DNA from: a virus
Taxonomy: Duplodnaviria > Caudoviricetes
IMG/VR virus record: IMGVR_UViG_3300015171_000007
Span: 1 to 53,592 of that record
DNA: 53,592 nt
Strand: one strand, 5' to 3'
Part shown: positions 1-53,592 of the stretch, one piece after another
Layout: every line of letters starts with the position of its first letter
Numbering within the stretch: position 1 is the stretch's first letter
Position numbers and translations under genes: made by a program
Notes under the pieces: model-generated
Seen by the model: only the letters and a program-made list of their open reading frames with translations
Databases searched by the model: none
Told to the model about the DNA's origin: nothing

Positions 1-1
1 C

Positions 2-292
2 ATCGACTCCACGTACGCCTACGTTGTCAACTACTTCGACCACACCGTCACCAAGATTGACCTCTCGACTTTTACCACGGTCGGCGCTGCACTTGGCGTC
101 GGTGTTCACCCCTCCGCCATCGCCATCGACTCCACCGGCACGTACGCCTACGTCGCGAACAACGCGGACAACACCGTCACCAAGATTGACCTCTCGACTT
201 TTACCACGGTCGGCGCTGCACTTGGCGTCGGTGTTGGCCCCTACGCCATCGCCATAGGGTCGAACCTCAGCCAAATCGTCATGCTGCTCTAG
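2..292 (+). CDS. YVTN-type beta-propeller repeat protein, C-terminal part (5' truncated); probable receptor-binding/tail protein
   Basis: Frame 2 reads IDSTYAYVVNYFDHTVTKIDLSTFTTVGAALGVGVHPSAIAIDSTGTYAYVANNADNTVTKIDL...IVMLL*; 43-aa (129-nt) repeats; not in the ORF track. Confidence 0.85.
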   Translation: MDSTYAYVVNYFDHTVTKIDLSTFTTVGAALGVGVHPSAIAIDSTGTYAYVANNADNTVTKIDLSTFTTVGAALGVGVGPYAIAIGSNLSQIVMLL

Positions 293-330
293 TGCCGCGC
301 TCGGCTGTCGCCGTCAACTAATCTTTGCGC

Positions 331-963
331 ATGGGAGAAACGGTCGTTCAGGTCAATCGGTTGACCGGTGGTGCGCTCGCATTAACGCACGCCCGCGAGT
401 TGACGGGTCGCCCGTATGTGTGGGGCGGCACGTGGCCGAAGTCGGGCGGGACCGATTGCTCGGGGCTCTGGCAGTACGCCTACGGCAAGGTCGGCGTCCT
501 CCTCGCGCGCACCACCTACGAGCAGTATCTCGAGTTCCCAATTCCCAACTCGTGGCCGAGCGAGCCGGGCGACCTCTTGTTCATCTCGGGTAGCGACGCC
601 ATCGGTGCGAAGCCCGGTCACGTCATGGCTTATGTCTCACCGGGTCAGGTATTCCAAGCCGAGTACACGGGTGGACCGCCCATTGGTCAATTCCCTGCCA
701 ACACGAACGTCTTTGAGTACCGCACGCGCCCCGCGCTCGCGCTCCCGATGCCGAAGGCGCCCGCGACGAAGAACCCGAGCGCGTTGCAACTCTCGTCCTC
801 GGGTCTCATCCTTCTCACGTCACCCGCGAAGGCGCGCCTCGCGCTCGCGAACGGGTGGTCGCTCTATATGTGGGAAGGGTGGGAGTTCGTCGTCGAGACC
901 AATCCGAACGTCAAGGGCCGACCGCTCTACGCGAACTTCGACTACGTGCAAAAGCGTCACTAG
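331..963 (+). CDS. NlpC/P60 cell-wall peptidase (probable endolysin)
   Basis: PYVWGG...DCSGL, PGDLLF and GHV motifs; ATG 331 lies just after TAATCT (320-325), suggesting a leaderless start. Confidence 0.85.
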   Translation: MGETVVQVNRLTGGALALTHARELTGRPYVWGGTWPKSGGTDCSGLWQYAYGKVGVLLARTTYEQYLEFPIPNSWPSEPGDLLFISGSDAIGAKPGHVMAYVSPGQVFQAEYTGGPPIGQFPANTNVFEYRTRPALALPMPKAPATKNPSALQLSSSGLILLTSPAKARLALANGWSLYMWEGWEFVVETNPNVKGRPLYANFDYVQKRH

Positions 964-966
964 CCG

Positions 967-1521
967 ATGCTTGCTGGAGTGCTTGGTCGCGACATCATTT
1001 TCACGTCGTTCGCTCAGTTCTTGATTCTCGTGATGAGTTCGCTGCTCGTGACCGGCGTCATCTGGATTGTCAAGCACAGCCGACGAATTGGAACTTCCGT
1101 GGAGGATATGAAGCGCGCGCTTATCACTCCGAAGCCGACCCCGTTAACTCCGCGACCCGACCCCGGCCTTATTGAACGCATGGATACCTTCTCCGCGATG
1201 ATGAGCGAACGGAAAGAACTCGGCGACGACCTGATGGAGAAGTTCTCCGTCATGACGACCGAGATTGTTGAACACAAGCGAGAGGTCACGACACTCCAAG
1301 ATTCCGTCGCTACGCTGACCGGGAACGTTGCGACGATGGCCGAGAAGGTCGACGAACTCGTCACCTCGATTACTCCTAACGGCGGCGATACAAACAGCAT
1401 CGGCGACGTGCAGATGCGAATGGCGAAGGAGTCCGGCGCGTGGCTTGACGACCCTAAAGAGGCCACGGCGAGCCTCCCCAACGTGAATAGCCTTAATCCC
1501 CAACGAAAGGAATTACCATGA
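967..1521 (+). CDS. membrane-anchored coiled-coil protein, lysis module
   Basis: N-terminal hydrophobic helix, heptad-like C-terminal half, follows the peptidase. Confidence 0.6.
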   Translation: MLAGVLGRDIIFTSFAQFLILVMSSLLVTGVIWIVKHSRRIGTSVEDMKRALITPKPTPLTPRPDPGLIERMDTFSAMMSERKELGDDLMEKFSVMTTEIVEHKREVTTLQDSVATLTGNVATMAEKVDELVTSITPNGGDTNSIGDVQMRMAKESGAWLDDPKEATASLPNVNSLNPQRKELP

Positions 1522-1667
1522 AATTGCTCCTCCTTATCGCCTCAATCATCATCTTCATCCTCGTCGCGATTCTTTGTTTCATCGGCGGCGTGACGATTCT
1601 GCACTTGCTCGCGTTCCTCGCCATCGGGCTCGCCGCGTTCGCGGCGTCGTTCTTGCCGATTAAATAG
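1518..1667 (+). CDS. 49-aa two-TM protein, holin candidate
   Basis: MKLLLLIASIIIFILVAILCFIGGVTILHLLAFLAIGLAAFAASFLPIK; RBS GAAAGGA; ATGA overlap with upstream stop. Confidence 0.6.
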   Translation: MKLLLLIASIIIFILVAILCFIGGVTILHLLAFLAIGLAAFAASFLPIK

Positions 1668-1669
1668 CT

Positions 1670-1909
1670 GTGCATTGGCTCTCGTACCAGTGGTTCAATT
1701 ATTGGTGGCCTAGTGACAAGGGGAATGGGCCAGAGGCCATCCAGCAGACGCTCGTTTATGCAGCGACGGCCGCGTTGTTCGTCCCGATAATCCACAGGTG
1801 GATTACCAAGCATCTCGACGCCCTTCATGCCAAACTGGATAAGAGTCACGAACTGATGCGGCACATCATCAAGTACCACCCTGACATACCGGAAATCGAG
1901 GAACAATGA
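1670..1909 (+). CDS. small membrane protein
   Basis: One hydrophobic segment; stop overlaps next start. Confidence 0.55.
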   Translation: MHWLSYQWFNYWWPSDKGNGPEAIQQTLVYAATAALFVPIIHRWITKHLDALHAKLDKSHELMRHIIKYHPDIPEIEEQ

Positions 1910-2961
1910 GCAACCCAACCCCAGCCGAACTCGCAGCACACAACCTCATCCGAGACTACGTCGCGCCAGAGCGCGTCGCTGGGAAGAAGGGCGCTAAGCA
2001 TTTTGAGCACGCGCCGACCGTCGTCATCGAGCAGTACCGTACGGTCTCGCCGACGACCATCGTCGTGCCCGAGACGTGGGACCAGACGGGCGGGCTTACG
2101 CATCAAATCGGGATGCTCGGCAACGACGGCGAGGGCGACTGTGTCGTCGCGGCATTCGAGCATGGGCGGATGTTCAAGGCGCTCGTCTCGTTCGTCGGCG
2201 GCATCATTACGTGGGCGCACGAGTTTCGACCAGCGCACGCGGCCTACACGCTCCTCATCTACTGGGCCTACGGCCGATGGGTGGGCGAGCCCGGCCTGCG
2301 CCCCGACAACGGCGCCAACCCGCTCGAGTACGCCAAGTTCGCCTTCGCGCACAATCTCACCGACGCCTTCGGTCTCGTCGACCTCTCGGACCCGTCGACG
2401 AAAATTGCGAACCTCAAGCAAGCCGCCGTCGAGTTCGGCGGGCTGCTCGTGTGCGTCAACCTCACCGACGACGCGATGGGCCTATTCAACTCCGGCCAGA
2501 CGTGGAACGTCGCCAACGGTCAACAGCCGAACCCGCAGGAGGGTCATGGAATCTGGCTCGACAAGTTCGACTCGTCGACCGGGCTCATGTACTTCGCGAC
2601 GTGGGGCTTCGCCGACCAGTCGGCGACCGAGGCGTGGGTACTCGCGTGCGTCACGTCGGCTATCGCGTTCATCTCGAAGGAGCAGGCGGCGGCGGCGGGC
2701 GTCGACGTGGCCGCGCTTATCGCGGCCTGTCAGGCTCTCACCGACGGACAGGGCATCGCACCGGCCGCGAGCGAGGCTCCGGCGGCGCACGTCGACCGGG
2801 CGCTCACCCCGTCGAGCATCATCCACGACGTCGAGGTCGAGTGGGACAAGTTCACGCCCCAACTCCGCCGCGTCGTCACGCTCGCCGTTCAGCGCGAGTC
2901 GGTCACGGTCATCGCGAAGGAACTCGGCATCGCTCTCAAGATGCTCCTCAGGACGCTTTGA
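1906..2961 (+). CDS. papain-like (C1-type) cysteine peptidase
   Basis: MLGNDGEGDCVVAA (Cys), EGHGI (His) and FATWG motifs in papain order. Confidence 0.65.
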   Translation: MSNPTPAELAAHNLIRDYVAPERVAGKKGAKHFEHAPTVVIEQYRTVSPTTIVVPETWDQTGGLTHQIGMLGNDGEGDCVVAAFEHGRMFKALVSFVGGIITWAHEFRPAHAAYTLLIYWAYGRWVGEPGLRPDNGANPLEYAKFAFAHNLTDAFGLVDLSDPSTKIANLKQAAVEFGGLLVCVNLTDDAMGLFNSGQTWNVANGQQPNPQEGHGIWLDKFDSSTGLMYFATWGFADQSATEAWVLACVTSAIAFISKEQAAAAGVDVAALIAACQALTDGQGIAPAASEAPAAHVDRALTPSSIIHDVEVEWDKFTPQLRRVVTLAVQRESVTVIAKELGIALKMLLRTL

Positions 2962-3542
2962 GTCGCCACGACCAACTGACGCTCTACGTGCCGCCGTGCT
3001 CGGTGCGGTTCTTCCCCGAGGGCGAACACTGTAACGACGCGGTCGACGGCGACCTCATCATCGTCAAGCACTCGACGATATGGGCCGACGCAATCTCGGC
3101 CGCGCAGCACGCGCTCGCGCTGACGCACCCCGAGTTCGCGGGGTACACGTGGGGCGAACACTCGGCCATCGTGCGCGGCCACGACGCCGACCTACGGACG
3201 ATGCTTTCGGAGATGGGACCGCGCGGCTACGAGCGGCGCGCCCTGTTCGACTATCAGGCGCACCTCTACGCCGTCATCCATTTCGAGTGCTCGGCGGTTC
3301 AACGCGTGGCCGCGATGCGTAACGACCTCGCGTGCGCCGACGTCGACTACGGGTGGCTCGAGTTCGCGGCGGACATCCTCGACGGGCTCATCGACGCGGA
3401 GTTCGTCGGGTCGTGGGGCGACTCGATTATCTGCTCGGTCCACTGCACGCTCGTACTCATGGCGATGGGCCTGTTCCCCGACGTAAACCCGGCGAAAGCA
3501 ATTCCCGCGAACCTCGCACTCTGGACCGGGGCGAAGCACTAA
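2958..3542 (+). CDS. permuted papain-like NlpC/P60 (YiiX/YebB-like) protein
   Basis: GDLIIVK, EHSAIV (His first), DYG, IICSVH (Cys last); TTG start overlapping upstream TGA; 3' part of track ORF 2076..3542. Confidence 0.6.
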   Translation: MSRHDQLTLYVPPCSVRFFPEGEHCNDAVDGDLIIVKHSTIWADAISAAQHALALTHPEFAGYTWGEHSAIVRGHDADLRTMLSEMGPRGYERRALFDYQAHLYAVIHFECSAVQRVAAMRNDLACADVDYGWLEFAADILDGLIDAEFVGSWGDSIICSVHCTLVLMAMGLFPDVNPAKAIPANLALWTGAKH

Positions 3543-3545
3543 TCT
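3540..3545 (+). promoter_or_regulatory. putative -10 hexamer (TAATCT) for the tRNA/sRNA transcript
   Basis: TANNNT with 6 nt before tRNA position 1. Confidence 0.4.
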
Positions 3546-3551
3546 CGGCGA

Positions 3552-3624
3552 AGCGGTGTGGCGCAATTGGAAGCGCGCCGGGTTCATAACCCGGAGGTTG
3601 CTCGTTCGAGTCGAGTCACCGCCA
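3552..3624 (+). tRNA. tRNA-Met(CAT), initiator-like
   Basis: Cloverleaf: acceptor AGCGGTG/CACCGCC with 1:72 mismatch, D stem GCGC/GCGC, anticodon stem CCGGG/CCCGG with loop TTCATAA, T loop TTCGAGT; no encoded CCA. Confidence 0.93.
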
Positions 3625-3747
3625 CGAGGCCAAGTCGGGTAGACTCGCCTCACGGCGATTCCCGAACTTGACAACTTAGGTGCGGGAGTCGACTGCTTCT
3701 GTCCAAGAAGCACGAAGGCCCGGTCGTCCGTCGACCGGGCCTTCGTG
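3625..3747 (+). ncRNA. candidate small RNA (three hairpins) antisense to early-gene RBS motif
   Basis: Hairpins at 3631-3670, 3694-3712 (TGCTTCT-GTCCA-AGAAGCA) and 3711-3747; CTTCTGTCCAAG is the reverse complement of CTTGGACAGAAG. Confidence 0.45.
3711..3747 (+). terminator. 16-bp perfect hairpin, probable terminator (no U-tract)
   Basis: CACGAAGGCCCGGTCG-TCCGT-CGACCGGGCCTTCGTG. Confidence 0.65.
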
Positions 3748-3773
3748 ATTCCGGCGCGATGTCACACCCGTCG

Positions 3774-3791
3774 CGTATAGTCGGGTATCCG
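3774..3791 (+). promoter_or_regulatory. early promoter -10 (TATAGT) overlapped by a degenerate operator palindrome
   Basis: CGTATAG-TCGG-GTATCCG, 16/18 match to the boxes at 7577 and 12433. Confidence 0.65.
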
Positions 3792-3825
3792 GCCTAACGT
3801 GGGTCGGGATTGGACAGGAGGCATC

Positions 3826-4716
3826 ATGGCAGCAAAGAAACCGGCGACGCTCGACGTCGTCTCCACCGCGAAACTGCTCGGGCTCGGAGAGGTGGACGTC
3901 AAGCCCGCCGCCGAGGACGAGCGGTTCCACTCGGTCACGACCATCATCGGCGCGCTCGACAAGCCCGCGCTGATGTACTGGGCGGCAGAGCAGACCGCAG
4001 AACTCGCCGTCAGTGTCGCGAGGTCACTACCGCACCGCGTCGAGGAGGAGGGACACGACGCCGTCGTGAAGTGGCTACGCGACGCGCGGTTCCGACCACC
4101 GAAGGGCCGCAAGTCGGCGAGCGAACTCGGGACGGCCGTCCATGACGCGTGCGAGAAGTACGCCATCACGGGCATCCGACCCGAGGTCGACGACCCCGAG
4201 GTCGAGCCGTTCCTCGACCGCTTCGACGAGTGGGCGCAGAAGTGGCAGCCCGAGTACCTCGCGGCGGAGGCGGCGGTCTACAACCTCAAGTACCGCTACG
4301 CGGGCACGCTCGACGCTATCGCCATCATCGACGGGGCGACCGTATTGCTCGACTACAAGTCGTCGCGTAAGTCGCTCGACTCGCAGGGGAAGCCGACGAA
4401 GCCCTACCCCGAGGTCGGCCTGCAACTCGCGGCCTATCAGAACGCCGAAATCATGGCGGTCTGGCGGGCGCGGCGGTTCGAGAGTTATCGGCGTCGGTAC
4501 TACCTGCTCTCGCCCGACGAGAAGGTCGAGGGAATCGAGATGCCGAAGGTCGACGGCGCGATGGCGCTCCACCTGACGCCCGAGCACGCCGACCTCTACC
4601 CCATCGACACCAGCGACAAGGTGTTCGAGTCGTTCCTGTACACAATCGAGATATTCCGCTGGACAAACACGACGCAGAAGGGCGTCGTCGGTCCGGCTCT
4701 AACGAAGGGAAACTGA
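3826..4716 (+). CDS. PD-(D/E)XK exonuclease (RecB/Cas4-like)
   Basis: SVTTII, GTAVH, AE, YAGTLD, LLDYKS and LQLAAY motifs; RBS GGAGG. Confidence 0.85.
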   Translation: MAAKKPATLDVVSTAKLLGLGEVDVKPAAEDERFHSVTTIIGALDKPALMYWAAEQTAELAVSVARSLPHRVEEEGHDAVVKWLRDARFRPPKGRKSASELGTAVHDACEKYAITGIRPEVDDPEVEPFLDRFDEWAQKWQPEYLAAEAAVYNLKYRYAGTLDAIAIIDGATVLLDYKSSRKSLDSQGKPTKPYPEVGLQLAAYQNAEIMAVWRARRFESYRRRYYLLSPDEKVEGIEMPKVDGAMALHLTPEHADLYPIDTSDKVFESFLYTIEIFRWTNTTQKGVVGPALTKGN

Positions 4717-4717
4717 A

Positions 4718-6124
4718 ATGGCAATCATTGGGCTACAGCGGCGCCTCGCCGAGGTGGGGCGTATCCGCATCGGCGAACAGGTGCCGACCGGCACTAAGGG
4801 CAAGACTCGACCGAAGCGTCTCGAGACGTTCCGTATCACCTCATCGAATCACAAGGCGCTCGCCGCGCTCGCCGAGGTCTATGGCGGGTCGGTCGTACCG
4901 TGGACGGACGCACCCGTCGGCAATCAGTTCGAGTTGTACACGAAGGCCGACGAGTTGTCGGTCATCGTGCCACCCGAGGCGATGAGTTTCAGTCAGTTCT
5001 ACGAAGTCTGGTCGGGCGGCGGGTGCCGCGTGCGCTGCGACGGCGTACGCGACTCGATTAACGAGCAGCCGTGTTCGTGCGACCCCGAGGACCGGCTCTG
5101 CAAGCCTCACACTCGGCTCTCGGTGATGATTGCCGAGGTCGCGACGAGCGGGATGTGGCGCCTCGACACGCAGGGCTACTACGCTGCGACCGAACTCGGC
5201 GGCGCGTTCGACCTCGCGATGTTAATGAGCGACGCGACGGGGCGCTCGGTGCTGCGCGGCTCGCTGCGACTCGACCAGCGCGAGGTGAAGCGACCCGATG
5301 AGCCGACGCGCAAGTTCGTCGTGCCGGTGCTGACGTTCGACCTCGAGGCGGCGGCGCTCGGCGCGGCCGCGCTGACGGGCGGGCTCAAGCCCATCCCCGA
5401 GGGCGGCGGTGTCGGCGGCGTGCTCGGCGCGCTCTCGGCGATACAGGACCGCGAACCGGCGCCCGCTCGCAAAAACGGCATCGAGCCCGTGCCGCCGACC
5501 GGGCTGCGACCCGGCGGCGCGGCCGGTCTCGAGGGGTCGTCGGACGAGGACGAGGACGGCGTGCTGTGGTCCGGCGCTCAGCGCGACGAGATTCAGAACC
5601 TCCTCGACGTGCTCCTCGAGAGCAAGGACGAGGAGGCGACGCGCATCTTCAAGGCGTGGTGGAGGTCGGAGGGAATCCCGCCGCTCGAGCGGGGCCTCTC
5701 AGCCCGTCAGGCCGGGCTCGTCGTCGACACGCTACGGACCCTCTTGGGGCTCGACGTAGCGACCGACGGCGACGAGGAGGAGACAGGCGAGAATCGCCAA
5801 ATAGGGGCCGATGCGGGCAAGGCAGACGACGTGCCGGTGCCGAAGCCGACGCTGGCGAAGATGAAGGCGATGTTCGCGCTCCTCGGGTCGCTCGGGTTCG
5901 CGACCGACAAGGCGAAGCACGGACGCGTGTGGGCCATCGTCGGGCACGAGGGGTCGTTCTCTGACCTGACCCGCGCCGAGGTCAACCGCGTCATCGACCA
6001 ACTCGAGGAGGACAAGAAGAACCCCGAGCAGCAGGGCGCCCGGGCGCCTCTGCCGGGTACGTCGCCAGACGGTCGGCCGTGGGCCACTGACCAATTCACC
6101 AGTGACGACGAGGAGTCCTTCTAG
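4718..6124 (+). CDS. Gp3-like/RDF-like recombination (ssDNA annealing) protein
   Basis: LQRRLAEVGRIRIG...RPKRLETFRITS, CDG, CxC..CKPHTRLSV and GMWRLDTQG; follows the exonuclease. Confidence 0.7.
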   Translation: MAIIGLQRRLAEVGRIRIGEQVPTGTKGKTRPKRLETFRITSSNHKALAALAEVYGGSVVPWTDAPVGNQFELYTKADELSVIVPPEAMSFSQFYEVWSGGGCRVRCDGVRDSINEQPCSCDPEDRLCKPHTRLSVMIAEVATSGMWRLDTQGYYAATELGGAFDLAMLMSDATGRSVLRGSLRLDQREVKRPDEPTRKFVVPVLTFDLEAAALGAAALTGGLKPIPEGGGVGGVLGALSAIQDREPAPARKNGIEPVPPTGLRPGGAAGLEGSSDEDEDGVLWSGAQRDEIQNLLDVLLESKDEEATRIFKAWWRSEGIPPLERGLSARQAGLVVDTLRTLLGLDVATDGDEEETGENRQIGADAGKADDVPVPKPTLAKMKAMFALLGSLGFATDKAKHGRVWAIVGHEGSFSDLTRAEVNRVIDQLEEDKKNPEQQGARAPLPGTSPDGRPWATDQFTSDDEESF

Positions 6125-6220
6125 GGCGTAGAGTCGGCGGTCCGCACGCAACGAGCGGCGAGGTCGAACAACAACCTCGCCGCTCGGCGTCGGCCTATCG
6201 GGAGAATCGAAAGGACAGAA

Positions 6221-7078
6221 ATGAGTATACGGGTAATGGCGGCGGTGTTCGATGCAAACAGTCTGACGTCGACGGAGAAACTCGTCGCGCTCGCGCTGGC
6301 GGACCACTGTCACGACGACGGGTCGGAGGCGCGACCGGGGCTCGCTCGTCTCGAGCGCAAGACGAGTCTTTCGAGAGATGGTGTCCGAAAGACGATGAGG
6401 CGGCTCCTCGAGAAGGGCGTCCTCGTCGAGGACCGACCAGCGACGAGTCACCGACCGGCGTCGTATCGGTTCGTGCTTGAGGCTCTTGGAGGGTCATCTT
6501 CGGTCGACGTCGTCGACCCTAAACGGCCGAGCCCGAGTCCCACTTCGGTCGACGTCGTCGGCGCTTCGGTCGACGTCGTCGACCCAATTAGGTCGACGTC
6601 GTCGACCCGAACCGTAACTAACCGTCATGAAACATCTCTCTTGCTCGACGAGGACGTCGAGCGAGCGAAATCTCGTGGTCAGACGAAGGCGGAGGTCGAG
6701 GCGCTCGCGGTCGGCGTCTACGAGCGATACCCGAGGCGCGTCGGCCGCGTCGAAGCCGTCAACCAAATCACGCGCCGACTGCTCGAGAGCGAGACGGTCG
6801 AGCGACTCGACGCGGCTATCGACTCCTACCGAAAGTTCCGAGGTGCCGACGACCCGAAGTTCACGATGCATCCGGCTCGATTCTTCGGACCGGCGAAGCC
6901 GTACGTCGATTACGCACCGGGCGGCGACCTGTTCACGGGCCGACCGCTCGCTCATCCGGGCATGGCGCGACAGTCGGCCGACGACCTTCTCGCGCAGCGC
7001 GAGCGAGAGCACGCCGAGTCGAAACCGATGCCTGACAAGATGAAGCAACTCCGAAAGCAGATGAGAGGGAACCTATGA
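6221..7078 (+). CDS. replication initiator with N-terminal winged HTH
   Basis: MSIRVMAAVF...KLVALALADH...RPGLARLERKT; C-terminal YPRRVG...HPARFF; internal direct repeats. Confidence 0.75.
   Translation: MSIRVMAAVFDANSLTSTEKLVALALADHCHDDGSEARPGLARLERKTSLSRDGVRKTMRRLLEKGVLVEDRPATSHRPASYRFVLEALGGSSSVDVVDPKRPSPSPTSVDVVGASVDVVDPIRSTSSTRTVTNRHETSLLLDEDVERAKSRGQTKAEVEALAVGVYERYPRRVGRVEAVNQITRRLLESETVERLDAAIDSYRKFRGADDPKFTMHPARFFGPAKPYVDYAPGGDLFTGRPLAHPGMARQSADDLLAQREREHAESKPMPDKMKQLRKQMRGNL
6498..6608. repeat. four iteron-like repeats, probable replication origin
   Basis: (CTTC)GGTCGACGTCGTCG at 6498, 6543, 6564 and 6591, followed by an AT-richer tract. Confidence 0.65.
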
Positions 7079-7575
7079 ACGACGACACTCCGAAAGTCTC
7101 ACTCGCCGAGGCAGAGGCGGCTCAACGTGAAAGACGACCGATGGTCGTCGACTTGCCCGCCGTCGACACCAACGCGACGACCGAGCCGAAACTCCTCGAG
7201 GCCGGATGGATAAGTCGCGCGCCGCGTCGCGTCGACTTCGCGGTCGAGTCGACCGTCGTCGTCAACGAGGCGACGCTCCGCGCCTACCCGGGCGTCGCGT
7301 TCGCGTTCGGCGGTGGAAGCGACGAGCCGGTGACGGTCGTGTTCGTCGGCTCGCCCGACAACATGACGCTCCTCGCGAAGCACATCAAGCGAGCCGCCGA
7401 GGACGCCCGCCGGGGCTCGAGCCACGCCCGGGCGGAACTCGAGAAGCGTCGCCTCGAGGTCGCTCGAGCCGAGGCCGAGGCCGAGAAATCTCGGGAGGCC
7501 GACGGAGATGCCGGTGATTCAGGGGAAATCGCGAGCGCCCTGCCGCCGGAAGAAGTAGCGACGGTCGCGGAGTAG
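7075..7575 (+). CDS. hypothetical protein
   Basis: ATGA-coupled ORF with genome-typical codon usage. Confidence 0.65.
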   Translation: MNDDTPKVSLAEAEAAQRERRPMVVDLPAVDTNATTEPKLLEAGWISRAPRRVDFAVESTVVVNEATLRAYPGVAFAFGGGSDEPVTVVFVGSPDNMTLLAKHIKRAAEDARRGSSHARAELEKRRLEVARAEAEAEKSREADGDAGDSGEIASALPPEEVATVAE

Positions 7576-7576
7576 T

Positions 7577-7626
7577 CGTATACTCGGGTATACGGGGAAC
7601 CCCGGGAAGTGCCTTGGACAGAGGAG
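7577..7626 (+). promoter_or_regulatory. 50-bp promoter/operator/RBS cassette, copy 1
   Basis: CGTATACTCGGGTATACGGGGAACCCCGGGAAGTGCCTTGGACAGAGGAG; 49/50 identical to 12433..12482. Confidence 0.85.
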
Positions 7627-7631
7627 AAATA

Positions 7632-7931
7632 ATGGAAGTCACTACAAGCCAGTCAGTCGTACGAGTTCAGTTCGCTGAGCGCGACGGCACGATGGTCGAG
7701 GTGTTTGAACTTGCGGTCGACGGCAAAGGACTTTGGGCCTGCGAGACCGTGTTCGCCATCCTCAACTCGTACCCCGACGAGATGTTCTGCGCGGCGCAGT
7801 ACCGCCCGCAGGTCGAGGCGTTCCGCAAGCAAGGTCGTCGCTCGATGAGCGTCGGCGACGTCCTCGTCGTCGACGGCACGCGCTACGAGTGCGCTCCGAT
7901 GGGTTTCACCACGACGTCGGAGGTGAAGTGA
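7632..7931 (+). CDS. YodL-like domain protein
   Basis: RSMSVGDVLVVDG...CAPMGF motif; RBS GAGGAG. Confidence 0.6.
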   Translation: MEVTTSQSVVRVQFAERDGTMVEVFELAVDGKGLWACETVFAILNSYPDEMFCAAQYRPQVEAFRKQGRRSMSVGDVLVVDGTRYECAPMGFTTTSEVK

Positions 7932-8164
7932 TGAGCAATCTTGACACCACCTCGCGGCGCGGGACCTTGACGTGGCTCCGCGCCGACGACACGGTCTCGA
8001 CGATGGTCGGCGAGTTCTACCTCCGCGAGCACGTGAACCCGGCGTACGTCGTCGAGCGTCGCGTCAACGTCATCGCCCGACGCAAGGGCGGGCGTAACAA
8101 GTGGAACCTGTGCGGGCAGTACCGGGTCATCTCGTTCGTCGAGGGAGCGGGGTTCTCGTCATGA
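7931..8164 (+). CDS. hypothetical protein
   Basis: TGATG-coupled ORF (MSNLDTTSRRG...). Confidence 0.6.
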   Translation: MSNLDTTSRRGTLTWLRADDTVSTMVGEFYLREHVNPAYVVERRVNVIARRKGGRNKWNLCGQYRVISFVEGAGFSS

Positions 8165-8631
8165 AGAAGGGGCCGACCCCGCCGCGCAAGTGGCAGACGA
8201 TGGCGCAGGGCGTCATCACGAACCGCGAGGCGACCGTCGCTCGCGTGAAGCAGGTCCTCGGCCGCGAGCCGACGGCCGACGAGATGATGTCGCCCGAGGT
8301 CTGGCTCAACGACCTCTACGTCGTCGGCGTCGAGCGTCGCGAGAACGGCTCAGTCTCGGTCCTCTCGATTCGTCGGAAGGACCGAGGGTGGGCGCGCGAT
8401 TGGCGACACTTCCAGCGCATCAAGAACGACATCGCCGGACCCGAGACGGAGGCGGTCGAGTTGTACCCGGCCGAGTCGCGCCTCATGGACACGGCTAACC
8501 AGTTTTGGCTCTGGTGCGCCGAGCCGGGCGAGACGTTCTCCATCGGGTTCGATAGCGCGACGACCGTCGCGTCGTCCGACGACGCCGCGCAGTTCGGCGC
8601 CAAGCAGCGAGACCTCGAGGAGGATTCATGA
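8161..8631 (+). CDS. conserved hypothetical phage protein
   Basis: RDWRHFQRIKNDIAG.E.EAVELYPAESRLMD.AN..WLW motif. Confidence 0.7.
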   Translation: MKKGPTPPRKWQTMAQGVITNREATVARVKQVLGREPTADEMMSPEVWLNDLYVVGVERRENGSVSVLSIRRKDRGWARDWRHFQRIKNDIAGPETEAVELYPAESRLMDTANQFWLWCAEPGETFSIGFDSATTVASSDDAAQFGAKQRDLEEDS

Positions 8632-8843
8632 GCGGCCAGCGAATCGGCGAGCGACGGTTCCGCAAGGAGCACCCGCACCTCGTCGCCGCGCTCGAGGCGC
8701 GCGGGTGGCGCATCGAGACGACCACGAACGGGCACCTACGGTTCATGCCGCCGGACGGCTCGAAGCCCATCCTCGCGTCGGGTACGCCCCGATGCGCGTG
8801 GAACCTGACCGTGCATGAACTAAGAAAGAAGGCCGGACTATGA
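8628..8843 (+). CDS. HicA-like (dsRBD-fold) protein
   Basis: LEARGWRIETTTNGHLRFMPPDG...SGTP pattern, 71 aa. Confidence 0.55.
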   Translation: MSGQRIGERRFRKEHPHLVAALEARGWRIETTTNGHLRFMPPDGSKPILASGTPRCAWNLTVHELRKKAGL

Positions 8844-9121
8844 GCGCGTTTCACATCTTCCACGACCTGCTCTCGGGGCTCGGGTGGCTCCTCCTCGCGA
8901 CGATGGTCTACGGCGTCGTGTTACTCGCGCTCCGAGGGCTCATCGCCCTTCTCGAGCGACCGGCGACTTTCACGCTCACCGTGCCGTCGACGGTCGGCGT
9001 GCGACCCGGGATGTTCGTCGTCATCGAGGGCGAGGGGCTGGCGACGTTTCACTACGAGGTCGTCGAGGTCGTTTCGCCGACGGTCGTTAAGTGTCTCAAG
9101 GCGGGGAGGTGGCACCGATGA
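8840..9121 (+). CDS. small membrane protein
   Basis: N-terminal TM segment; coupled start and stop. Confidence 0.55.
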   Translation: MSAFHIFHDLLSGLGWLLLATMVYGVVLLALRGLIALLERPATFTLTVPSTVGVRPGMFVVIEGEGLATFHYEVVEVVSPTVVKCLKAGRWHR

Positions 9122-9261
9122 CTATGAACCAATGCCCCGAGTGCGGCGACCCGGTCGTTCTGACCCGGTCGCAGGAATCGGCGACCGACGTCAAGTGTCC
9201 TCCGTGCCAGTTCGAGACGAACGAGGGGCTCGACCGCGAGCGTGAGGAGGCGGGCGCGTGA
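9118..9261 (+). CDS. 47-aa zinc-ribbon protein
   Basis: CPEC...CPPC; fills the gap with overlaps at both ends. Confidence 0.5.
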   Translation: MTMNQCPECGDPVVLTRSQESATDVKCPPCQFETNEGLDREREEAGA

Positions 9262-9722
9262 AGCGGTCGCCGATGCCGCCGCGTAAGACCGGGCTCAAGC
9301 GGACCGGCATCGCCCGCAAAGCAGGATTAGAGGCCTCTCCGGGCGGTCTAACGCGGACGTCGATGAGCAGTAAGCCGACGAAGCGGCAGTCGGACTTCAA
9401 CCGTGAGTTCGAGGCGATGAAGCCGGTCGTCAAAGCACGGTCACGGGGCTACTGCGAGTCATGGCCGTTTGTTCGGGACAACTGCCCGGAGGAGGCTCAA
9501 GACCTGTACCACGCGGCGCCAATCGCGGGGACGTGTCAATTCAAGAACCCGGTCCACGTCCACCACCGAAAGTATCGGAAGCGCGGCGGAACGAACTCGC
9601 CCATGAATCTCCTCCACCTATGCGAGCCGTGCCACTCATGGATTCACGCGCACGGCAAGACGGGCGGACCGGCCAACCTTCTCGGGCTCGCGCTCGGGGC
9701 GAACGAGAGTGAGGAACTATGA
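9258..9722 (+). CDS. HNH endonuclease
   Basis: HVHHRKYRKRGGTNSPMNLLHLCEPCHSWIH. Confidence 0.85.
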   Translation: MKRSPMPPRKTGLKRTGIARKAGLEASPGGLTRTSMSSKPTKRQSDFNREFEAMKPVVKARSRGYCESWPFVRDNCPEEAQDLYHAAPIAGTCQFKNPVHVHHRKYRKRGGTNSPMNLLHLCEPCHSWIHAHGKTGGPANLLGLALGANESEEL

Positions 9723-10150
9723 AGCATCGTTGCGTCATCGTCGACATCGACGGAACCGTCGCGATACACGAGGGCGACCGAGGTCATTTCGAGTGGGCGC
9801 TCGTGCCGAACGACCTGCCGAACGAGCCGGTCGTAGAACTGGTCTACGAACTCATGCACCGAGGCCATCGCATCCTCTACGTCTCGGGGCGCGAGGCGGT
9901 CTGTCGTGACGATACGCTGACGTGGCTTGACTCCTACGACATCGGCATCGGCGACGACACCGAGCACGCGCTCTACATGCGGCCGACCGGCGACTACCGC
10001 GCCGACACCATCGTCAAGCGCGAAATCTACGAGCGCGACATCGAGCCGCACTACTACGTGTGGCTCGTCCTCGACGACAGAGATTCAGTAGTCGAGATGT
10101 GGCGCGGGCTCGGCCTGACGTGCTTGCAAGTCGCGAGAGGAGATTTCTAA
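9719..10150 (+). CDS. HAD-family phosphatase (PNKP 3'-phosphatase-like)
   Basis: DIDGT, SGR, LYMRPTGDYRADTIVKREI and LDDRDSVVEMWR motifs. Confidence 0.85.
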   Translation: MKHRCVIVDIDGTVAIHEGDRGHFEWALVPNDLPNEPVVELVYELMHRGHRILYVSGREAVCRDDTLTWLDSYDIGIGDDTEHALYMRPTGDYRADTIVKREIYERDIEPHYYVWLVLDDRDSVVEMWRGLGLTCLQVARGDF

Positions 10151-10307
10151 TGGACGTTCGGATTCAACGACTCCCGCAACTCTGGTGCTGTTGGGATGGG
10201 TGTCATACCGGCGGACAGTGGGGCGTATTTGACGGTGATGAGTTCGTCGGCGACTTCTGCAAGCGTCACGCCGATGCGGAGAAACGGCGCATCGAGAGGG
10301 GTGACTA

Positions 10308-10745
10308 ATGGCGCTTCTCAACTACACCACGAAGGTTCCGACGTCGACGACAATCGGAGTCGTTACACGCCTGCTCGTTAATGCCGGGGCGCGTCAGGTC
10401 ATGACAGAGTACGACGAGGCCGGTGAGCCGAGCGGTCTTACGTTCTCCATCGTCACCTCATTCGGGGTTCGCGGGTTCACGCTTCCAGTACGTGCCGAGG
10501 CTATTGAGCAGATTCTCGAACGAGATGTGACCGACCGTCGCTATAGGGGCGTAGAGCAGTCGCACCGCGTCGCGTGGCGCATTATCAAGGATTGGCTCGA
10601 GGCGCAGTTGGCGCTCATCGAAACGGAGATGGTCACCTTCGACCAAGTGATGCTTCCCTACATGAGGACACTCGATGGCGGCACGATGTACGACGCCTAC
10701 CGCGAGGGACTCGGTACACAGCCCGCTCTAGGGACAGGCGCCTAA
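10308..10745 (+). CDS. conserved hypothetical phage protein
   Basis: NYTTKVP...RVAWRIIKDWLEAQLALIE...LPY. Confidence 0.7.
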   Translation: MALLNYTTKVPTSTTIGVVTRLLVNAGARQVMTEYDEAGEPSGLTFSIVTSFGVRGFTLPVRAEAIEQILERDVTDRRYRGVEQSHRVAWRIIKDWLEAQLALIETEMVTFDQVMLPYMRTLDGGTMYDAYREGLGTQPALGTGA

Positions 10746-11428
10746 TGGCGACCGGGTGGACGTGCGAGGCGTGCCCCGAGCGCGGCGAGGGCGACTCGAC
10801 CGTCGCGATGTACGAGGAGGCCGAGGCGCACAAGGCCGAGACGAATCACGGCGTCAAGGTTCACTACCTCTCGCTCGACGAGTTCCGCGTTCGACGCGCG
10901 CACAAGAAGTTCGTCGAGTCGCGCGGCGGTCGCGAGTCGCGGCTCATCGCGGGACCGCCGCCTGACTTGTTCTCGGTCGTGACGTCATTCTCCGCTCCGC
11001 TCCTCGACGTCGACCCGTCGGCGAACGACACCATCGGCGACGCCGTCTCCCCGGCGTTCGACCATCACCGGACGCTCCTCGACGGTCCGAACGCCGTGCA
11101 TCACGACGACCCGTGGACCTCTCACGCCGCCGCGATGAAGTCGCTCGCGAAGTCGAAGGGCAACCGACGCCGGATGCTCGAGGCATACCGGACGTTCGGG
11201 CCGATGACCGACCACGACGCGGGAGCGGCCGCGAACGTCGTCACCGAGTACGACGGGCCGAGGACCGCGACGTGGCTTCGCAAGCAGGGTCTCATCGAGT
11301 TCACGGGCGTCGTCGGGCGCTCGCCTCGAGGGAATCCGGCCAACCTCTCGCAGATAACGTCTCTCGGCGCGAGGGCGCTCGCGAATGTAGACTCGAGTAG
11401 CAGTTCAACCATGCAGGGGAAAGGGTAA
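10745..11428 (+). CDS. hypothetical protein with Zn-finger and C-terminal winged-helix-like region
   Basis: CEAC...H..ETNH; DPWTSHAAA...GPMTD...LRKQGLIE. Confidence 0.55.
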   Translation: MATGWTCEACPERGEGDSTVAMYEEAEAHKAETNHGVKVHYLSLDEFRVRRAHKKFVESRGGRESRLIAGPPPDLFSVVTSFSAPLLDVDPSANDTIGDAVSPAFDHHRTLLDGPNAVHHDDPWTSHAAAMKSLAKSKGNRRRMLEAYRTFGPMTDHDAGAAANVVTEYDGPRTATWLRKQGLIEFTGVVGRSPRGNPANLSQITSLGARALANVDSSSSSTMQGKG

Positions 11429-11430
11429 TT

Positions 11431-11712
11431 ATGGCGTACAACGACGGACCGGCGGAGGTCGACGTGAATCGCGGACTCGTCACGAGTCACGACTCGCTCT
11501 CGGAGCAACTCAAGGTGCTCGCCGAGGACATCACGGCGCTCGAGCGTCGACTCGAGCCGGTGTTACGAGAGGAGAAGCAGAAGGGCGACGTACTCGCGCG
11601 CGCGCTCGTCGACGGCATCTCGCCGCTTCACGCGAAGGCGGAGCAAGCCGTCAACGAGGTCCGATGGCTACGCGCTCGCGTTCAGGAAATCGACTCGCGG
11701 GTGGCGCTGTGA
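11431..11712 (+). CDS. coiled-coil hypothetical protein
   Basis: ORF in operon, heptad pattern. Confidence 0.6.
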   Translation: MAYNDGPAEVDVNRGLVTSHDSLSEQLKVLAEDITALERRLEPVLREEKQKGDVLARALVDGISPLHAKAEQAVNEVRWLRARVQEIDSRVAL

Positions 11713-12131
11713 CGCCGGTCGAGCCCGTCGAGCCGGGTGCCGGACTCGGGAAGTACAAGGGCCACCAGATAACGGGCACGAGCATCGTGCTCACGAACCT
11801 CGGCGACGGTCTCTCGAAGGCGGTCGAGGTCGAGCCGCTCATCGTCAAACTAAACGACGTCGTGTTCATCGCGGTCAAGGCGAAGAAGGTCAACGACAAG
11901 TACGTCCTAGAGGTCGACCAGAAGTCGGGCAAGGTCATGGGCGTCGAACTCGTGCAGACGTTCTCGGCGACGGCGGCGACGTTCGCGGACGAGGCTCTCG
12001 TCTCGGAGGCCATCGAGTCGATGAGTGAGCGCATCCGCAAAGAGGAGGACGAGCGCGCCGGTCGACTGACCCTCGGCATCGGCTCGCTCGACGACGCGAG
12101 AGCGAAGAAGGACGCGGCGTCGAATGGCTAA
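11709..12131 (+). CDS. hypothetical protein
   Basis: GTGA-coupled start, typical codon usage. Confidence 0.6.
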   Translation: MTPVEPVEPGAGLGKYKGHQITGTSIVLTNLGDGLSKAVEVEPLIVKLNDVVFIAVKAKKVNDKYVLEVDQKSGKVMGVELVQTFSATAATFADEALVSEAIESMSERIRKEEDERAGRLTLGIGSLDDARAKKDAASNG

Positions 12132-12339
12132 CGCGCGCGTCCCGAGTCGCGAGCGCGACCTCCGACGGCTCGGCGAGATTGCCGACGTCCTCGACGAGGC
12201 GAAGCGTGCCGTACGCGAGCGCGAGACCATCTGGCTCCGTCGACTCGAGGTCGCCGACTGCTCGCAGAGCGACCTCGCTCGCGAGTCGAGGGTGACCCGG
12301 GCGATGGTCCAAAAGGCCAAGCGGGACGCCGAGGGGTAG
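12124..12339 (+). CDS. small HTH DNA-binding protein (candidate operator-binding regulator)
   Basis: SQSDLARESRVTRAMVQK helix-turn-helix; last gene before the 12433 operator. Confidence 0.6.
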   Translation: MANARVPSRERDLRRLGEIADVLDEAKRAVRERETIWLRRLEVADCSQSDLARESRVTRAMVQKAKRDAEG

Positions 12340-12432
12340 GGCGAGTCCCGGGGTTTCTCCGAAGAAATCTTGAGAACCCGGTGATTTAGCGGGGTCTCGG
12401 GAGGGCGGTTCGAGCGCGCGTCACTCGGGTCG

Positions 12433-12482
12433 CGTATACTCGGGTATACGGGGAACCCCGGGAAGTACCTTGGACAGAGGAG
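12433..12482 (+). promoter_or_regulatory. 50-bp promoter/operator/RBS cassette, copy 2
   Basis: Near-identical to 7577..7626; -10 TATACT at 12435-12440. Confidence 0.85.
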
Positions 12483-12487
12483 TCAGA

Positions 12488-13288
12488 ATGACCGTAGTTA
12501 CCGAAACCACCACCGAAGTTACCGAGCCGAGCCTGCACCTCGAGTCGGCCGAGACGCTCGAGTTCGTGTTCGTCGCGAGCGCGAAGCAGGACGTAGCGAT
12601 GAACGAGGCCGGGCTCGTCGCCGACTACGCGGGAGGGTGGAGGTATCCGAAGGGCACCGCGAAGGCGCGCTACACCATCAACGCGACGAAGGTCGGCACC
12701 TACTCGCTCGCGCTTGGCAAGGTCGTCAAGTCGAACGAGTCGATGCGCCGCTCGGCGAACGCCTGCATAAAGGCGCTCGTCGACGGCTTCGCCGAGGCGG
12801 TCGACAAGATGGAGCAGCGAAACGCGAGTATGGTCCGCGCTGCGCAGTACGAGGTCGCTCAGTCGCGTCGTACGTTCGAGTGGCACGTCGAGTACGCCGC
12901 GAGAAACGGCGACCGAGTCCAGGCCGACGCGTTCCACGGAGCGACGAAGTCGGCCGCGCGGTACTCGTACTCATTCGCTGGCGTCGAGGTTTCGGCGTTC
13001 GCGAAGATTGCCAAGGAGGGCGACGTCGCGAAGTACGGTGACACGTTCGCCGTCGAGGTCGGTCAACCGCTCGTCGGGTGGGAAATCGACGGCGAACCGT
13101 TCCGTGACCCCGAGGTCCTCTACGTCACGTTCCTCGAGGCGAAGGGCGCCGCCAACACGAAGTTGTGCGAGAAGGTTCTGGCCTACCGCGACAACGAAAT
13201 CGAGCAGGGCGAGAGCATGATGCGCGCGCTCATCGCGGCCGGGTTCGACCCGTTCGCCGCCTGCGAGAAGGGAGGCGAGAACAACTGA
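12488..13288 (+). CDS. hypothetical early protein
   Basis: Strong RBS GAGGAG, typical codon usage. Confidence 0.75.
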   Translation: MTVVTETTTEVTEPSLHLESAETLEFVFVASAKQDVAMNEAGLVADYAGGWRYPKGTAKARYTINATKVGTYSLALGKVVKSNESMRRSANACIKALVDGFAEAVDKMEQRNASMVRAAQYEVAQSRRTFEWHVEYAARNGDRVQADAFHGATKSAARYSYSFAGVEVSAFAKIAKEGDVAKYGDTFAVEVGQPLVGWEIDGEPFRDPEVLYVTFLEAKGAANTKLCEKVLAYRDNEIEQGESMMRALIAAGFDPFAACEKGGENN

Positions 13289-13355
13289 GCGAAACGCGGC
13301 GCGCGACCACTTCGCGCCCGCGTCCACCGGGCCAGTAGTCCCGGTGCTGACGAGC
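13281..13355 (+). ncRNA. type II hammerhead ribozyme
   Basis: GC-GAAA(13291)-stem III-GTC(13322-24)-stem I CACCGGG/CCCGGTG-CTGACGA(13347)-GC; loop I CCAGTAGT can pair with upstream ACAACTG. Confidence 0.88.
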
Positions 13356-13392
13356 AAATGACCCGTCTGAAATCTTGGACAAGGAGCATCAC

Positions 13393-14613
13393 ATGAACAC
13401 AGGCATCAAACTCGAAACGCGGAACGCGAGTCTCTCAGACCTCGCCGACCTCCTCAAGGACCAGCAGGCCGCGAAGGTCGACCTCGTCGTGCCGATGTCG
13501 AAGTTGACGTCGCGCGACGGCGTCATCGCCGTCGACGGCTCGGGCGTGTTCACCGACCAGAGGTTCGCGCCGACGGCTATCGCCGACGGACACCTCGCCG
13601 AGAAGTTGGGCGTGCCGGTGACCTACCTCCGCAAGATGCGGGCCGGGCGCGTCGACCTCTACGACGCGAACGTCAACGGGTGGGCGAAGGGCTCTATCCA
13701 CGAGGGCATCGCGGCGGGAGGCAAGGCCGACGCGCGCTCGGTGCTTCTGCGTACGTTCCAGTCGGGCGACCCGAGCGAGGTCGGCGTCTTGCGCGCGGTC
13801 CTCTCGGACAAGTACGGCATCATCGACAACTTCGACGTCCTCGTCGCGGCGCTCGAGGGCGCTCGTGACGCGGGCACCGAGGTCGAGGTCGTCGGGTGTG
13901 ACCTGACCGAGACGAGGATGACGGTCCGCATCGCGGCGCCAGAAATCTTCACCAACGCGCCGGAGTTGCTCAAGGGCTACCGTAACCCGTTCGGCGGCGA
14001 CGGCGTCTACGACCACTCGAACGGCCAGCGCCGATTCCTCCCGACGATTCCGCAGTGGGCGAAGGACAAGTTCGGCGCCGACGACAACGGCGTCGTGTTC
14101 GCGGGGCTCGTCCTCGCGAACTGCGAGACGGGCGGCGGGGCGTTCACCATCGTTCCCCGGTTCACGGTCCTCTCGTGCCTTAACGGGATGATGATGACGC
14201 AAGACGCGCTCCGCCAGATTCACCTCGGCGGGCAACTCGAGTCGGGCGTCGTCAAGTGGTCGGGCGACACGCAGCAGAAGGCGCTCAAGTTGGTCACGGC
14301 GCAGGCGCGCGACGCGGTCGCGTCGTTCCTCGACCGCGACTACATCGACGCCTCGCTCGCGAGGTTGGCGGAGAAGGCGGGCGTCGCGGTCACGAACCCG
14401 GTCAAGGCCATCGAGGTCGTCGCCAAGACGCTCTCCTTCACCAACGAGCAGCGCGACGGCATCCTCGACCACTTCATCCGGGGCGGTCAGGTCACGGCGG
14501 GCGGCGTCATGCAGGCGGTGACCTCGTTCGCGCAAACCGTCGAGTCGGCGGACGCGGCCTACGACCTCGAGGCGACGGCGGTTCGCGCGCTCGAGATTGC
14601 GGCGGCGCTCTAA
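13393..14613 (+). CDS. DUF932/DUF945-like protein
   Basis: RAVLSDKYGIIDN, NCETGGGAF, CLNGM, RQIHLG and VMQAVT motifs. Confidence 0.7.
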   Translation: MNTGIKLETRNASLSDLADLLKDQQAAKVDLVVPMSKLTSRDGVIAVDGSGVFTDQRFAPTAIADGHLAEKLGVPVTYLRKMRAGRVDLYDANVNGWAKGSIHEGIAAGGKADARSVLLRTFQSGDPSEVGVLRAVLSDKYGIIDNFDVLVAALEGARDAGTEVEVVGCDLTETRMTVRIAAPEIFTNAPELLKGYRNPFGGDGVYDHSNGQRRFLPTIPQWAKDKFGADDNGVVFAGLVLANCETGGGAFTIVPRFTVLSCLNGMMMTQDALRQIHLGGQLESGVVKWSGDTQQKALKLVTAQARDAVASFLDRDYIDASLARLAEKAGVAVTNPVKAIEVVAKTLSFTNEQRDGILDHFIRGGQVTAGGVMQAVTSFAQTVESADAAYDLEATAVRALEIAAAL

Positions 14614-14640
14614 TGACCTCTGGGGCTCGTACGACCTCCC

Positions 14641-14675
14641 GGCGAAGGGCGGCGCCTTCGGGCGCCGCCCTCGCC
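14641..14675 (+). terminator. GC hairpin with UUCG tetraloop after the DUF932 gene
   Basis: GGGCGGCGCC-TTCG-GGCGCCGCCC. Confidence 0.55.
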
Positions 14676-14717
14676 GAGAATCGCCAAATAGGACCCGATG
14701 CGGGGCAACCGGCAGAG

Positions 14718-14936
14718 GTGGCCGAGGCTCGGGTCGGCTCGCGCATCCTTCGGGTGGGCGACGTCGTCCGCATCGAGGGCGAGCGGGGCACGTTCGAGGT
14801 GTTCGGGTTCCGCGTCGAGCAGGGCGCCATCGCGTGCGCCCGGGTGTTCGGCGGCGCGGCCGGTCGTCATCACTGGCGCTACTTCCGGCTCGAGCGCATC
14901 GGCGCTCGCAAGCGCACACCGAAGGAGGAGGCATGA
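14718..14936 (+). CDS. small SH3-like hypothetical protein (start uncertain; 14613 possible)
   Basis: LRVGDVVRIEGERGTFEV...WRYFRLERI. Confidence 0.55.
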   Translation: MAEARVGSRILRVGDVVRIEGERGTFEVFGFRVEQGAIACARVFGGAAGRHHWRYFRLERIGARKRTPKEEA

Positions 14937-15145
14937 CCGACCTCCGGGCTTCGCTCGACCTACGTCCTGACCTCGCGGCGATACTCGTCGACCGCGAGGA
15001 GCAGGCTCGTCTTGACTCCGAACTCGACCTCGACCTCCGACGGGTCGAGGTCGAGTTCGGGCCCGAGATGGCTCGGCTCGACGTCGAGTTCGGCACGTCG
15101 GGCATCTCACGCCGCGAGGCGATTCGGCGAGGATGGGCGTCATGA
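14933..15145 (+). CDS. hypothetical protein
   Basis: RBS GGAGGAGG, ATGA coupling. Confidence 0.6.
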   Translation: MTDLRASLDLRPDLAAILVDREEQARLDSELDLDLRRVEVEFGPEMARLDVEFGTSGISRREAIRRGWAS

Positions 15146-15420
15146 GTGACCGCTACGAGCGCCTTGGGGACCTCCGCTACGTTCCCTACGACGGCGACGG
15201 CTCGTTCTCGTGGCCGCTCGACGTCGACAAGTGCCTCGCGTGCGGGTGCCTCGTCGACCATGACTTCCTCGAGAATCACGACGACCTCCACGGCTCGCCG
15301 TGTACGTGTGGCGCCGTCAAGATTCCGTGGGGCTCCGAGCCGGGCGCGACGCGCGTCGTCGACGGAGTCCGCCACCAGTCCGACGGGACACATTGCTACC
15401 GATGCGACGGTGAGCGATGA
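15142..15420 (+). CDS. Cys-rich hypothetical protein
   Basis: CLACGC, CTCG and HCYRC motifs. Confidence 0.55.
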   Translation: MSDRYERLGDLRYVPYDGDGSFSWPLDVDKCLACGCLVDHDFLENHDDLHGSPCTCGAVKIPWGSEPGATRVVDGVRHQSDGTHCYRCDGER

Positions 15421-15677
15421 AGCGCCACGTCGACTACGTCGTGACCCTCGTCGACCGGACTAAGACGAAGCGCGTCGAGGTGGGCGCGCGGGCTCTCTAT
15501 ATCGACGCCGAGGCGCTCGGCCGTCGTCGCGAAGGAAACGGCCTCCACTACTCCATTAGCCGCCGCTCGGTCGCACCCGTCGAGCAACTCGAGGTCGCGA
15601 TGCCGTCGCATTGGGACGTCCCGCTCGAGGCGTACCGCATCTATCACACCGGCCAACCAGAAGGAGAATCGACATGA
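15417..15677 (+). CDS. hypothetical protein
   Basis: ATGA-coupled ORF. Confidence 0.55.
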   Translation: MKRHVDYVVTLVDRTKTKRVEVGARALYIDAEALGRRREGNGLHYSISRRSVAPVEQLEVAMPSHWDVPLEAYRIYHTGQPEGEST

Positions 15678-16048
15678 CAGACCAGACCACGACGCCGCCG
15701 ACCGCCGCCGACCTCGCGAGGGCCGTCCAGTTCGCACCGGCATGAGCGCGCGGGTGCTCGAGTGAGTGAGATGTGCGGCGCGTCAAGTTGGCGCGCCGTA
15801 GCAAGGGCAAAGGGGAAATGATGTTTAGAACGGCAGATGACTATGAGGCGATGGCGCTCGCCGCGCTCGAGAACGCGTCGAGCACCGACGTCGATGGGAT
15901 ACGGGCGTACTACATCGGCGTCGCGCAGACCGACGCGACGCTCGCGCTCGCCTCGGCGACCGAGGCGCTGCGTAAGGTAACGGAGCGGTCGAGGGTATGA
16001 ACTTTCAGGGAATGAGCGGCCCGTGGTGCGAATAGAGAGTGGGTACTA

Positions 16049-16213
16049 ATGGTGTTGGACTTCTGTTGGGCTGCTCTCATTGTGGTATGTGTGGTGCAGA
16101 TTCATGTAACTCTAAAAGAGTGGAGAGTTGATAAGTCGTGGGTCTATTTTGGTATCGCGTTCGGGTTGCTTGCTATTGCTGTTATCAGCGTCATGTTTGT
16201 GAGTTGGTACTGA
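16049..16213 (+). CDS. 54-aa two-TM membrane protein on a low-GC insert
   Basis: MVLDFCWAALIVVCVVQIHVTLKEWRVDKSWVYFGIAFGLLAIAVISVMFVSWY; not in the ORF track. Confidence 0.6.
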   Translation: MVLDFCWAALIVVCVVQIHVTLKEWRVDKSWVYFGIAFGLLAIAVISVMFVSWY

Positions 16214-16380
16214 TGAGCGAGGCGGGTAGGGCGGCGAAGGCCGTAGTGGAGTTGGTGCTACAGCGTGTGGCCGACCTCATCAACTCACGCCAATGGCCCG
16301 AGCCCACCGTCTCGCTCGCCCGAGTGGTGGAAGTGCTGGAGGGCGAGAGTCGCCGTCAGGAAGTTGAGAACGGTGGGTAA
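16213..16380 (+). CDS. hypothetical protein
   Basis: TGATG-coupled start (MSEAGRAAK...). Confidence 0.5.
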   Translation: MSEAGRAAKAVVELVLQRVADLINSRQWPEPTVSLARVVEVLEGESRRQEVENGG

Positions 16381-17160
16381 GTTCAAGCCCCGCGTTAAGG
16401 GCTTCGTCGACTGGACGGCCGACGACCGGCTCCGGCTCGCCGCCGTTTGTCAGGCGCTCGGCGTCACTTTCGAGGAGTTCGTCCATGAAGCGACGATGCA
16501 GGCGGTCGACGAGGTCGAGGGACCGGACGGACCGTTCGGCATCTCGGCGCGAGTCCGCCGAGCAGGTGTCGAGGGCGCGGCTCTCGAGCGTCAGTCTGTA
16601 CGCACCGTCGTTACGAACTGCACCTGCACCGATGACCCGAGGGCGCCGGGCCGCGTCCGCCTCGAGCACGGCCATTGGGCGAACCACCAGTGAAGCGTGA
16701 CCGCTGGCGACCCGGGTGGTGGACCCGCTGTAAGAACCGTACCTCGACCGGCCGACAGTGCCGCCTCCACGCCGACCCGCCACACATGGAGCATCGCTGG
16801 TGGAACTCGAAGGGCACGACCGACCGATGGTGGGGACTGTGAGATACCACCACGGACGACCGCAGGGTCCGGCGCGCTCGCCCTCGCGATGGTCGAGCGA
16901 CCTCATCGACTACCCGGACCTCTCAATCCCGGCGCTCTCGCCCGAGGAGTGGTTCACCTACGAGAACAATGTCCGCGCCGCTCTCGGTGTCGCGCCGCTG
17001 ACCGGCCGACCATGACAGGGCCCGAGCAGCGGATGGCTGAGTTCGCCCGGGTCCATAAGGAGAACGAGGACGGCCTCGCCCGGATGGACGCCTCCTACGC
17101 GGCGGTCCGGGCTCTCGTCGTCAAGGGCAACGCGAAGAAACTCGAACGGGTGCTGGCGCC

Positions 17161-17442
17161 ATGACCGCGTATCGGCGAATCATCCTCGAGTGTGATAGGT
17201 GCTACACCATCTACGACGACCCCGACTCGACGTCGCGCGCCGAGGCAGTCCTACGAAGCGGCTGGAAGTGCGAACCTGACGGCACTCACCTGTGCGTAAG
17301 TTGTCAATCAGCGGCCTACCGCGCGACGCGGGCTCGACACGAAGCCCGTCGAGCGAAACTCCGAGAGTACGAGTCGACGCCGCACTCTCTCTCGCTCGAG
17401 GACCTCATACGTCTCGCGCCGAAGGGTGTCACACAGCCGTAG
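17161..17442 (+). CDS. zinc-finger hypothetical protein
   Basis: CDRC...GW...HLCVSC. Confidence 0.6.
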   Translation: MTAYRRIILECDRCYTIYDDPDSTSRAEAVLRSGWKCEPDGTHLCVSCQSAAYRATRARHEARRAKLREYESTPHSLSLEDLIRLAPKGVTQP

Positions 17443-17465
17443 CGGCACACAGTAGAGTCACTGGA

Positions 17466-18134
17466 ATGACCGCGCGCAAGACGACCACGACCGCGAAGAA
17501 GCGCACCGCGCCCTCGCAGCAACCGGCCGCTCGACGCAAGCACCCCACGCCCGAGCCCGGCAAGACCCGCGCCTACGACTCGACTCACCGTCACGTCCTC
17601 AACGCCGAGCGGCAGAAGATGCTCCTCGACGCCATCACCATCGGGACCCCGCTCAAGACGGCCGCGCTCTACGCCGGTATCGAGAACGAGACGCTCCGCA
17701 AGTGGCGTGCCCGAGGCGAGGACGCTCAGAACGTTCCACCGGGCAAAAGGTCGCCGACCGAGCGGAAGTACGCGGATTTCGTTGGTGCGCTGGGCCGGGC
17801 TCTCGCGACGGCCGCCCATCAGGCGCAACTCACGGTCACGCGCAACATGACGATGCCGCTGACCCGGCCCGAGGTCGTACGTCGAGCCGACGGGACCGAC
17901 GAGGTCATTCAGGTCCCGGTCTCGGTCGAGGAGCGCCGCCTCGCGCAGCAGGCCGCGCAGTTCCACCTCACGCACCGCTCGGGTAAGCCCGAGACCGACT
18001 CCTCGTACTCCACGCAGACCCGTACCGAGGTCACGGGCGCCGACGGCGCGCCGCTCGAACTCTCGGCGGAGAAGGCGTGGGAGCGCATCTCGAACCTGCT
18101 CTCGACCCGGCTCGAGCCCGACGATGAAGCATGA
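17466..18134 (+). CDS. terminase small subunit-like HTH protein
   Basis: GTPLKTAALYAGI..ETLRKW..RG, YADF and C-terminal EVTGADGAPLE; TAGAGT just upstream suggests a leaderless start. Confidence 0.6.
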   Translation: MTARKTTTTAKKRTAPSQQPAARRKHPTPEPGKTRAYDSTHRHVLNAERQKMLLDAITIGTPLKTAALYAGIENETLRKWRARGEDAQNVPPGKRSPTERKYADFVGALGRALATAAHQAQLTVTRNMTMPLTRPEVVRRADGTDEVIQVPVSVEERRLAQQAAQFHLTHRSGKPETDSSYSTQTRTEVTGADGAPLELSAEKAWERISNLLSTRLEPDDEA

Positions 18135-18414
18135 CGAGTTCGAGGCGACGTTCGCGTTCACGCCGTCGGCCGACCAGTGGTCGGTACTCACGGCCGCGCC
18201 CCGAGCCCTGCCGTGCCCGTCGTGCGCTGGCCCGGCGGTCAAGGGTCACTTCGCCGTCGGCCGAGGGTTCGACATCGAGCATGAGGTCACGCGGGTCTAC
18301 TGCTTCTACTGCCTGCTCGACATCAACACCTGCGACTCGCACGGCGGGACGGTCGTCTCGTGGGGCATGACGATGTACGTCGCGGACGACGAGATGCGGA
18401 GACCGGACGAGTGA
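18124..18414 (+). CDS. Cys-motif hypothetical protein
   Basis: CPSC and CFYC motifs. Confidence 0.5.
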   Translation: MKHDEFEATFAFTPSADQWSVLTAAPRALPCPSCAGPAVKGHFAVGRGFDIEHEVTRVYCFYCLLDINTCDSHGGTVVSWGMTMYVADDEMRRPDE

Positions 18415-18624
18415 GATGGTTCCGGCGCCGACGGGTCGAGCCCGAGCCGGTCGTGTTAAAGCCCGTCCCGCTTATTGATAAGACCTTCCCAACGTGGGCG
18501 ACGAGGAAGCGTCCGCTTATCGACGCGCTTCCGTCCTTCGCTCCGGCGCTCGGCGGCAACGTTCGCGTCGGTATTATCTGCCACGTTCCGCGCGTACGCC
18601 GCATCGACGAGCGAGGCGTCTCCT

Positions 18625-18864
18625 GTGCCTGAGTCGCGTCCCATCTCCGTCCGTGCTCCCGCCGACCTGCACGAGCGCATCGAGTCGCTCGCCGAGCGCG
18701 ACGGCGTCACGAAATCGCAGTGGGTCATCACCGCGCTCGAGATACAGGTCGAGGCGAACGAGTCCGCTGATATCCATACGCCCTCCGTCGTGCGCGACTC
18801 GCTCCCGTCTAGGGTCGGCTTGCGGGTGAGGATGCCCGAGGGCGTCGTGAGGCCGATGAGATGA
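18625..18864 (+). CDS. ribbon-helix-helix (CopG/Arc-like) protein
   Basis: ISVRAPADLHERIESLAERDGVTKSQWVITALE. Confidence 0.65.
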   Translation: MPESRPISVRAPADLHERIESLAERDGVTKSQWVITALEIQVEANESADIHTPSVVRDSLPSRVGLRVRMPEGVVRPMR

Positions 18865-18871
18865 GGAGACC

Positions 18872-20110
18872 ATGACCACACCGACCTACGCTCGAGTGAA
18901 ACTCGACAAACTCACCCCGCACCCGCGCAACGCCCGTCAGGGCGACGTCGGCGCCATCGTCTCGTCGCTCGAGGCGCACGGCCAGTATCGCGCGCTCGTC
19001 GTGCAGAAGTCCACCGGCTACATCCTCGCGGGGAACCACACCTACCGGGCGATGCTCGCGCTCGGCTGGAAAGACGCGCATGTCAACTACCTCGACGTCG
19101 ACGACGAGACCGCGCTGCGTATCCTGCTCGTCGACAACCGCTCGAGCGACCTTGCGACCTACGACGACGACGCGCTGGCGTCGCTGCTGCGGGAACTGGC
19201 TGGGACCGAGACCGCTCTCGTCGGCACGGGGTTCGACGGCGACGAACTCGACGCGCTGCTGTTTCGGATGGCGCGCGATGCGGAGGTCAACGCGCGCCTG
19301 CTGGCGACCCCGAATGACGTCCCGGCCGTACCTGCTACCCCGCGTACGAAAGAAGGCGACGTGTGGGCGATGGGGGGGCACACGGTGCTATGTGCTGACG
19401 CCACGGACGGGGAATCGGTCAAACGGCTCATGGGCGGCGGCGTGGCCGACTGCTTGTGGACCGACCCGCCCTACGGGGTCAGTTACGTCGGCAAGACGAA
19501 GGACGCGCTCACCATCGCGGGCGACGAGGCCACCGGTCTGCTTAAGTTGCTTGAGGCGGCGTTCGCGAACGCCGCGATGGTGCTGGCGCCCGGTTCGCCG
19601 TGGTACATCGCCGCTCCATCGGGACCGCGTTGTCTCGACTTCCTCGACGCGCTCCGCAATACCGAGCCGATGCGACTTCACCAGATGCTGGTGTGGGTCA
19701 AGAACACGATGGTGCTCGGGCACTCGGACTATCACTACCGCCACGAGTTGGTGCTCTATGGATGGACCGCTGGCGTCGGTCGCGCGGGACGGGGAATGCA
19801 CAAGGGCACCAAGTGGTACGGCGACGACAGCCAGACCAGCGTGCTCGAGTTCGACAAGCCCGCCGCCAGCGAACTGCACCCGACCACGAAGCCGGTCGGC
19901 CTCATCGAGAAGTGCCTGTTGAACAGCACGAAGAACGGCGACGTCGTGCTCGACCTGTTCGGCGGCTCTGGCTCGACGATGATTGCCTGCGAGCAGATTG
20001 GGCGGGTGGCGCGGGTGATGGAGTTGGACCCGCGCTACGTCGACGTCATCGTCACCCGGTGGGAGCAGGCCACGGGCGAGAAGGCGAAGCGCGAGCGGCG
20101 GCGCAAGTAG
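18872..20110 (+). CDS. ParB-like N-domain fused to an N4/N6 DNA methyltransferase
   Basis: LTPHPRNAR...ILAGNH (ParB-N); TDPPY, HPTTKPV and VLDLFGGSGST (beta-class MTase). Confidence 0.9.
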   Translation: MTTPTYARVKLDKLTPHPRNARQGDVGAIVSSLEAHGQYRALVVQKSTGYILAGNHTYRAMLALGWKDAHVNYLDVDDETALRILLVDNRSSDLATYDDDALASLLRELAGTETALVGTGFDGDELDALLFRMARDAEVNARLLATPNDVPAVPATPRTKEGDVWAMGGHTVLCADATDGESVKRLMGGGVADCLWTDPPYGVSYVGKTKDALTIAGDEATGLLKLLEAAFANAAMVLAPGSPWYIAAPSGPRCLDFLDALRNTEPMRLHQMLVWVKNTMVLGHSDYHYRHELVLYGWTAGVGRAGRGMHKGTKWYGDDSQTSVLEFDKPAASELHPTTKPVGLIEKCLLNSTKNGDVVLDLFGGSGSTMIACEQIGRVARVMELDPRYVDVIVTRWEQATGEKAKRERRRK

Positions 20111-20112
20111 CG

Positions 20113-20382
20113 ATGAACGTCGTCATCGTCCTCTACGATAACGGCGAGTCGGCTCGACTCGAAGCCGAGGGCGTCGACCATTTCGTCCTCTGCTCCACTC
20201 CTCGCGAGAGTGATGCGCTCGTTCGGGCCGGTCGGGTCCACCCGTTCCGGGTCGTGATGATGAACGCGGCTGGCGCCTCGAAGTGGGAGTTCGCGATGGG
20301 GATGTTCAACGTCGGCGAGACTGCGACGATTCTCTCGGACGGCGTCGAGTACACCGTCACGAAGGAAAGGTCGCGTGAGTGA
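20113..20382 (+). CDS. hypothetical protein
   Basis: ORF filling the gap before the terminase. Confidence 0.5.
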   Translation: MNVVIVLYDNGESARLEAEGVDHFVLCSTPRESDALVRAGRVHPFRVVMMNAAGASKWEFAMGMFNVGETATILSDGVEYTVTKERSRE

Positions 20383-22126
20383 CCTACTCGGCCTAACGAA
20401 GCGCGAGTTCGCGCTGCGGTGGAATTCGATGTCGGCCGTCGAGCGACAAGACGCGATGGCGGCGATAGAGGTCGTCGAGCGCGCCGGTCAAGACCCGACG
20501 CCCGCCACCCTCGCGAAGCGCCTCGACCCGTCGACCATTCAGACGCCCGCGCTCACGCTCATCGACGCCCAACTTGTCAAGGTCGCCGAGGGCATCGAGA
20601 ACATGTATCGACGCCGCGTGCTCCTCACCGAACTCACCGACTCGGGTATCCCCGTCGAGACGGCGACCGAGATGGTTAGAGAGGAGATACCCGACGTCGG
20701 CGTGCTCCGGCTCATCATCAACATGCCGCCGCAGGAGGGCAAGTCGCAGCGCGTCTCGAGGTACGGGCTGCTTTGGCTCCTACGACGGTTCCCGACGCTC
20801 CGGGCCGGTCTCGTCTCCTACGACGGCGCGAACGCGACGACCTTCTCGTATCAGGTCCGCGCCGACATAGAACTGTTCAACGGTAGGGACGAGCCGTTCG
20901 ACCTCGGGCTACGACTCGCGCCCGACCAGAAGGCGAAGTCGAGGTTCCTGCTGACGCGCGGCGGCGGCGTCTACGCCATCGGCATCGGCGGTGGTCTCAC
21001 CGGCCGACCGCTCGACCTCGGTCTCATCGACGACCCGACGAAGGACTACCGCGACGCCGAGTCGTCGCTCAAGTCGGACAACTCGTGGGTCTGGTGGCAG
21101 ACGACCATGAAGCCGCGCCTCGCGCCGTGGTGCCCGGTCATCGTCGTCTCGACCCGCTGGCACGAGTACGACCTCACGGGGCGCCTCGCGCTCAAGCAAC
21201 TCGAGGACGAGGCGGCGGGCGTTCACAACTACGACAAGTGGACGGTCCTCAACATCCCGGCCGAGGCCGAGGGCGACGACGACCCGCTCGGCCGCGAGCC
21301 CGGGGAGTTCCTCGCGTCGGCTCGAGGCCGCACGACCGCCGACTGGCAGGCGCTCAAGCAGGGCATGGAACCGCGATTCTGGACGTCGCTCTATCAGGGT
21401 CGACCGGCGCCCGAGACCGGCGACATCTTCCTCAAGGAGTGGTGGCGCACTTACGACGAGGTCATGTGGGTCAAGAAACTCGACGGCACGTTCCGCGTGC
21501 CCGGGTGGGAACTCTCCCAGTCGTGGGACTTCGCCTTTCGCGACACGAAGCACTCGGACTACGTCGTCGGTCAACTGTGGGCGAAGAAGGGCGCGGAGTC
21601 GAGGCTCATCACGCAGACGCGCGCGAGATTGTCATTCACGGCGACGTGCGACGCGATACGACGGTTGTCGCATCTGTTCCCCGAGGCGCGGCGCAAGATA
21701 GTCGAGGCGAAGGCGAACGGCGACGCCATCATCGACGCGCTGCACAAGGAAATCCCCGGCATCATCGCGGTCACGCCCGACCAGTCGAAGGAGGCGCGCG
21801 CCCGCGCGGTGACGATGTTTGTACGTGCCGGGAACCTCGCGCTGCCGTCTCCTCGAGTCGCGATGGCCGACCCCGAGATTGCCTTCTCGCCGCTCGACTT
21901 CATCGCCGAGCACACGTCGTTCCCGAACGGCGCGAACGACGACCAAGTCGACTGCACGACGCAGTACCTCAAGGTCATGTACCTCGAGGGCGGCGAGGGC
22001 ACGTTCGAGTCACCCGTCGGCATCGTCCTGCAAGGTAACCTCGCACGTAGCCGACCGACGAAGGGAGTGCCGTTGACGCCGATTCAGATGCGCCTCGAGC
22101 AGAAGCGCAAGGCGGGCGTGCTGTGA
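20375..22126 (+). CDS. terL: terminase large subunit
   Basis: MPPQEGKS Walker A, LIDDP Walker B, TRWHEYDL, SWDFAF, VEAKANG and FPNGANDDQVD nuclease motifs. Confidence 0.95.
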   Translation: MSDLLGLTKREFALRWNSMSAVERQDAMAAIEVVERAGQDPTPATLAKRLDPSTIQTPALTLIDAQLVKVAEGIENMYRRRVLLTELTDSGIPVETATEMVREEIPDVGVLRLIINMPPQEGKSQRVSRYGLLWLLRRFPTLRAGLVSYDGANATTFSYQVRADIELFNGRDEPFDLGLRLAPDQKAKSRFLLTRGGGVYAIGIGGGLTGRPLDLGLIDDPTKDYRDAESSLKSDNSWVWWQTTMKPRLAPWCPVIVVSTRWHEYDLTGRLALKQLEDEAAGVHNYDKWTVLNIPAEAEGDDDPLGREPGEFLASARGRTTADWQALKQGMEPRFWTSLYQGRPAPETGDIFLKEWWRTYDEVMWVKKLDGTFRVPGWELSQSWDFAFRDTKHSDYVVGQLWAKKGAESRLITQTRARLSFTATCDAIRRLSHLFPEARRKIVEAKANGDAIIDALHKEIPGIIAVTPDQSKEARARAVTMFVRAGNLALPSPRVAMADPEIAFSPLDFIAEHTSFPNGANDDQVDCTTQYLKVMYLEGGEGTFESPVGIVLQGNLARSRPTKGVPLTPIQMRLEQKRKAGVL

Positions 22127-22551
22127 CCGACCTATTCGAGGCGAAGGCGCTCGTGCTCGCGGCGTTCGCTCGAGGCCCGGCCATCATGCTCGAGGAGCGC
22201 GACCGCGACAAACGGCTCGTCAGTTTGCTAACCGTTGTCGAGATGGAGTGGGAATCGACGCAGCGCGATGAGCGCCACGAGCGCCAATCGAGCACGGTGA
22301 CCTCCATTCACGTCAAGGGCACCGTCGCCTCGGTCGGCCCGGTCGTCGACGCCTCTCGAGGCAAGGTCAACTGGACGCGCATCTTCGCTGACCTCCGTTC
22401 GAGACCCGGCTCGCAGATAGAGGTCCTGTACGACAAGATGCGCACGGCCGTCGTGCGCGCGTCATACATCGAGCAGCACAACGACGATTTAGTCGCGGTC
22501 GCCGAGCACCGGGGCGACCGCGCGGTAGTCATCCTCGCGGTCGTCGTCTAG
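22123..22551 (+). CDS. hypothetical protein
   Basis: GTGA-coupled to terL. Confidence 0.55.
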   Translation: MTDLFEAKALVLAAFARGPAIMLEERDRDKRLVSLLTVVEMEWESTQRDERHERQSSTVTSIHVKGTVASVGPVVDASRGKVNWTRIFADLRSRPGSQIEVLYDKMRTAVVRASYIEQHNDDLVAVAEHRGDRAVVILAVVV

Positions 22552-22611
22552 TTCCTGTAGAGTCTCGACGAACGAACCGCAACCGAGCGGTCAACGAAGG
22601 AGCGTCACACA

Positions 22612-22911
22612 ATGGCACTAGACAACTCGGAGCGGCTGCTCCTCATACTCGAGGCGGCGGAAGAGGTCCCCGCTGCCGTGACCGCGACCGACGTCTCGAC
22701 TACCGCCGTGGCCGTGGCGACGACCGTCTCGACGCAGACGACGCCCTACGGTTTCACGACCTCGGCGCAGGCCGACGCGCTCGTAGCGCAGGTCAACGCG
22801 CTCGTCGCGGACAACCTCGCCAAGACGACGGCCATCAACGACCTCATCGACGACGTCGCCGCGCTCCGCGCGTACCTCGTCACGATTAACACCGCCGCAA
22901 CCACGGCGTAG
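22612..22911 (+). CDS. small virion/head-fibre-like protein
   Basis: RBS AAGGAG; Thr/Ala-rich with coiled-coil C-terminus (PYGFTTSAQADALVAQVNAL). Confidence 0.6.
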   Translation: MALDNSERLLLILEAAEEVPAAVTATDVSTTAVAVATTVSTQTTPYGFTTSAQADALVAQVNALVADNLAKTTAINDLIDDVAALRAYLVTINTAATTA

Positions 22912-22918
22912 TGTCGTC

Positions 22919-23269
22919 GTGCTCGACGACGACGAGGTCATGGTGAGGGACGTGTTCCCGGCCGAGGTGTCGCTCTCTGACGGGCGGCTGTTCCGTCAGG
23001 TGCGCGTCATGGTCACCTCGCACCGCGTCGTCGCATGGAAGGCGAACGCCGAGACGATGAAGCCCGAGGTCGTGCTCAACGAGCGTATCCACTACACGTC
23101 ATCGCCTCGCTCTCGTGGCTCGCTCAATATCGACGAGCGCATCGAGGTCCACTCGGAGAATTTCACCGGCTCGATTAACCGAGGGAAGGGGTGCGGGTGC
23201 GGGTCGACCGGCCTGCTCCTTAAGGCGCTACCGACGGCGGCGCCGTGGCAACGAAAGGTCAACGCATGA
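22919..23269 (+). CDS. hypothetical protein
   Basis: GCGCGS motif; ORF in operon. Confidence 0.55.
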   Translation: MLDDDEVMVRDVFPAEVSLSDGRLFRQVRVMVTSHRVVAWKANAETMKPEVVLNERIHYTSSPRSRGSLNIDERIEVHSENFTGSINRGKGCGCGSTGLLLKALPTAAPWQRKVNA

Positions 23270-24159
23270 GCGCACAAGACAACCCCGAGCGACTCCTCGC
23301 GTTTATGAACGCGGCTATCGAGGCGGGTGCCTATGACCCGAATACGGAGACCTTTGTCGGTGGCGGTGGTACGACATTTAGCGGCACAGGTACGCCGAAC
23401 GCTAAGGGTGCTTTCGCCCTTGCGGGCGCGGCCACGATTCCGCTCACCGTTGTCGCGGGTGTCAATGACACATTCATCCATACACCGATTGCGACAGGCA
23501 TCCCGAATACGCTGACCATCGCGCCGGGCACCTATAACTCGTTGCAAGAATTGCAAGTCGCACTCACCACCGCGACCGGCACCGTCGAGGGCTTCAACGC
23601 AATCTTCTACACTTATCTCTTTGGTTGGGACCAAGAAAACATGGGGTCGCTCTACGTCTACGCAAGAGCGACGGGCACTGCCAATAATGGGGACACCCTC
23701 ACCTCTGGTCCGACTGACGTTCTTGCTGAACTCGGCTTCACTTCGCCCGTGACACTTTCCGGTGGACAGGTCGGGCAGGTCGGGGCGTTCGGACAGTCGT
23801 ATAAAGACACGACGACTGGCGCGATATTTATGCAGTCCAACACAGGACCCGACGCCATCGGATGGTACTGCGCCACGGGCATCTCCGACCTCCTCGCGTG
23901 GAACCCCAATGGGTTATTCCCCCATACCAACGGTGATTACTCCACCGCACACTGGGTGGTGGAAAGCGGCGACAGCGGCGCTGGCTATCTGAACATGAAC
24001 CCCGATGGCTCGCTCGTTCTGCCGCATTCCGGTGGTTCCATCTACGCGATTCGCGGTGTTCCGACCTTCACGCCGAGGTTCGGCAATAACGCACTCTGCG
24101 TTGATACCACAACCGGCATTTGGTATCACTGGAACCATCCCGGCTGGGTCGCGGCATGA
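23266..24159 (+). CDS. accessory virion (fibre/decoration-like) protein
   Basis: Gly/Thr-rich beta-type sequence; N-terminus shared with 24756 gene; lower GC. Confidence 0.6.
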   Translation: MSAQDNPERLLAFMNAAIEAGAYDPNTETFVGGGGTTFSGTGTPNAKGAFALAGAATIPLTVVAGVNDTFIHTPIATGIPNTLTIAPGTYNSLQELQVALTTATGTVEGFNAIFYTYLFGWDQENMGSLYVYARATGTANNGDTLTSGPTDVLAELGFTSPVTLSGGQVGQVGAFGQSYKDTTTGAIFMQSNTGPDAIGWYCATGISDLLAWNPNGLFPHTNGDYSTAHWVVESGDSGAGYLNMNPDGSLVLPHSGGSIYAIRGVPTFTPRFGNNALCVDTTTGIWYHWNHPGWVAA

Positions 24160-24743
24160 GCATCACACGCGTCGCACTCGAGGGCAAGTTCATCAACGCC
24201 GACGGCTCGCCCGCGAGCGGGACGATATGCGCCCGGCTCAACACCGAACTCTCGAACACACCCGAGACGGTCTCGCCGTCGGTGATATGCGGGCTGCTCG
24301 ACGGCGAGGGTCGTATCATCGGGCAGGACCAACGCGCGCTCGTTCTCTACGCGACCGACGACGCGGGCACCTATCCGGTCGGCTCGACGTACACGCTGAC
24401 GCTCGAACTCGACGGCGAGATGCCGGTGGAGTTCGCCACCCCGGTTCCGCACGCTCCGGCTGTCTGGGGCGGACTGGTCCCGGTGACCTGTCAGGACCCA
24501 GCGGCGACCACGACCATCAGCACCGAGGTGGTCCAACTGGTTCATCTGGTGGCCTCATTCTCGATGGTTGGCGCCACTGTCACGGGCAACCACTTCACCG
24601 GTTCCGTCACCATCACTGCGGTTGACCCTGCGGCGAACACCATCACGGTTAGTGCCAATGCCACTACATCTGGGGTGGACACCGCGCTGACCATCGCCGG
24701 TGGCTGTGTGGAGTTGGCGGCACTTCGAGAGAATGCGCTGTAG
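24156..24743 (+). CDS. putative virion protein
   Basis: GKFINADGSPASGTI adaptor-like N-terminus, Thr-rich C-terminus. Confidence 0.55.
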   Translation: MSITRVALEGKFINADGSPASGTICARLNTELSNTPETVSPSVICGLLDGEGRIIGQDQRALVLYATDDAGTYPVGSTYTLTLELDGEMPVEFATPVPHAPAVWGGLVPVTCQDPAATTTISTEVVQLVHLVASFSMVGATVTGNHFTGSVTITAVDPAANTITVSANATTSGVDTALTIAGGCVELAALRENAL

Positions 24744-24755
24744 GAAAGAGGAATC

Positions 24756-25607
24756 ATGCCCGGGCCAACCGACAACTTTGAGAAAGTCTTGGAGTTCCTT
24801 CAAGCGGCGATTGCTGCCGGTTCCTATGACCCCGTGACCCACGTATTCACTCCGGGCGGTGGTTCATTCCCGACATTCACTGGCACGGGCTCACCAGAAG
24901 GCGTGCAGACCGCGACAGCGATTGGTCAGACCTATCAAGACTCAGCGACGGGGGCGCTCTACTTCTACTACGGGACGCCACCGAGCAACACTGGCTGGAT
25001 TCTCACGATTGGCTTAGTTGTAAGTAGTAGTGACAAGTTTCCTTCGCTTCTTCCGGAGTTGACCGGCACATTTCTCTGCACGCAAGACGGCTTCACGCAG
25101 TTTGGCCCGCAGAAGGGAAATACCGTAGGTCATGACAGTTACGAGTTCTACTTCAACAACACCTACTACTGGGAACTGCACGCAGGTTCTGGTAGTCCTC
25201 AAGGGGTATATGCGCTTGGCGGGGTTGGCAACTGGTACTACGACGCGACCAATTTCGATTTGTACATCGCGAAGGCCGCTGGCGACTCACACTGGACGAA
25301 GATAGTCGCAACCGGAGTTGATGGCACGACGACCCTCCCCGGCTCAATAGCCACGCCCGTCGTTACCGAATCCGCGCCCTACTCGATGGTCGGCAACGAG
25401 GCGGTCATCCTGACGAACTCCAGCGTGACTCTCCCCCCACCATCCGCCTACCAGAACTTCCAGTACACGGTAAAGGACAATGGCGCGGGAACGGCAAGTG
25501 TGCTGCATAACGCTGCCGAGACTATCGATGGTGTCGCATCCAAGTCACTTATCGCCTATGAATCAGTCACCGTCGTCTCAGACGGCACGAACTGGTTTAT
25601 CATCTAA
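24756..25607 (+). CDS. accessory virion (fibre/decoration-like) protein
   Basis: Two GxGSPxG...YxD repeats; C-terminal ETIDG...SDGTNWFII fibre-like domain. Confidence 0.65.
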   Translation: MPGPTDNFEKVLEFLQAAIAAGSYDPVTHVFTPGGGSFPTFTGTGSPEGVQTATAIGQTYQDSATGALYFYYGTPPSNTGWILTIGLVVSSSDKFPSLLPELTGTFLCTQDGFTQFGPQKGNTVGHDSYEFYFNNTYYWELHAGSGSPQGVYALGGVGNWYYDATNFDLYIAKAAGDSHWTKIVATGVDGTTTLPGSIATPVVTESAPYSMVGNEAVILTNSSVTLPPPSAYQNFQYTVKDNGAGTASVLHNAAETIDGVASKSLIAYESVTVVSDGTNWFII

Positions 25608-25616
25608 GGAGCAGAA

Positions 25617-26162
25617 ATGAGTCACCCAACAGGCGTTCCCATCGTCCGTAAGTTCCCCTTCGCCTTCAACACCCCGAACATCTTGACCGGAGCGAGCCTC
25701 TACACCCCAACCATCGGGGATATCCTGCTCGATGCCTGGATTGAGATTGACACGGCGTGGGATGGCATGACGCCTTTGGGCGACGTTGGACTTTTTCTCT
25801 CTCACATCCCGGGGTTGTTTCAAGGCGCGGCTGGCGCGGCTGTGCCAATGAACGTGGCAGATACGCTGATTCACGGTGAAGGTCCATTGGGTGGTCAAAG
25901 CATGAATGACCTGCACACCGCTGACGCACTAGGTCAAAGTTTAAACGGGGTGGCCGTGCTGCCCGTCCCGGTTGCGGGGGCATCGCTCACCTTGGCCACG
26001 CCGTCGCCTTTCGCCAATGGTGTTCGAGTCGTTCCCTCGAAGTTCCAGAGTGCCAACCCCATCAAGGTCGTCGTCTCCCAAGATGGCACCACAACGGGAG
26101 GCGACCCCGGCTCGACTGTCGGCAGCGCAATCCTCTACCTCGTGACGGCGACACCCGCATGA
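25617..26162 (+). CDS. putative virion protein
   Basis: RBS AAGGAG; beta-rich sequence. Confidence 0.55.
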   Translation: MSHPTGVPIVRKFPFAFNTPNILTGASLYTPTIGDILLDAWIEIDTAWDGMTPLGDVGLFLSHIPGLFQGAAGAAVPMNVADTLIHGEGPLGGQSMNDLHTADALGQSLNGVAVLPVPVAGASLTLATPSPFANGVRVVPSKFQSANPIKVVVSQDGTTTGGDPGSTVGSAILYLVTATPA

Positions 26163-26518
26163 CCCTCTCGTTCGCCGCTCTGGTCGTGCTAGGGCTCGCC
26201 ACCTATCGCCAAGCCCGCCTCGTCGTCGACGACGACATTCTCGCGCGGTTCCGCGAGTGGCTACGGCGGCTCTCGTTCACCGACTACGTCAAGACCGACT
26301 ACGCGAGCGGCGCGGTCATCGCGCAGAAGTCTGACGTCGACCCCGACTCGAGGTGGCGGTTCGCGTTCAAGGTCGCGACGTGTCACTGGTGCATCTCGGT
26401 CTGGCTCGGCGCGGCGAACGTCGTGCTCTGGCACTACTTCTCGTCGTGGTATCAGTACCCTTGCTACGCGCTGGCGCTCTCGGTCGTCTCGGGCAAACTC
26501 GCCGAGTGGAGTCACTAG
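26159..26518 (+). CDS. DUF1360-like membrane protein
   Basis: LATYR.ARLVVDD.I...R and CHWCISVW motifs; directly before the portal. Confidence 0.75.
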   Translation: MTLSFAALVVLGLATYRQARLVVDDDILARFREWLRRLSFTDYVKTDYASGAVIAQKSDVDPDSRWRFAFKVATCHWCISVWLGAANVVLWHYFSSWYQYPCYALALSVVSGKLAEWSH

Positions 26519-29500
26519 ATGGCCGGGAGTCGCGAGCAGGGTTGGCAGAAGCAGTCCACCCGCACGGTCGACGGGCACAAACTCCGCGTCCTCACCGCCG
26601 CCGCAACCCGCGTCAACATGTCGAACCGCGCCGAGATTCTCCGGCAGCGAGGCGTCCGCCAGATATGGCAGACCGACGGGTTCTCCTACCGCAACTCCAT
26701 CGGTGAGATTCGCTACGCGCTGAACTTCCTCGCGAACTGCGCCGCTCGTATGCGCATCTTCATCGCCGTCCTCCCCGACACAGGCGAGAGCGACACGCCC
26801 GTCGACATCGACGAGTTCGCCGCGTCGAACCCGGGCCTCGTCCCGACGGAGATTCTCGAGGCGTGTCACAACGCCATGAGAGACTTCGGCAACGGTCGCC
26901 TCGCGCTCGCCGGTCACATGCGCGCGACCTCGACGAACCTCTCTATCGCGGGCGAAGGCTTCGTCCTCGGTCAAGAGGACCCGCTCACGGGCGCGGCGAC
27001 GTGGTCGATTCGGTCTATCTCCGAGGTCGTCGTCTATAACGACAAACTCTGCCTACGCGAGGGGCCGGTCGACTCGACGGGGATGCTCGGGCTCGTCGAA
27101 CTCGACGAGGAGTTCACGAGCGTCTCGCGGTTCTGGAACCCGGACCCACAGTTCCGTATTCTCGCGGACTCGCCGATGCGCGCGATTCTGAACGAGTGCG
27201 AGGCGCTGCTCATTCTCCGCCGGATGATTCGTGCGACGGGCCGCTCGAGGCTCGCCGGTCGAGGGCTGCTGCTCTGGCCGGAAGAACTCTCGCTCGGCCC
27301 GCAGACCGACGACAACGATGACCCGCTCGCCGACCCGACGATGGAGCGGCTCGCGATGTTGATGATGACGCCTATCTCGAATGAGGGCGACGCCTCGAGC
27401 GTCGTGCCGGGAATCGTACGCGGCCCGGGCGACATCCTCGACAAGATTCGCCACCTCAAGTTCGACGACTCGTTCGACCAGCACGCGGGCGCCACCCGCG
27501 ACGAACTCGTCGGCGTCATCGCGACCGGCCTTGACGTGCCGAAGGCCGTCGTTCTCGGCATGGCTGATATGAACCACTGGACCGCATGGCAGGTCTCCGA
27601 CGACACGTTCCGCGAGCACGTCGAGCCGCACGTCATCACCATCGTCGACTGCCACACCGGGGCGTTCCTCCGGCCGTACCTCGAGACGTCGAACCTTCCG
27701 CCCGCGCTCGCCGCGTCGTGGATTCCGAGGCTCATGTTCTGGTACGACCCGACCGAACTCGTCACTCACCCCGACCGCACCGCGAACGCGAAGATGCTCC
27801 ACGACTCCATCGCTATCTCCGACGCGGCCTACCGCGACGCGCTCGGGTTCACCGACGACGACGCGCCGTCGGCCGAGGAGATTGAACTGCGTATGGTTCG
27901 CAATACGCGCAACTGGCCGGTCAACGCTCTCGTCTCGCTGCTGCACACGCTCGACCCCGCGCTCAACTTCCCGGCCATCACGCAGACGGGCATGATTCCC
28001 GGGCTCGCGGCCGGGCCGGGTGGCGGCGTGCTCGTACCCGCCGTGCTGACGCCAGACGGCTCTCAGGCGTCCCTCACGGGCACACCGGCCGACCCGACGG
28101 GCAACGGCGCACCCGTCGCCGTCAACGGCCCGCCAGACGCCGCAGCGGCCGCTCTCGTCGCCTCGGCCGCGCTCGCCTCGCCCGACGGTCGAGCGGCGGG
28201 AATCCGCGCCGTCCGGTACAACCTGCTCACGCTGCACAACATCGACCCGTACAAGGTGGCCGAGACCGCCGCGCGCACCGACGAGTTCGTCACGACGAGG
28301 GAGATGTTCGCCGAGGGCTTCGCGAAGATGGAGGCCGCGCTCGGCGCGAAGATGGAAGCGTTCATGGCGACGGAGAAGCGCGAGCCCGAGGCGCTCGTCG
28401 CGTCCGCCGGTCCGATAGAGGTTCGCCCGTCAGCCGAGTCCATCGCTCTCTCGCGTCGTCTCGCCGTCATCGACTCGCAACTGCGCGACCGGCTCGTCGT
28501 CGCCGCGAACTCCGCGATGCTCCGTTACCTCGAGAAGGTCGGAAACCAAGCCCGTCAGAAGGCCGCGCCTAACGCCGAACTCCGCGCGAAGGTCGCCCAA
28601 TCTCGGGCCGAGCACGTGCTGACGTTGCTCGGTCGCGACGTCGTCGCCTCGATGAACCTCACCGCCGCCGCGCTTACCGGCAAGGAGTGGGACACGTTCA
28701 AGTCGCAGTTCTACTCGTGGACCGCGCAAGCGCAGGAGCAGGCGATGAAAACCTCCGCCAAACTCTCGGGCAAGTCGCTCACCGAACTCGTCGCCACGGT
28801 CAACACGCAGATGTTCGCCACGGCGCAAGACGCCTCGTGGGGGATGCTCGAGGCCGCGATGAACTCGCTCGCCCACTCGCTGCCCTACGCCGCCGACCCG
28901 AACCTCACCGAGGCCGACATCATCGCCGGTCTCAACCCCGACACCCTCGTACCGACCGGCACGATTCGCGCGGCGCTCGGCGCGGCCGGTGGAGCGCCGT
29001 CGACGCTGTTCGGCATGGTCCCGAATAAGGCGGGCGAGATGGTTCCCGGGGTTCCGCTCGGGGTTCCGCTCGGGGTTCCCGTCGGCGGCATCGCGACCGG
29101 CGCGACTATCAACGGCATCCTCACCGCGAACGGCGCGACGGCCTACTCCTACGAGTGGGTTCACGGTCCGAGCGCGCGGCCGTTCGACCCGCACGAGATA
29201 CTCGATGGCACGGTGTTCTCCGATTGGACCGACCCCGCTCTCGCCAACGCAGGCGACTTCCCCAACAACTCGTTCTTTATGCCGGGAGACCACAACGGTT
29301 GCCTCTGCGACGCCGTCGCTCAATGGGTCACGCAGCAGGACGTCAATCAGGCGATGGCCGACGCCTACGGCGGGACACCCGACCAGTACGACGCACCGCC
29401 GGACCGGAGCGGCTCGTGGGTTAAGGACCCGACCGGCTCGTGGGTCCAGCCTCCGCCGCCGACGCCGGTCATCACTCCGAAGGTCGAGAAGGTCACGATA

Positions 29501-30148
29501 CCTCCGACGAAGCCCGACTACGTCGCGACTCACGCGAAGGTCGTCGAGGGCAAGTCCCACGCCGTCGACGAGTACGGGAACTACCTAACGCCGGCCGACC
29601 TCTGGAAGAACCAGAAGGGCATCTATACGCAAGCCGTCGCGTCGCGCCCGGCGACGAAACTCTCCGACGCGCAATTCGCCGCGCTCCGCGCGTACACGAT
29701 TGACTCGACGACGATGAACGCGTCGCTCTGGAAAGAGAACGGCCGCGCTCTCTACGGGCAGGAAATCAACACGAAGGTCTCGAACCTCAAGCGCGCCATC
29801 TCCGCTCAGCCCGTCTCGTCCGAGCCCGTCATCATCAAGCGCGTCTCTAAGATGCCCGCCGGTCTCCAAGAGGGTCAGTCGTTCGAGACCAAGACGTTCT
29901 GGTCGACATCGCTACCCGGCGGTCATTTCAAGACGCCCTATATCGAGGAGTGGACGATGTTCGCGGATATCCCGGCGGGTACGAAGTTCATGGACGTCAA
30001 CGCCGTCTTTACGAAGCGCGGTGCGCGCGGCAATCTCGCGCACGAGGCCGAGGCGCTGTTCCCACCGGGCTCGAACTTCCGCATCGACGCCATCAACGTC
30101 AAGACGCGTACGATGAAGTTGACGTACATTCCGAAGGGGAGCAAGTGA
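26519..30148 (+). CDS. portal protein fused to MuF-like and ADP-ribosyltransferase domains
   Basis: Portal-like N-terminus (ADSPMRA, GLDVP..VVLG, NHWTAW); MuF-like EWVHG...H..LDG...PGDHNGCLC; ART motifs YT, IIKR, FWSTS, EAEALF. Confidence 0.8.
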   Translation: MAGSREQGWQKQSTRTVDGHKLRVLTAAATRVNMSNRAEILRQRGVRQIWQTDGFSYRNSIGEIRYALNFLANCAARMRIFIAVLPDTGESDTPVDIDEFAASNPGLVPTEILEACHNAMRDFGNGRLALAGHMRATSTNLSIAGEGFVLGQEDPLTGAATWSIRSISEVVVYNDKLCLREGPVDSTGMLGLVELDEEFTSVSRFWNPDPQFRILADSPMRAILNECEALLILRRMIRATGRSRLAGRGLLLWPEELSLGPQTDDNDDPLADPTMERLAMLMMTPISNEGDASSVVPGIVRGPGDILDKIRHLKFDDSFDQHAGATRDELVGVIATGLDVPKAVVLGMADMNHWTAWQVSDDTFREHVEPHVITIVDCHTGAFLRPYLETSNLPPALAASWIPRLMFWYDPTELVTHPDRTANAKMLHDSIAISDAAYRDALGFTDDDAPSAEEIELRMVRNTRNWPVNALVSLLHTLDPALNFPAITQTGMIPGLAAGPGGGVLVPAVLTPDGSQASLTGTPADPTGNGAPVAVNGPPDAAAAALVASAALASPDGRAAGIRAVRYNLLTLHNIDPYKVAETAARTDEFVTTREMFAEGFAKMEAALGAKMEAFMATEKREPEALVASAGPIEVRPSAESIALSRRLAVIDSQLRDRLVVAANSAMLRYLEKVGNQARQKAAPNAELRAKVAQSRAEHVLTLLGRDVVASMNLTAAALTGKEWDTFKSQFYSWTAQAQEQAMKTSAKLSGKSLTELVATVNTQMFATAQDASWGMLEAAMNSLAHSLPYAADPNLTEADIIAGLNPDTLVPTGTIRAALGAAGGAPSTLFGMVPNKAGEMVPGVPLGVPLGVPVGGIATGATINGILTANGATAYSYEWVHGPSARPFDPHEILDGTVFSDWTDPALANAGDFPNNSFFMPGDHNGCLCDAVAQWVTQQDVNQAMADAYGGTPDQYDAPPDRSGSWVKDPTGSWVQPPPPTPVITPKVEKVTIPPTKPDYVATHAKVVEGKSHAVDEYGNYLTPADLWKNQKGIYTQAVASRPATKLSDAQFAALRAYTIDSTTMNASLWKENGRALYGQEINTKVSNLKRAISAQPVSSEPVIIKRVSKMPAGLQEGQSFETKTFWSTSLPGGHFKTPYIEEWTMFADIPAGTKFMDVNAVFTKRGARGNLAHEAEALFPPGSNFRIDAINVKTRTMKLTYIPKGSK

Positions 30149-30285
30149 CGACTACGAACAACGACCCGATGAAGCACGAGGACGAAGGCGACATCGTCGG
30201 CGACGAGTCGAGGTGGCACGGCGAAGCACACGACATCGCCGTCACCTCCGAGCCGGACCCCGACTACAAAGGCCCGACGACGTAG
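30145..30285 (+). CDS. 46-aa acidic protein, candidate immunity protein for the ART domain
   Basis: GTGA-coupled to the ART stop; Asp/Glu-rich. Confidence 0.45.
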   Translation: MTTTNNDPMKHEDEGDIVGDESRWHGEAHDIAVTSEPDPDYKGPTT

Positions 30286-30300
30286 GGACTCTCGCGCGTT

Positions 30301-30316
30301 GTCTACTCGGGTAGAC
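30301..30316. promoter_or_regulatory. operator-like palindrome variant
   Basis: GTCTAC-TCGG-GTAGAC: same spacer as the early operators, with symmetric substitutions. Confidence 0.55.
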
Positions 30317-30358
30317 GTCCTCGGCTAGACTCAACGAGTCGACTTGGAAGGGGAATCC

Positions 30359-30505
30359 ATGAAGCACCGCGTCATCCGCAACATCACCGTACGACCGCCG
30401 GACGCGAGCCGCGCGCCGCGCTCGCACGTCAAGGTCGTCGAGTTCAGTCTCCGAGCGTCGGCTCCTCGGGGTTCCTACTTCGCGAAGCGGCCCGGTGAGG
30501 GGTAG
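30359..30505 (+). CDS. small basic hypothetical protein
   Basis: RBS GGAAGGGG; 48-aa ORF overlapping the next start. Confidence 0.4.
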   Translation: MKHRVIRNITVRPPDASRAPRSHVKVVEFSLRASAPRGSYFAKRPGEG

Positions 30506-30923
30506 AGCGCGCGGCCGCATCTCGGTCGCCGTCGCCATTGTCGCAGCATCCCTCTCACTCTCGGTCGGTCACGCCTCGGCGTCGACGCATCGCGCTCGAC
30601 CGTGGTACGCGCCGCTGCTCGCTCTGCCGCATCGCGACCTCCTCATCGCCGAGTGCGTCATGCGGCGCGAGTCTCACTCGACGTTCACCTTCGCCAACAT
30701 CGCCGACGACAACGGCAACGGTATCCACGAGAACCACGACCAAGGTCAACAGTCGGGAATCTTTCAGATGAGCAACGGTCCTCGAGGCGTGTGGGACCTC
30801 TATGCGCGCCCGGTGCTGCACGTCGTCATCTGGAAGGCGACCGCGTACCAACAGGCCGAGGGATTCATGCTCGTATGGCACGCTGACGGGTGGGGGCCGT
30901 GGCACGCCTTCGACGGGTGCTGA
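30495..30923 (+). CDS. secreted Rpf/transglycosylase-like protein
   Basis: Signal peptide ending AxA; CVMRRES (catalytic Glu), SGIFQM, W, QQ and GWGPW motifs. Confidence 0.7.
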   Translation: MRGRARGRISVAVAIVAASLSLSVGHASASTHRARPWYAPLLALPHRDLLIAECVMRRESHSTFTFANIADDNGNGIHENHDQGQQSGIFQMSNGPRGVWDLYARPVLHVVIWKATAYQQAEGFMLVWHADGWGPWHAFDGC

Positions 30924-30983
30924 CGTAAACTAGGGGCGCGTGACAAGCGGCGTCTCGAGCGACTCCCATCGCAAGGGCCGAAC

Positions 30984-31020
30984 GAATACCCCGGTCGCCG
31001 AGAGGCGCCGGGGTATTCTT
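30984..31020 (+). terminator. hairpin with GAGA tetraloop after the Rpf-like gene
   Basis: GAATACCCCGG(T)CGCC-GAGA-GGCG-CCGGGGTATTC-TT. Confidence 0.5.
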
Positions 31021-31025
31021 CGCTG

Positions 31026-33263
31026 GTGAAGAAGTCAACCTCGACCATTGACCCGTTGACCCGAGCCGCCGACGAATCGCGCTCCGCTCTCATCGCCGCG
31101 TTCAAGAACTCCGACCACGTTCATCTCTACGCCGCGCCCGAAACCGACGACATCACGCACGACACCGTCAACGAAGGCGACGACGCCTCGAGCGACGACC
31201 CGGTCACGACCGCCGTCACCGCGCTCGCCGCGCAACTCGACGAGGTCAAGAAGGCGCAGGCCGTCGACCCCGACGCCGCCGAGGACCCGAACGACGCCGC
31301 CGTCGCGAAACTCCTCGACCAACTCACGCCGCTCATGGCGCAACTCGTCGAGGCTCAAGCGAAGGACGACGCGGCCGACAAGCCCGCGCCCGCGAAGCCA
31401 GATGCGAAGCCGACCGCGAAGCCGACTGGTCAGGACACCGCAGGCGACGCGCCGAGCGGCAAGATGGCCGCAGGCCCCGACTCGAGTCAGGCCGACTCCG
31501 GCGACATCACCGACCCGGACGCGAAGTGCGCCGTGCAGGGATGCGCGCACCCGGCCTCGGCTCACGCCGACACCGAGCAGGGCGCGATGACGGGCGCGTG
31601 CTCGGAGTGCGCGCTCTGTAACGCTTTCGTCGACGGCTCGTCCGTCGGTACACCGTCAGACCCCGAGGGCGACGACGCCGACGGCTCGGGCGACGGCACG
31701 AACGGCGGAGGCGCTCACTCTTTGCATGGGGATGAGTTCGCCGACGGCGTGGGACCAGTAGCGGCGCCGGGTGACGACCCCGCCGCACCGTCTCCGGCCG
31801 ACGCACCCGAGAAGTCGGTGAACGTCCCTCCGTTCGTGCCGGGCTCGTCGATGATGGGTCCGCAGTTCACGATTCCCGTCGCGATAGTTGAGGGCGCGCC
31901 GACCGACGACGGCCGCGAGGTCGCGCTCGACGCGCTCGAGTGGGGTCCGCCGCCGTACGCGCTCATGGGCCTCTCGACGTCGACGCACGACCCGATGGGG
32001 ATGGACCAGAACGACCCCGCCGTCCTTATCGGTCGCATCGACTCATTCGAACGGGTCTCGGGCGAGAACGGCACGCAGGTCATCGTCGGCAAGGGCTACT
32101 TCCTCGAGAACGACGACGCCGCGTACTTCGCGGACCTCTTGAACCAGATGGGCCGACTGCCGGTCTCGGCCGACGTGTCGGTCCTCGAGCAGGAGGTCGA
32201 GGTCGGCGAGACCGATGAGTTCGGCTGGCCGATGGAGATGAGCCAGACCCTTACGAAGGGCGTCATGCAGGCCGTGACCGTGCTACCTCACTCGCCCGCG
32301 TTCTCGTCCGCGTACATCGTGCTCGGTGACGGCACCGGCAACCCCGAGCCCGTCGAGCAAGCCGCCGAGCCGGTCGTCGCGAGCGCGCAGCGCATCCACT
32401 GGATGTCATCGCTCGACGAGGGCTCGTGCCTGCCGTGCATGAGCGGCACCGACGCGCTCGTCGCGAGCGGCGGACCGGCGCGGCCTCCGGCGACGTGGTT
32501 CGAGGACCCGCACTTCGCCGAGGGCGACGGCCGTCTCATGGACATCATCGGCCTCGGCGAGTACGGCCAGATGGTGCAGGGGCGCGCGTGCCCGCTGACC
32601 ATCACCGACGACGGCCGTATCTACGGCCACATCGCGCCGTGGGGCATGTGTCACATCGGGTTCCAAGGCGAGTGCATCCTGCCGCCTCGCTCCGAGAGCG
32701 ACTACGCCCACTTCAAGCGCGGCCACATCCTCTCGGCCGAGGGCGAGCGTATCCGCGTCGGCATCCTGACGGCAGGCGTCGGTCACGCCGGGCTCCGCGA
32801 CTCCGTCGGTCAGGTCATCGACCACTACGACAACACCGCGCTCCAAGCGGCCTACGTCAACTCCGGCGAGGACGAGTACGGGATATGGGTCGCGGGCACC
32901 GTTGCACCCGACGCGACCGAGGAGCAGATTCAGAAGTTGCGCGTCTCGGGCGTTTCGGGAGACTGGCGCAACGACGAACTCCGCGCCGCGCTCTCGGTTA
33001 ACGTGCCCGGGTTCCCGATGGCGCTGACGGCGGCGGGCGGTCGACGGGTCGCGATACTTGGCGCGGGGTCGACGGTGATGTACCGCATGACGCACAAGGC
33101 CGCGCCTCTCGCGGCGACGCCGCCTATCGAGCCGGCGGGCGACTTGATGCTCCGCGCGGCGCTCGCACCATTCCTCACGGCGTCGAAAGACCTCGCCCGC
33201 AGGGAGCACTACGAAATAATGAAACTCGAAGCGCGTCGGCGCTACGAAGAAATGAAAGGTTAG
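31026..33263 (+). CDS. capsid maturation protease/scaffold-like protein
   Basis: EG.PTDDGR, IGRID, VSAD (herpes-fold protease-like); GRIYGHIAPWG.CH.G...C..PPRS domain; position between portal and capsid. Confidence 0.75.
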   Translation: MKKSTSTIDPLTRAADESRSALIAAFKNSDHVHLYAAPETDDITHDTVNEGDDASSDDPVTTAVTALAAQLDEVKKAQAVDPDAAEDPNDAAVAKLLDQLTPLMAQLVEAQAKDDAADKPAPAKPDAKPTAKPTGQDTAGDAPSGKMAAGPDSSQADSGDITDPDAKCAVQGCAHPASAHADTEQGAMTGACSECALCNAFVDGSSVGTPSDPEGDDADGSGDGTNGGGAHSLHGDEFADGVGPVAAPGDDPAAPSPADAPEKSVNVPPFVPGSSMMGPQFTIPVAIVEGAPTDDGREVALDALEWGPPPYALMGLSTSTHDPMGMDQNDPAVLIGRIDSFERVSGENGTQVIVGKGYFLENDDAAYFADLLNQMGRLPVSADVSVLEQEVEVGETDEFGWPMEMSQTLTKGVMQAVTVLPHSPAFSSAYIVLGDGTGNPEPVEQAAEPVVASAQRIHWMSSLDEGSCLPCMSGTDALVASGGPARPPATWFEDPHFAEGDGRLMDIIGLGEYGQMVQGRACPLTITDDGRIYGHIAPWGMCHIGFQGECILPPRSESDYAHFKRGHILSAEGERIRVGILTAGVGHAGLRDSVGQVIDHYDNTALQAAYVNSGEDEYGIWVAGTVAPDATEEQIQKLRVSGVSGDWRNDELRAALSVNVPGFPMALTAAGGRRVAILGAGSTVMYRMTHKAAPLAATPPIEPAGDLMLRAALAPFLTASKDLARREHYEIMKLEARRRYEEMKG

Positions 33264-33267
33264 GAAC

Positions 33268-34419
33268 ATGATTCTCGAACTCGGCAACACGAAGGCGGCG
33301 TACTACCACGACGGAACGAAGGAGATGGTCGCGCACGACCTCGACGGCGCCCCGACCGTGACCCGCATGGTTATCGGCCACCGCCTCGCCGAGACGTTCG
33401 ACTACGACGTCGACGTCGTCGCGCACCAGAAGGAACTATTCAAGGGCATCGTCCGCAACAAGGGCGTCACGAACCACGTCGCCGGAGGCGCGACGAAGGT
33501 GCGCTCGCTGCAAGTCTCGACCGACGACGGCCCGACCGAGCACCACGGCGGCGCAGGCGCGCTCGAGTACGTCGTCCACCCCGACGGCGGCTTCTCGAAG
33601 AACTCGCTCGACGGCGCGCCGACGTGGGTCTACTCGCCCGACGACGAGGCGTTCGGTCGCATCGTCGCCGCGTGGTACGAGGTGCCCTACGGTCGGCCCG
33701 AGGACCTCTACGACACTCACTGGACGCACGACGCGGGCGCGCCCGGCGCGCACCTCAAGGGACCGCAGGCGCTCTTGGTCAATACCGGCCGCGACCTGTG
33801 GGCGAAGGGTCAGGGGATGTTCTCCAACGTCGTCGCGCAGCAGACCGCGACCGCCGCAGGCGCGACGAGTATTACCGCGACCGGTACACCGCTCACCGCG
33901 TCGGCCTACATCGGTTACATCATCGTCGACAACACGACCGGAGTATGGGCGATGATTCAATCGAACACGACCTCGGTGCTGACCGTCGACCGTTGGTACA
34001 ACCCGGCGACCCCGGCGGGCGCCGCCGCGTCGAACCCCGGCGCGACCGACAAGTTCACCATCGTTCAGGCCGTCCCGTGCGCGCAGTTCATCGCCATCTC
34101 GACGACGAACTCCGCGAGCGTCTCGACCGATACGACGATGGCGGGCGAAATCGTCACGGCTGGCGGTGGATGCCTGCGTACGCAGGCGACCTACACGCAC
34201 TCGGCGGGCACGAACGTCTACACGATGGGAAACACGTGGACGGCCAACGGCTCGGACACCGGCTCGCTGCCGTACGTCGTGGCTCGCATGGGCCTGTTCT
34301 CGTCGATGGTCGTCGCGGGGACGATTGCGATGTGGTTCGAGACGTTGTTCAACGCGACCGCGACGCTGACCGTGAGTGGTGACGCGATAACTGGTACTGA
34401 CACCATCACCGGCTCGTAG
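33268..34419 (+). CDS. putative virion structural protein
   Basis: Thr/Gly-rich C-terminal half; head module location. Confidence 0.6.
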   Translation: MILELGNTKAAYYHDGTKEMVAHDLDGAPTVTRMVIGHRLAETFDYDVDVVAHQKELFKGIVRNKGVTNHVAGGATKVRSLQVSTDDGPTEHHGGAGALEYVVHPDGGFSKNSLDGAPTWVYSPDDEAFGRIVAAWYEVPYGRPEDLYDTHWTHDAGAPGAHLKGPQALLVNTGRDLWAKGQGMFSNVVAQQTATAAGATSITATGTPLTASAYIGYIIVDNTTGVWAMIQSNTTSVLTVDRWYNPATPAGAAASNPGATDKFTIVQAVPCAQFIAISTTNSASVSTDTTMAGEIVTAGGGCLRTQATYTHSAGTNVYTMGNTWTANGSDTGSLPYVVARMGLFSSMVVAGTIAMWFETLFNATATLTVSGDAITGTDTITGS

Positions 34420-34422
34420 CCG

Positions 34423-35094
34423 ATGAACTCGCGCGGAGCGGTCGACCTCGCGCCCATCAAGGCGAAGGCGGAGAAGCGGCTCGAGTTGGGCCGCTTCTTC
34501 GACCCTGACCTCGAGGCGATGGCGTCGGTTGCGGCCGACCTCAACGCCGAGATGTACTCCGGCGGGTGGGTCCAGTTGCTTAACTGGTCGGCGCCCGAAC
34601 AGGGGTCGGCGGTCGTGGCGAAGAACACCTACACGACCATCGCGGACATCGTGAACGTGCAGCGTGCGTTCATCCCCGCCGGGTCGCTCAATGTCGGGAC
34701 GCTGCTTCGCACGAAGGTCTGGGGCACGCTCGGCTCGGCGGCGGGCACGGCCACCGCCACGCTCGCGGCGTACCTCAACGGGGCTGCATCGGGTGTCGCG
34801 CTCGCCACGGCGGCGGCGGCGACTCCTGCCACCTCAACGGTTAACGTGTGGATGGCTGAGTTCCTATCCACGGTGCTGACAATCGGTTCTGCGGGAACGA
34901 TTCAGACGGTCGGACATGCGATTGGTCTTGGTGCCACCGCGACGACGAACATCATCATCCCCGCAACCCTGCCCGCTGCTTCGGCCATCAACACCACGCA
35001 GGCCAACAGCATCACCGTGGCGGTCGGCTGGTCCTTGTCAGCGGCGGGTAACACGTTCTCCGTGTACGGATTCTCCGTGGAGCAACTGAACTAA
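34423..35094 (+). CDS. putative virion structural protein
   Basis: Ala/Thr-rich beta-sandwich-like sequence. Confidence 0.6.
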   Translation: MNSRGAVDLAPIKAKAEKRLELGRFFDPDLEAMASVAADLNAEMYSGGWVQLLNWSAPEQGSAVVAKNTYTTIADIVNVQRAFIPAGSLNVGTLLRTKVWGTLGSAAGTATATLAAYLNGAASGVALATAAAATPATSTVNVWMAEFLSTVLTIGSAGTIQTVGHAIGLGATATTNIIIPATLPAASAINTTQANSITVAVGWSLSAAGNTFSVYGFSVEQLN

Positions 35095-35109
35095 GGGGGG
35101 CTACCCGCC

Positions 35110-38100
35110 TTGGCAATTCTCCACGTTCAGTCAGTCGCGAACGCTTCATGGACAGCGGCGTCACCTGCCACCGCCGTTATCAACAACGTCGTTGTAGACA
35201 ACTCGCTCATCATGACGTTCGCCATGCTTGGCACCTCGATGACGTTCGCCTCAACGGTGGTGGACGCCACTGGCGACGTGTGGGTCAAGTTACAGCAGAC
35301 GAACCAAAACACTGCCTACAGCACGCAGGACAACGAAACATGGTGGCTGCCACACGCCAAGTTCGCGGGCACGCACACGCTCACCGTAACCTACGGCGGC
35401 ACCCCCTACGCTGCGGTCGATACCCAATACACCCTTGACGAGTTCAGCGGAATCGAGGACAAGGACAGTTCGGCAGCGGTGGTGACTGGCACGGGCACAT
35501 CTTTCTCGGCCACCACCGGGACCGCCACCGAAGTTGGCGACCTCGCCTACGTCATCGGTATCAGCCCGACGAATGGTGGCGTAAGCACTTTCCCATCAGC
35601 GCCGTGGACCAACGTCAGCGGGACCGCCTCGGCCGTAGTGAGTCTCCCTGCGTGGCAGGTGATGACTTCAAAGACTGCGGTCACAGCGACGTGGACGAAG
35701 GGCACTTCCTCGGCGTGGGCGACTCAATGGCTGCTATTCCGCCCACAGCCATTCAATAATCCGATTCAACCACCGCCCTTTAAGTTCGGCCCGCCCATCG
35801 GCCCGCCACCGCTGCGAGCATTGCTGTTCGGTCGGCCCACGCTATTCGGCGCGGGGCCGCCGAACGTCTCGCTCTCGGTCACGGCGACCGACTCCTCACT
35901 TAACGCCGACGCGGCCGTCGTCTCGAGCGCGCACCCGCGCACCGCCGCCGACGCGAGCGCGAACACGGACTCGGCCATCCATACGAGCGGACCGTACCTC
36001 CGAACCGCCTCAGACGCCTCGCTAAACGCTGACGCCGTCTTGCGCGCCTACGGACCGACTCGCACCGCGACCGACTCGAGCCTCAACGCTGATGTCGCGT
36101 CGAGCACGCGCAACCTCGGCCGCACGGCAACCGACTCGAGCGTGAACACAGACTCGGCGTCGCGCCTTCCCGCCGCTATCGCTCGGCTCGCCGTTGACGC
36201 AAGTCTCAACACCGACGTCGCGTCGAGCACGCGCTCGACCGTACGGACCTCGAGCGACTCGTCGCTCAACTCCGACTCGTCGGTCCGCTCGAACGGTCCC
36301 TACCTCCGTACCTCGAGCGACGCCTCGCTCAACGGTGACTCGGCGACGCTGGCCGCGCTCGCGCTCTCGAGGTCGGCCTCGGACGCCTCGGTCAACTCTG
36401 ACGTCGCCGCCCGGACCCGAACCACCCCGAGGACGTCGACAGACGCCTCGGTCAACGTAGATTCGGCCACGAGAGGGCCGCAAACGGCCCAAAGGACCGC
36501 CTCGGACGCCTCGGTCAACGCTGACGCCGCACTACGGCTGTTAGGGCCGTCTAGGGCCGCTACGGACGCCTCGGTTAATGCCGACTCGGCGACCGCTCAG
36601 CGGACCCTCGGGCGGGTCGCGACCGACTCCTCGATTAACACCGACCTCGCGAGCCGCGCCGCGCAGACCGCGAGCCGCTCGGCGGCGGACTCAAGCACGA
36701 ACGCCGACACCGCGACCCGGGCCATCTCGCTCTCGCGCCTCTCGAGCGACTCGTCGACGAACATCGACTCTGCGAACCGCTCGACGCTCTCGCTCACGCG
36801 CGTAGCGGCGGACTCGAGCAACAACACCGACTCGGCCAGTCGCGCGCAGGCGGTCACGAGGTCATCGACCGACTCCTCGGCGAACACCGACTCGGCCACG
36901 CGCGCCGCTCAATCCTTCGCTCGAGTCGCGGCCGACTCGTCTCTCAACTCGGACATCGCATCGAGGAGCGCGACCTTCGTGCGCGGGTCGACCGACTCGT
37001 CGGTCAACACCGACAGCGCGGCTCGAAGTATTCCCGTGACGCGAACCTCGTCGGACGCCTCGAGTAACAGCGACGCGGCAACGCGCGCGACGGCCATCGC
37101 GAGAGTGTCCGCCGATACGTCGGTGAACGCGGACGCCGCGTCTCGGTCCGTCGCTCCGTCGCGGTCCTCCTCGGACGCCTCGGTCAACTCGGACATCGCG
37201 TCTCGGACGGCCGAGTCGTTCTCACGCTCGGCGACCGACGGCTCGACCAATACCGATACCGCAACGCGCTCGGCGAGTCGGACTCGTACGAGCATCGACA
37301 CGAGCCTAAACTCGGACTCGGCATCGAGGTCGTCGCTCATATTCGCTCGCACGGCTATCGACTCGAGCGTCAACGCCGACGCCGCGCTCATCTCGAGTAC
37401 GCGCTCGAGGTCGTCGACCGACGCGAGCGTGAACACGGACTCGGCGAGCCGGTCGAACGTCTCGTGGTCGAGGTCGGCGGCGGATAGCAGCGCGAACGCC
37501 GACGTCGCCGGTCGCTCGGTCGGACCCTCTCGCTCGGCTACAGACTCCTCATCTAACACCGACGCCGCCACCCGCTCGACTCAATCGTTCGGCAGGTCGG
37601 CGACCGACCCGTCCCTCAATACTGACGTCGTGTCGCGCAGCCAAGCCGTTCTGCGCTCGGCCTCCGACGCGTCGATGAACGCCGACGCAGCCGCGAGGAC
37701 CGCGTTGAGCATTATCCGCTCGACGTCAGACACATCGCTGAACACCGACGCGGCGGGCCGCACTCGGTCGACTTCGCGAACCTCGGCCGACCTAAGCCTT
37801 AACGCCGACGTCGCGTCGCGCTCGCTCGCCCTGACGTTGCGCTCGGCCACGGACGCATCGGTCAACACCGACGCGGCGGCTGCGCTCGGCTCGAGGTCTC
37901 GTTCGGCGACCGACCTAAGCCTTAACGCTGATGTCGCGTCGCGCTCGCTCGCTCGAATAAGGTCTGCGGTCGACTCCTCGACGAACGCCGACGTCGCGCT
38001 ACGGACCGTCGGCTTTGGCAGGACCTCCGTCGACTCCGCTATCAACACCGACGTAGCGTCGCGCTCGTCGATAACGACTATCCGCGTCGCGTCGGACTCA

Positions 38101-39867
38101 AGCGTGAACGTCGACGTCGCGACGAGGCTCCGCGCATTAACGCGCACGTCGACCGACACGAGCCTGAACTCTGATTCGAGTGTTCGCTCAATCCCCGTTT
38201 CGCGAACGACCTCGGACAACAGCGTCAACACCGACGGGGTCATCCGTACTTTGAGCATCTCGAGAACCTCGAGCGATTCCTCACTCAACTCCGACTCCTC
38301 CGCTCGAACCCGCTCACTGTCCCGCATAGCGACCGACTCTAGCGTCGATACGGACTCCGCGACGGCCTCGTCGAGACACGCTCGGACGGCCTCGGATGTT
38401 TCTCTCAACGGTGACGCGGCGACCCGCACGGCGGAGTCGCTCACCCGCAGCGCCACGGACTCGAGCCTCAACGCTGATACGGCAACTCGAACCCCGTCGA
38501 TAGCGCGCTCGGCCTCGGATGTCTCGACGAACGTCGACGTCGGTACGCGGTCCCTCTCCCTCGTGAGGGCCGCGTCCGACGACTCAACGAACAGCGACGC
38601 CGCAACTCGGGTCGCGAGTGCTTCTCGCGCTACCGCTGACGCGGCGACCAATTCGGATGCGGCGACGAGGGCTCGGTTCGCCGTTCGTCTCGCCGTCGAC
38701 TCTAGCCTGAACTCGGACGTCGCGACGAGGGCTCTCACGGGCTCGAGGTCTGGCACGGACTCGTCGGAGAACACCGACTCGGTAAGCCGTGCGCTCGTCG
38801 AGGGCCGCGTCGTCTCGGACACCTCGACGAACGTCGATGCCGCCACCCGGTCAGGTGCTCCATCGCGGGCGGCGACCGACTCTAGCGCGAACGTCGACTC
38901 GGCGGCGAGGGCGCTCGGGGCCACCCGCTCGGCATCCGACGGCTCGGCCAACGCCGACGTCGCGACGCTCAGAACGGGTATCGCGCGTACTGCCGCCGAT
39001 GCCTCGCTAAACGCCGACTCAGTAGTGAGGTCGGTCTCTCTCACTCGCTCGGCAACTGACGCGAGTACGAACATCGACTCGGCGTCGAGGTCGCTCCCCT
39101 CGACGCGCAGCGCGGCCGACGCCTCGGTTAACACCGATTCGACCTCACGCACCCCGGTCGTTATTCGCAGCGCGGTCGACGCTTCTCTCAACGCCGACAC
39201 CGCGCCGAGGTCGCTCGTCGAGGCGAGGGTTGGCGTCGATACCTCGACGAACGACGACTCGGCGACCCGGTTGGTCGCTCTCGCGCGGACCTCGACGGAC
39301 TCGAGCGCGAACATCGACGCTGTCTCGAGGGCCGTCTTGTCGGCTCGCAGCGCCTCGGACGTCTCTACCAACGGCGACGTCGCCGCGCTCGGGACCAGCC
39401 TCGCTCGCTCGGCGGTCGACGCCTCACTCAACGCCGATGCCGCCCATAGGTCGCTCGCCGAGGTGCGGTCAGGCTCCGACACCTCGACGAACTACGACTC
39501 CGCCGCGCGCTCCGGGTTGGGGGCTCGCACGGCTAACGATACCTCGACGAACGACGACGTCGTGACCCGAGCCGAGGGAATCCTCCGCGCCGCCGTTGAC
39601 TCGAGTCTCAACGACGACGCGGCGACCTCGAGCATCTTCGGCGGACTGACGGCCACCGACTCGAGCACGAACAGCGACGCCGCGAGCCGTCTCGTCGCCG
39701 CGACCCGCTCGGCCTCGGACTTGTCACTCAACACCGACGTCGCCGTGATAACCGCCGCAATCATCGTCGCCGTCGCCGGAATGTACCAGCGCGCACCTCT
39801 CCCGCCCTACCGCGCGCGGACGCTCCGGCGCGGGTCAAACGGTCGCTCGTCGCCTCGTCGTCGGTGA
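35110..39867 (+). CDS. 1585-aa tandem-repeat protein (putative filament/fibre)
   Basis: ~215-aa N-domain, Pro linker, about 55-60 repeats of 22-23 aa (RxAxDxSxNxDxAxR), Arg-rich tail. Confidence 0.85.
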   Translation: MAILHVQSVANASWTAASPATAVINNVVVDNSLIMTFAMLGTSMTFASTVVDATGDVWVKLQQTNQNTAYSTQDNETWWLPHAKFAGTHTLTVTYGGTPYAAVDTQYTLDEFSGIEDKDSSAAVVTGTGTSFSATTGTATEVGDLAYVIGISPTNGGVSTFPSAPWTNVSGTASAVVSLPAWQVMTSKTAVTATWTKGTSSAWATQWLLFRPQPFNNPIQPPPFKFGPPIGPPPLRALLFGRPTLFGAGPPNVSLSVTATDSSLNADAAVVSSAHPRTAADASANTDSAIHTSGPYLRTASDASLNADAVLRAYGPTRTATDSSLNADVASSTRNLGRTATDSSVNTDSASRLPAAIARLAVDASLNTDVASSTRSTVRTSSDSSLNSDSSVRSNGPYLRTSSDASLNGDSATLAALALSRSASDASVNSDVAARTRTTPRTSTDASVNVDSATRGPQTAQRTASDASVNADAALRLLGPSRAATDASVNADSATAQRTLGRVATDSSINTDLASRAAQTASRSAADSSTNADTATRAISLSRLSSDSSTNIDSANRSTLSLTRVAADSSNNTDSASRAQAVTRSSTDSSANTDSATRAAQSFARVAADSSLNSDIASRSATFVRGSTDSSVNTDSAARSIPVTRTSSDASSNSDAATRATAIARVSADTSVNADAASRSVAPSRSSSDASVNSDIASRTAESFSRSATDGSTNTDTATRSASRTRTSIDTSLNSDSASRSSLIFARTAIDSSVNADAALISSTRSRSSTDASVNTDSASRSNVSWSRSAADSSANADVAGRSVGPSRSATDSSSNTDAATRSTQSFGRSATDPSLNTDVVSRSQAVLRSASDASMNADAAARTALSIIRSTSDTSLNTDAAGRTRSTSRTSADLSLNADVASRSLALTLRSATDASVNTDAAAALGSRSRSATDLSLNADVASRSLARIRSAVDSSTNADVALRTVGFGRTSVDSAINTDVASRSSITTIRVASDSSVNVDVATRLRALTRTSTDTSLNSDSSVRSIPVSRTTSDNSVNTDGVIRTLSISRTSSDSSLNSDSSARTRSLSRIATDSSVDTDSATASSRHARTASDVSLNGDAATRTAESLTRSATDSSLNADTATRTPSIARSASDVSTNVDVGTRSLSLVRAASDDSTNSDAATRVASASRATADAATNSDAATRARFAVRLAVDSSLNSDVATRALTGSRSGTDSSENTDSVSRALVEGRVVSDTSTNVDAATRSGAPSRAATDSSANVDSAARALGATRSASDGSANADVATLRTGIARTAADASLNADSVVRSVSLTRSATDASTNIDSASRSLPSTRSAADASVNTDSTSRTPVVIRSAVDASLNADTAPRSLVEARVGVDTSTNDDSATRLVALARTSTDSSANIDAVSRAVLSARSASDVSTNGDVAALGTSLARSAVDASLNADAAHRSLAEVRSGSDTSTNYDSAARSGLGARTANDTSTNDDVVTRAEGILRAAVDSSLNDDAATSSIFGGLTATDSSTNSDAASRLVAATRSASDLSLNTDVAVITAAIIVAVAGMYQRAPLPPYRARTLRRGSNGRSSPRRR

Positions 39868-39884
39868 AGTGTGTGACGGGATAC

Positions 39885-39912
39885 TTGACAACGTCGCACA
39901 GTCGGATAGATT
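39885..39912 (+). promoter_or_regulatory. sigma70-type promoter for the capsid operon
   Basis: TTGACA-16 nt-TAGATT. Confidence 0.6.
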
Positions 39913-40028
39913 CACCGTCAGTAAACCGAAGTCAATGGTCAATCCGTTGACAGAGGGTGCCGAGTAATTCGGTTCCTAGTAGCGCGGCGTGCGCTACGTC
40001 CGACGATTCATAAAGGAACCGAACCAAC

Positions 40029-41717
40029 ATGACACCCGAACTCGAAGAACTGCTTGCCCGAGTCGCCAACATTTCAGAGTTGAGCGGCGCCGACCTCGAA
40101 GCCCTTAAGGGCGACCTCATCGCCGCGTACGACGACGAGGACGCGAAGGAGACGACCCCGGAGAACGTGGTCGCCTGCCAGAAGTTGGTCGACGGCATGA
40201 AGGCCGTCCAATCACGGCAGGCCGAAATCGAGACCGCGCAGGCCGAGGCCGAGGCAGCGAAGGCCGAGGCCCGTAAGGTCCGCCAGTCGCTCGACGGCGA
40301 CACCGAGGACGGCGAGAACGCCGACGCGGACGCCGACGGCACCGACGAGAACGCCGACGCGGACGCCGACGCGGACGCCGTCGTTGTCGCGAGCGGCAAG
40401 GGCTCGACGTACAAGTCATCGCCGTCGCGCATGGCCCGCAAGAACGACAAGTCCGTCGTCGCGAAGGACGAGACGTCGCCACGCGCCGCGCTCGTCGCCG
40501 CCGGCAACGTCGGAGGCGTCGGCTCGGGCCACGTGTTCGAGGACCGCTACGAACTCGGCAAGACCATCTGCAACGTGCTCCGAGGGCTCTCGAAGCGACA
40601 GAGTCACGGGAACGTACTCGTCGCGAGCGCGAACTTCATCGACCTCTACCCGGCGGACCGTCGTCTCGACGACAACTTCGCGAACAACGGGCGCAAGATT
40701 GACGAGGTCGGCAGTCGTCAGGCGCTCGTCGCGTCGGGTGGCATCTGCCTCCCGGTCAACGTCGACTGGTCGCTCCCGACGTGGGCGACGCCGGAGCGTC
40801 CGTTCAAGGCCGGTCTCGCGCAGTTCGCGACGGACCACGGCGGCTTGACCTTCCGCAACCCGCCGACCGTCGCCGCGCTCGCCGCGTCGAACGGTATCTG
40901 GACCGAGGCGACGGACTTCGACCCGGGCGCGGCCGTGAAGCCCGTCCAGACCATCGCGTGCGAGACGCCGACGACGGTCTACGTCGCGGCCATCACGAAC
41001 CGCCTGCAGTTCGGCAACCTCATGAACCAGTTTGACCCCGACACCATCACGGCGAACACGGACCTCTCGGTCTCGGCGCACGCGAGGGTCGCGGAGACGA
41101 ACCTCCTGACGTTGCTCCAAGCGGCCTGCACGCTGAACATCACCTCGGCGGCGGTGCTCGGCGCGTCGCGTGACTGGTTCTCGACCATCGACAAGGTCGT
41201 CGCGAACTACCGCTACGTCAACCGGCTCAGCCCAAAGCAGTTCGTCACCATCGTCCTGCCCGAGTGGGTCAAGTCGCTCATCCGAGCCGACCGCGTGCTC
41301 GAGGCCGCGCACGACGACGCGGGCGCAGACGTGTTCGGCGTCTCGGACGCGTGGATTGACGCACAACTCCTCGTCCGCAGCATCAAAGCCATCTGGACGC
41401 TCGACGCCCTCCCGGTAGCGGGCGACGCCTCGTACCCGAGCCAGCAGTTCGCGGGCTTCGTCGCCGCGAACCCGGTCCCGGCGTTCCCGGCGAAGTTGGT
41501 GTGGAACTGCTACGTCGAGGGCTCGGTGCAGTTCCTCGACGGCGGTCTGCTCAACCTCGGCGTCGTGCGCGACGCGACCCTCGACGCGACCAACGACTAC
41601 GAGACGTTCATGGAGACGTTCGAGGGACTGGCCTACCGAGGCTTCGGAGGCGGCGCGATGCAGATTGTGTCGACCCTGACGCCCAACGGTGAGTCGTCCG
41701 GTCTGAGCGTTCACTGA
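40029..41717 (+). CDS. major capsid protein (hexamer type, with N-terminal scaffold region)
   Basis: Coiled-coil/acidic N-terminus, ALVASGGIC, LNLGVVRDATL..TNDY..F.ETFEG. Confidence 0.85.
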   Translation: MTPELEELLARVANISELSGADLEALKGDLIAAYDDEDAKETTPENVVACQKLVDGMKAVQSRQAEIETAQAEAEAAKAEARKVRQSLDGDTEDGENADADADGTDENADADADADAVVVASGKGSTYKSSPSRMARKNDKSVVAKDETSPRAALVAAGNVGGVGSGHVFEDRYELGKTICNVLRGLSKRQSHGNVLVASANFIDLYPADRRLDDNFANNGRKIDEVGSRQALVASGGICLPVNVDWSLPTWATPERPFKAGLAQFATDHGGLTFRNPPTVAALAASNGIWTEATDFDPGAAVKPVQTIACETPTTVYVAAITNRLQFGNLMNQFDPDTITANTDLSVSAHARVAETNLLTLLQAACTLNITSAAVLGASRDWFSTIDKVVANYRYVNRLSPKQFVTIVLPEWVKSLIRADRVLEAAHDDAGADVFGVSDAWIDAQLLVRSIKAIWTLDALPVAGDASYPSQQFAGFVAANPVPAFPAKLVWNCYVEGSVQFLDGGLLNLGVVRDATLDATNDYETFMETFEGLAYRGFGGGAMQIVSTLTPNGESSGLSVH

Positions 41718-41721
41718 ACCG

Positions 41722-42675
41722 ATGACGACTTCCGTCTCGGGTCTCCGAGTACCGATTAGGGCGCAATCGCCGAAGGGTCCTCAAGTTTCTTTGATGGCCT
41801 CGGCAATGAACCCCGTCGACCAAGCGTTCGACCACGCTCTCGACGCATCGCAACTCTCGGGGATGCCCGACGACCTCGTCGCGGAACTGCGAGCGGCCGA
41901 GGGTCAGGCGTGGACCCTCGGCATCTCGTACCTCCCCGAGAATCAGTCGGCGGCGACGCTTCGCGCGCCGAACGACGCCTCGACGGTCATGAACCCATTT
42001 ACTCCGCCGAACGAAGCGCGTGTGAGCGCCGACCCGTTCGCCATCATCACGAAGTTCACGTGTTCGCCGTTCGGCTTCGAGGCGCAGGACTGGAAGGGCC
42101 GCGCGACTCGTCACAACGACCTAGCGACTCCGCAGGCCATCGGCCGCGAGTTTTGGAGTGGCGTCGTCGCACAGGCGGCGGGCGCACCGACGCCGTACCT
42201 TACGAAGGCCGGTCTCGCGACCGACCTCACGCCGACACCCGGCACGGCCGTCTCGGTCGTCGCGGCGCTCGGTATCTTGCAGGACTACCTCCGACAGGGC
42301 GTAGGCGCGCAGGGCATGATTCACCTCGTACCGCGCGCCGCGCCGACGCTGCTGAACGTGCGACGGGTCGGCAAGTTCATGATGGACGAGTTCGACAACA
42401 TCGTCGTTCCCGACGTCGGCTACTCGGGCATGGGTCCCATCGGCAACACCTACGCCGACATCACCGGCCACCCCTATTCGTGGATGTTCGCGAGCGACCT
42501 CGTGAGCGTTCACGCCGAACCGACGGCTCGAGTTTTCCCCGACACGATGAGCGAAGCCGTCGACCGAGGTCAGGACGGCAACCCGAACACCGCGACGTTC
42601 TACGCAGAGAAGTTCGCGATGGCGTACTTCGACGGCTTCCGCGCGGCGTGCGTTCTCGTCGCTAACCCGACCTAA
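41722..42675 (+). CDS. second capsid protein (pentamer type)
   Basis: PFAIITKFTCSPFG, EFWSG, GMIH and GYSG motifs; directly after the major capsid gene. Confidence 0.6.
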   Translation: MTTSVSGLRVPIRAQSPKGPQVSLMASAMNPVDQAFDHALDASQLSGMPDDLVAELRAAEGQAWTLGISYLPENQSAATLRAPNDASTVMNPFTPPNEARVSADPFAIITKFTCSPFGFEAQDWKGRATRHNDLATPQAIGREFWSGVVAQAAGAPTPYLTKAGLATDLTPTPGTAVSVVAALGILQDYLRQGVGAQGMIHLVPRAAPTLLNVRRVGKFMMDEFDNIVVPDVGYSGMGPIGNTYADITGHPYSWMFASDLVSVHAEPTARVFPDTMSEAVDRGQDGNPNTATFYAEKFAMAYFDGFRAACVLVANPT

Positions 42676-42688
42676 CAAGGAGAATGAA

Positions 42689-43897
42689 ATGACCGTGAAC
42701 TCAGTACCAGCCGCCGCCTCGATATGGGCGCGAGCGACCCGCATCACGCCGCTCGACGCGCAAGGCAACATCATCACGGGCGTCAACTCGTTCGTCACCG
42801 ACACGACTGTCAAGGCGACCTTCACTCCGGTCATGGAGGCCGGTGACGACATCGCGCACAAGGGCGCCTCGGGCGACCTGCTCGTCTACGCGAAGCACGG
42901 CGACATCCCGAAGCGGTGGTCAATCTCGCTCGAACTCGGTCTCCCCGACCCGTACCTCATGGCGGCGCTCGCGGGCGGCGTGCTGCTGAACGACACCTCG
43001 GTGGCGCTCGGCGCGCCGACGGCGGCGGGCGTGGTAACCATCACGGGCGCCGGAACGATTCCGACCGGGACGCTCGACTACGCGACGTCGTGCTACAACC
43101 AGTACGGCGAGACCATCCTCTCGCCCGACGTCACCGACGCCATCACCGGCCCCGGTCACGCGGTCGTCACGCCGAACATGCTCTCGGGCTCGCTCGGCGC
43201 AATCATCTTCGGCCGGGGTATCGGCAAGTTGTACCGCATCGGCACCATCCTGAACATCGCGGCGCAGCACGCCTCCGCCGCGTCGGGCACGGTGACGACC
43301 GTCACGCTGACGGCGCTGACGCAGCCGATTCCGGCCGGGTTCTCGTTCACCATCGCGGGCGACACGAACACGCCGAAGGTCGTGTTCACGACCACCTCGG
43401 CGGCGGGAATCGGCGAGGTCATCATCTCGGTCGCCTCGGCCACCGTTGCGACGCCAATCGTGTCGGGCCTCATCGTTCCAGTGTTCGTCGACGACGGCTC
43501 GGTGACCCCGAGCGGCCTGCCGTCGCTCGTCGACAACACGGCCGGTCCCGGGGCGAACGTCGGGTGGCAGAGCGAGGCGATGGGCTCCGTCGGTAACCCG
43601 CGCGGCGTGTCACTCGAGTTCTTCTGCGACCGCATCCAGAACGGCACCGTCGCGACCGACTGGCCGTTCTTCCGCCACGTATTCCCTATGGTGAAGAACC
43701 TCCACAAGATGCCAATGGACATCACCAACGCGAACCTCGCGACAATCTTCGACGGCGACGTGTTCCAGAATCCTCACTGGGGCGCAGGCCCGACGGGTGA
43801 CTGGCAGTTCGACTCGTCGAAGGTGTACCAGTTCGCCGTCTGTGGCGCCGAAATCGTCCCGACTCCTTCGGTCGTCCCGGTCGCGGCTGAGTACTAG
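42689..43897 (+). CDS. major tail protein with internal insertion
   Basis: RITPLD..G, EAGDDI, PDPYL..LAGG and NPHWGAGP.GDW motifs; strong RBS. Confidence 0.75.
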   Translation: MTVNSVPAAASIWARATRITPLDAQGNIITGVNSFVTDTTVKATFTPVMEAGDDIAHKGASGDLLVYAKHGDIPKRWSISLELGLPDPYLMAALAGGVLLNDTSVALGAPTAAGVVTITGAGTIPTGTLDYATSCYNQYGETILSPDVTDAITGPGHAVVTPNMLSGSLGAIIFGRGIGKLYRIGTILNIAAQHASAASGTVTTVTLTALTQPIPAGFSFTIAGDTNTPKVVFTTTSAAGIGEVIISVASATVATPIVSGLIVPVFVDDGSVTPSGLPSLVDNTAGPGANVGWQSEAMGSVGNPRGVSLEFFCDRIQNGTVATDWPFFRHVFPMVKNLHKMPMDITNANLATIFDGDVFQNPHWGAGPTGDWQFDSSKVYQFAVCGAEIVPTPSVVPVAAEY

Positions 43898-43908
43898 GCG
43901 CGGTCGTC

Positions 43909-44832
43909 ATGACCGCGACCCCCGACAACGCTCCGCGTACAGGTGCGTGCGCGCCGTGGATTAACGGAGACGACCTCAAGAACGAGCCGTGGATTCGCGC
44001 GGCCATCGACCGACAACGCGCCGATGGCGACGACGCGCTCGAGAACCCGCTCACGCAGGAGCAGGTCGACGCCATCCTCGCGGAGTCGGCTGCCTCGGCG
44101 ACCGAGGCGCTCTACGCGCTGACGGCTAAGAGGTTCGCGGGCAAGTGTGGACCCGTCACGGTGCGACCCGTCGCTCGACCCGTCGACCAAGACGGTCGCG
44201 CTCGAGTGACGCGCGCGTGGTCGTATGGCGCGGTGGGCTCGGTGTCGTCGATGTTCATGGCGATTCCCGCAGTGGTCTCGAGTTACGGTCGCGAGTGGGC
44301 GCCGACGTGCGTGCTCAACAACTTCCCCATCCGAGAAATCGTCGAGGTCAAAATCGACGGAGTCATCATCCCGCCGGACGAGTACGAACTGCGCGACTAC
44401 TACAAACTCGTCCGCATCCGCCCGACGCCGTCGTTCTCGCCGACCGAGCGGTACGGGTGGCCGACGTCGCAATTGCAGGACCTACCCGACGACCAGTTCG
44501 GCACGTTCTCCGTGACCTACGTCTACGGCGCCGAGCCGGGCGCGCTCGGTCTGCGCGCAGCGGTCAAACTCGCCGAGGCGCTCGCGCTACCGCGATTCGG
44601 CGACACCTCGCACTACCCCGAGCGCATCACGTCGTTCTCGAGGCAGGGCGTCCACGCGCAGGTCGCGAGCATCGTCGACGTCCTCAAGACCGGCGGAACG
44701 GGCATCTACGAGGTCGACCTGTTCATCATGACGGTCAATCCCCGCAAGCGACGCTCGGAGACCTTAGTCTGGTCACCGGACCTCGCCTCGAACCAACGTC
44801 AACCCGGCGTACGAACACAGGAGCACCAATGA
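43909..44832 (+). CDS. head-to-tail adaptor
   Basis: LYALT..RF.G.C.VTVRP, EVKIDG, P.RITS.SRQGV and TGIYEVDLFI..VNP motifs. Confidence 0.75.
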   Translation: MTATPDNAPRTGACAPWINGDDLKNEPWIRAAIDRQRADGDDALENPLTQEQVDAILAESAASATEALYALTAKRFAGKCGPVTVRPVARPVDQDGRARVTRAWSYGAVGSVSSMFMAIPAVVSSYGREWAPTCVLNNFPIREIVEVKIDGVIIPPDEYELRDYYKLVRIRPTPSFSPTERYGWPTSQLQDLPDDQFGTFSVTYVYGAEPGALGLRAAVKLAEALALPRFGDTSHYPERITSFSRQGVHAQVASIVDVLKTGGTGIYEVDLFIMTVNPRKRRSETLVWSPDLASNQRQPGVRTQEHQ

Positions 44833-45077
44833 GCGACACGAAGATTCACCCGACCAACGCGTTCGGTCTCGACGACGAGGTCACGCGCGACCACAAGGCC
44901 AACGCCGAGAAGCGCGGCGCCGAGAAGCAAGTCCGCCAGTCGGCGCAGCGCGCGCGACGCGAGGGACGGGCCGTCACGGTTCCACGTGAAACATCGCCGC
45001 TCCGCTCGAGCGGCCAGCCCGGAGACGACAGTGAGCCGGACGTCGCAGCGCCGACACCGTCGGACGTCGATGCCTAG
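44829..45077 (+). CDS. hypothetical protein (contains parS, read as VPRET)
   Basis: RBS AGGAG, ATGA coupling. Confidence 0.55.
   Translation: MSDTKIHPTNAFGLDDEVTRDHKANAEKRGAEKQVRQSAQRARREGRAVTVPRETSPLRSSGQPGDDSEPDVAAPTPSDVDA
44978..44993. promoter_or_regulatory. parS-like site
   Basis: GGTTCCACGTGAAACA, 15/16 match to TGTTNCACGTGAAACA. Confidence 0.7.
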
Positions 45078-45465
45078 CGTCGACCTCTCGTTCCCGACGC
45101 AGCGGTTCCGCGACTCGGGCGCGACGCCCGACGAACTCGACGAACTCAGGCGTCAGTTCCTCCGCTCGGACGTCATCGTCCAGAAGTCGCAGGTCGAGTT
45201 TTGGGCGGGCAAGCCCGCCTCCGCTCTACGCGACTATCTCGACGCCCGGCGGGAGGTCGGCGACCTCGCGGGCGCCGCGCCGGTCGGCCTCGCCGCCACC
45301 GCGTCAGAGGGCCCGCAAGCGGGGCTATTTGGCGATTCTGGCGACCTAGACGCCGATGAGGCTGACGCGGTCGACTTGAGCGAAATCGCCGCGATAAACG
45401 ACGTTGAGACGGCGTCGGGCTCGAGCGACACCGAAGGGCCGCAAGGCGTCGCCGACGAGGCGTAG
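45070..45465 (+). CDS. hypothetical protein
   Basis: Overlapping start; acidic C-terminus. Confidence 0.55.
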   Translation: MPSVDLSFPTQRFRDSGATPDELDELRRQFLRSDVIVQKSQVEFWAGKPASALRDYLDARREVGDLAGAAPVGLAATASEGPQAGLFGDSGDLDADEADAVDLSEIAAINDVETASGSSDTEGPQGVADEA

Positions 45466-45467
45466 CC

Positions 45468-45980
45468 GTGCAACCGAGCGGCCTCCGACTTGAGACGCTC
45501 GGCCCGGCGTGCTCGGCGCTGCTACAGGAGTTCGCGTCGACGCTTAAGTCGCTCGGCGTCGACGTACCGAAGGCGGTCTACGTCGGCAGCGGCGAGATTC
45601 CGTGGGACGGCGAGTCGCTCACGCTCTACCTCGGTTCCGTCGCGCAAGGGCAACCCGGTCGACCGTTCGAGACGTCGGACATCTCGCCGTCGATGACGGT
45701 CTACACCGCGACGGTGTTCATCCAACTCCTCCGCACGGTCTCGACGTTCGGGTTCGGGGCAGGGCCGCAGCCGAACATCCCGAAGCCGTCGGTGCTCGAC
45801 CGCGAGGGGCAACGCGAACTCGACGACGTGTCGGCGCTCATCCGCGCGGCCATCGCCATCAAGAAGTCGAGTAAGCCGATTCCGCTCGGCGAGGGGTTCT
45901 CCATCGCGGGAGTCATGCCCGTCGGACCCGAGGGCGGGCTCGGCGCGACGCGGCTCCAACTCCATCTGTCGGTGTCGTGA
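45468..45980 (+). CDS. tail terminator-like protein
   Basis: IPWD and GPEGGLG motifs; position in neck module. Confidence 0.6.
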   Translation: MQPSGLRLETLGPACSALLQEFASTLKSLGVDVPKAVYVGSGEIPWDGESLTLYLGSVAQGQPGRPFETSDISPSMTVYTATVFIQLLRTVSTFGFGAGPQPNIPKPSVLDREGQRELDDVSALIRAAIAIKKSSKPIPLGEGFSIAGVMPVGPEGGLGATRLQLHLSVS

Positions 45981-46363
45981 TGGAAACGGTCAAAATCATT
46001 TGGGACGGCGCCGCGATGAAGGAACTCCTCTCGGGTCCGCTCGGCCCGGTCTCGAGGTACATGGAGACGCGCGCGGCCATCGTTACGCTCGCGGCGAAGC
46101 GTCAATGCAACTGGCGCACCGGCAAACTCAGCAGGTCCATCGTGCAGCGCCGCGCGTTCGGCTCGCATGGGCTCGAGGTGTTCGTCGGGGCGTACCAGCC
46201 CTACGCGCTCTACGTCCACAACGGCACGAGGCCGCACGACATCCCTAACGCGTTCGGGTGGGGTCCGACGTTCGGCATTGGTGGCCGGTTCGACGGCTAC
46301 TTCCACCCGGGCTACGTCGGCAACCCATTCCTCACCGATAACCTGAAACTCTTTTTCGCATGA
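45977..46363 (+). CDS. HK97 gp10-like tail completion protein
   Basis: RTGKLSRSI, YALYVHNGT, HPG and NPFL motifs. Confidence 0.75.
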   Translation: MMETVKIIWDGAAMKELLSGPLGPVSRYMETRAAIVTLAAKRQCNWRTGKLSRSIVQRRAFGSHGLEVFVGAYQPYALYVHNGTRPHDIPNAFGWGPTFGIGGRFDGYFHPGYVGNPFLTDNLKLFFA

Positions 46364-46408
46364 AGCGCGATGTAATCTCTCCTCAACCATGCAACGAGAG
46401 GACCACCA

Positions 46409-46885
46409 ATGGAACTAGCGCCGATAGGTCGCCTCGAGGACCCGAGTGTTCTCGACGTCGACGAGGACGAGATGCTGACGATTCCGATTGTCGGCTACAC
46501 GGAACCGAGGCTCGACGAGGACGGCAAGCGGACACCCCGCCGCGAGGTCGAGACGAGGATTCGATTCGTGCCGAGCGTGCCAGCGGGCGCGACGGTCGGT
46601 CTTACTCGAGCGATGAACGACAAGGGGGACATCGTCGGCGGCGCGGCGGTGCGCTACCTCGACCGATGCGTCTACTTCGAGGACCGCGAGAAATGGGACG
46701 CGATATTCGCCGACCCCGACCTGTTCGTCGAGCAGTCGACGCTCGTCGCGGTCTACAAGGCGCTCGAGGAGTTCTACGGTGGACGCCCTACACGGCGCTC
46801 CTCTGGCTCGCGACGTGGGCCGAGTCCCACGAAGCGGACCTCCGGGGGCGCTGCACCCGCGAGAAAGTCGTCGTCGAAGAACTAA
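46409..46885 (+). CDS. tail assembly chaperone
   Basis: Upstream of tape measure; ends RPT plus a low-complexity tail. Confidence 0.7.
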   Translation: MELAPIGRLEDPSVLDVDEDEMLTIPIVGYTEPRLDEDGKRTPRREVETRIRFVPSVPAGATVGLTRAMNDKGDIVGGAAVRYLDRCVYFEDREKWDAIFADPDLFVEQSTLVAVYKALEEFYGGRPTRRSSGSRRGPSPTKRTSGGAAPARKSSSKN

Positions 46886-47142
46886 CGATGCGGGAGTGGC
46901 TCGACGTCGTCGAGTCATTCTGGATTGACGACCTCACCGGAGGGTTCGCGACGCGCGCCGAGGCGTGGACGCACTTACAGGAACTCATGACGCGGCCGAT
47001 GTTTCTCGACTCCGATGACGGCCGCGAGTGGGCTCGCGAGAAGTACGAGAAGGAGAGGGCCGAGTTCGGTCACTCGCCCGAGGCCATCGCCGCGCAGCAG
47101 CAACTCGTCGCCTCGCCGTTCAACGTCGGGCCGGTGGTGTAA
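46786..47142 (+). CDS. tail assembly chaperone, -1 frame extension
   Basis: -1 frame has typical codon usage from CCC TAC (46786); first ATG only at 46888. Confidence 0.55.
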   Translation, partial: PYTALLWLATWAESHEADLRGRCTREKVVVEELTMREWLDVVESFWIDDLTGGFATRAEAWTHLQELMTRPMFLDSDDGREWAREKYEKERAEFGHSPEAIAAQQQLVASPFNVGPVV

Positions 47143-50100
47143 TGGCAGTCCTCGTCGGAGAAGCCGAAATCGTATTCCGCGCGAACACGGCGGCGCTCGA
47201 CGCGCAACTCGCCGGGCTGTCGAGCCAGAGCGCGCTCGCGGGCGGCGGACTTACCCGCCAGATGGACAAGGTCGGCACCGAGGCGGGCAGCGCGCTCTCG
47301 AGCGGCATAGGCACCGGGGCACGCACCGCGACCGCCGAGGTCCAGCGCGAGACCGGCAAGATGAAGTCGGCGTTCAGTGACCTCCATAACAAAGCGGCGA
47401 GTTCGCTCGCCGGATTCGGGATTCCTCCCTCGATGCTTACCGGCACGAACATCCTCGCGGTCTCAATCGCGGCCGTCGGCGTCGCCGCATTAGGCGCGGG
47501 CGCGAAGTTCGAGTCGGCAAAGGTCGCCATCGTCAACTCCGAGCAGATAACGCAGGCCGCCGCGAACGCCGTCGGCGCCGCGATGCTCAAGACGAGCGGG
47601 CAGGTCGAGTTCTCCGCGAATCAGCAGGCCGCCGCGTTCGCGATGGTCGCCGGGTCGCTCCGCACGACCGAGGGCCGCGCGCTCTCGACCGCGCAGACGA
47701 TGACTGTGATGCGAGCGGCGATGGACCTAGCGACCGCCACGGGCAACGACCTCGGGACGTCGACGCAGACCCTCGCGGGAATCATGCAGGCGTTCCAGAT
47801 TCCCGTAAAGGACGCCGCCGCCGCCGCGAACATTCTCTACGGCGCGGCGCGTGCGACGGGTCAGGGCATCGACCAAGTCGCGAACAGCGTCGAGCGGATT
47901 CGCGGCAAGTTAGGCGTGCTCGCTCCGTCGTTCAAGGACGTCGCGACGCTCATGGTTGACCTCACGAAGAACGGCATCACCGGCAGGGCGTCGATGTCGG
48001 CGCTCAACGCGTCGTTCACCGCGCTCGCCGGGGCGTCGACGGCGATGACCAAGAGCGGCATCAAGTCGAAGGAGACGCTCGCGCTCCACGGCATCGCGGC
48101 GACCGACTCGCACGGCAAGGTCGTCGCGCTCAAGACCGTCATCGAGAAACTCGCACCGGCCTACGCAACGATGACTCAGCAGGAACAACTCGCGACCTCG
48201 ACGGCCATCTTCGGCGCGTCGGCGGCGCGTCAGATGACGCAGGTTATCGACACGGGTACAAAGGCGTGGAACACCGCGACCAACGCCGTCGCCAAGCACA
48301 ACGCCGTGCAGAAGGCCGCGCACCTCGCGGGCGAGACGCTCTCGGGGACATGGAAGAAACTCAAGTCGTCGGTCTCGAACATGCTCGTCAACATTTCGAC
48401 GGGGCTCCTCCCGGTCATGAAGGACGTCGAGAAGGTACTCGTCGTGCTCGCGCCCATCGTCGGCGTCGTGCTCGCGGATGCGTTCAAGGTGCTCGAGGTG
48501 ACCATCGGCACTATCGGGAAGGTCGGCGTCGACGTGTTCAAGTGGTTTAAGCAAATGAGCACGCTCTCCATAGTGGTAGCCGGGGCTATTACGACGCTTC
48601 TCATCCCGGCGTTCGTCAACCTCGGTCGACAGGCCGTCCTCTCGCTCGGCAAGATGCTCGTGTCGGCGGTCGGGTGGGCGGCGGGCACAGCGGGCTCTAT
48701 CTACGGCACGGTGAGGCGATGGGTCACCGGACAGAGCGCGATGGACGCGGCCGCGTCCTCGAGCGCCGGGCTCATCTCGGCGGCGAACGATTCCGTCATC
48801 GCGTCGCTGGTCGAGGTCGACGCCGCACTACAGACGACGCTTATCGCAGCGCAGGAGGCCGGTCTCGGCATCGGTGGAAGCATGACCGAGGCCGCCGCCG
48901 CCGTTACTGCCGCGTCGACCGATATTAGATTTCAGTTAACCGCCATCGACGGCTCTCTGGTCGGGCTCGGCGCATCGGCGGCGACGGGCGCGGCGGCGAC
49001 CGACGCTGCCATCGTCACCGTCGGCGCAACGGCGACCGAGACGGCCGTAGTCGTGGAAAGCGCGGCCGCGTTGATGGGAGAAGCGTTTATGGCGCTGCTC
49101 GGCCCCATTGGAATCGCGGCGGCGGCGGTTCTTCTGTTCCACAATCAGATAGTCAGCCTCGGTAATCGTTTGCAGTCGTGGCTGAACATCGGACCGACTC
49201 GAGTGGTGGCATCGTCGGTCGCCGGTAGTGGCCTTAAGGCATACCTCAAGAGCATCGGCCAGTGGGACAACTATCAGAAGATGGAAGGGCTCCAACGTAT
49301 CGGCGACTACGGCGCGGTCACTGACCTCGGGAAGCGGATTGCGGACGCTGAGGCGAAGGCAGCGAAGTACTCGGGTCACGAGGCTCGACCGGGCGCGGCT
49401 CCGGCGGGCGGCGTCAAACTCACACCGGCCGAGCAGATTCAAGCGAACCTCAACGCGCAACTCAAGAACATGACCGACCAGTTCAAAGCCATCCCGACCG
49501 AGACGAAGGCGGCGAAGTCTCACGCCGGGAGCGCGGCGGCGAAGGCCGCGACAAAGGCCGCTCACGACCAGAACACGCAGGCGAGCGAAATCGTCGCGGC
49601 CATCCATCTCCCTCTCGCGCAGGGCGTCGACCAACTCCGTCGACTCGGCGTACCGGCGTCGCGCGCGAGCGAGGTTCTCAAGGACGCGGTCGAGCCGTTC
49701 AACAAGGCCGTCACCGCTCTCGAGAAGGCCGGGTTCAGCGCGGCGAACGCCGTCAAGATAGCCGACGCCGGTCGCCTCGAGGTCGAGAAAGAGGCGAAGG
49801 CCGCCGCCGCCGCCGCGAAGAAGGCCGCGACCAACGCGACGAAGGCCATCACGAACACCGCGAACAGCATGTGGACCGCGATGGACGCGGCGCTCTACAA
49901 CGAACTCATCCTCAATCAGGGCGCGGCCGGTCAAGCCGCGCGCGCCGGTCAGTCGAACGTCACGCTCGGCCAGTTCGCGGGCGCGGTCCCGATGCCCGTC
50001 TCGACCAAGTCGACGTCGGGCGCGGCGTCGTTCGCCTCGACGACCTCGGTGACCCCGACGGCGTCGACCGGCCCGGCGAGTATCGTCATCTCCCCGGGCG

Positions 50101-50228
50101 CGGTCGTCGTCACCATCGGACCGGGCAACGACGAGAAGGCAATAACCCGCGCCATCAACGAGGCGCTCCGCCAACTCACGAGCGAGTTGAAGTCGGGCGT
50201 CGCACAACTCGGAGTGAACCACGTATGA
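47142..50228 (+). CDS. tape measure protein
   Basis: 1028 aa, Ala-rich helical, TP901-like core (AMDLATATG.DL, IFG). Confidence 0.9.
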   Translation: MAVLVGEAEIVFRANTAALDAQLAGLSSQSALAGGGLTRQMDKVGTEAGSALSSGIGTGARTATAEVQRETGKMKSAFSDLHNKAASSLAGFGIPPSMLTGTNILAVSIAAVGVAALGAGAKFESAKVAIVNSEQITQAAANAVGAAMLKTSGQVEFSANQQAAAFAMVAGSLRTTEGRALSTAQTMTVMRAAMDLATATGNDLGTSTQTLAGIMQAFQIPVKDAAAAANILYGAARATGQGIDQVANSVERIRGKLGVLAPSFKDVATLMVDLTKNGITGRASMSALNASFTALAGASTAMTKSGIKSKETLALHGIAATDSHGKVVALKTVIEKLAPAYATMTQQEQLATSTAIFGASAARQMTQVIDTGTKAWNTATNAVAKHNAVQKAAHLAGETLSGTWKKLKSSVSNMLVNISTGLLPVMKDVEKVLVVLAPIVGVVLADAFKVLEVTIGTIGKVGVDVFKWFKQMSTLSIVVAGAITTLLIPAFVNLGRQAVLSLGKMLVSAVGWAAGTAGSIYGTVRRWVTGQSAMDAAASSSAGLISAANDSVIASLVEVDAALQTTLIAAQEAGLGIGGSMTEAAAAVTAASTDIRFQLTAIDGSLVGLGASAATGAAATDAAIVTVGATATETAVVVESAAALMGEAFMALLGPIGIAAAAVLLFHNQIVSLGNRLQSWLNIGPTRVVASSVAGSGLKAYLKSIGQWDNYQKMEGLQRIGDYGAVTDLGKRIADAEAKAAKYSGHEARPGAAPAGGVKLTPAEQIQANLNAQLKNMTDQFKAIPTETKAAKSHAGSAAAKAATKAAHDQNTQASEIVAAIHLPLAQGVDQLRRLGVPASRASEVLKDAVEPFNKAVTALEKAGFSAANAVKIADAGRLEVEKEAKAAAAAAKKAATNATKAITNTANSMWTAMDAALYNELILNQGAAGQAARAGQSNVTLGQFAGAVPMPVSTKSTSGAASFASTTSVTPTASTGPASIVISPGAVVVTIGPGNDEKAITRAINEALRQLTSELKSGVAQLGVNHV

Positions 50229-50596
50229 CCGACTACGCCACGCTCTCGGACGGAACGCACACCGCGACCTTCATCATGGATAAGGACTGGCGACCGGCGA
50301 TAGAGGAGGTCGGCGCGAAGCACTCGCCGCTCGGCTACCCGTTCTTCGTGAAGTCGACGGGAGGCACGAAGGGCGTCGGCGGCTCGTTCGACATCGTCAG
50401 CGACAACGATACGGACACCGCGACCGTCATCACTATCCTTAAGGGGACCGGCCAACTCACGCTCACGCTGCCGAACGGCGACTCGTACGCCATCACGCTC
50501 GACCCCGCGACCCCGCGAACAGGCTCCAAGCAGTTCTCGTTGATGCTCTGGTTCCCCGTCATGGTGTGGACGGTCAGTTACTTTCAGGTGGCCTAG
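50225..50596 (+). CDS. distal tail-like protein
   Basis: Directly after tape measure, ATGA coupled. Confidence 0.55.
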   Translation: MTDYATLSDGTHTATFIMDKDWRPAIEEVGAKHSPLGYPFFVKSTGGTKGVGGSFDIVSDNDTDTATVITILKGTGQLTLTLPNGDSYAITLDPATPRTGSKQFSLMLWFPVMVWTVSYFQVA

Positions 50597-52563
50597 TGAC
50601 GCTCGCTCTTGATGGCACGGCGACAGGACAAATGGAAAGTGGGGTGGTACTGACCACGGACCCGCTTACGACGTCGCACACCAATGACGTCATTGTGGTC
50701 TGCGCGGGATGCGAGACAACAATAGGACCGGCACCAGCAATCAGTTCAGTCACCGCGACTGGCCTGACGTTCACTCTCCGAAAAGTTTTTTCCAATGGCT
50801 CGCTTCAATCACAAGAAGAATGGTACGCAATCGCTACTGCGACATTCAGCGGAGTCATCACCGTCACCTATGCGACCTCAGTCGACGATGCGGCAGCCGT
50901 CGCGTTCGCGGTGAATGGCGCTGACGTCGCCTCTCCGTGGGATGGAAATACATCGATGCCTACGACTTCGGCGGGAGCACTCCATGCTGTCATCTCGACA
51001 ACCTCGCCTGATGCGTTCGTGTTTTGTTTCGCGGCAAACCCGTTCGGGAACGCCGCGAGTGCGCCGTTCCCGAGTCCGAGCGCGCTCGTCGCCTCCAGAC
51101 TGAACAATGGCGGGGTGAACTTCGAGTTCATCTACGTCGCCGGGGCAGTCGTTTCGACATCACAGGCAGCGGTTGATTGGGGCTTTGGTACTGGTGACGC
51201 ACCCGGCACCTACATCATCATCGACGCAATCGTTGCGTCGCCACCCCCGCCGCCAGTCGCCGGTCATTTCGGACAACTCTATGGAGCAGCGATTGATGGA
51301 GTTTCGATTGCCAACTGGTTACTCGCCTACGAGCAGACGGTCCTCAAGGAGGACTGCTACGCCGAGATATGGTCAGGCATGTCACCTGACTCAAGCGGAG
51401 CGTTCAATAACGTCTTGCTCGTCGGTGGTTTGAAGGTCACGGGCGGCACAGTGACAATTGACCGTAACAATGCAATTCGCCGCTCGGCGACGAACGTGAC
51501 GCTGCTACCTGACGCGGGCGGCGTGCTCTTGCCGGTCGTCGGCGGCGGCGGCGACTACGCGCCATTCGGTCAGGAGATGCGGATTTTCAAGGGCTACAAT
51601 GACGGCACCGGGAGTCACTACGCGAAACTCGGCACTTTTCTCATCTCCGACGTCGATGTTGTGAATGATGCAACTGGCGTCACACTCGTTGGCACGATGT
51701 ATGACCGGGGCGAATGGGTAGCCCGTAGAGGGTTCGTCGCGCCACTGCAAGTCGGCTATGTCGATGGTGACATGACGACCTACACGACTGACCAAGTTAT
51801 CGGGCTGCTGCTGCTGTTTTGCTGTGGGACGACTGCACTGCCCTTCACCTATACGGTTAACCCGAGCATCGTGTTCAACGTTCCCTCGTCACAGACCTAC
51901 AACATCAATCAAGACCCGTGGGCGGCGTGTCAGTCTCTTGCGGCGGCCGAGGCGTGTCAACTCTATTTCGACTACAACGGCGACCTCCAACTCACGGTCA
52001 TACCGTCCTCCACCGACCCGATTCTTCCGGTGACCGTCGGCTCGTGCGCGACCTACGACGAGGGCACCATCGTCGCTCCGACGAGTATTCATCGGCTTCT
52101 CTCGAACACCAACATCCCGAACGTCATCGTCGCTACGTCGCAAGGCTCCAACGTCCTCTCGCCGCAGCAATGCTTCTGGTGGGAGTCGGACGCAACCCTC
52201 AAGACCTACTACGCTCCGCCGCCTCCCAGCCACTGGCTGCTGCCGGTGTTCACGTTGCCGCCGCTGGCGTCGGGCTCGTCGTACCCGATGAATGTCCGCT
52301 CGCTTAACCAAAGCGTGTTCAACGACCCCGTTGGTTATCAGGCGAACATTATGGCGTTCCGCGCGGGTACGCTCGCGACCGGCTCGCTCGAGCAAACGAC
52401 CATCACGCTGCGCGACCAACCCGCGCATGACATAGATGACGTGGTAACGCTTAGGCGCGTCGTCGCGGGAATCACGACGCTCACCGATTACGTCGTTGAC
52501 CATGTTCAGATTGCTCTCGACCCGGTGACCCCGGCGCAGTTGACCTGTCGGGTGAAGTCATGA
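50596..52563 (+). CDS. minor tail/baseplate hub protein with extra N-terminal domain
   Basis: GGTVTIDR...RR, PFG.E, LGTF.I and YFD..G motifs after a PPPPP linker. Confidence 0.7.
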   Translation: MTLALDGTATGQMESGVVLTTDPLTTSHTNDVIVVCAGCETTIGPAPAISSVTATGLTFTLRKVFSNGSLQSQEEWYAIATATFSGVITVTYATSVDDAAAVAFAVNGADVASPWDGNTSMPTTSAGALHAVISTTSPDAFVFCFAANPFGNAASAPFPSPSALVASRLNNGGVNFEFIYVAGAVVSTSQAAVDWGFGTGDAPGTYIIIDAIVASPPPPPVAGHFGQLYGAAIDGVSIANWLLAYEQTVLKEDCYAEIWSGMSPDSSGAFNNVLLVGGLKVTGGTVTIDRNNAIRRSATNVTLLPDAGGVLLPVVGGGGDYAPFGQEMRIFKGYNDGTGSHYAKLGTFLISDVDVVNDATGVTLVGTMYDRGEWVARRGFVAPLQVGYVDGDMTTYTTDQVIGLLLLFCCGTTALPFTYTVNPSIVFNVPSSQTYNINQDPWAACQSLAAAEACQLYFDYNGDLQLTVIPSSTDPILPVTVGSCATYDEGTIVAPTSIHRLLSNTNIPNVIVATSQGSNVLSPQQCFWWESDATLKTYYAPPPPSHWLLPVFTLPPLASGSSYPMNVRSLNQSVFNDPVGYQANIMAFRAGTLATGSLEQTTITLRDQPAHDIDDVVTLRRVVAGITTLTDYVVDHVQIALDPVTPAQLTCRVKS

Positions 52564-53231
52564 GCGGTATCGACCCGAGCACCCACCGCATTATCCGTAA
52601 GTTGGCTGATTCGATGGTCCACGAATCGAACAAGCCGATTCCCAGTGTGTCCAAACTTGAGTCAGTGTGGGGAATTGTTGACTCGATTCAGGCGGGGCCA
52701 CCGAAGTCGCTGAGCGTCTTTCTCGGCGGCTCTACGTTCACGCTCGACCCGGTGACTCATCGCCCAGTCGCAGGCTCGATTCGTGGCATTAAGTTCATCG
52801 CGTCGTACACGCCCGCCGTCGGCGACACCGTGTTTGGGATGCGCACGGGCACGAACATCTCCGACGTGGTGATTCTCGGCGCGATGGCTGGAGCGGCAGA
52901 TAGTGGAGTGCCGGGGCAGGTCGCATGGGCGATAGACGGTCCGCTCGCAGTCCCGCACGACTTCCCCGGCGGGTTCATCTACGTTCCAGTAGGTGCAACG
53001 GTCAAACTCATGCTCGGTTTCGGACAGGTTCAGAGCGGTTCGGTGAACATCACCATTAAGGACAACGGAGTCGCCATCCCAGGACTGACGTCAATCACAG
53101 TGACCACCACTGCGGCTCCGCACACTATGACGTCACCGCACAAGTTCACCGCGAATCGCCTTCTGACCCTCAGCACAAACTCCGGAGCGGCGACAGGGCT
53201 CTCTTTCTCCGCTTACACGTCGGCGGCTTAG
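52560..53231 (+). CDS. minor tail protein
   Basis: SYTPAVGDTV...VILG OB-fold-like motif; position in tail module. Confidence 0.6.
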   Translation: MSGIDPSTHRIIRKLADSMVHESNKPIPSVSKLESVWGIVDSIQAGPPKSLSVFLGGSTFTLDPVTHRPVAGSIRGIKFIASYTPAVGDTVFGMRTGTNISDVVILGAMAGAADSGVPGQVAWAIDGPLAVPHDFPGGFIYVPVGATVKLMLGFGQVQSGSVNITIKDNGVAIPGLTSITVTTTAAPHTMTSPHKFTANRLLTLSTNSGAATGLSFSAYTSAA

Positions 53232-53355
53232 GAACGGCAGGGATGATGACGACTGCCTTCACCGCCGTTCCTGACGGCGTGACATTTAATTTCGTCTTTG
53301 AGTTAACGCCATGAGTTATAGAGCGACGGGAATGACTGACGATGGGGGCTGGTAG

Positions 53356-53592
53356 ATGACGTACGCCTACGTTGTCAACGACTTCGACAACACCGTCACC
53401 AAGATTGACCTCTCGACCTTCGCAACCGTCGGCTCTGCACTTGCAGTGGGGGCCAGCCCCTTCTCCATCGCTATCGACCCCACCGGCACCTACGCCTACG
53501 TCGCGAACCTCACCGGCAGCACCGTCACCAAGATAAATCTCTCGACCTTTACCACGGTCGGCGCTGCACTTGCGGTCGGGGCGAACCCCATC
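53356..53592 (+). CDS. YVTN-type beta-propeller repeat protein, N-terminal part (3' truncated)
   Basis: MTYAYVVNDFDNTVTKIDLSTFATVGSALAVGASPFSIAIDPTGTYAYVANL...; same repeat as 2..292. Confidence 0.85.
   Translation, partial: MTYAYVVNDFDNTVTKIDLSTFATVGSALAVGASPFSIAIDPTGTYAYVANLTGSTVTKINLSTFTTVGAALAVGANPI

Follow-up and report, generated by a model that had tools for sequence, protein, structure and literature searches.

A small RNA encoded at the end of the tail-gene block of an uncultured soil phage would pair with early mRNAs that carry a common tag at their ribosome-binding sites and block their translation; on sequence comparison, this reading was given a probability of about one in two. 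The whole stretch of DNA analysed (53,592 nt, hereafter the window) contains the anti-box CTTCTGTCCAAG at positions 3696–3707, the reverse complement of a tag, (C)TTGGACA plus Shine–Dalgarno, with GUCCA in a hairpin loop. Box and tag have changed together among related phages, and this coordinated change suggests that the translation of early genes is under an RNA switch. The existence of the RNA, its action in trans, the repression and its timing are the parts that we infer. The features are listed in Table 1.

Table 1. Features of the candidate regulatory element and of the tagged early genes in the window; ddG values (kcal/mol) are predictions from cofolding with the box
Feature	Position	Strand	Basis or remarks
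tRNA-Met (CAT)	3552–3625	+	ARAGORN; Rfam RF00005, 61.8 bits
Trailer hairpin 1	3626–3651	+	Predicted fold
TAGACT, possible −10 hexamer (TAnnnT) of a dedicated small-RNA promoter	3640–3645	+	Weakly indicated
Long trailer hairpin	3653–3695	+	Predicted fold; poorly kept in the L286 alignment
Anti-box hairpin, GCUUCU-GUCCA-AGAAGC	3695–3711	+	Predicted fold
Terminator-like hairpin, 15–16 bp stem, loop UCCGU	3711–3747	+	Predicted fold; no T run after it
Promoter-like TGTCACA-N9-TATAGT of first early unit	3760–3781	+	Kept in L286, L188, L189, L191, L130 and L133
Tagged site 1, TTGGACAGGAGG + ATG (3826); PD-(D/E)XK exonuclease gene	3810–3828	+	ddG −12.5
TATACT promoter-like palindrome before site 2	7578–7593
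Tagged site 2, CTTGGACAGAGGAG + ATG (7632); 99-aa gene (phrog_34641)	7613–7634	+	ddG −16.1
Tagged site 3, CTTGGACAGAGGAGTC + ATG (12488); 266-aa gene	12469–12490	+	ddG −14.7; rank 1 of 170
Tagged site 4, CTTGGACAAGGAG + ATG (13393); 406-aa gene (phrog_1362)	13374–13395	+	ddG −11.1
Palindrome GTCTAC-TCGG-GTAGAC before the 48-aa ORF	30301–30316
Partial tag CTTGGA + ATG (30359); 48-aa ORF	30343–30361	+	Weak candidate target

The trailer that follows the tRNA (3626–3750) had a predicted folding energy of −75.9 kcal/mol (z = −8.33), and none of 200 shuffled sequences folded as well. The first-pass annotation had described three hairpins in this region; its folding was confirmed, with four hairpins predicted rather than three. 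Rfam returned nothing at gathering score for 3626–3750 beyond the tRNA, the one further match, to a microRNA model, being at chance level (22 bits), and the elements of five relatives gave no match. The last hairpin would end both the tail-gene block and the candidate RNA, and its stem covaries in the alignment of the window with one relative, L286. Several relatives have a T-rich tail after the terminator stem, which makes a discrete terminated RNA plausible. The window and L286 agree at every position of a 10-nt core, CTGTCCAAGA, whilst the flanking trailer has diverged and the anti-box stem of L286 is shorter on both arms (CTTCT/AGAAG replaced by CTCT/AGAG). In the predicted folds of the window, L133, L189, L188 and L130 the box was looped or otherwise unpaired; in the minimum-energy folds of L191 and L286 it was partly paired, which counts against the small-RNA reading.

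All the coordinates and sequences in the first-pass annotation were found to be present, including the partial matches at 6213 (GGACAGAAATG) and 30343 (CTTGGA). TTGGACA occurred six times in the window, against an expectation of 2.23, a modest excess that was reached by 2 of 100 shuffled sequences. Four copies lay on the + strand (3810, 7614, 12470 and 13375), each 9–11 nt before an ATG; one was the inverted copy at 3700–3706, and the remaining copy (52648, − strand), inside a coding region, looks like a chance occurrence. There was no excess in the window of CTTGGACA with at most one mismatch (24 against 23.2 expected) or of CTTGGACAGAGG with at most two mismatches (5 against 3.15 expected); with at most one mismatch, the 12-mer CTTGGACAGAGG was found at three sites, 7613 and 12469 (+ strand) and 3696 (− strand). 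A palindrome, GTATAC-TCGG-GTATAC, also accompanies promoters of these units, and upstream of site 4 a match to hammerhead II was found in place of a promoter.

Cofolding of the box with the four leaders gave predicted duplexes of 11–16 bp with ddG values of −11 to −16 kcal/mol. When duplex energies against 3690–3712 were ranked, the four targets took places 1, 2, 3 and 5 among 170 ORF starts on the + strand. Among all 30-nt windows of the + strand the targets ranked 2, 8 and 9, with 3810 outside the top 15; in this genome-wide scoring, unrelated GC-rich coding sites were among the top hits (rank 1, 35143).

The minimum-energy fold of 3685–3865 contained a helix between the box and the first ribosome site (3696–3707 with 3806–3823), with a summed pair probability of 10.55 out of 12, so that action in trans is not required for the proximal pair. 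A serious rival reading, although an unlikely one in our estimate, is that the box acts only in cis, pairing in terminator read-through RNA with the first early site approximately 110 nt downstream. It would then prevent late read-through RNA from serving for translation of the exonuclease unit, or create a site for double-strand cleavage, and the tags on other genes would be kept for a different reason. The predicted helix is in keeping with such an insulator, as is the position of the box, directly upstream of one tagged unit in every lineage, and the absence of a T run after the window terminator makes read-through plausible. Against it, the box lies upstream of only one of the four tagged units in the window, and L133 and L188 each have it before one unit out of three. 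In the window and L188, moreover, the proximal tag is equalled or surpassed by the distal tags in its match to the box (exact matches of 10 nt at distal sites and 8 nt at the proximal site in both). The T-rich terminator tails of several relatives also argue for little read-through.

The window phage has no close relative among isolated phages; its exonuclease shares approximately 33 % identity with exonucleases of Arthrobacter and Microbacterium phages. A search with the 488-aa ORF upstream of the element gave no match. Relatives were found by an alignment-based protein scan, a pattern scan with the single exonuclease sequence having given nothing; the first ones with a box were spotted by eye and L133 by an automatic scan. 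When viral contigs were scanned for exact patterns (the 15-nt hairpin core, the 16-nt promoter palindrome and a promoter pattern), the matches proved, by BLAST and by reading, to be unrelated phages. The closest relatives in ENA/Logan, P0005, P0006, P0017 and P0022 (contigs of 49–54 kb), lie outside the lineage comparison. No RNA sequencing run was listed as containing the window sequence. In the contigs of four DNA runs, 3552–3830 was invariant, so these offered no co-variation on a micro scale.

The order of anti-box, terminator, promoter and tagged ribosome site was common to L286, L188, L189, L191, L130 and L133. The sequences of their boxes and tags differ, whereas the complementarity (7–13 nt) has been kept, and the coordinated change of seed and target foreseen in the first-pass annotation was thus seen in six further lineages. 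The pairs, given as box/tag, were GUCCAAG/CUUGGAC in the window, CUUCUAUCUCCAA/UUGGAGAUAGGAG in L133, UCCAAGUUCGG/CCGAACUUGGA in L189, UUCAUCCAAGUUG/CAACUUGGGUGAA in L188, UCCCAAGU/ACUUGGGA in L191 and CUCCAGG/CCUGGAG in L130, where the match is short (7 nt). Relatives that carry the terminator and promoter cassette before the exonuclease gene, or before a short ORF preceding it, had a box matching their own tag in five cases out of five; these are the lineages with enough upstream sequence (L286, L188, L189, L191 and L130), and L133 is a sixth. In two more distant relatives, L137 and L144, the promoter region was present and tag and box were both absent. Because the cassette is homologous across lineages, these cannot count as fully independent.

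In a matrix of duplex energies between the boxes and tags of six lineages, L286 excluded, the sum was best along the diagonal; of the 720 permutations, the true assignment alone reached it, with the same outcome when the best site or only the proximal site was used. Shuffled boxes paired as well in 0–2 of 1000 cases in five lineages; for L130 the figure was 33 of 1000. A strict scan of 118 non-redundant loci, in which runs of at least 11 nt were sought between the 5′ flank of a hairpin and a start region 40–170 nt downstream, gave 5 hits in 354 on the forward strand compared with 0 in 273 on the reverse strand. One of the five, L161, was taken as a chance hit because it lies in apparent coding sequence. 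A permissive automatic scan, which accepted any ATG or GTG with a weak Shine–Dalgarno match, gave no more hits overall than the control flanks; only the strict design was informative. The whole L133 record (50,658 bp) had three forward tags and one reverse copy, compared with 0 and 0 for the controls; the window has four tags and L188 three.

These comparisons bear on a further reading, in which the tag is simply a shared, duplicated leader or ribosome site, similar to the start-associated sequences (SAS) of other phages, and the inverted copy is a chance match in an ordinary 3′ hairpin. The statistics inside the window are modest, the leaders of sites 2 and 3 are near-identical duplicates and random runs of 10–13 nt are common in this GC-rich DNA, all of which such a reading would accommodate. 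It is nevertheless disfavoured, and we consider it highly improbable, given the recurrence of the pairing with different sequences in the six further lineages, the permutation and strict-scan results, and the island of 10-nt identity inside the otherwise diverged L286 trailer.

Co-variation of this kind could also arise at the DNA level, if the tag were an asymmetric operator of a phage protein, comparable with the stoperators of Cluster A mycobacteriophages, and the inverted copy an extra operator or looping partner. Phage repressors with co-evolving specificity for asymmetric sites repeated close to gene starts are known, and the GTATAC-TCGG-GTATAC palindrome at the promoters makes protein control of these units likely in any case. 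The arrangement of the sites nevertheless renders an operator improbable. The complementarity extends over the Shine–Dalgarno purines, and the inverted copy is always single and always 0–5 nt 5′ of the terminator stem, in a transcribed 3′ UTR, where it is usually in a loop or unpaired. Furthermore, when the tags of the window and L133 were compared with the box complement, each of the five differences read was a G where the box has U, which is compatible with G:U pairing on the + strand.

A fourth alternative, which we regard as scarcely credible, is that the box and first tag are the inverted repeats of a terminator/promoter module flipped by a recombinase. Inverted repeats of 11–13 bp do surround a segment of approximately 100 bp with the promoter, but no recombinase was found among the 30 window proteins scanned, and the right repeat doubles as a ribosome site with further copies at other genes. 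The contigs of the four DNA runs contained no strand-changing joints, although contigs drop rare forms. Neither an integrase nor a repressor was found among 30 of the larger window proteins, in a scan that was not exhaustive.

The tRNA had been proposed to form a unit with the small RNA. This was not upheld, as the tRNA adjoins the element in only two of the seven lineages, the window and L286, and thus lies outside the conserved unit. In L191 a tRNA is found approximately 490 nt upstream of the element, and none was present in the examined stretches of L188, L189, L130 and L133. Identity as an initiator tRNA was considered and abandoned, for although the window copy shows a 1:72 mismatch and GGG/CCC in its anticodon stem, the L286 copy has GGA/UCC. 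TAATCT at 3540, suggested earlier as the promoter, likewise gained no support: the stop codon of the ORF upstream lies within it, and a consensus scan found no promoter-like site. The same scan gave nothing at TAGACT (3640–3645). A TAnnnT hexamer was, however, found 27–56 nt upstream of the anti-box in each of the seven lineages; the chance of at least one is 0.34–0.64 per lineage and approximately 0.004 jointly.

In the preferred reading, a non-coding RNA of approximately 70–100 nt would either be the 3′ end of a transcript that covers the preceding tail-gene block and tRNA or start from a putative TAnnnT promoter just after the tRNA, and the terminator hairpin (3711–3747) would form its 3′ end. 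Immediately 5′ of the terminator it would display the anti-ribosome-site box CUUCUGUCCAAG, whose GUCCA occupies a 5-nt loop. The loop would contact the lineage-specific part of the tag, UUGGAC, directly 5′ of the Shine–Dalgarno sequence at the first genes of several early transcription units. The duplex would then spread across the Shine–Dalgarno sequence to 11–16 bp and keep the ribosome off, so that translation would drop jointly for the exonuclease gene and three other unit-leading genes.

A few classic cases of antisense control over phage genes are known, each confined to one operon. The precedents named in the first-pass annotation, C4 of phages P1 and P7 and CI of phage P4, are apt in principle: each is a small phage RNA with partly looped sequences complementary to sites at or near the ribosome-binding sites of phage genes, and RNA and target change together among related phages. 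Both RNAs are matured by tRNA-processing enzymes, which would fit the tRNA beside the element in the window and L286. In the C4 and CI systems, RNA and targets lie in one transcript and one operon is controlled for immunity (the antirepressor, or the P4 replication genes). The present element does not share this arrangement: a terminator and a promoter-like element stand between the box and its first target, three or four separate transcription units are tagged, and the element follows the tail genes of phages whose hosts are probably Actinobacteria. If the reading is correct, one RNA and a private tag would be a simple means of shutting down an entire temporal gene class, and this would be the first example put forward for phages of high-GC Gram-positive hosts.

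Bacterial small RNAs offer further parallels. Those derived from 3′ UTRs and ended by a terminator carry a seed just upstream of an intrinsic terminator shared with the mRNA, and C-rich-loop RNAs of Gram-positive bacteria, Actinobacteria included, use a pyrimidine-rich loop to pair with the Shine–Dalgarno sequences of several mRNAs. The candidate described here differs in being phage-encoded, in having the phage's own early genes as targets and in drawing its specificity from a private tag beside the Shine–Dalgarno sequence. Phage T4 likewise shuts off many of its early mRNAs together, after transcription and by way of a feature of their ribosome-binding sites. Its RegB is a nuclease that cuts GGAG and its RegA a translational repressor; both are proteins, whereas the candidate here is an RNA. 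Among the papers listed by a literature search for small RNAs of actinobacteriophages, none contained the term.

The closest likeness in layout is to the SAS of Cluster K mycobacteriophages, including the single inverted copy. SAS/ESAS occur in Cluster K mycobacteriophages and Cluster EF Microbacterium phages; the SAS, described in 2011, is an unusually conserved asymmetric motif that includes the Shine–Dalgarno sequence and lies, in one orientation, a few nucleotides before the start codons of non-structural genes, with another conserved element upstream of it, and RNA or protein binding is named as a possible function (PMC3203893, PMC7302621). The window similarly has its four + strand copies in one orientation, 9–11 nt before ATG codons of the early region. 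The numbers and sequences differ, Cluster K phages having 16–17 copies of a 13-bp motif compared with four copies of a 7–12 nt tag here, and the published consensus (GGGATAGGAGCCC or GGGAAAGGACCCC) being dissimilar to (C)TTGGACA(G)(A)GGAG. In phage Anaya, the single inverted SAS copy lies in a 10-nt hairpin loop (CCUCCUAUCC) within a 385-nt intergenic gap, between gp96 and gp97. This region had matches in 138 phage records, and in 134 of these at least 80 % of the query was covered. A protein search starting from Anaya returned no Microbacterium record. That copy is near the right genome end, neither after the tail genes nor directly before a terminator. The loop of phage Ekdilam differs (CCUCCUUCCCC) whilst its 17 SAS copies keep the consensus, so that strict co-variation was not seen there. 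Among the papers listed by literature searches there were neither relevant transcript data nor a prior explanation.

Tentatively, and with more doubt than attaches to the window itself, SAS of Clusters K and EF may be the same device as the tags described here, a general tag/anti-tag switch of actinobacteriophages in which one looped RNA turns down a whole tagged early or non-structural gene set. In the phage group of the window, the RNA would be the last part of the long late block to be transcribed, and the time that transcription takes would set the delay. This possibility provides a concrete and testable hypothesis for SAS and, although the window phage is uncultured, the link can be tested in Cluster K phages, which grow on Mycobacterium smegmatis.

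The box CTTCTGTCCAAG (window 3696–3707) was the reverse complement of a tag, (C)TTGGACA with a Shine–Dalgarno sequence, that precedes four ATG codons, and the complementarity proposed in the first-pass annotation is real. The tRNA-Met at 3552–3625 was confirmed, and the 125-nt trailer behind it was predicted to fold into four hairpins at −75.9 kcal/mol (z = −8.3; none of 200 shuffles was as good). TTGGACA occurred six times in the window against 2.2 expected, a count reached by two of 100 shuffles; looser tag patterns gave no excess over expectation there. The four targets, expected to rank top genome-wide, took ranks 1, 2, 3 and 5 by predicted duplex among the 170 plus-strand ORF starts, whereas against all plus-strand 30-nt windows, where chance G+C-rich sites compete, three ranked 2, 8 and 9 and one fell beyond the top 15. 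The within-genome numbers are suggestive but not strong.

No close relative of the window phage was found among isolated phages. Metagenomes yielded 1166 relatives of its exonuclease at E ≤ 1e-10 (best identity 76 %), and an alignment of 38 exonuclease relatives was used to find further loci, of which 57 came from viral contigs, 80 from metagenome contigs and 17 from genome contigs. In 21 of the loci the sequence preceding the exonuclease gene was read. Five of these, each with enough upstream sequence, combined a strong hairpin with a following TGTCACA..TAnnnT promoter-like element and tagged ribosome site (L286, at 75 % identity, L188, L189, L191 and L130), and in all five a box complementary to the locus's own tag lay 0–5 nt 5' of the hairpin. 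L190 had promoter and tag on a contig ending 100 nt upstream, L137 and L144 had the promoter region with neither tag nor box, and in the remaining loci other ORFs directly precede the exonuclease gene. L133 and its duplicate L134 were added by an automatic scan; there the cassette stands before an HNH gene, 750 nt further upstream. No Rfam family was found for the element.

The sequences of box and tag varied among lineages, with complementarity kept (see table). From the window to L133, the C between UUGGA and the Shine–Dalgarno purines of the tag is replaced by GAU and the corresponding G of the box by AUC; in L130, CUUGG of the tag has become CCUGG and CCAAG of the box CCAGG. When the window is compared with L286, the trailer that follows the tRNA was poorly conserved, yet CTGTCCAAGA was identical; the small stem was one base shorter on each arm, the terminator stem covaried, and promoter and leader were ~90 % identical. 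Contigs from four DNA runs (two studies) of near-identical phages showed no change in 3552–3830 and no inversion joints. L191 also carries (610–662) a direct tag-like CCTTGGGGAAA in the 3' untranslated region, ~30 nt before its anti-box, which could mask the box inside the same RNA.

For six lineages, L286 being left out, a duplex-energy matrix was calculated in which each lineage's box was scored against the tagged start regions of all six. The diagonal sum was the best, reached by one of 720 permutations (the true assignment) with either the best site or the proximal site (the first tagged site downstream) alone, and self was the best partner in five of the six rows; three distal target windows were shortened because the start codon was taken inside the tag, which leaves the proximal-only result unaffected. 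Shuffled boxes were as good in 0, 2, 0, 0 and 0 per 1000 cases in five lineages and in 33 per 1000 in L130. A strict scan of 118 non-redundant loci required a hairpin of at least 8 pairs and then a downstream start at 40–170 nt (ATG, Shine–Dalgarno match and ORF of at least 40 aa); complementary runs of at least 11 nt with at most one G:U were found in 5 of 354 forward and 0 of 273 reverse-strand cases. A more permissive earlier scan gave no enrichment. One strict-scan match, that of L161, falls within what appears to be coding sequence and probably arose by chance. The whole L133 record (50,658 bp) contained its 12-mer tag three times forward, each time before a start, and once reversed, as the box (backwards-read controls 0 and 0); a noisy search of the L130 record gave the exact tag twice in forward orientation, as well as the box with two mismatches (controls 4 and 2). 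The finding is real and goes beyond chance complementarity: box and tags are a conserved, co-varying pair in an uncultured phage family, probably with actinobacterial hosts, and the core idea of the first-pass annotation holds.

Features of the window and box–tag pairs of related loci
Feature	Position (window)	Details
Minor-tail-like gene	325–963	left end
ORFs without assigned function	up to 3542	left end, behind minor-tail-like gene
Third trailer hairpin	3695–3711	GCUUCU-GUCCA-AGAAGC; predicted fold
Fourth trailer hairpin	ends 3747	G+C-rich stem of 15–16 bp, no T run behind; predicted fold
Promoter-like element	3760–3781	TGTCACA-N9-TATAGT; before tag 1
Early and DNA-metabolism genes	~3.8–17 kb	PHROG
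Gp3-like protein and replication initiator	~3.8–17 kb	early region; PHROG
PD-(D/E)XK exonuclease	3826–4716	early region
Tag 1	ATG 3826	TTGGACAGGAGG; spacing 9 nt
Palindrome	7578–7593 and 12434–12449	GTATAC-TCGG-GTATAC, containing TATACT; before tags 2 and 3
Tag 2	ATG 7632	CTTGGACAGAGGAG; spacing 11 nt
Tag 3	ATG 12488	CTTGGACAGAGGAGTC; spacing 11 nt
Hammerhead type II match	13287–13363 (+)	Rfam 42.2 bits, gathering score 37; before tag 4, phrog_1362 gene
Tag 4	ATG 13393	CTTGGACAAGGAG; spacing 11 nt
Small terminase	17.3 kb	PHROG
Large terminase	20.4 kb	PHROG
Portal	26.5 kb	PHROG
Palindrome variant	30301–30316	GTCTAC-TCGG-GTAGAC; both arms changed, palindrome kept
Major head	40.0 kb	PHROG
Major tail	42.7 kb	PHROG
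Tape measure	47.0 kb	PHROG
Tail gene	50.6 kb	PHROG
L133 pair		box CUUCUAUCUCCAA, tag UUGGAGAUAGGAG; 13 bp including one G:U
L189 pair		box UCCAAGUUCGG, tag CCGAACUUGGA; 11 bp
L188 pair		box UUCAUCCAAGUUG, proximal tag CAACUUGGGUGAA; distal tag CCAACUUGGA, 10 exact bp
L191 pair		box UCCCAAGU, tag ACUUGGGA
L130 pair		box CUCCAGG, tag CCUGGAG
L286 pair		box UCUGUCCAAGA, tag UCUUGGACAGG

Promoter-like elements precede three of the four tagged leaders. Units 2 and 3 have leaders that, as read by eye, differ by a single position in the 51-nt stretch between promoter element and tag end, both included; in a 75-nt comparison, 60 of 75 positions were identical. Self-cleavage by the hammerhead would leave the phrog_1362 mRNA with a short structured leader. 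The four tags thus retain the TTGGACA core in four different contexts. TASTCGGGTA occurred 10 times in the window against 2.7 expected, and the TCGG-centred palindrome has the look of an operator that overlaps the −10 region; immediately after the tRNA, at 3632, there is a related AAGTCGGGTAGAC.

Tag and box may, less probably, themselves be a DNA operator, bound as double-stranded sequence. An RNA function of the box is favoured, because the box is part of a transcribed 3' untranslated region, with a terminator beside it in every case, and is looped or unpaired in most predicted folds (a 5–7-nt loop holds it in the window, L133 and L189; L188 and L130 leave most of it unpaired, and in L191 and L286 part of it is paired), because the small stems are retained despite sequence differences, and because all five differences between box complement and tag in the window and L133 place G opposite U. 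We put the probability that RNA pairing is functional at about 70–75 %. Pairing is thermodynamically feasible both in cis and in trans: folding of a read-through RNA (3685–3865) predicted a helix between the box and the first ribosome site, at a summed pair probability of 10.55 of 12, and for a separate RNA module pairing was predicted to all four leaders, at a gain of 11–16 kcal/mol in each case. We infer that action in trans is to be favoured, since a single box is present for three or four tagged units, distal tags match the box at least as well as proximal ones in two of the three lineages with several known sites, and several relatives have T-rich terminator tails; the specific model of a separate, terminator-ended small RNA has about even odds.

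The tRNA adjoins the element only in the window and L286, so that the tRNA–small-RNA precursor first proposed is not the conserved feature; L191 has a tRNA-Gln ~490 nt upstream, and no tRNA was found in the examined stretches of L188, L189, L130 and L133. The TAATCT suggested as promoter at 3540 overlaps a stop codon, a consensus scan gave no promoter, and the suggested immunity role found no support. A TAnnnT hexamer lies 27–56 nt upstream of the box in all seven lineages (chance of at least one 0.34–0.64 per lineage, joint ~0.004), which is weak evidence for a promoter of its own; RNAs of ~70–100 nt would then result. Their timing might be that of a late shut-off, a constant damping or an immunity. 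No RNA sequencing runs carrying the window sequence were found. The window tRNA-Met has initiator-like features, with an A1–C72 mismatch and GGG/CCC beside the anticodon loop, the latter being GGA/UCC in the L286 copy (1208–1281), and was ~80 % identical to tRNA-Met in ~200 mycobacteriophage records, Bxz1 being among the matches listed.

The IMG/VR record (53,592 bp, 65 % G+C, rated complete by CheckV) carries nearly all its genes on the plus strand, and the layout derived from PHROG matches places the element past the end of the tail-gene block and ahead of the first early gene. L133 repeats this order without interruption, from tape measure through minor tail genes and a few unknown genes to the element, which HNH and exonuclease genes follow. 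In L130 the gene directly upstream of the anti-box (8026–9633) matched phrog_850, annotated as RNA-binding protein (E = 1.7e-67). Elsewhere in the window, a ParB-like domain is fused to a DNA methyltransferase between the terminase genes (18872–20110; phrog_498, E = 2.3e-112). Two long plus-strand ORFs overlap in different frames (1906–2961 and 2076–3542), possibly a frameshift, an assembly error or two genes; conservation of the second in L188 and L286 was limited to its C-terminal part. A 221-nt direct repeat at the record ends (11–231 and 53359–53579), 85 % identical and inexact as a terminal repeat, may reflect related tail-gene segments. A 1585-aa plus-strand ORF (35110–39867) with 25–29 degenerate 60/63-nt repeat copies had no PHROG match, and a crude GC3 filter there also selected several opposite-strand ORFs, so that either strand may be the coding one.

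Of the sequence features already described, the start-associated sequence (SAS) system comes closest. In the account of Cluster K phages, a 13-bp motif occupies the ribosome-site position of non-structural genes, with a single oppositely oriented copy in K1 phages, and whether RNA or protein binds is left open there (Pope et al., 2011; PMC3203893); a similar motif in Cluster EF is described as of unclear role (Jacobs-Sera et al., 2020; PMC7302621). In the K1 phage Anaya we counted 16 forward SAS copies and one reverse copy (44871–44883), which lies in the 385-nt gp96–gp97 gap, where the stem GCGCGG/CCGCGC closes a 10-nt loop, CCUCCUAUCC, around it; the reverse copy of K1 phages occupies a hairpin loop within conserved intergenic sequence close to the right end of the genome. 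The Anaya gap region matched 138 phage records, at least 80 % of the query being covered in 134, and the loop was identical in four of six aligned phages. The gap region of Keshu had diverged, and Ekdilam has the loop CCUCCUUCCCC while its 17 forward SAS copies keep the consensus, a loop variant with no matching change in the SAS copies. On these findings, the connection with Cluster K is a partly supported lead and not a result. The C4 RNAs of P1/P7 and the CI RNA of P4 act on the same principle as that proposed for the box RNA. The present element differs from them in its proposed separate transcription unit, in having several candidate target units and in its position after the tail genes.
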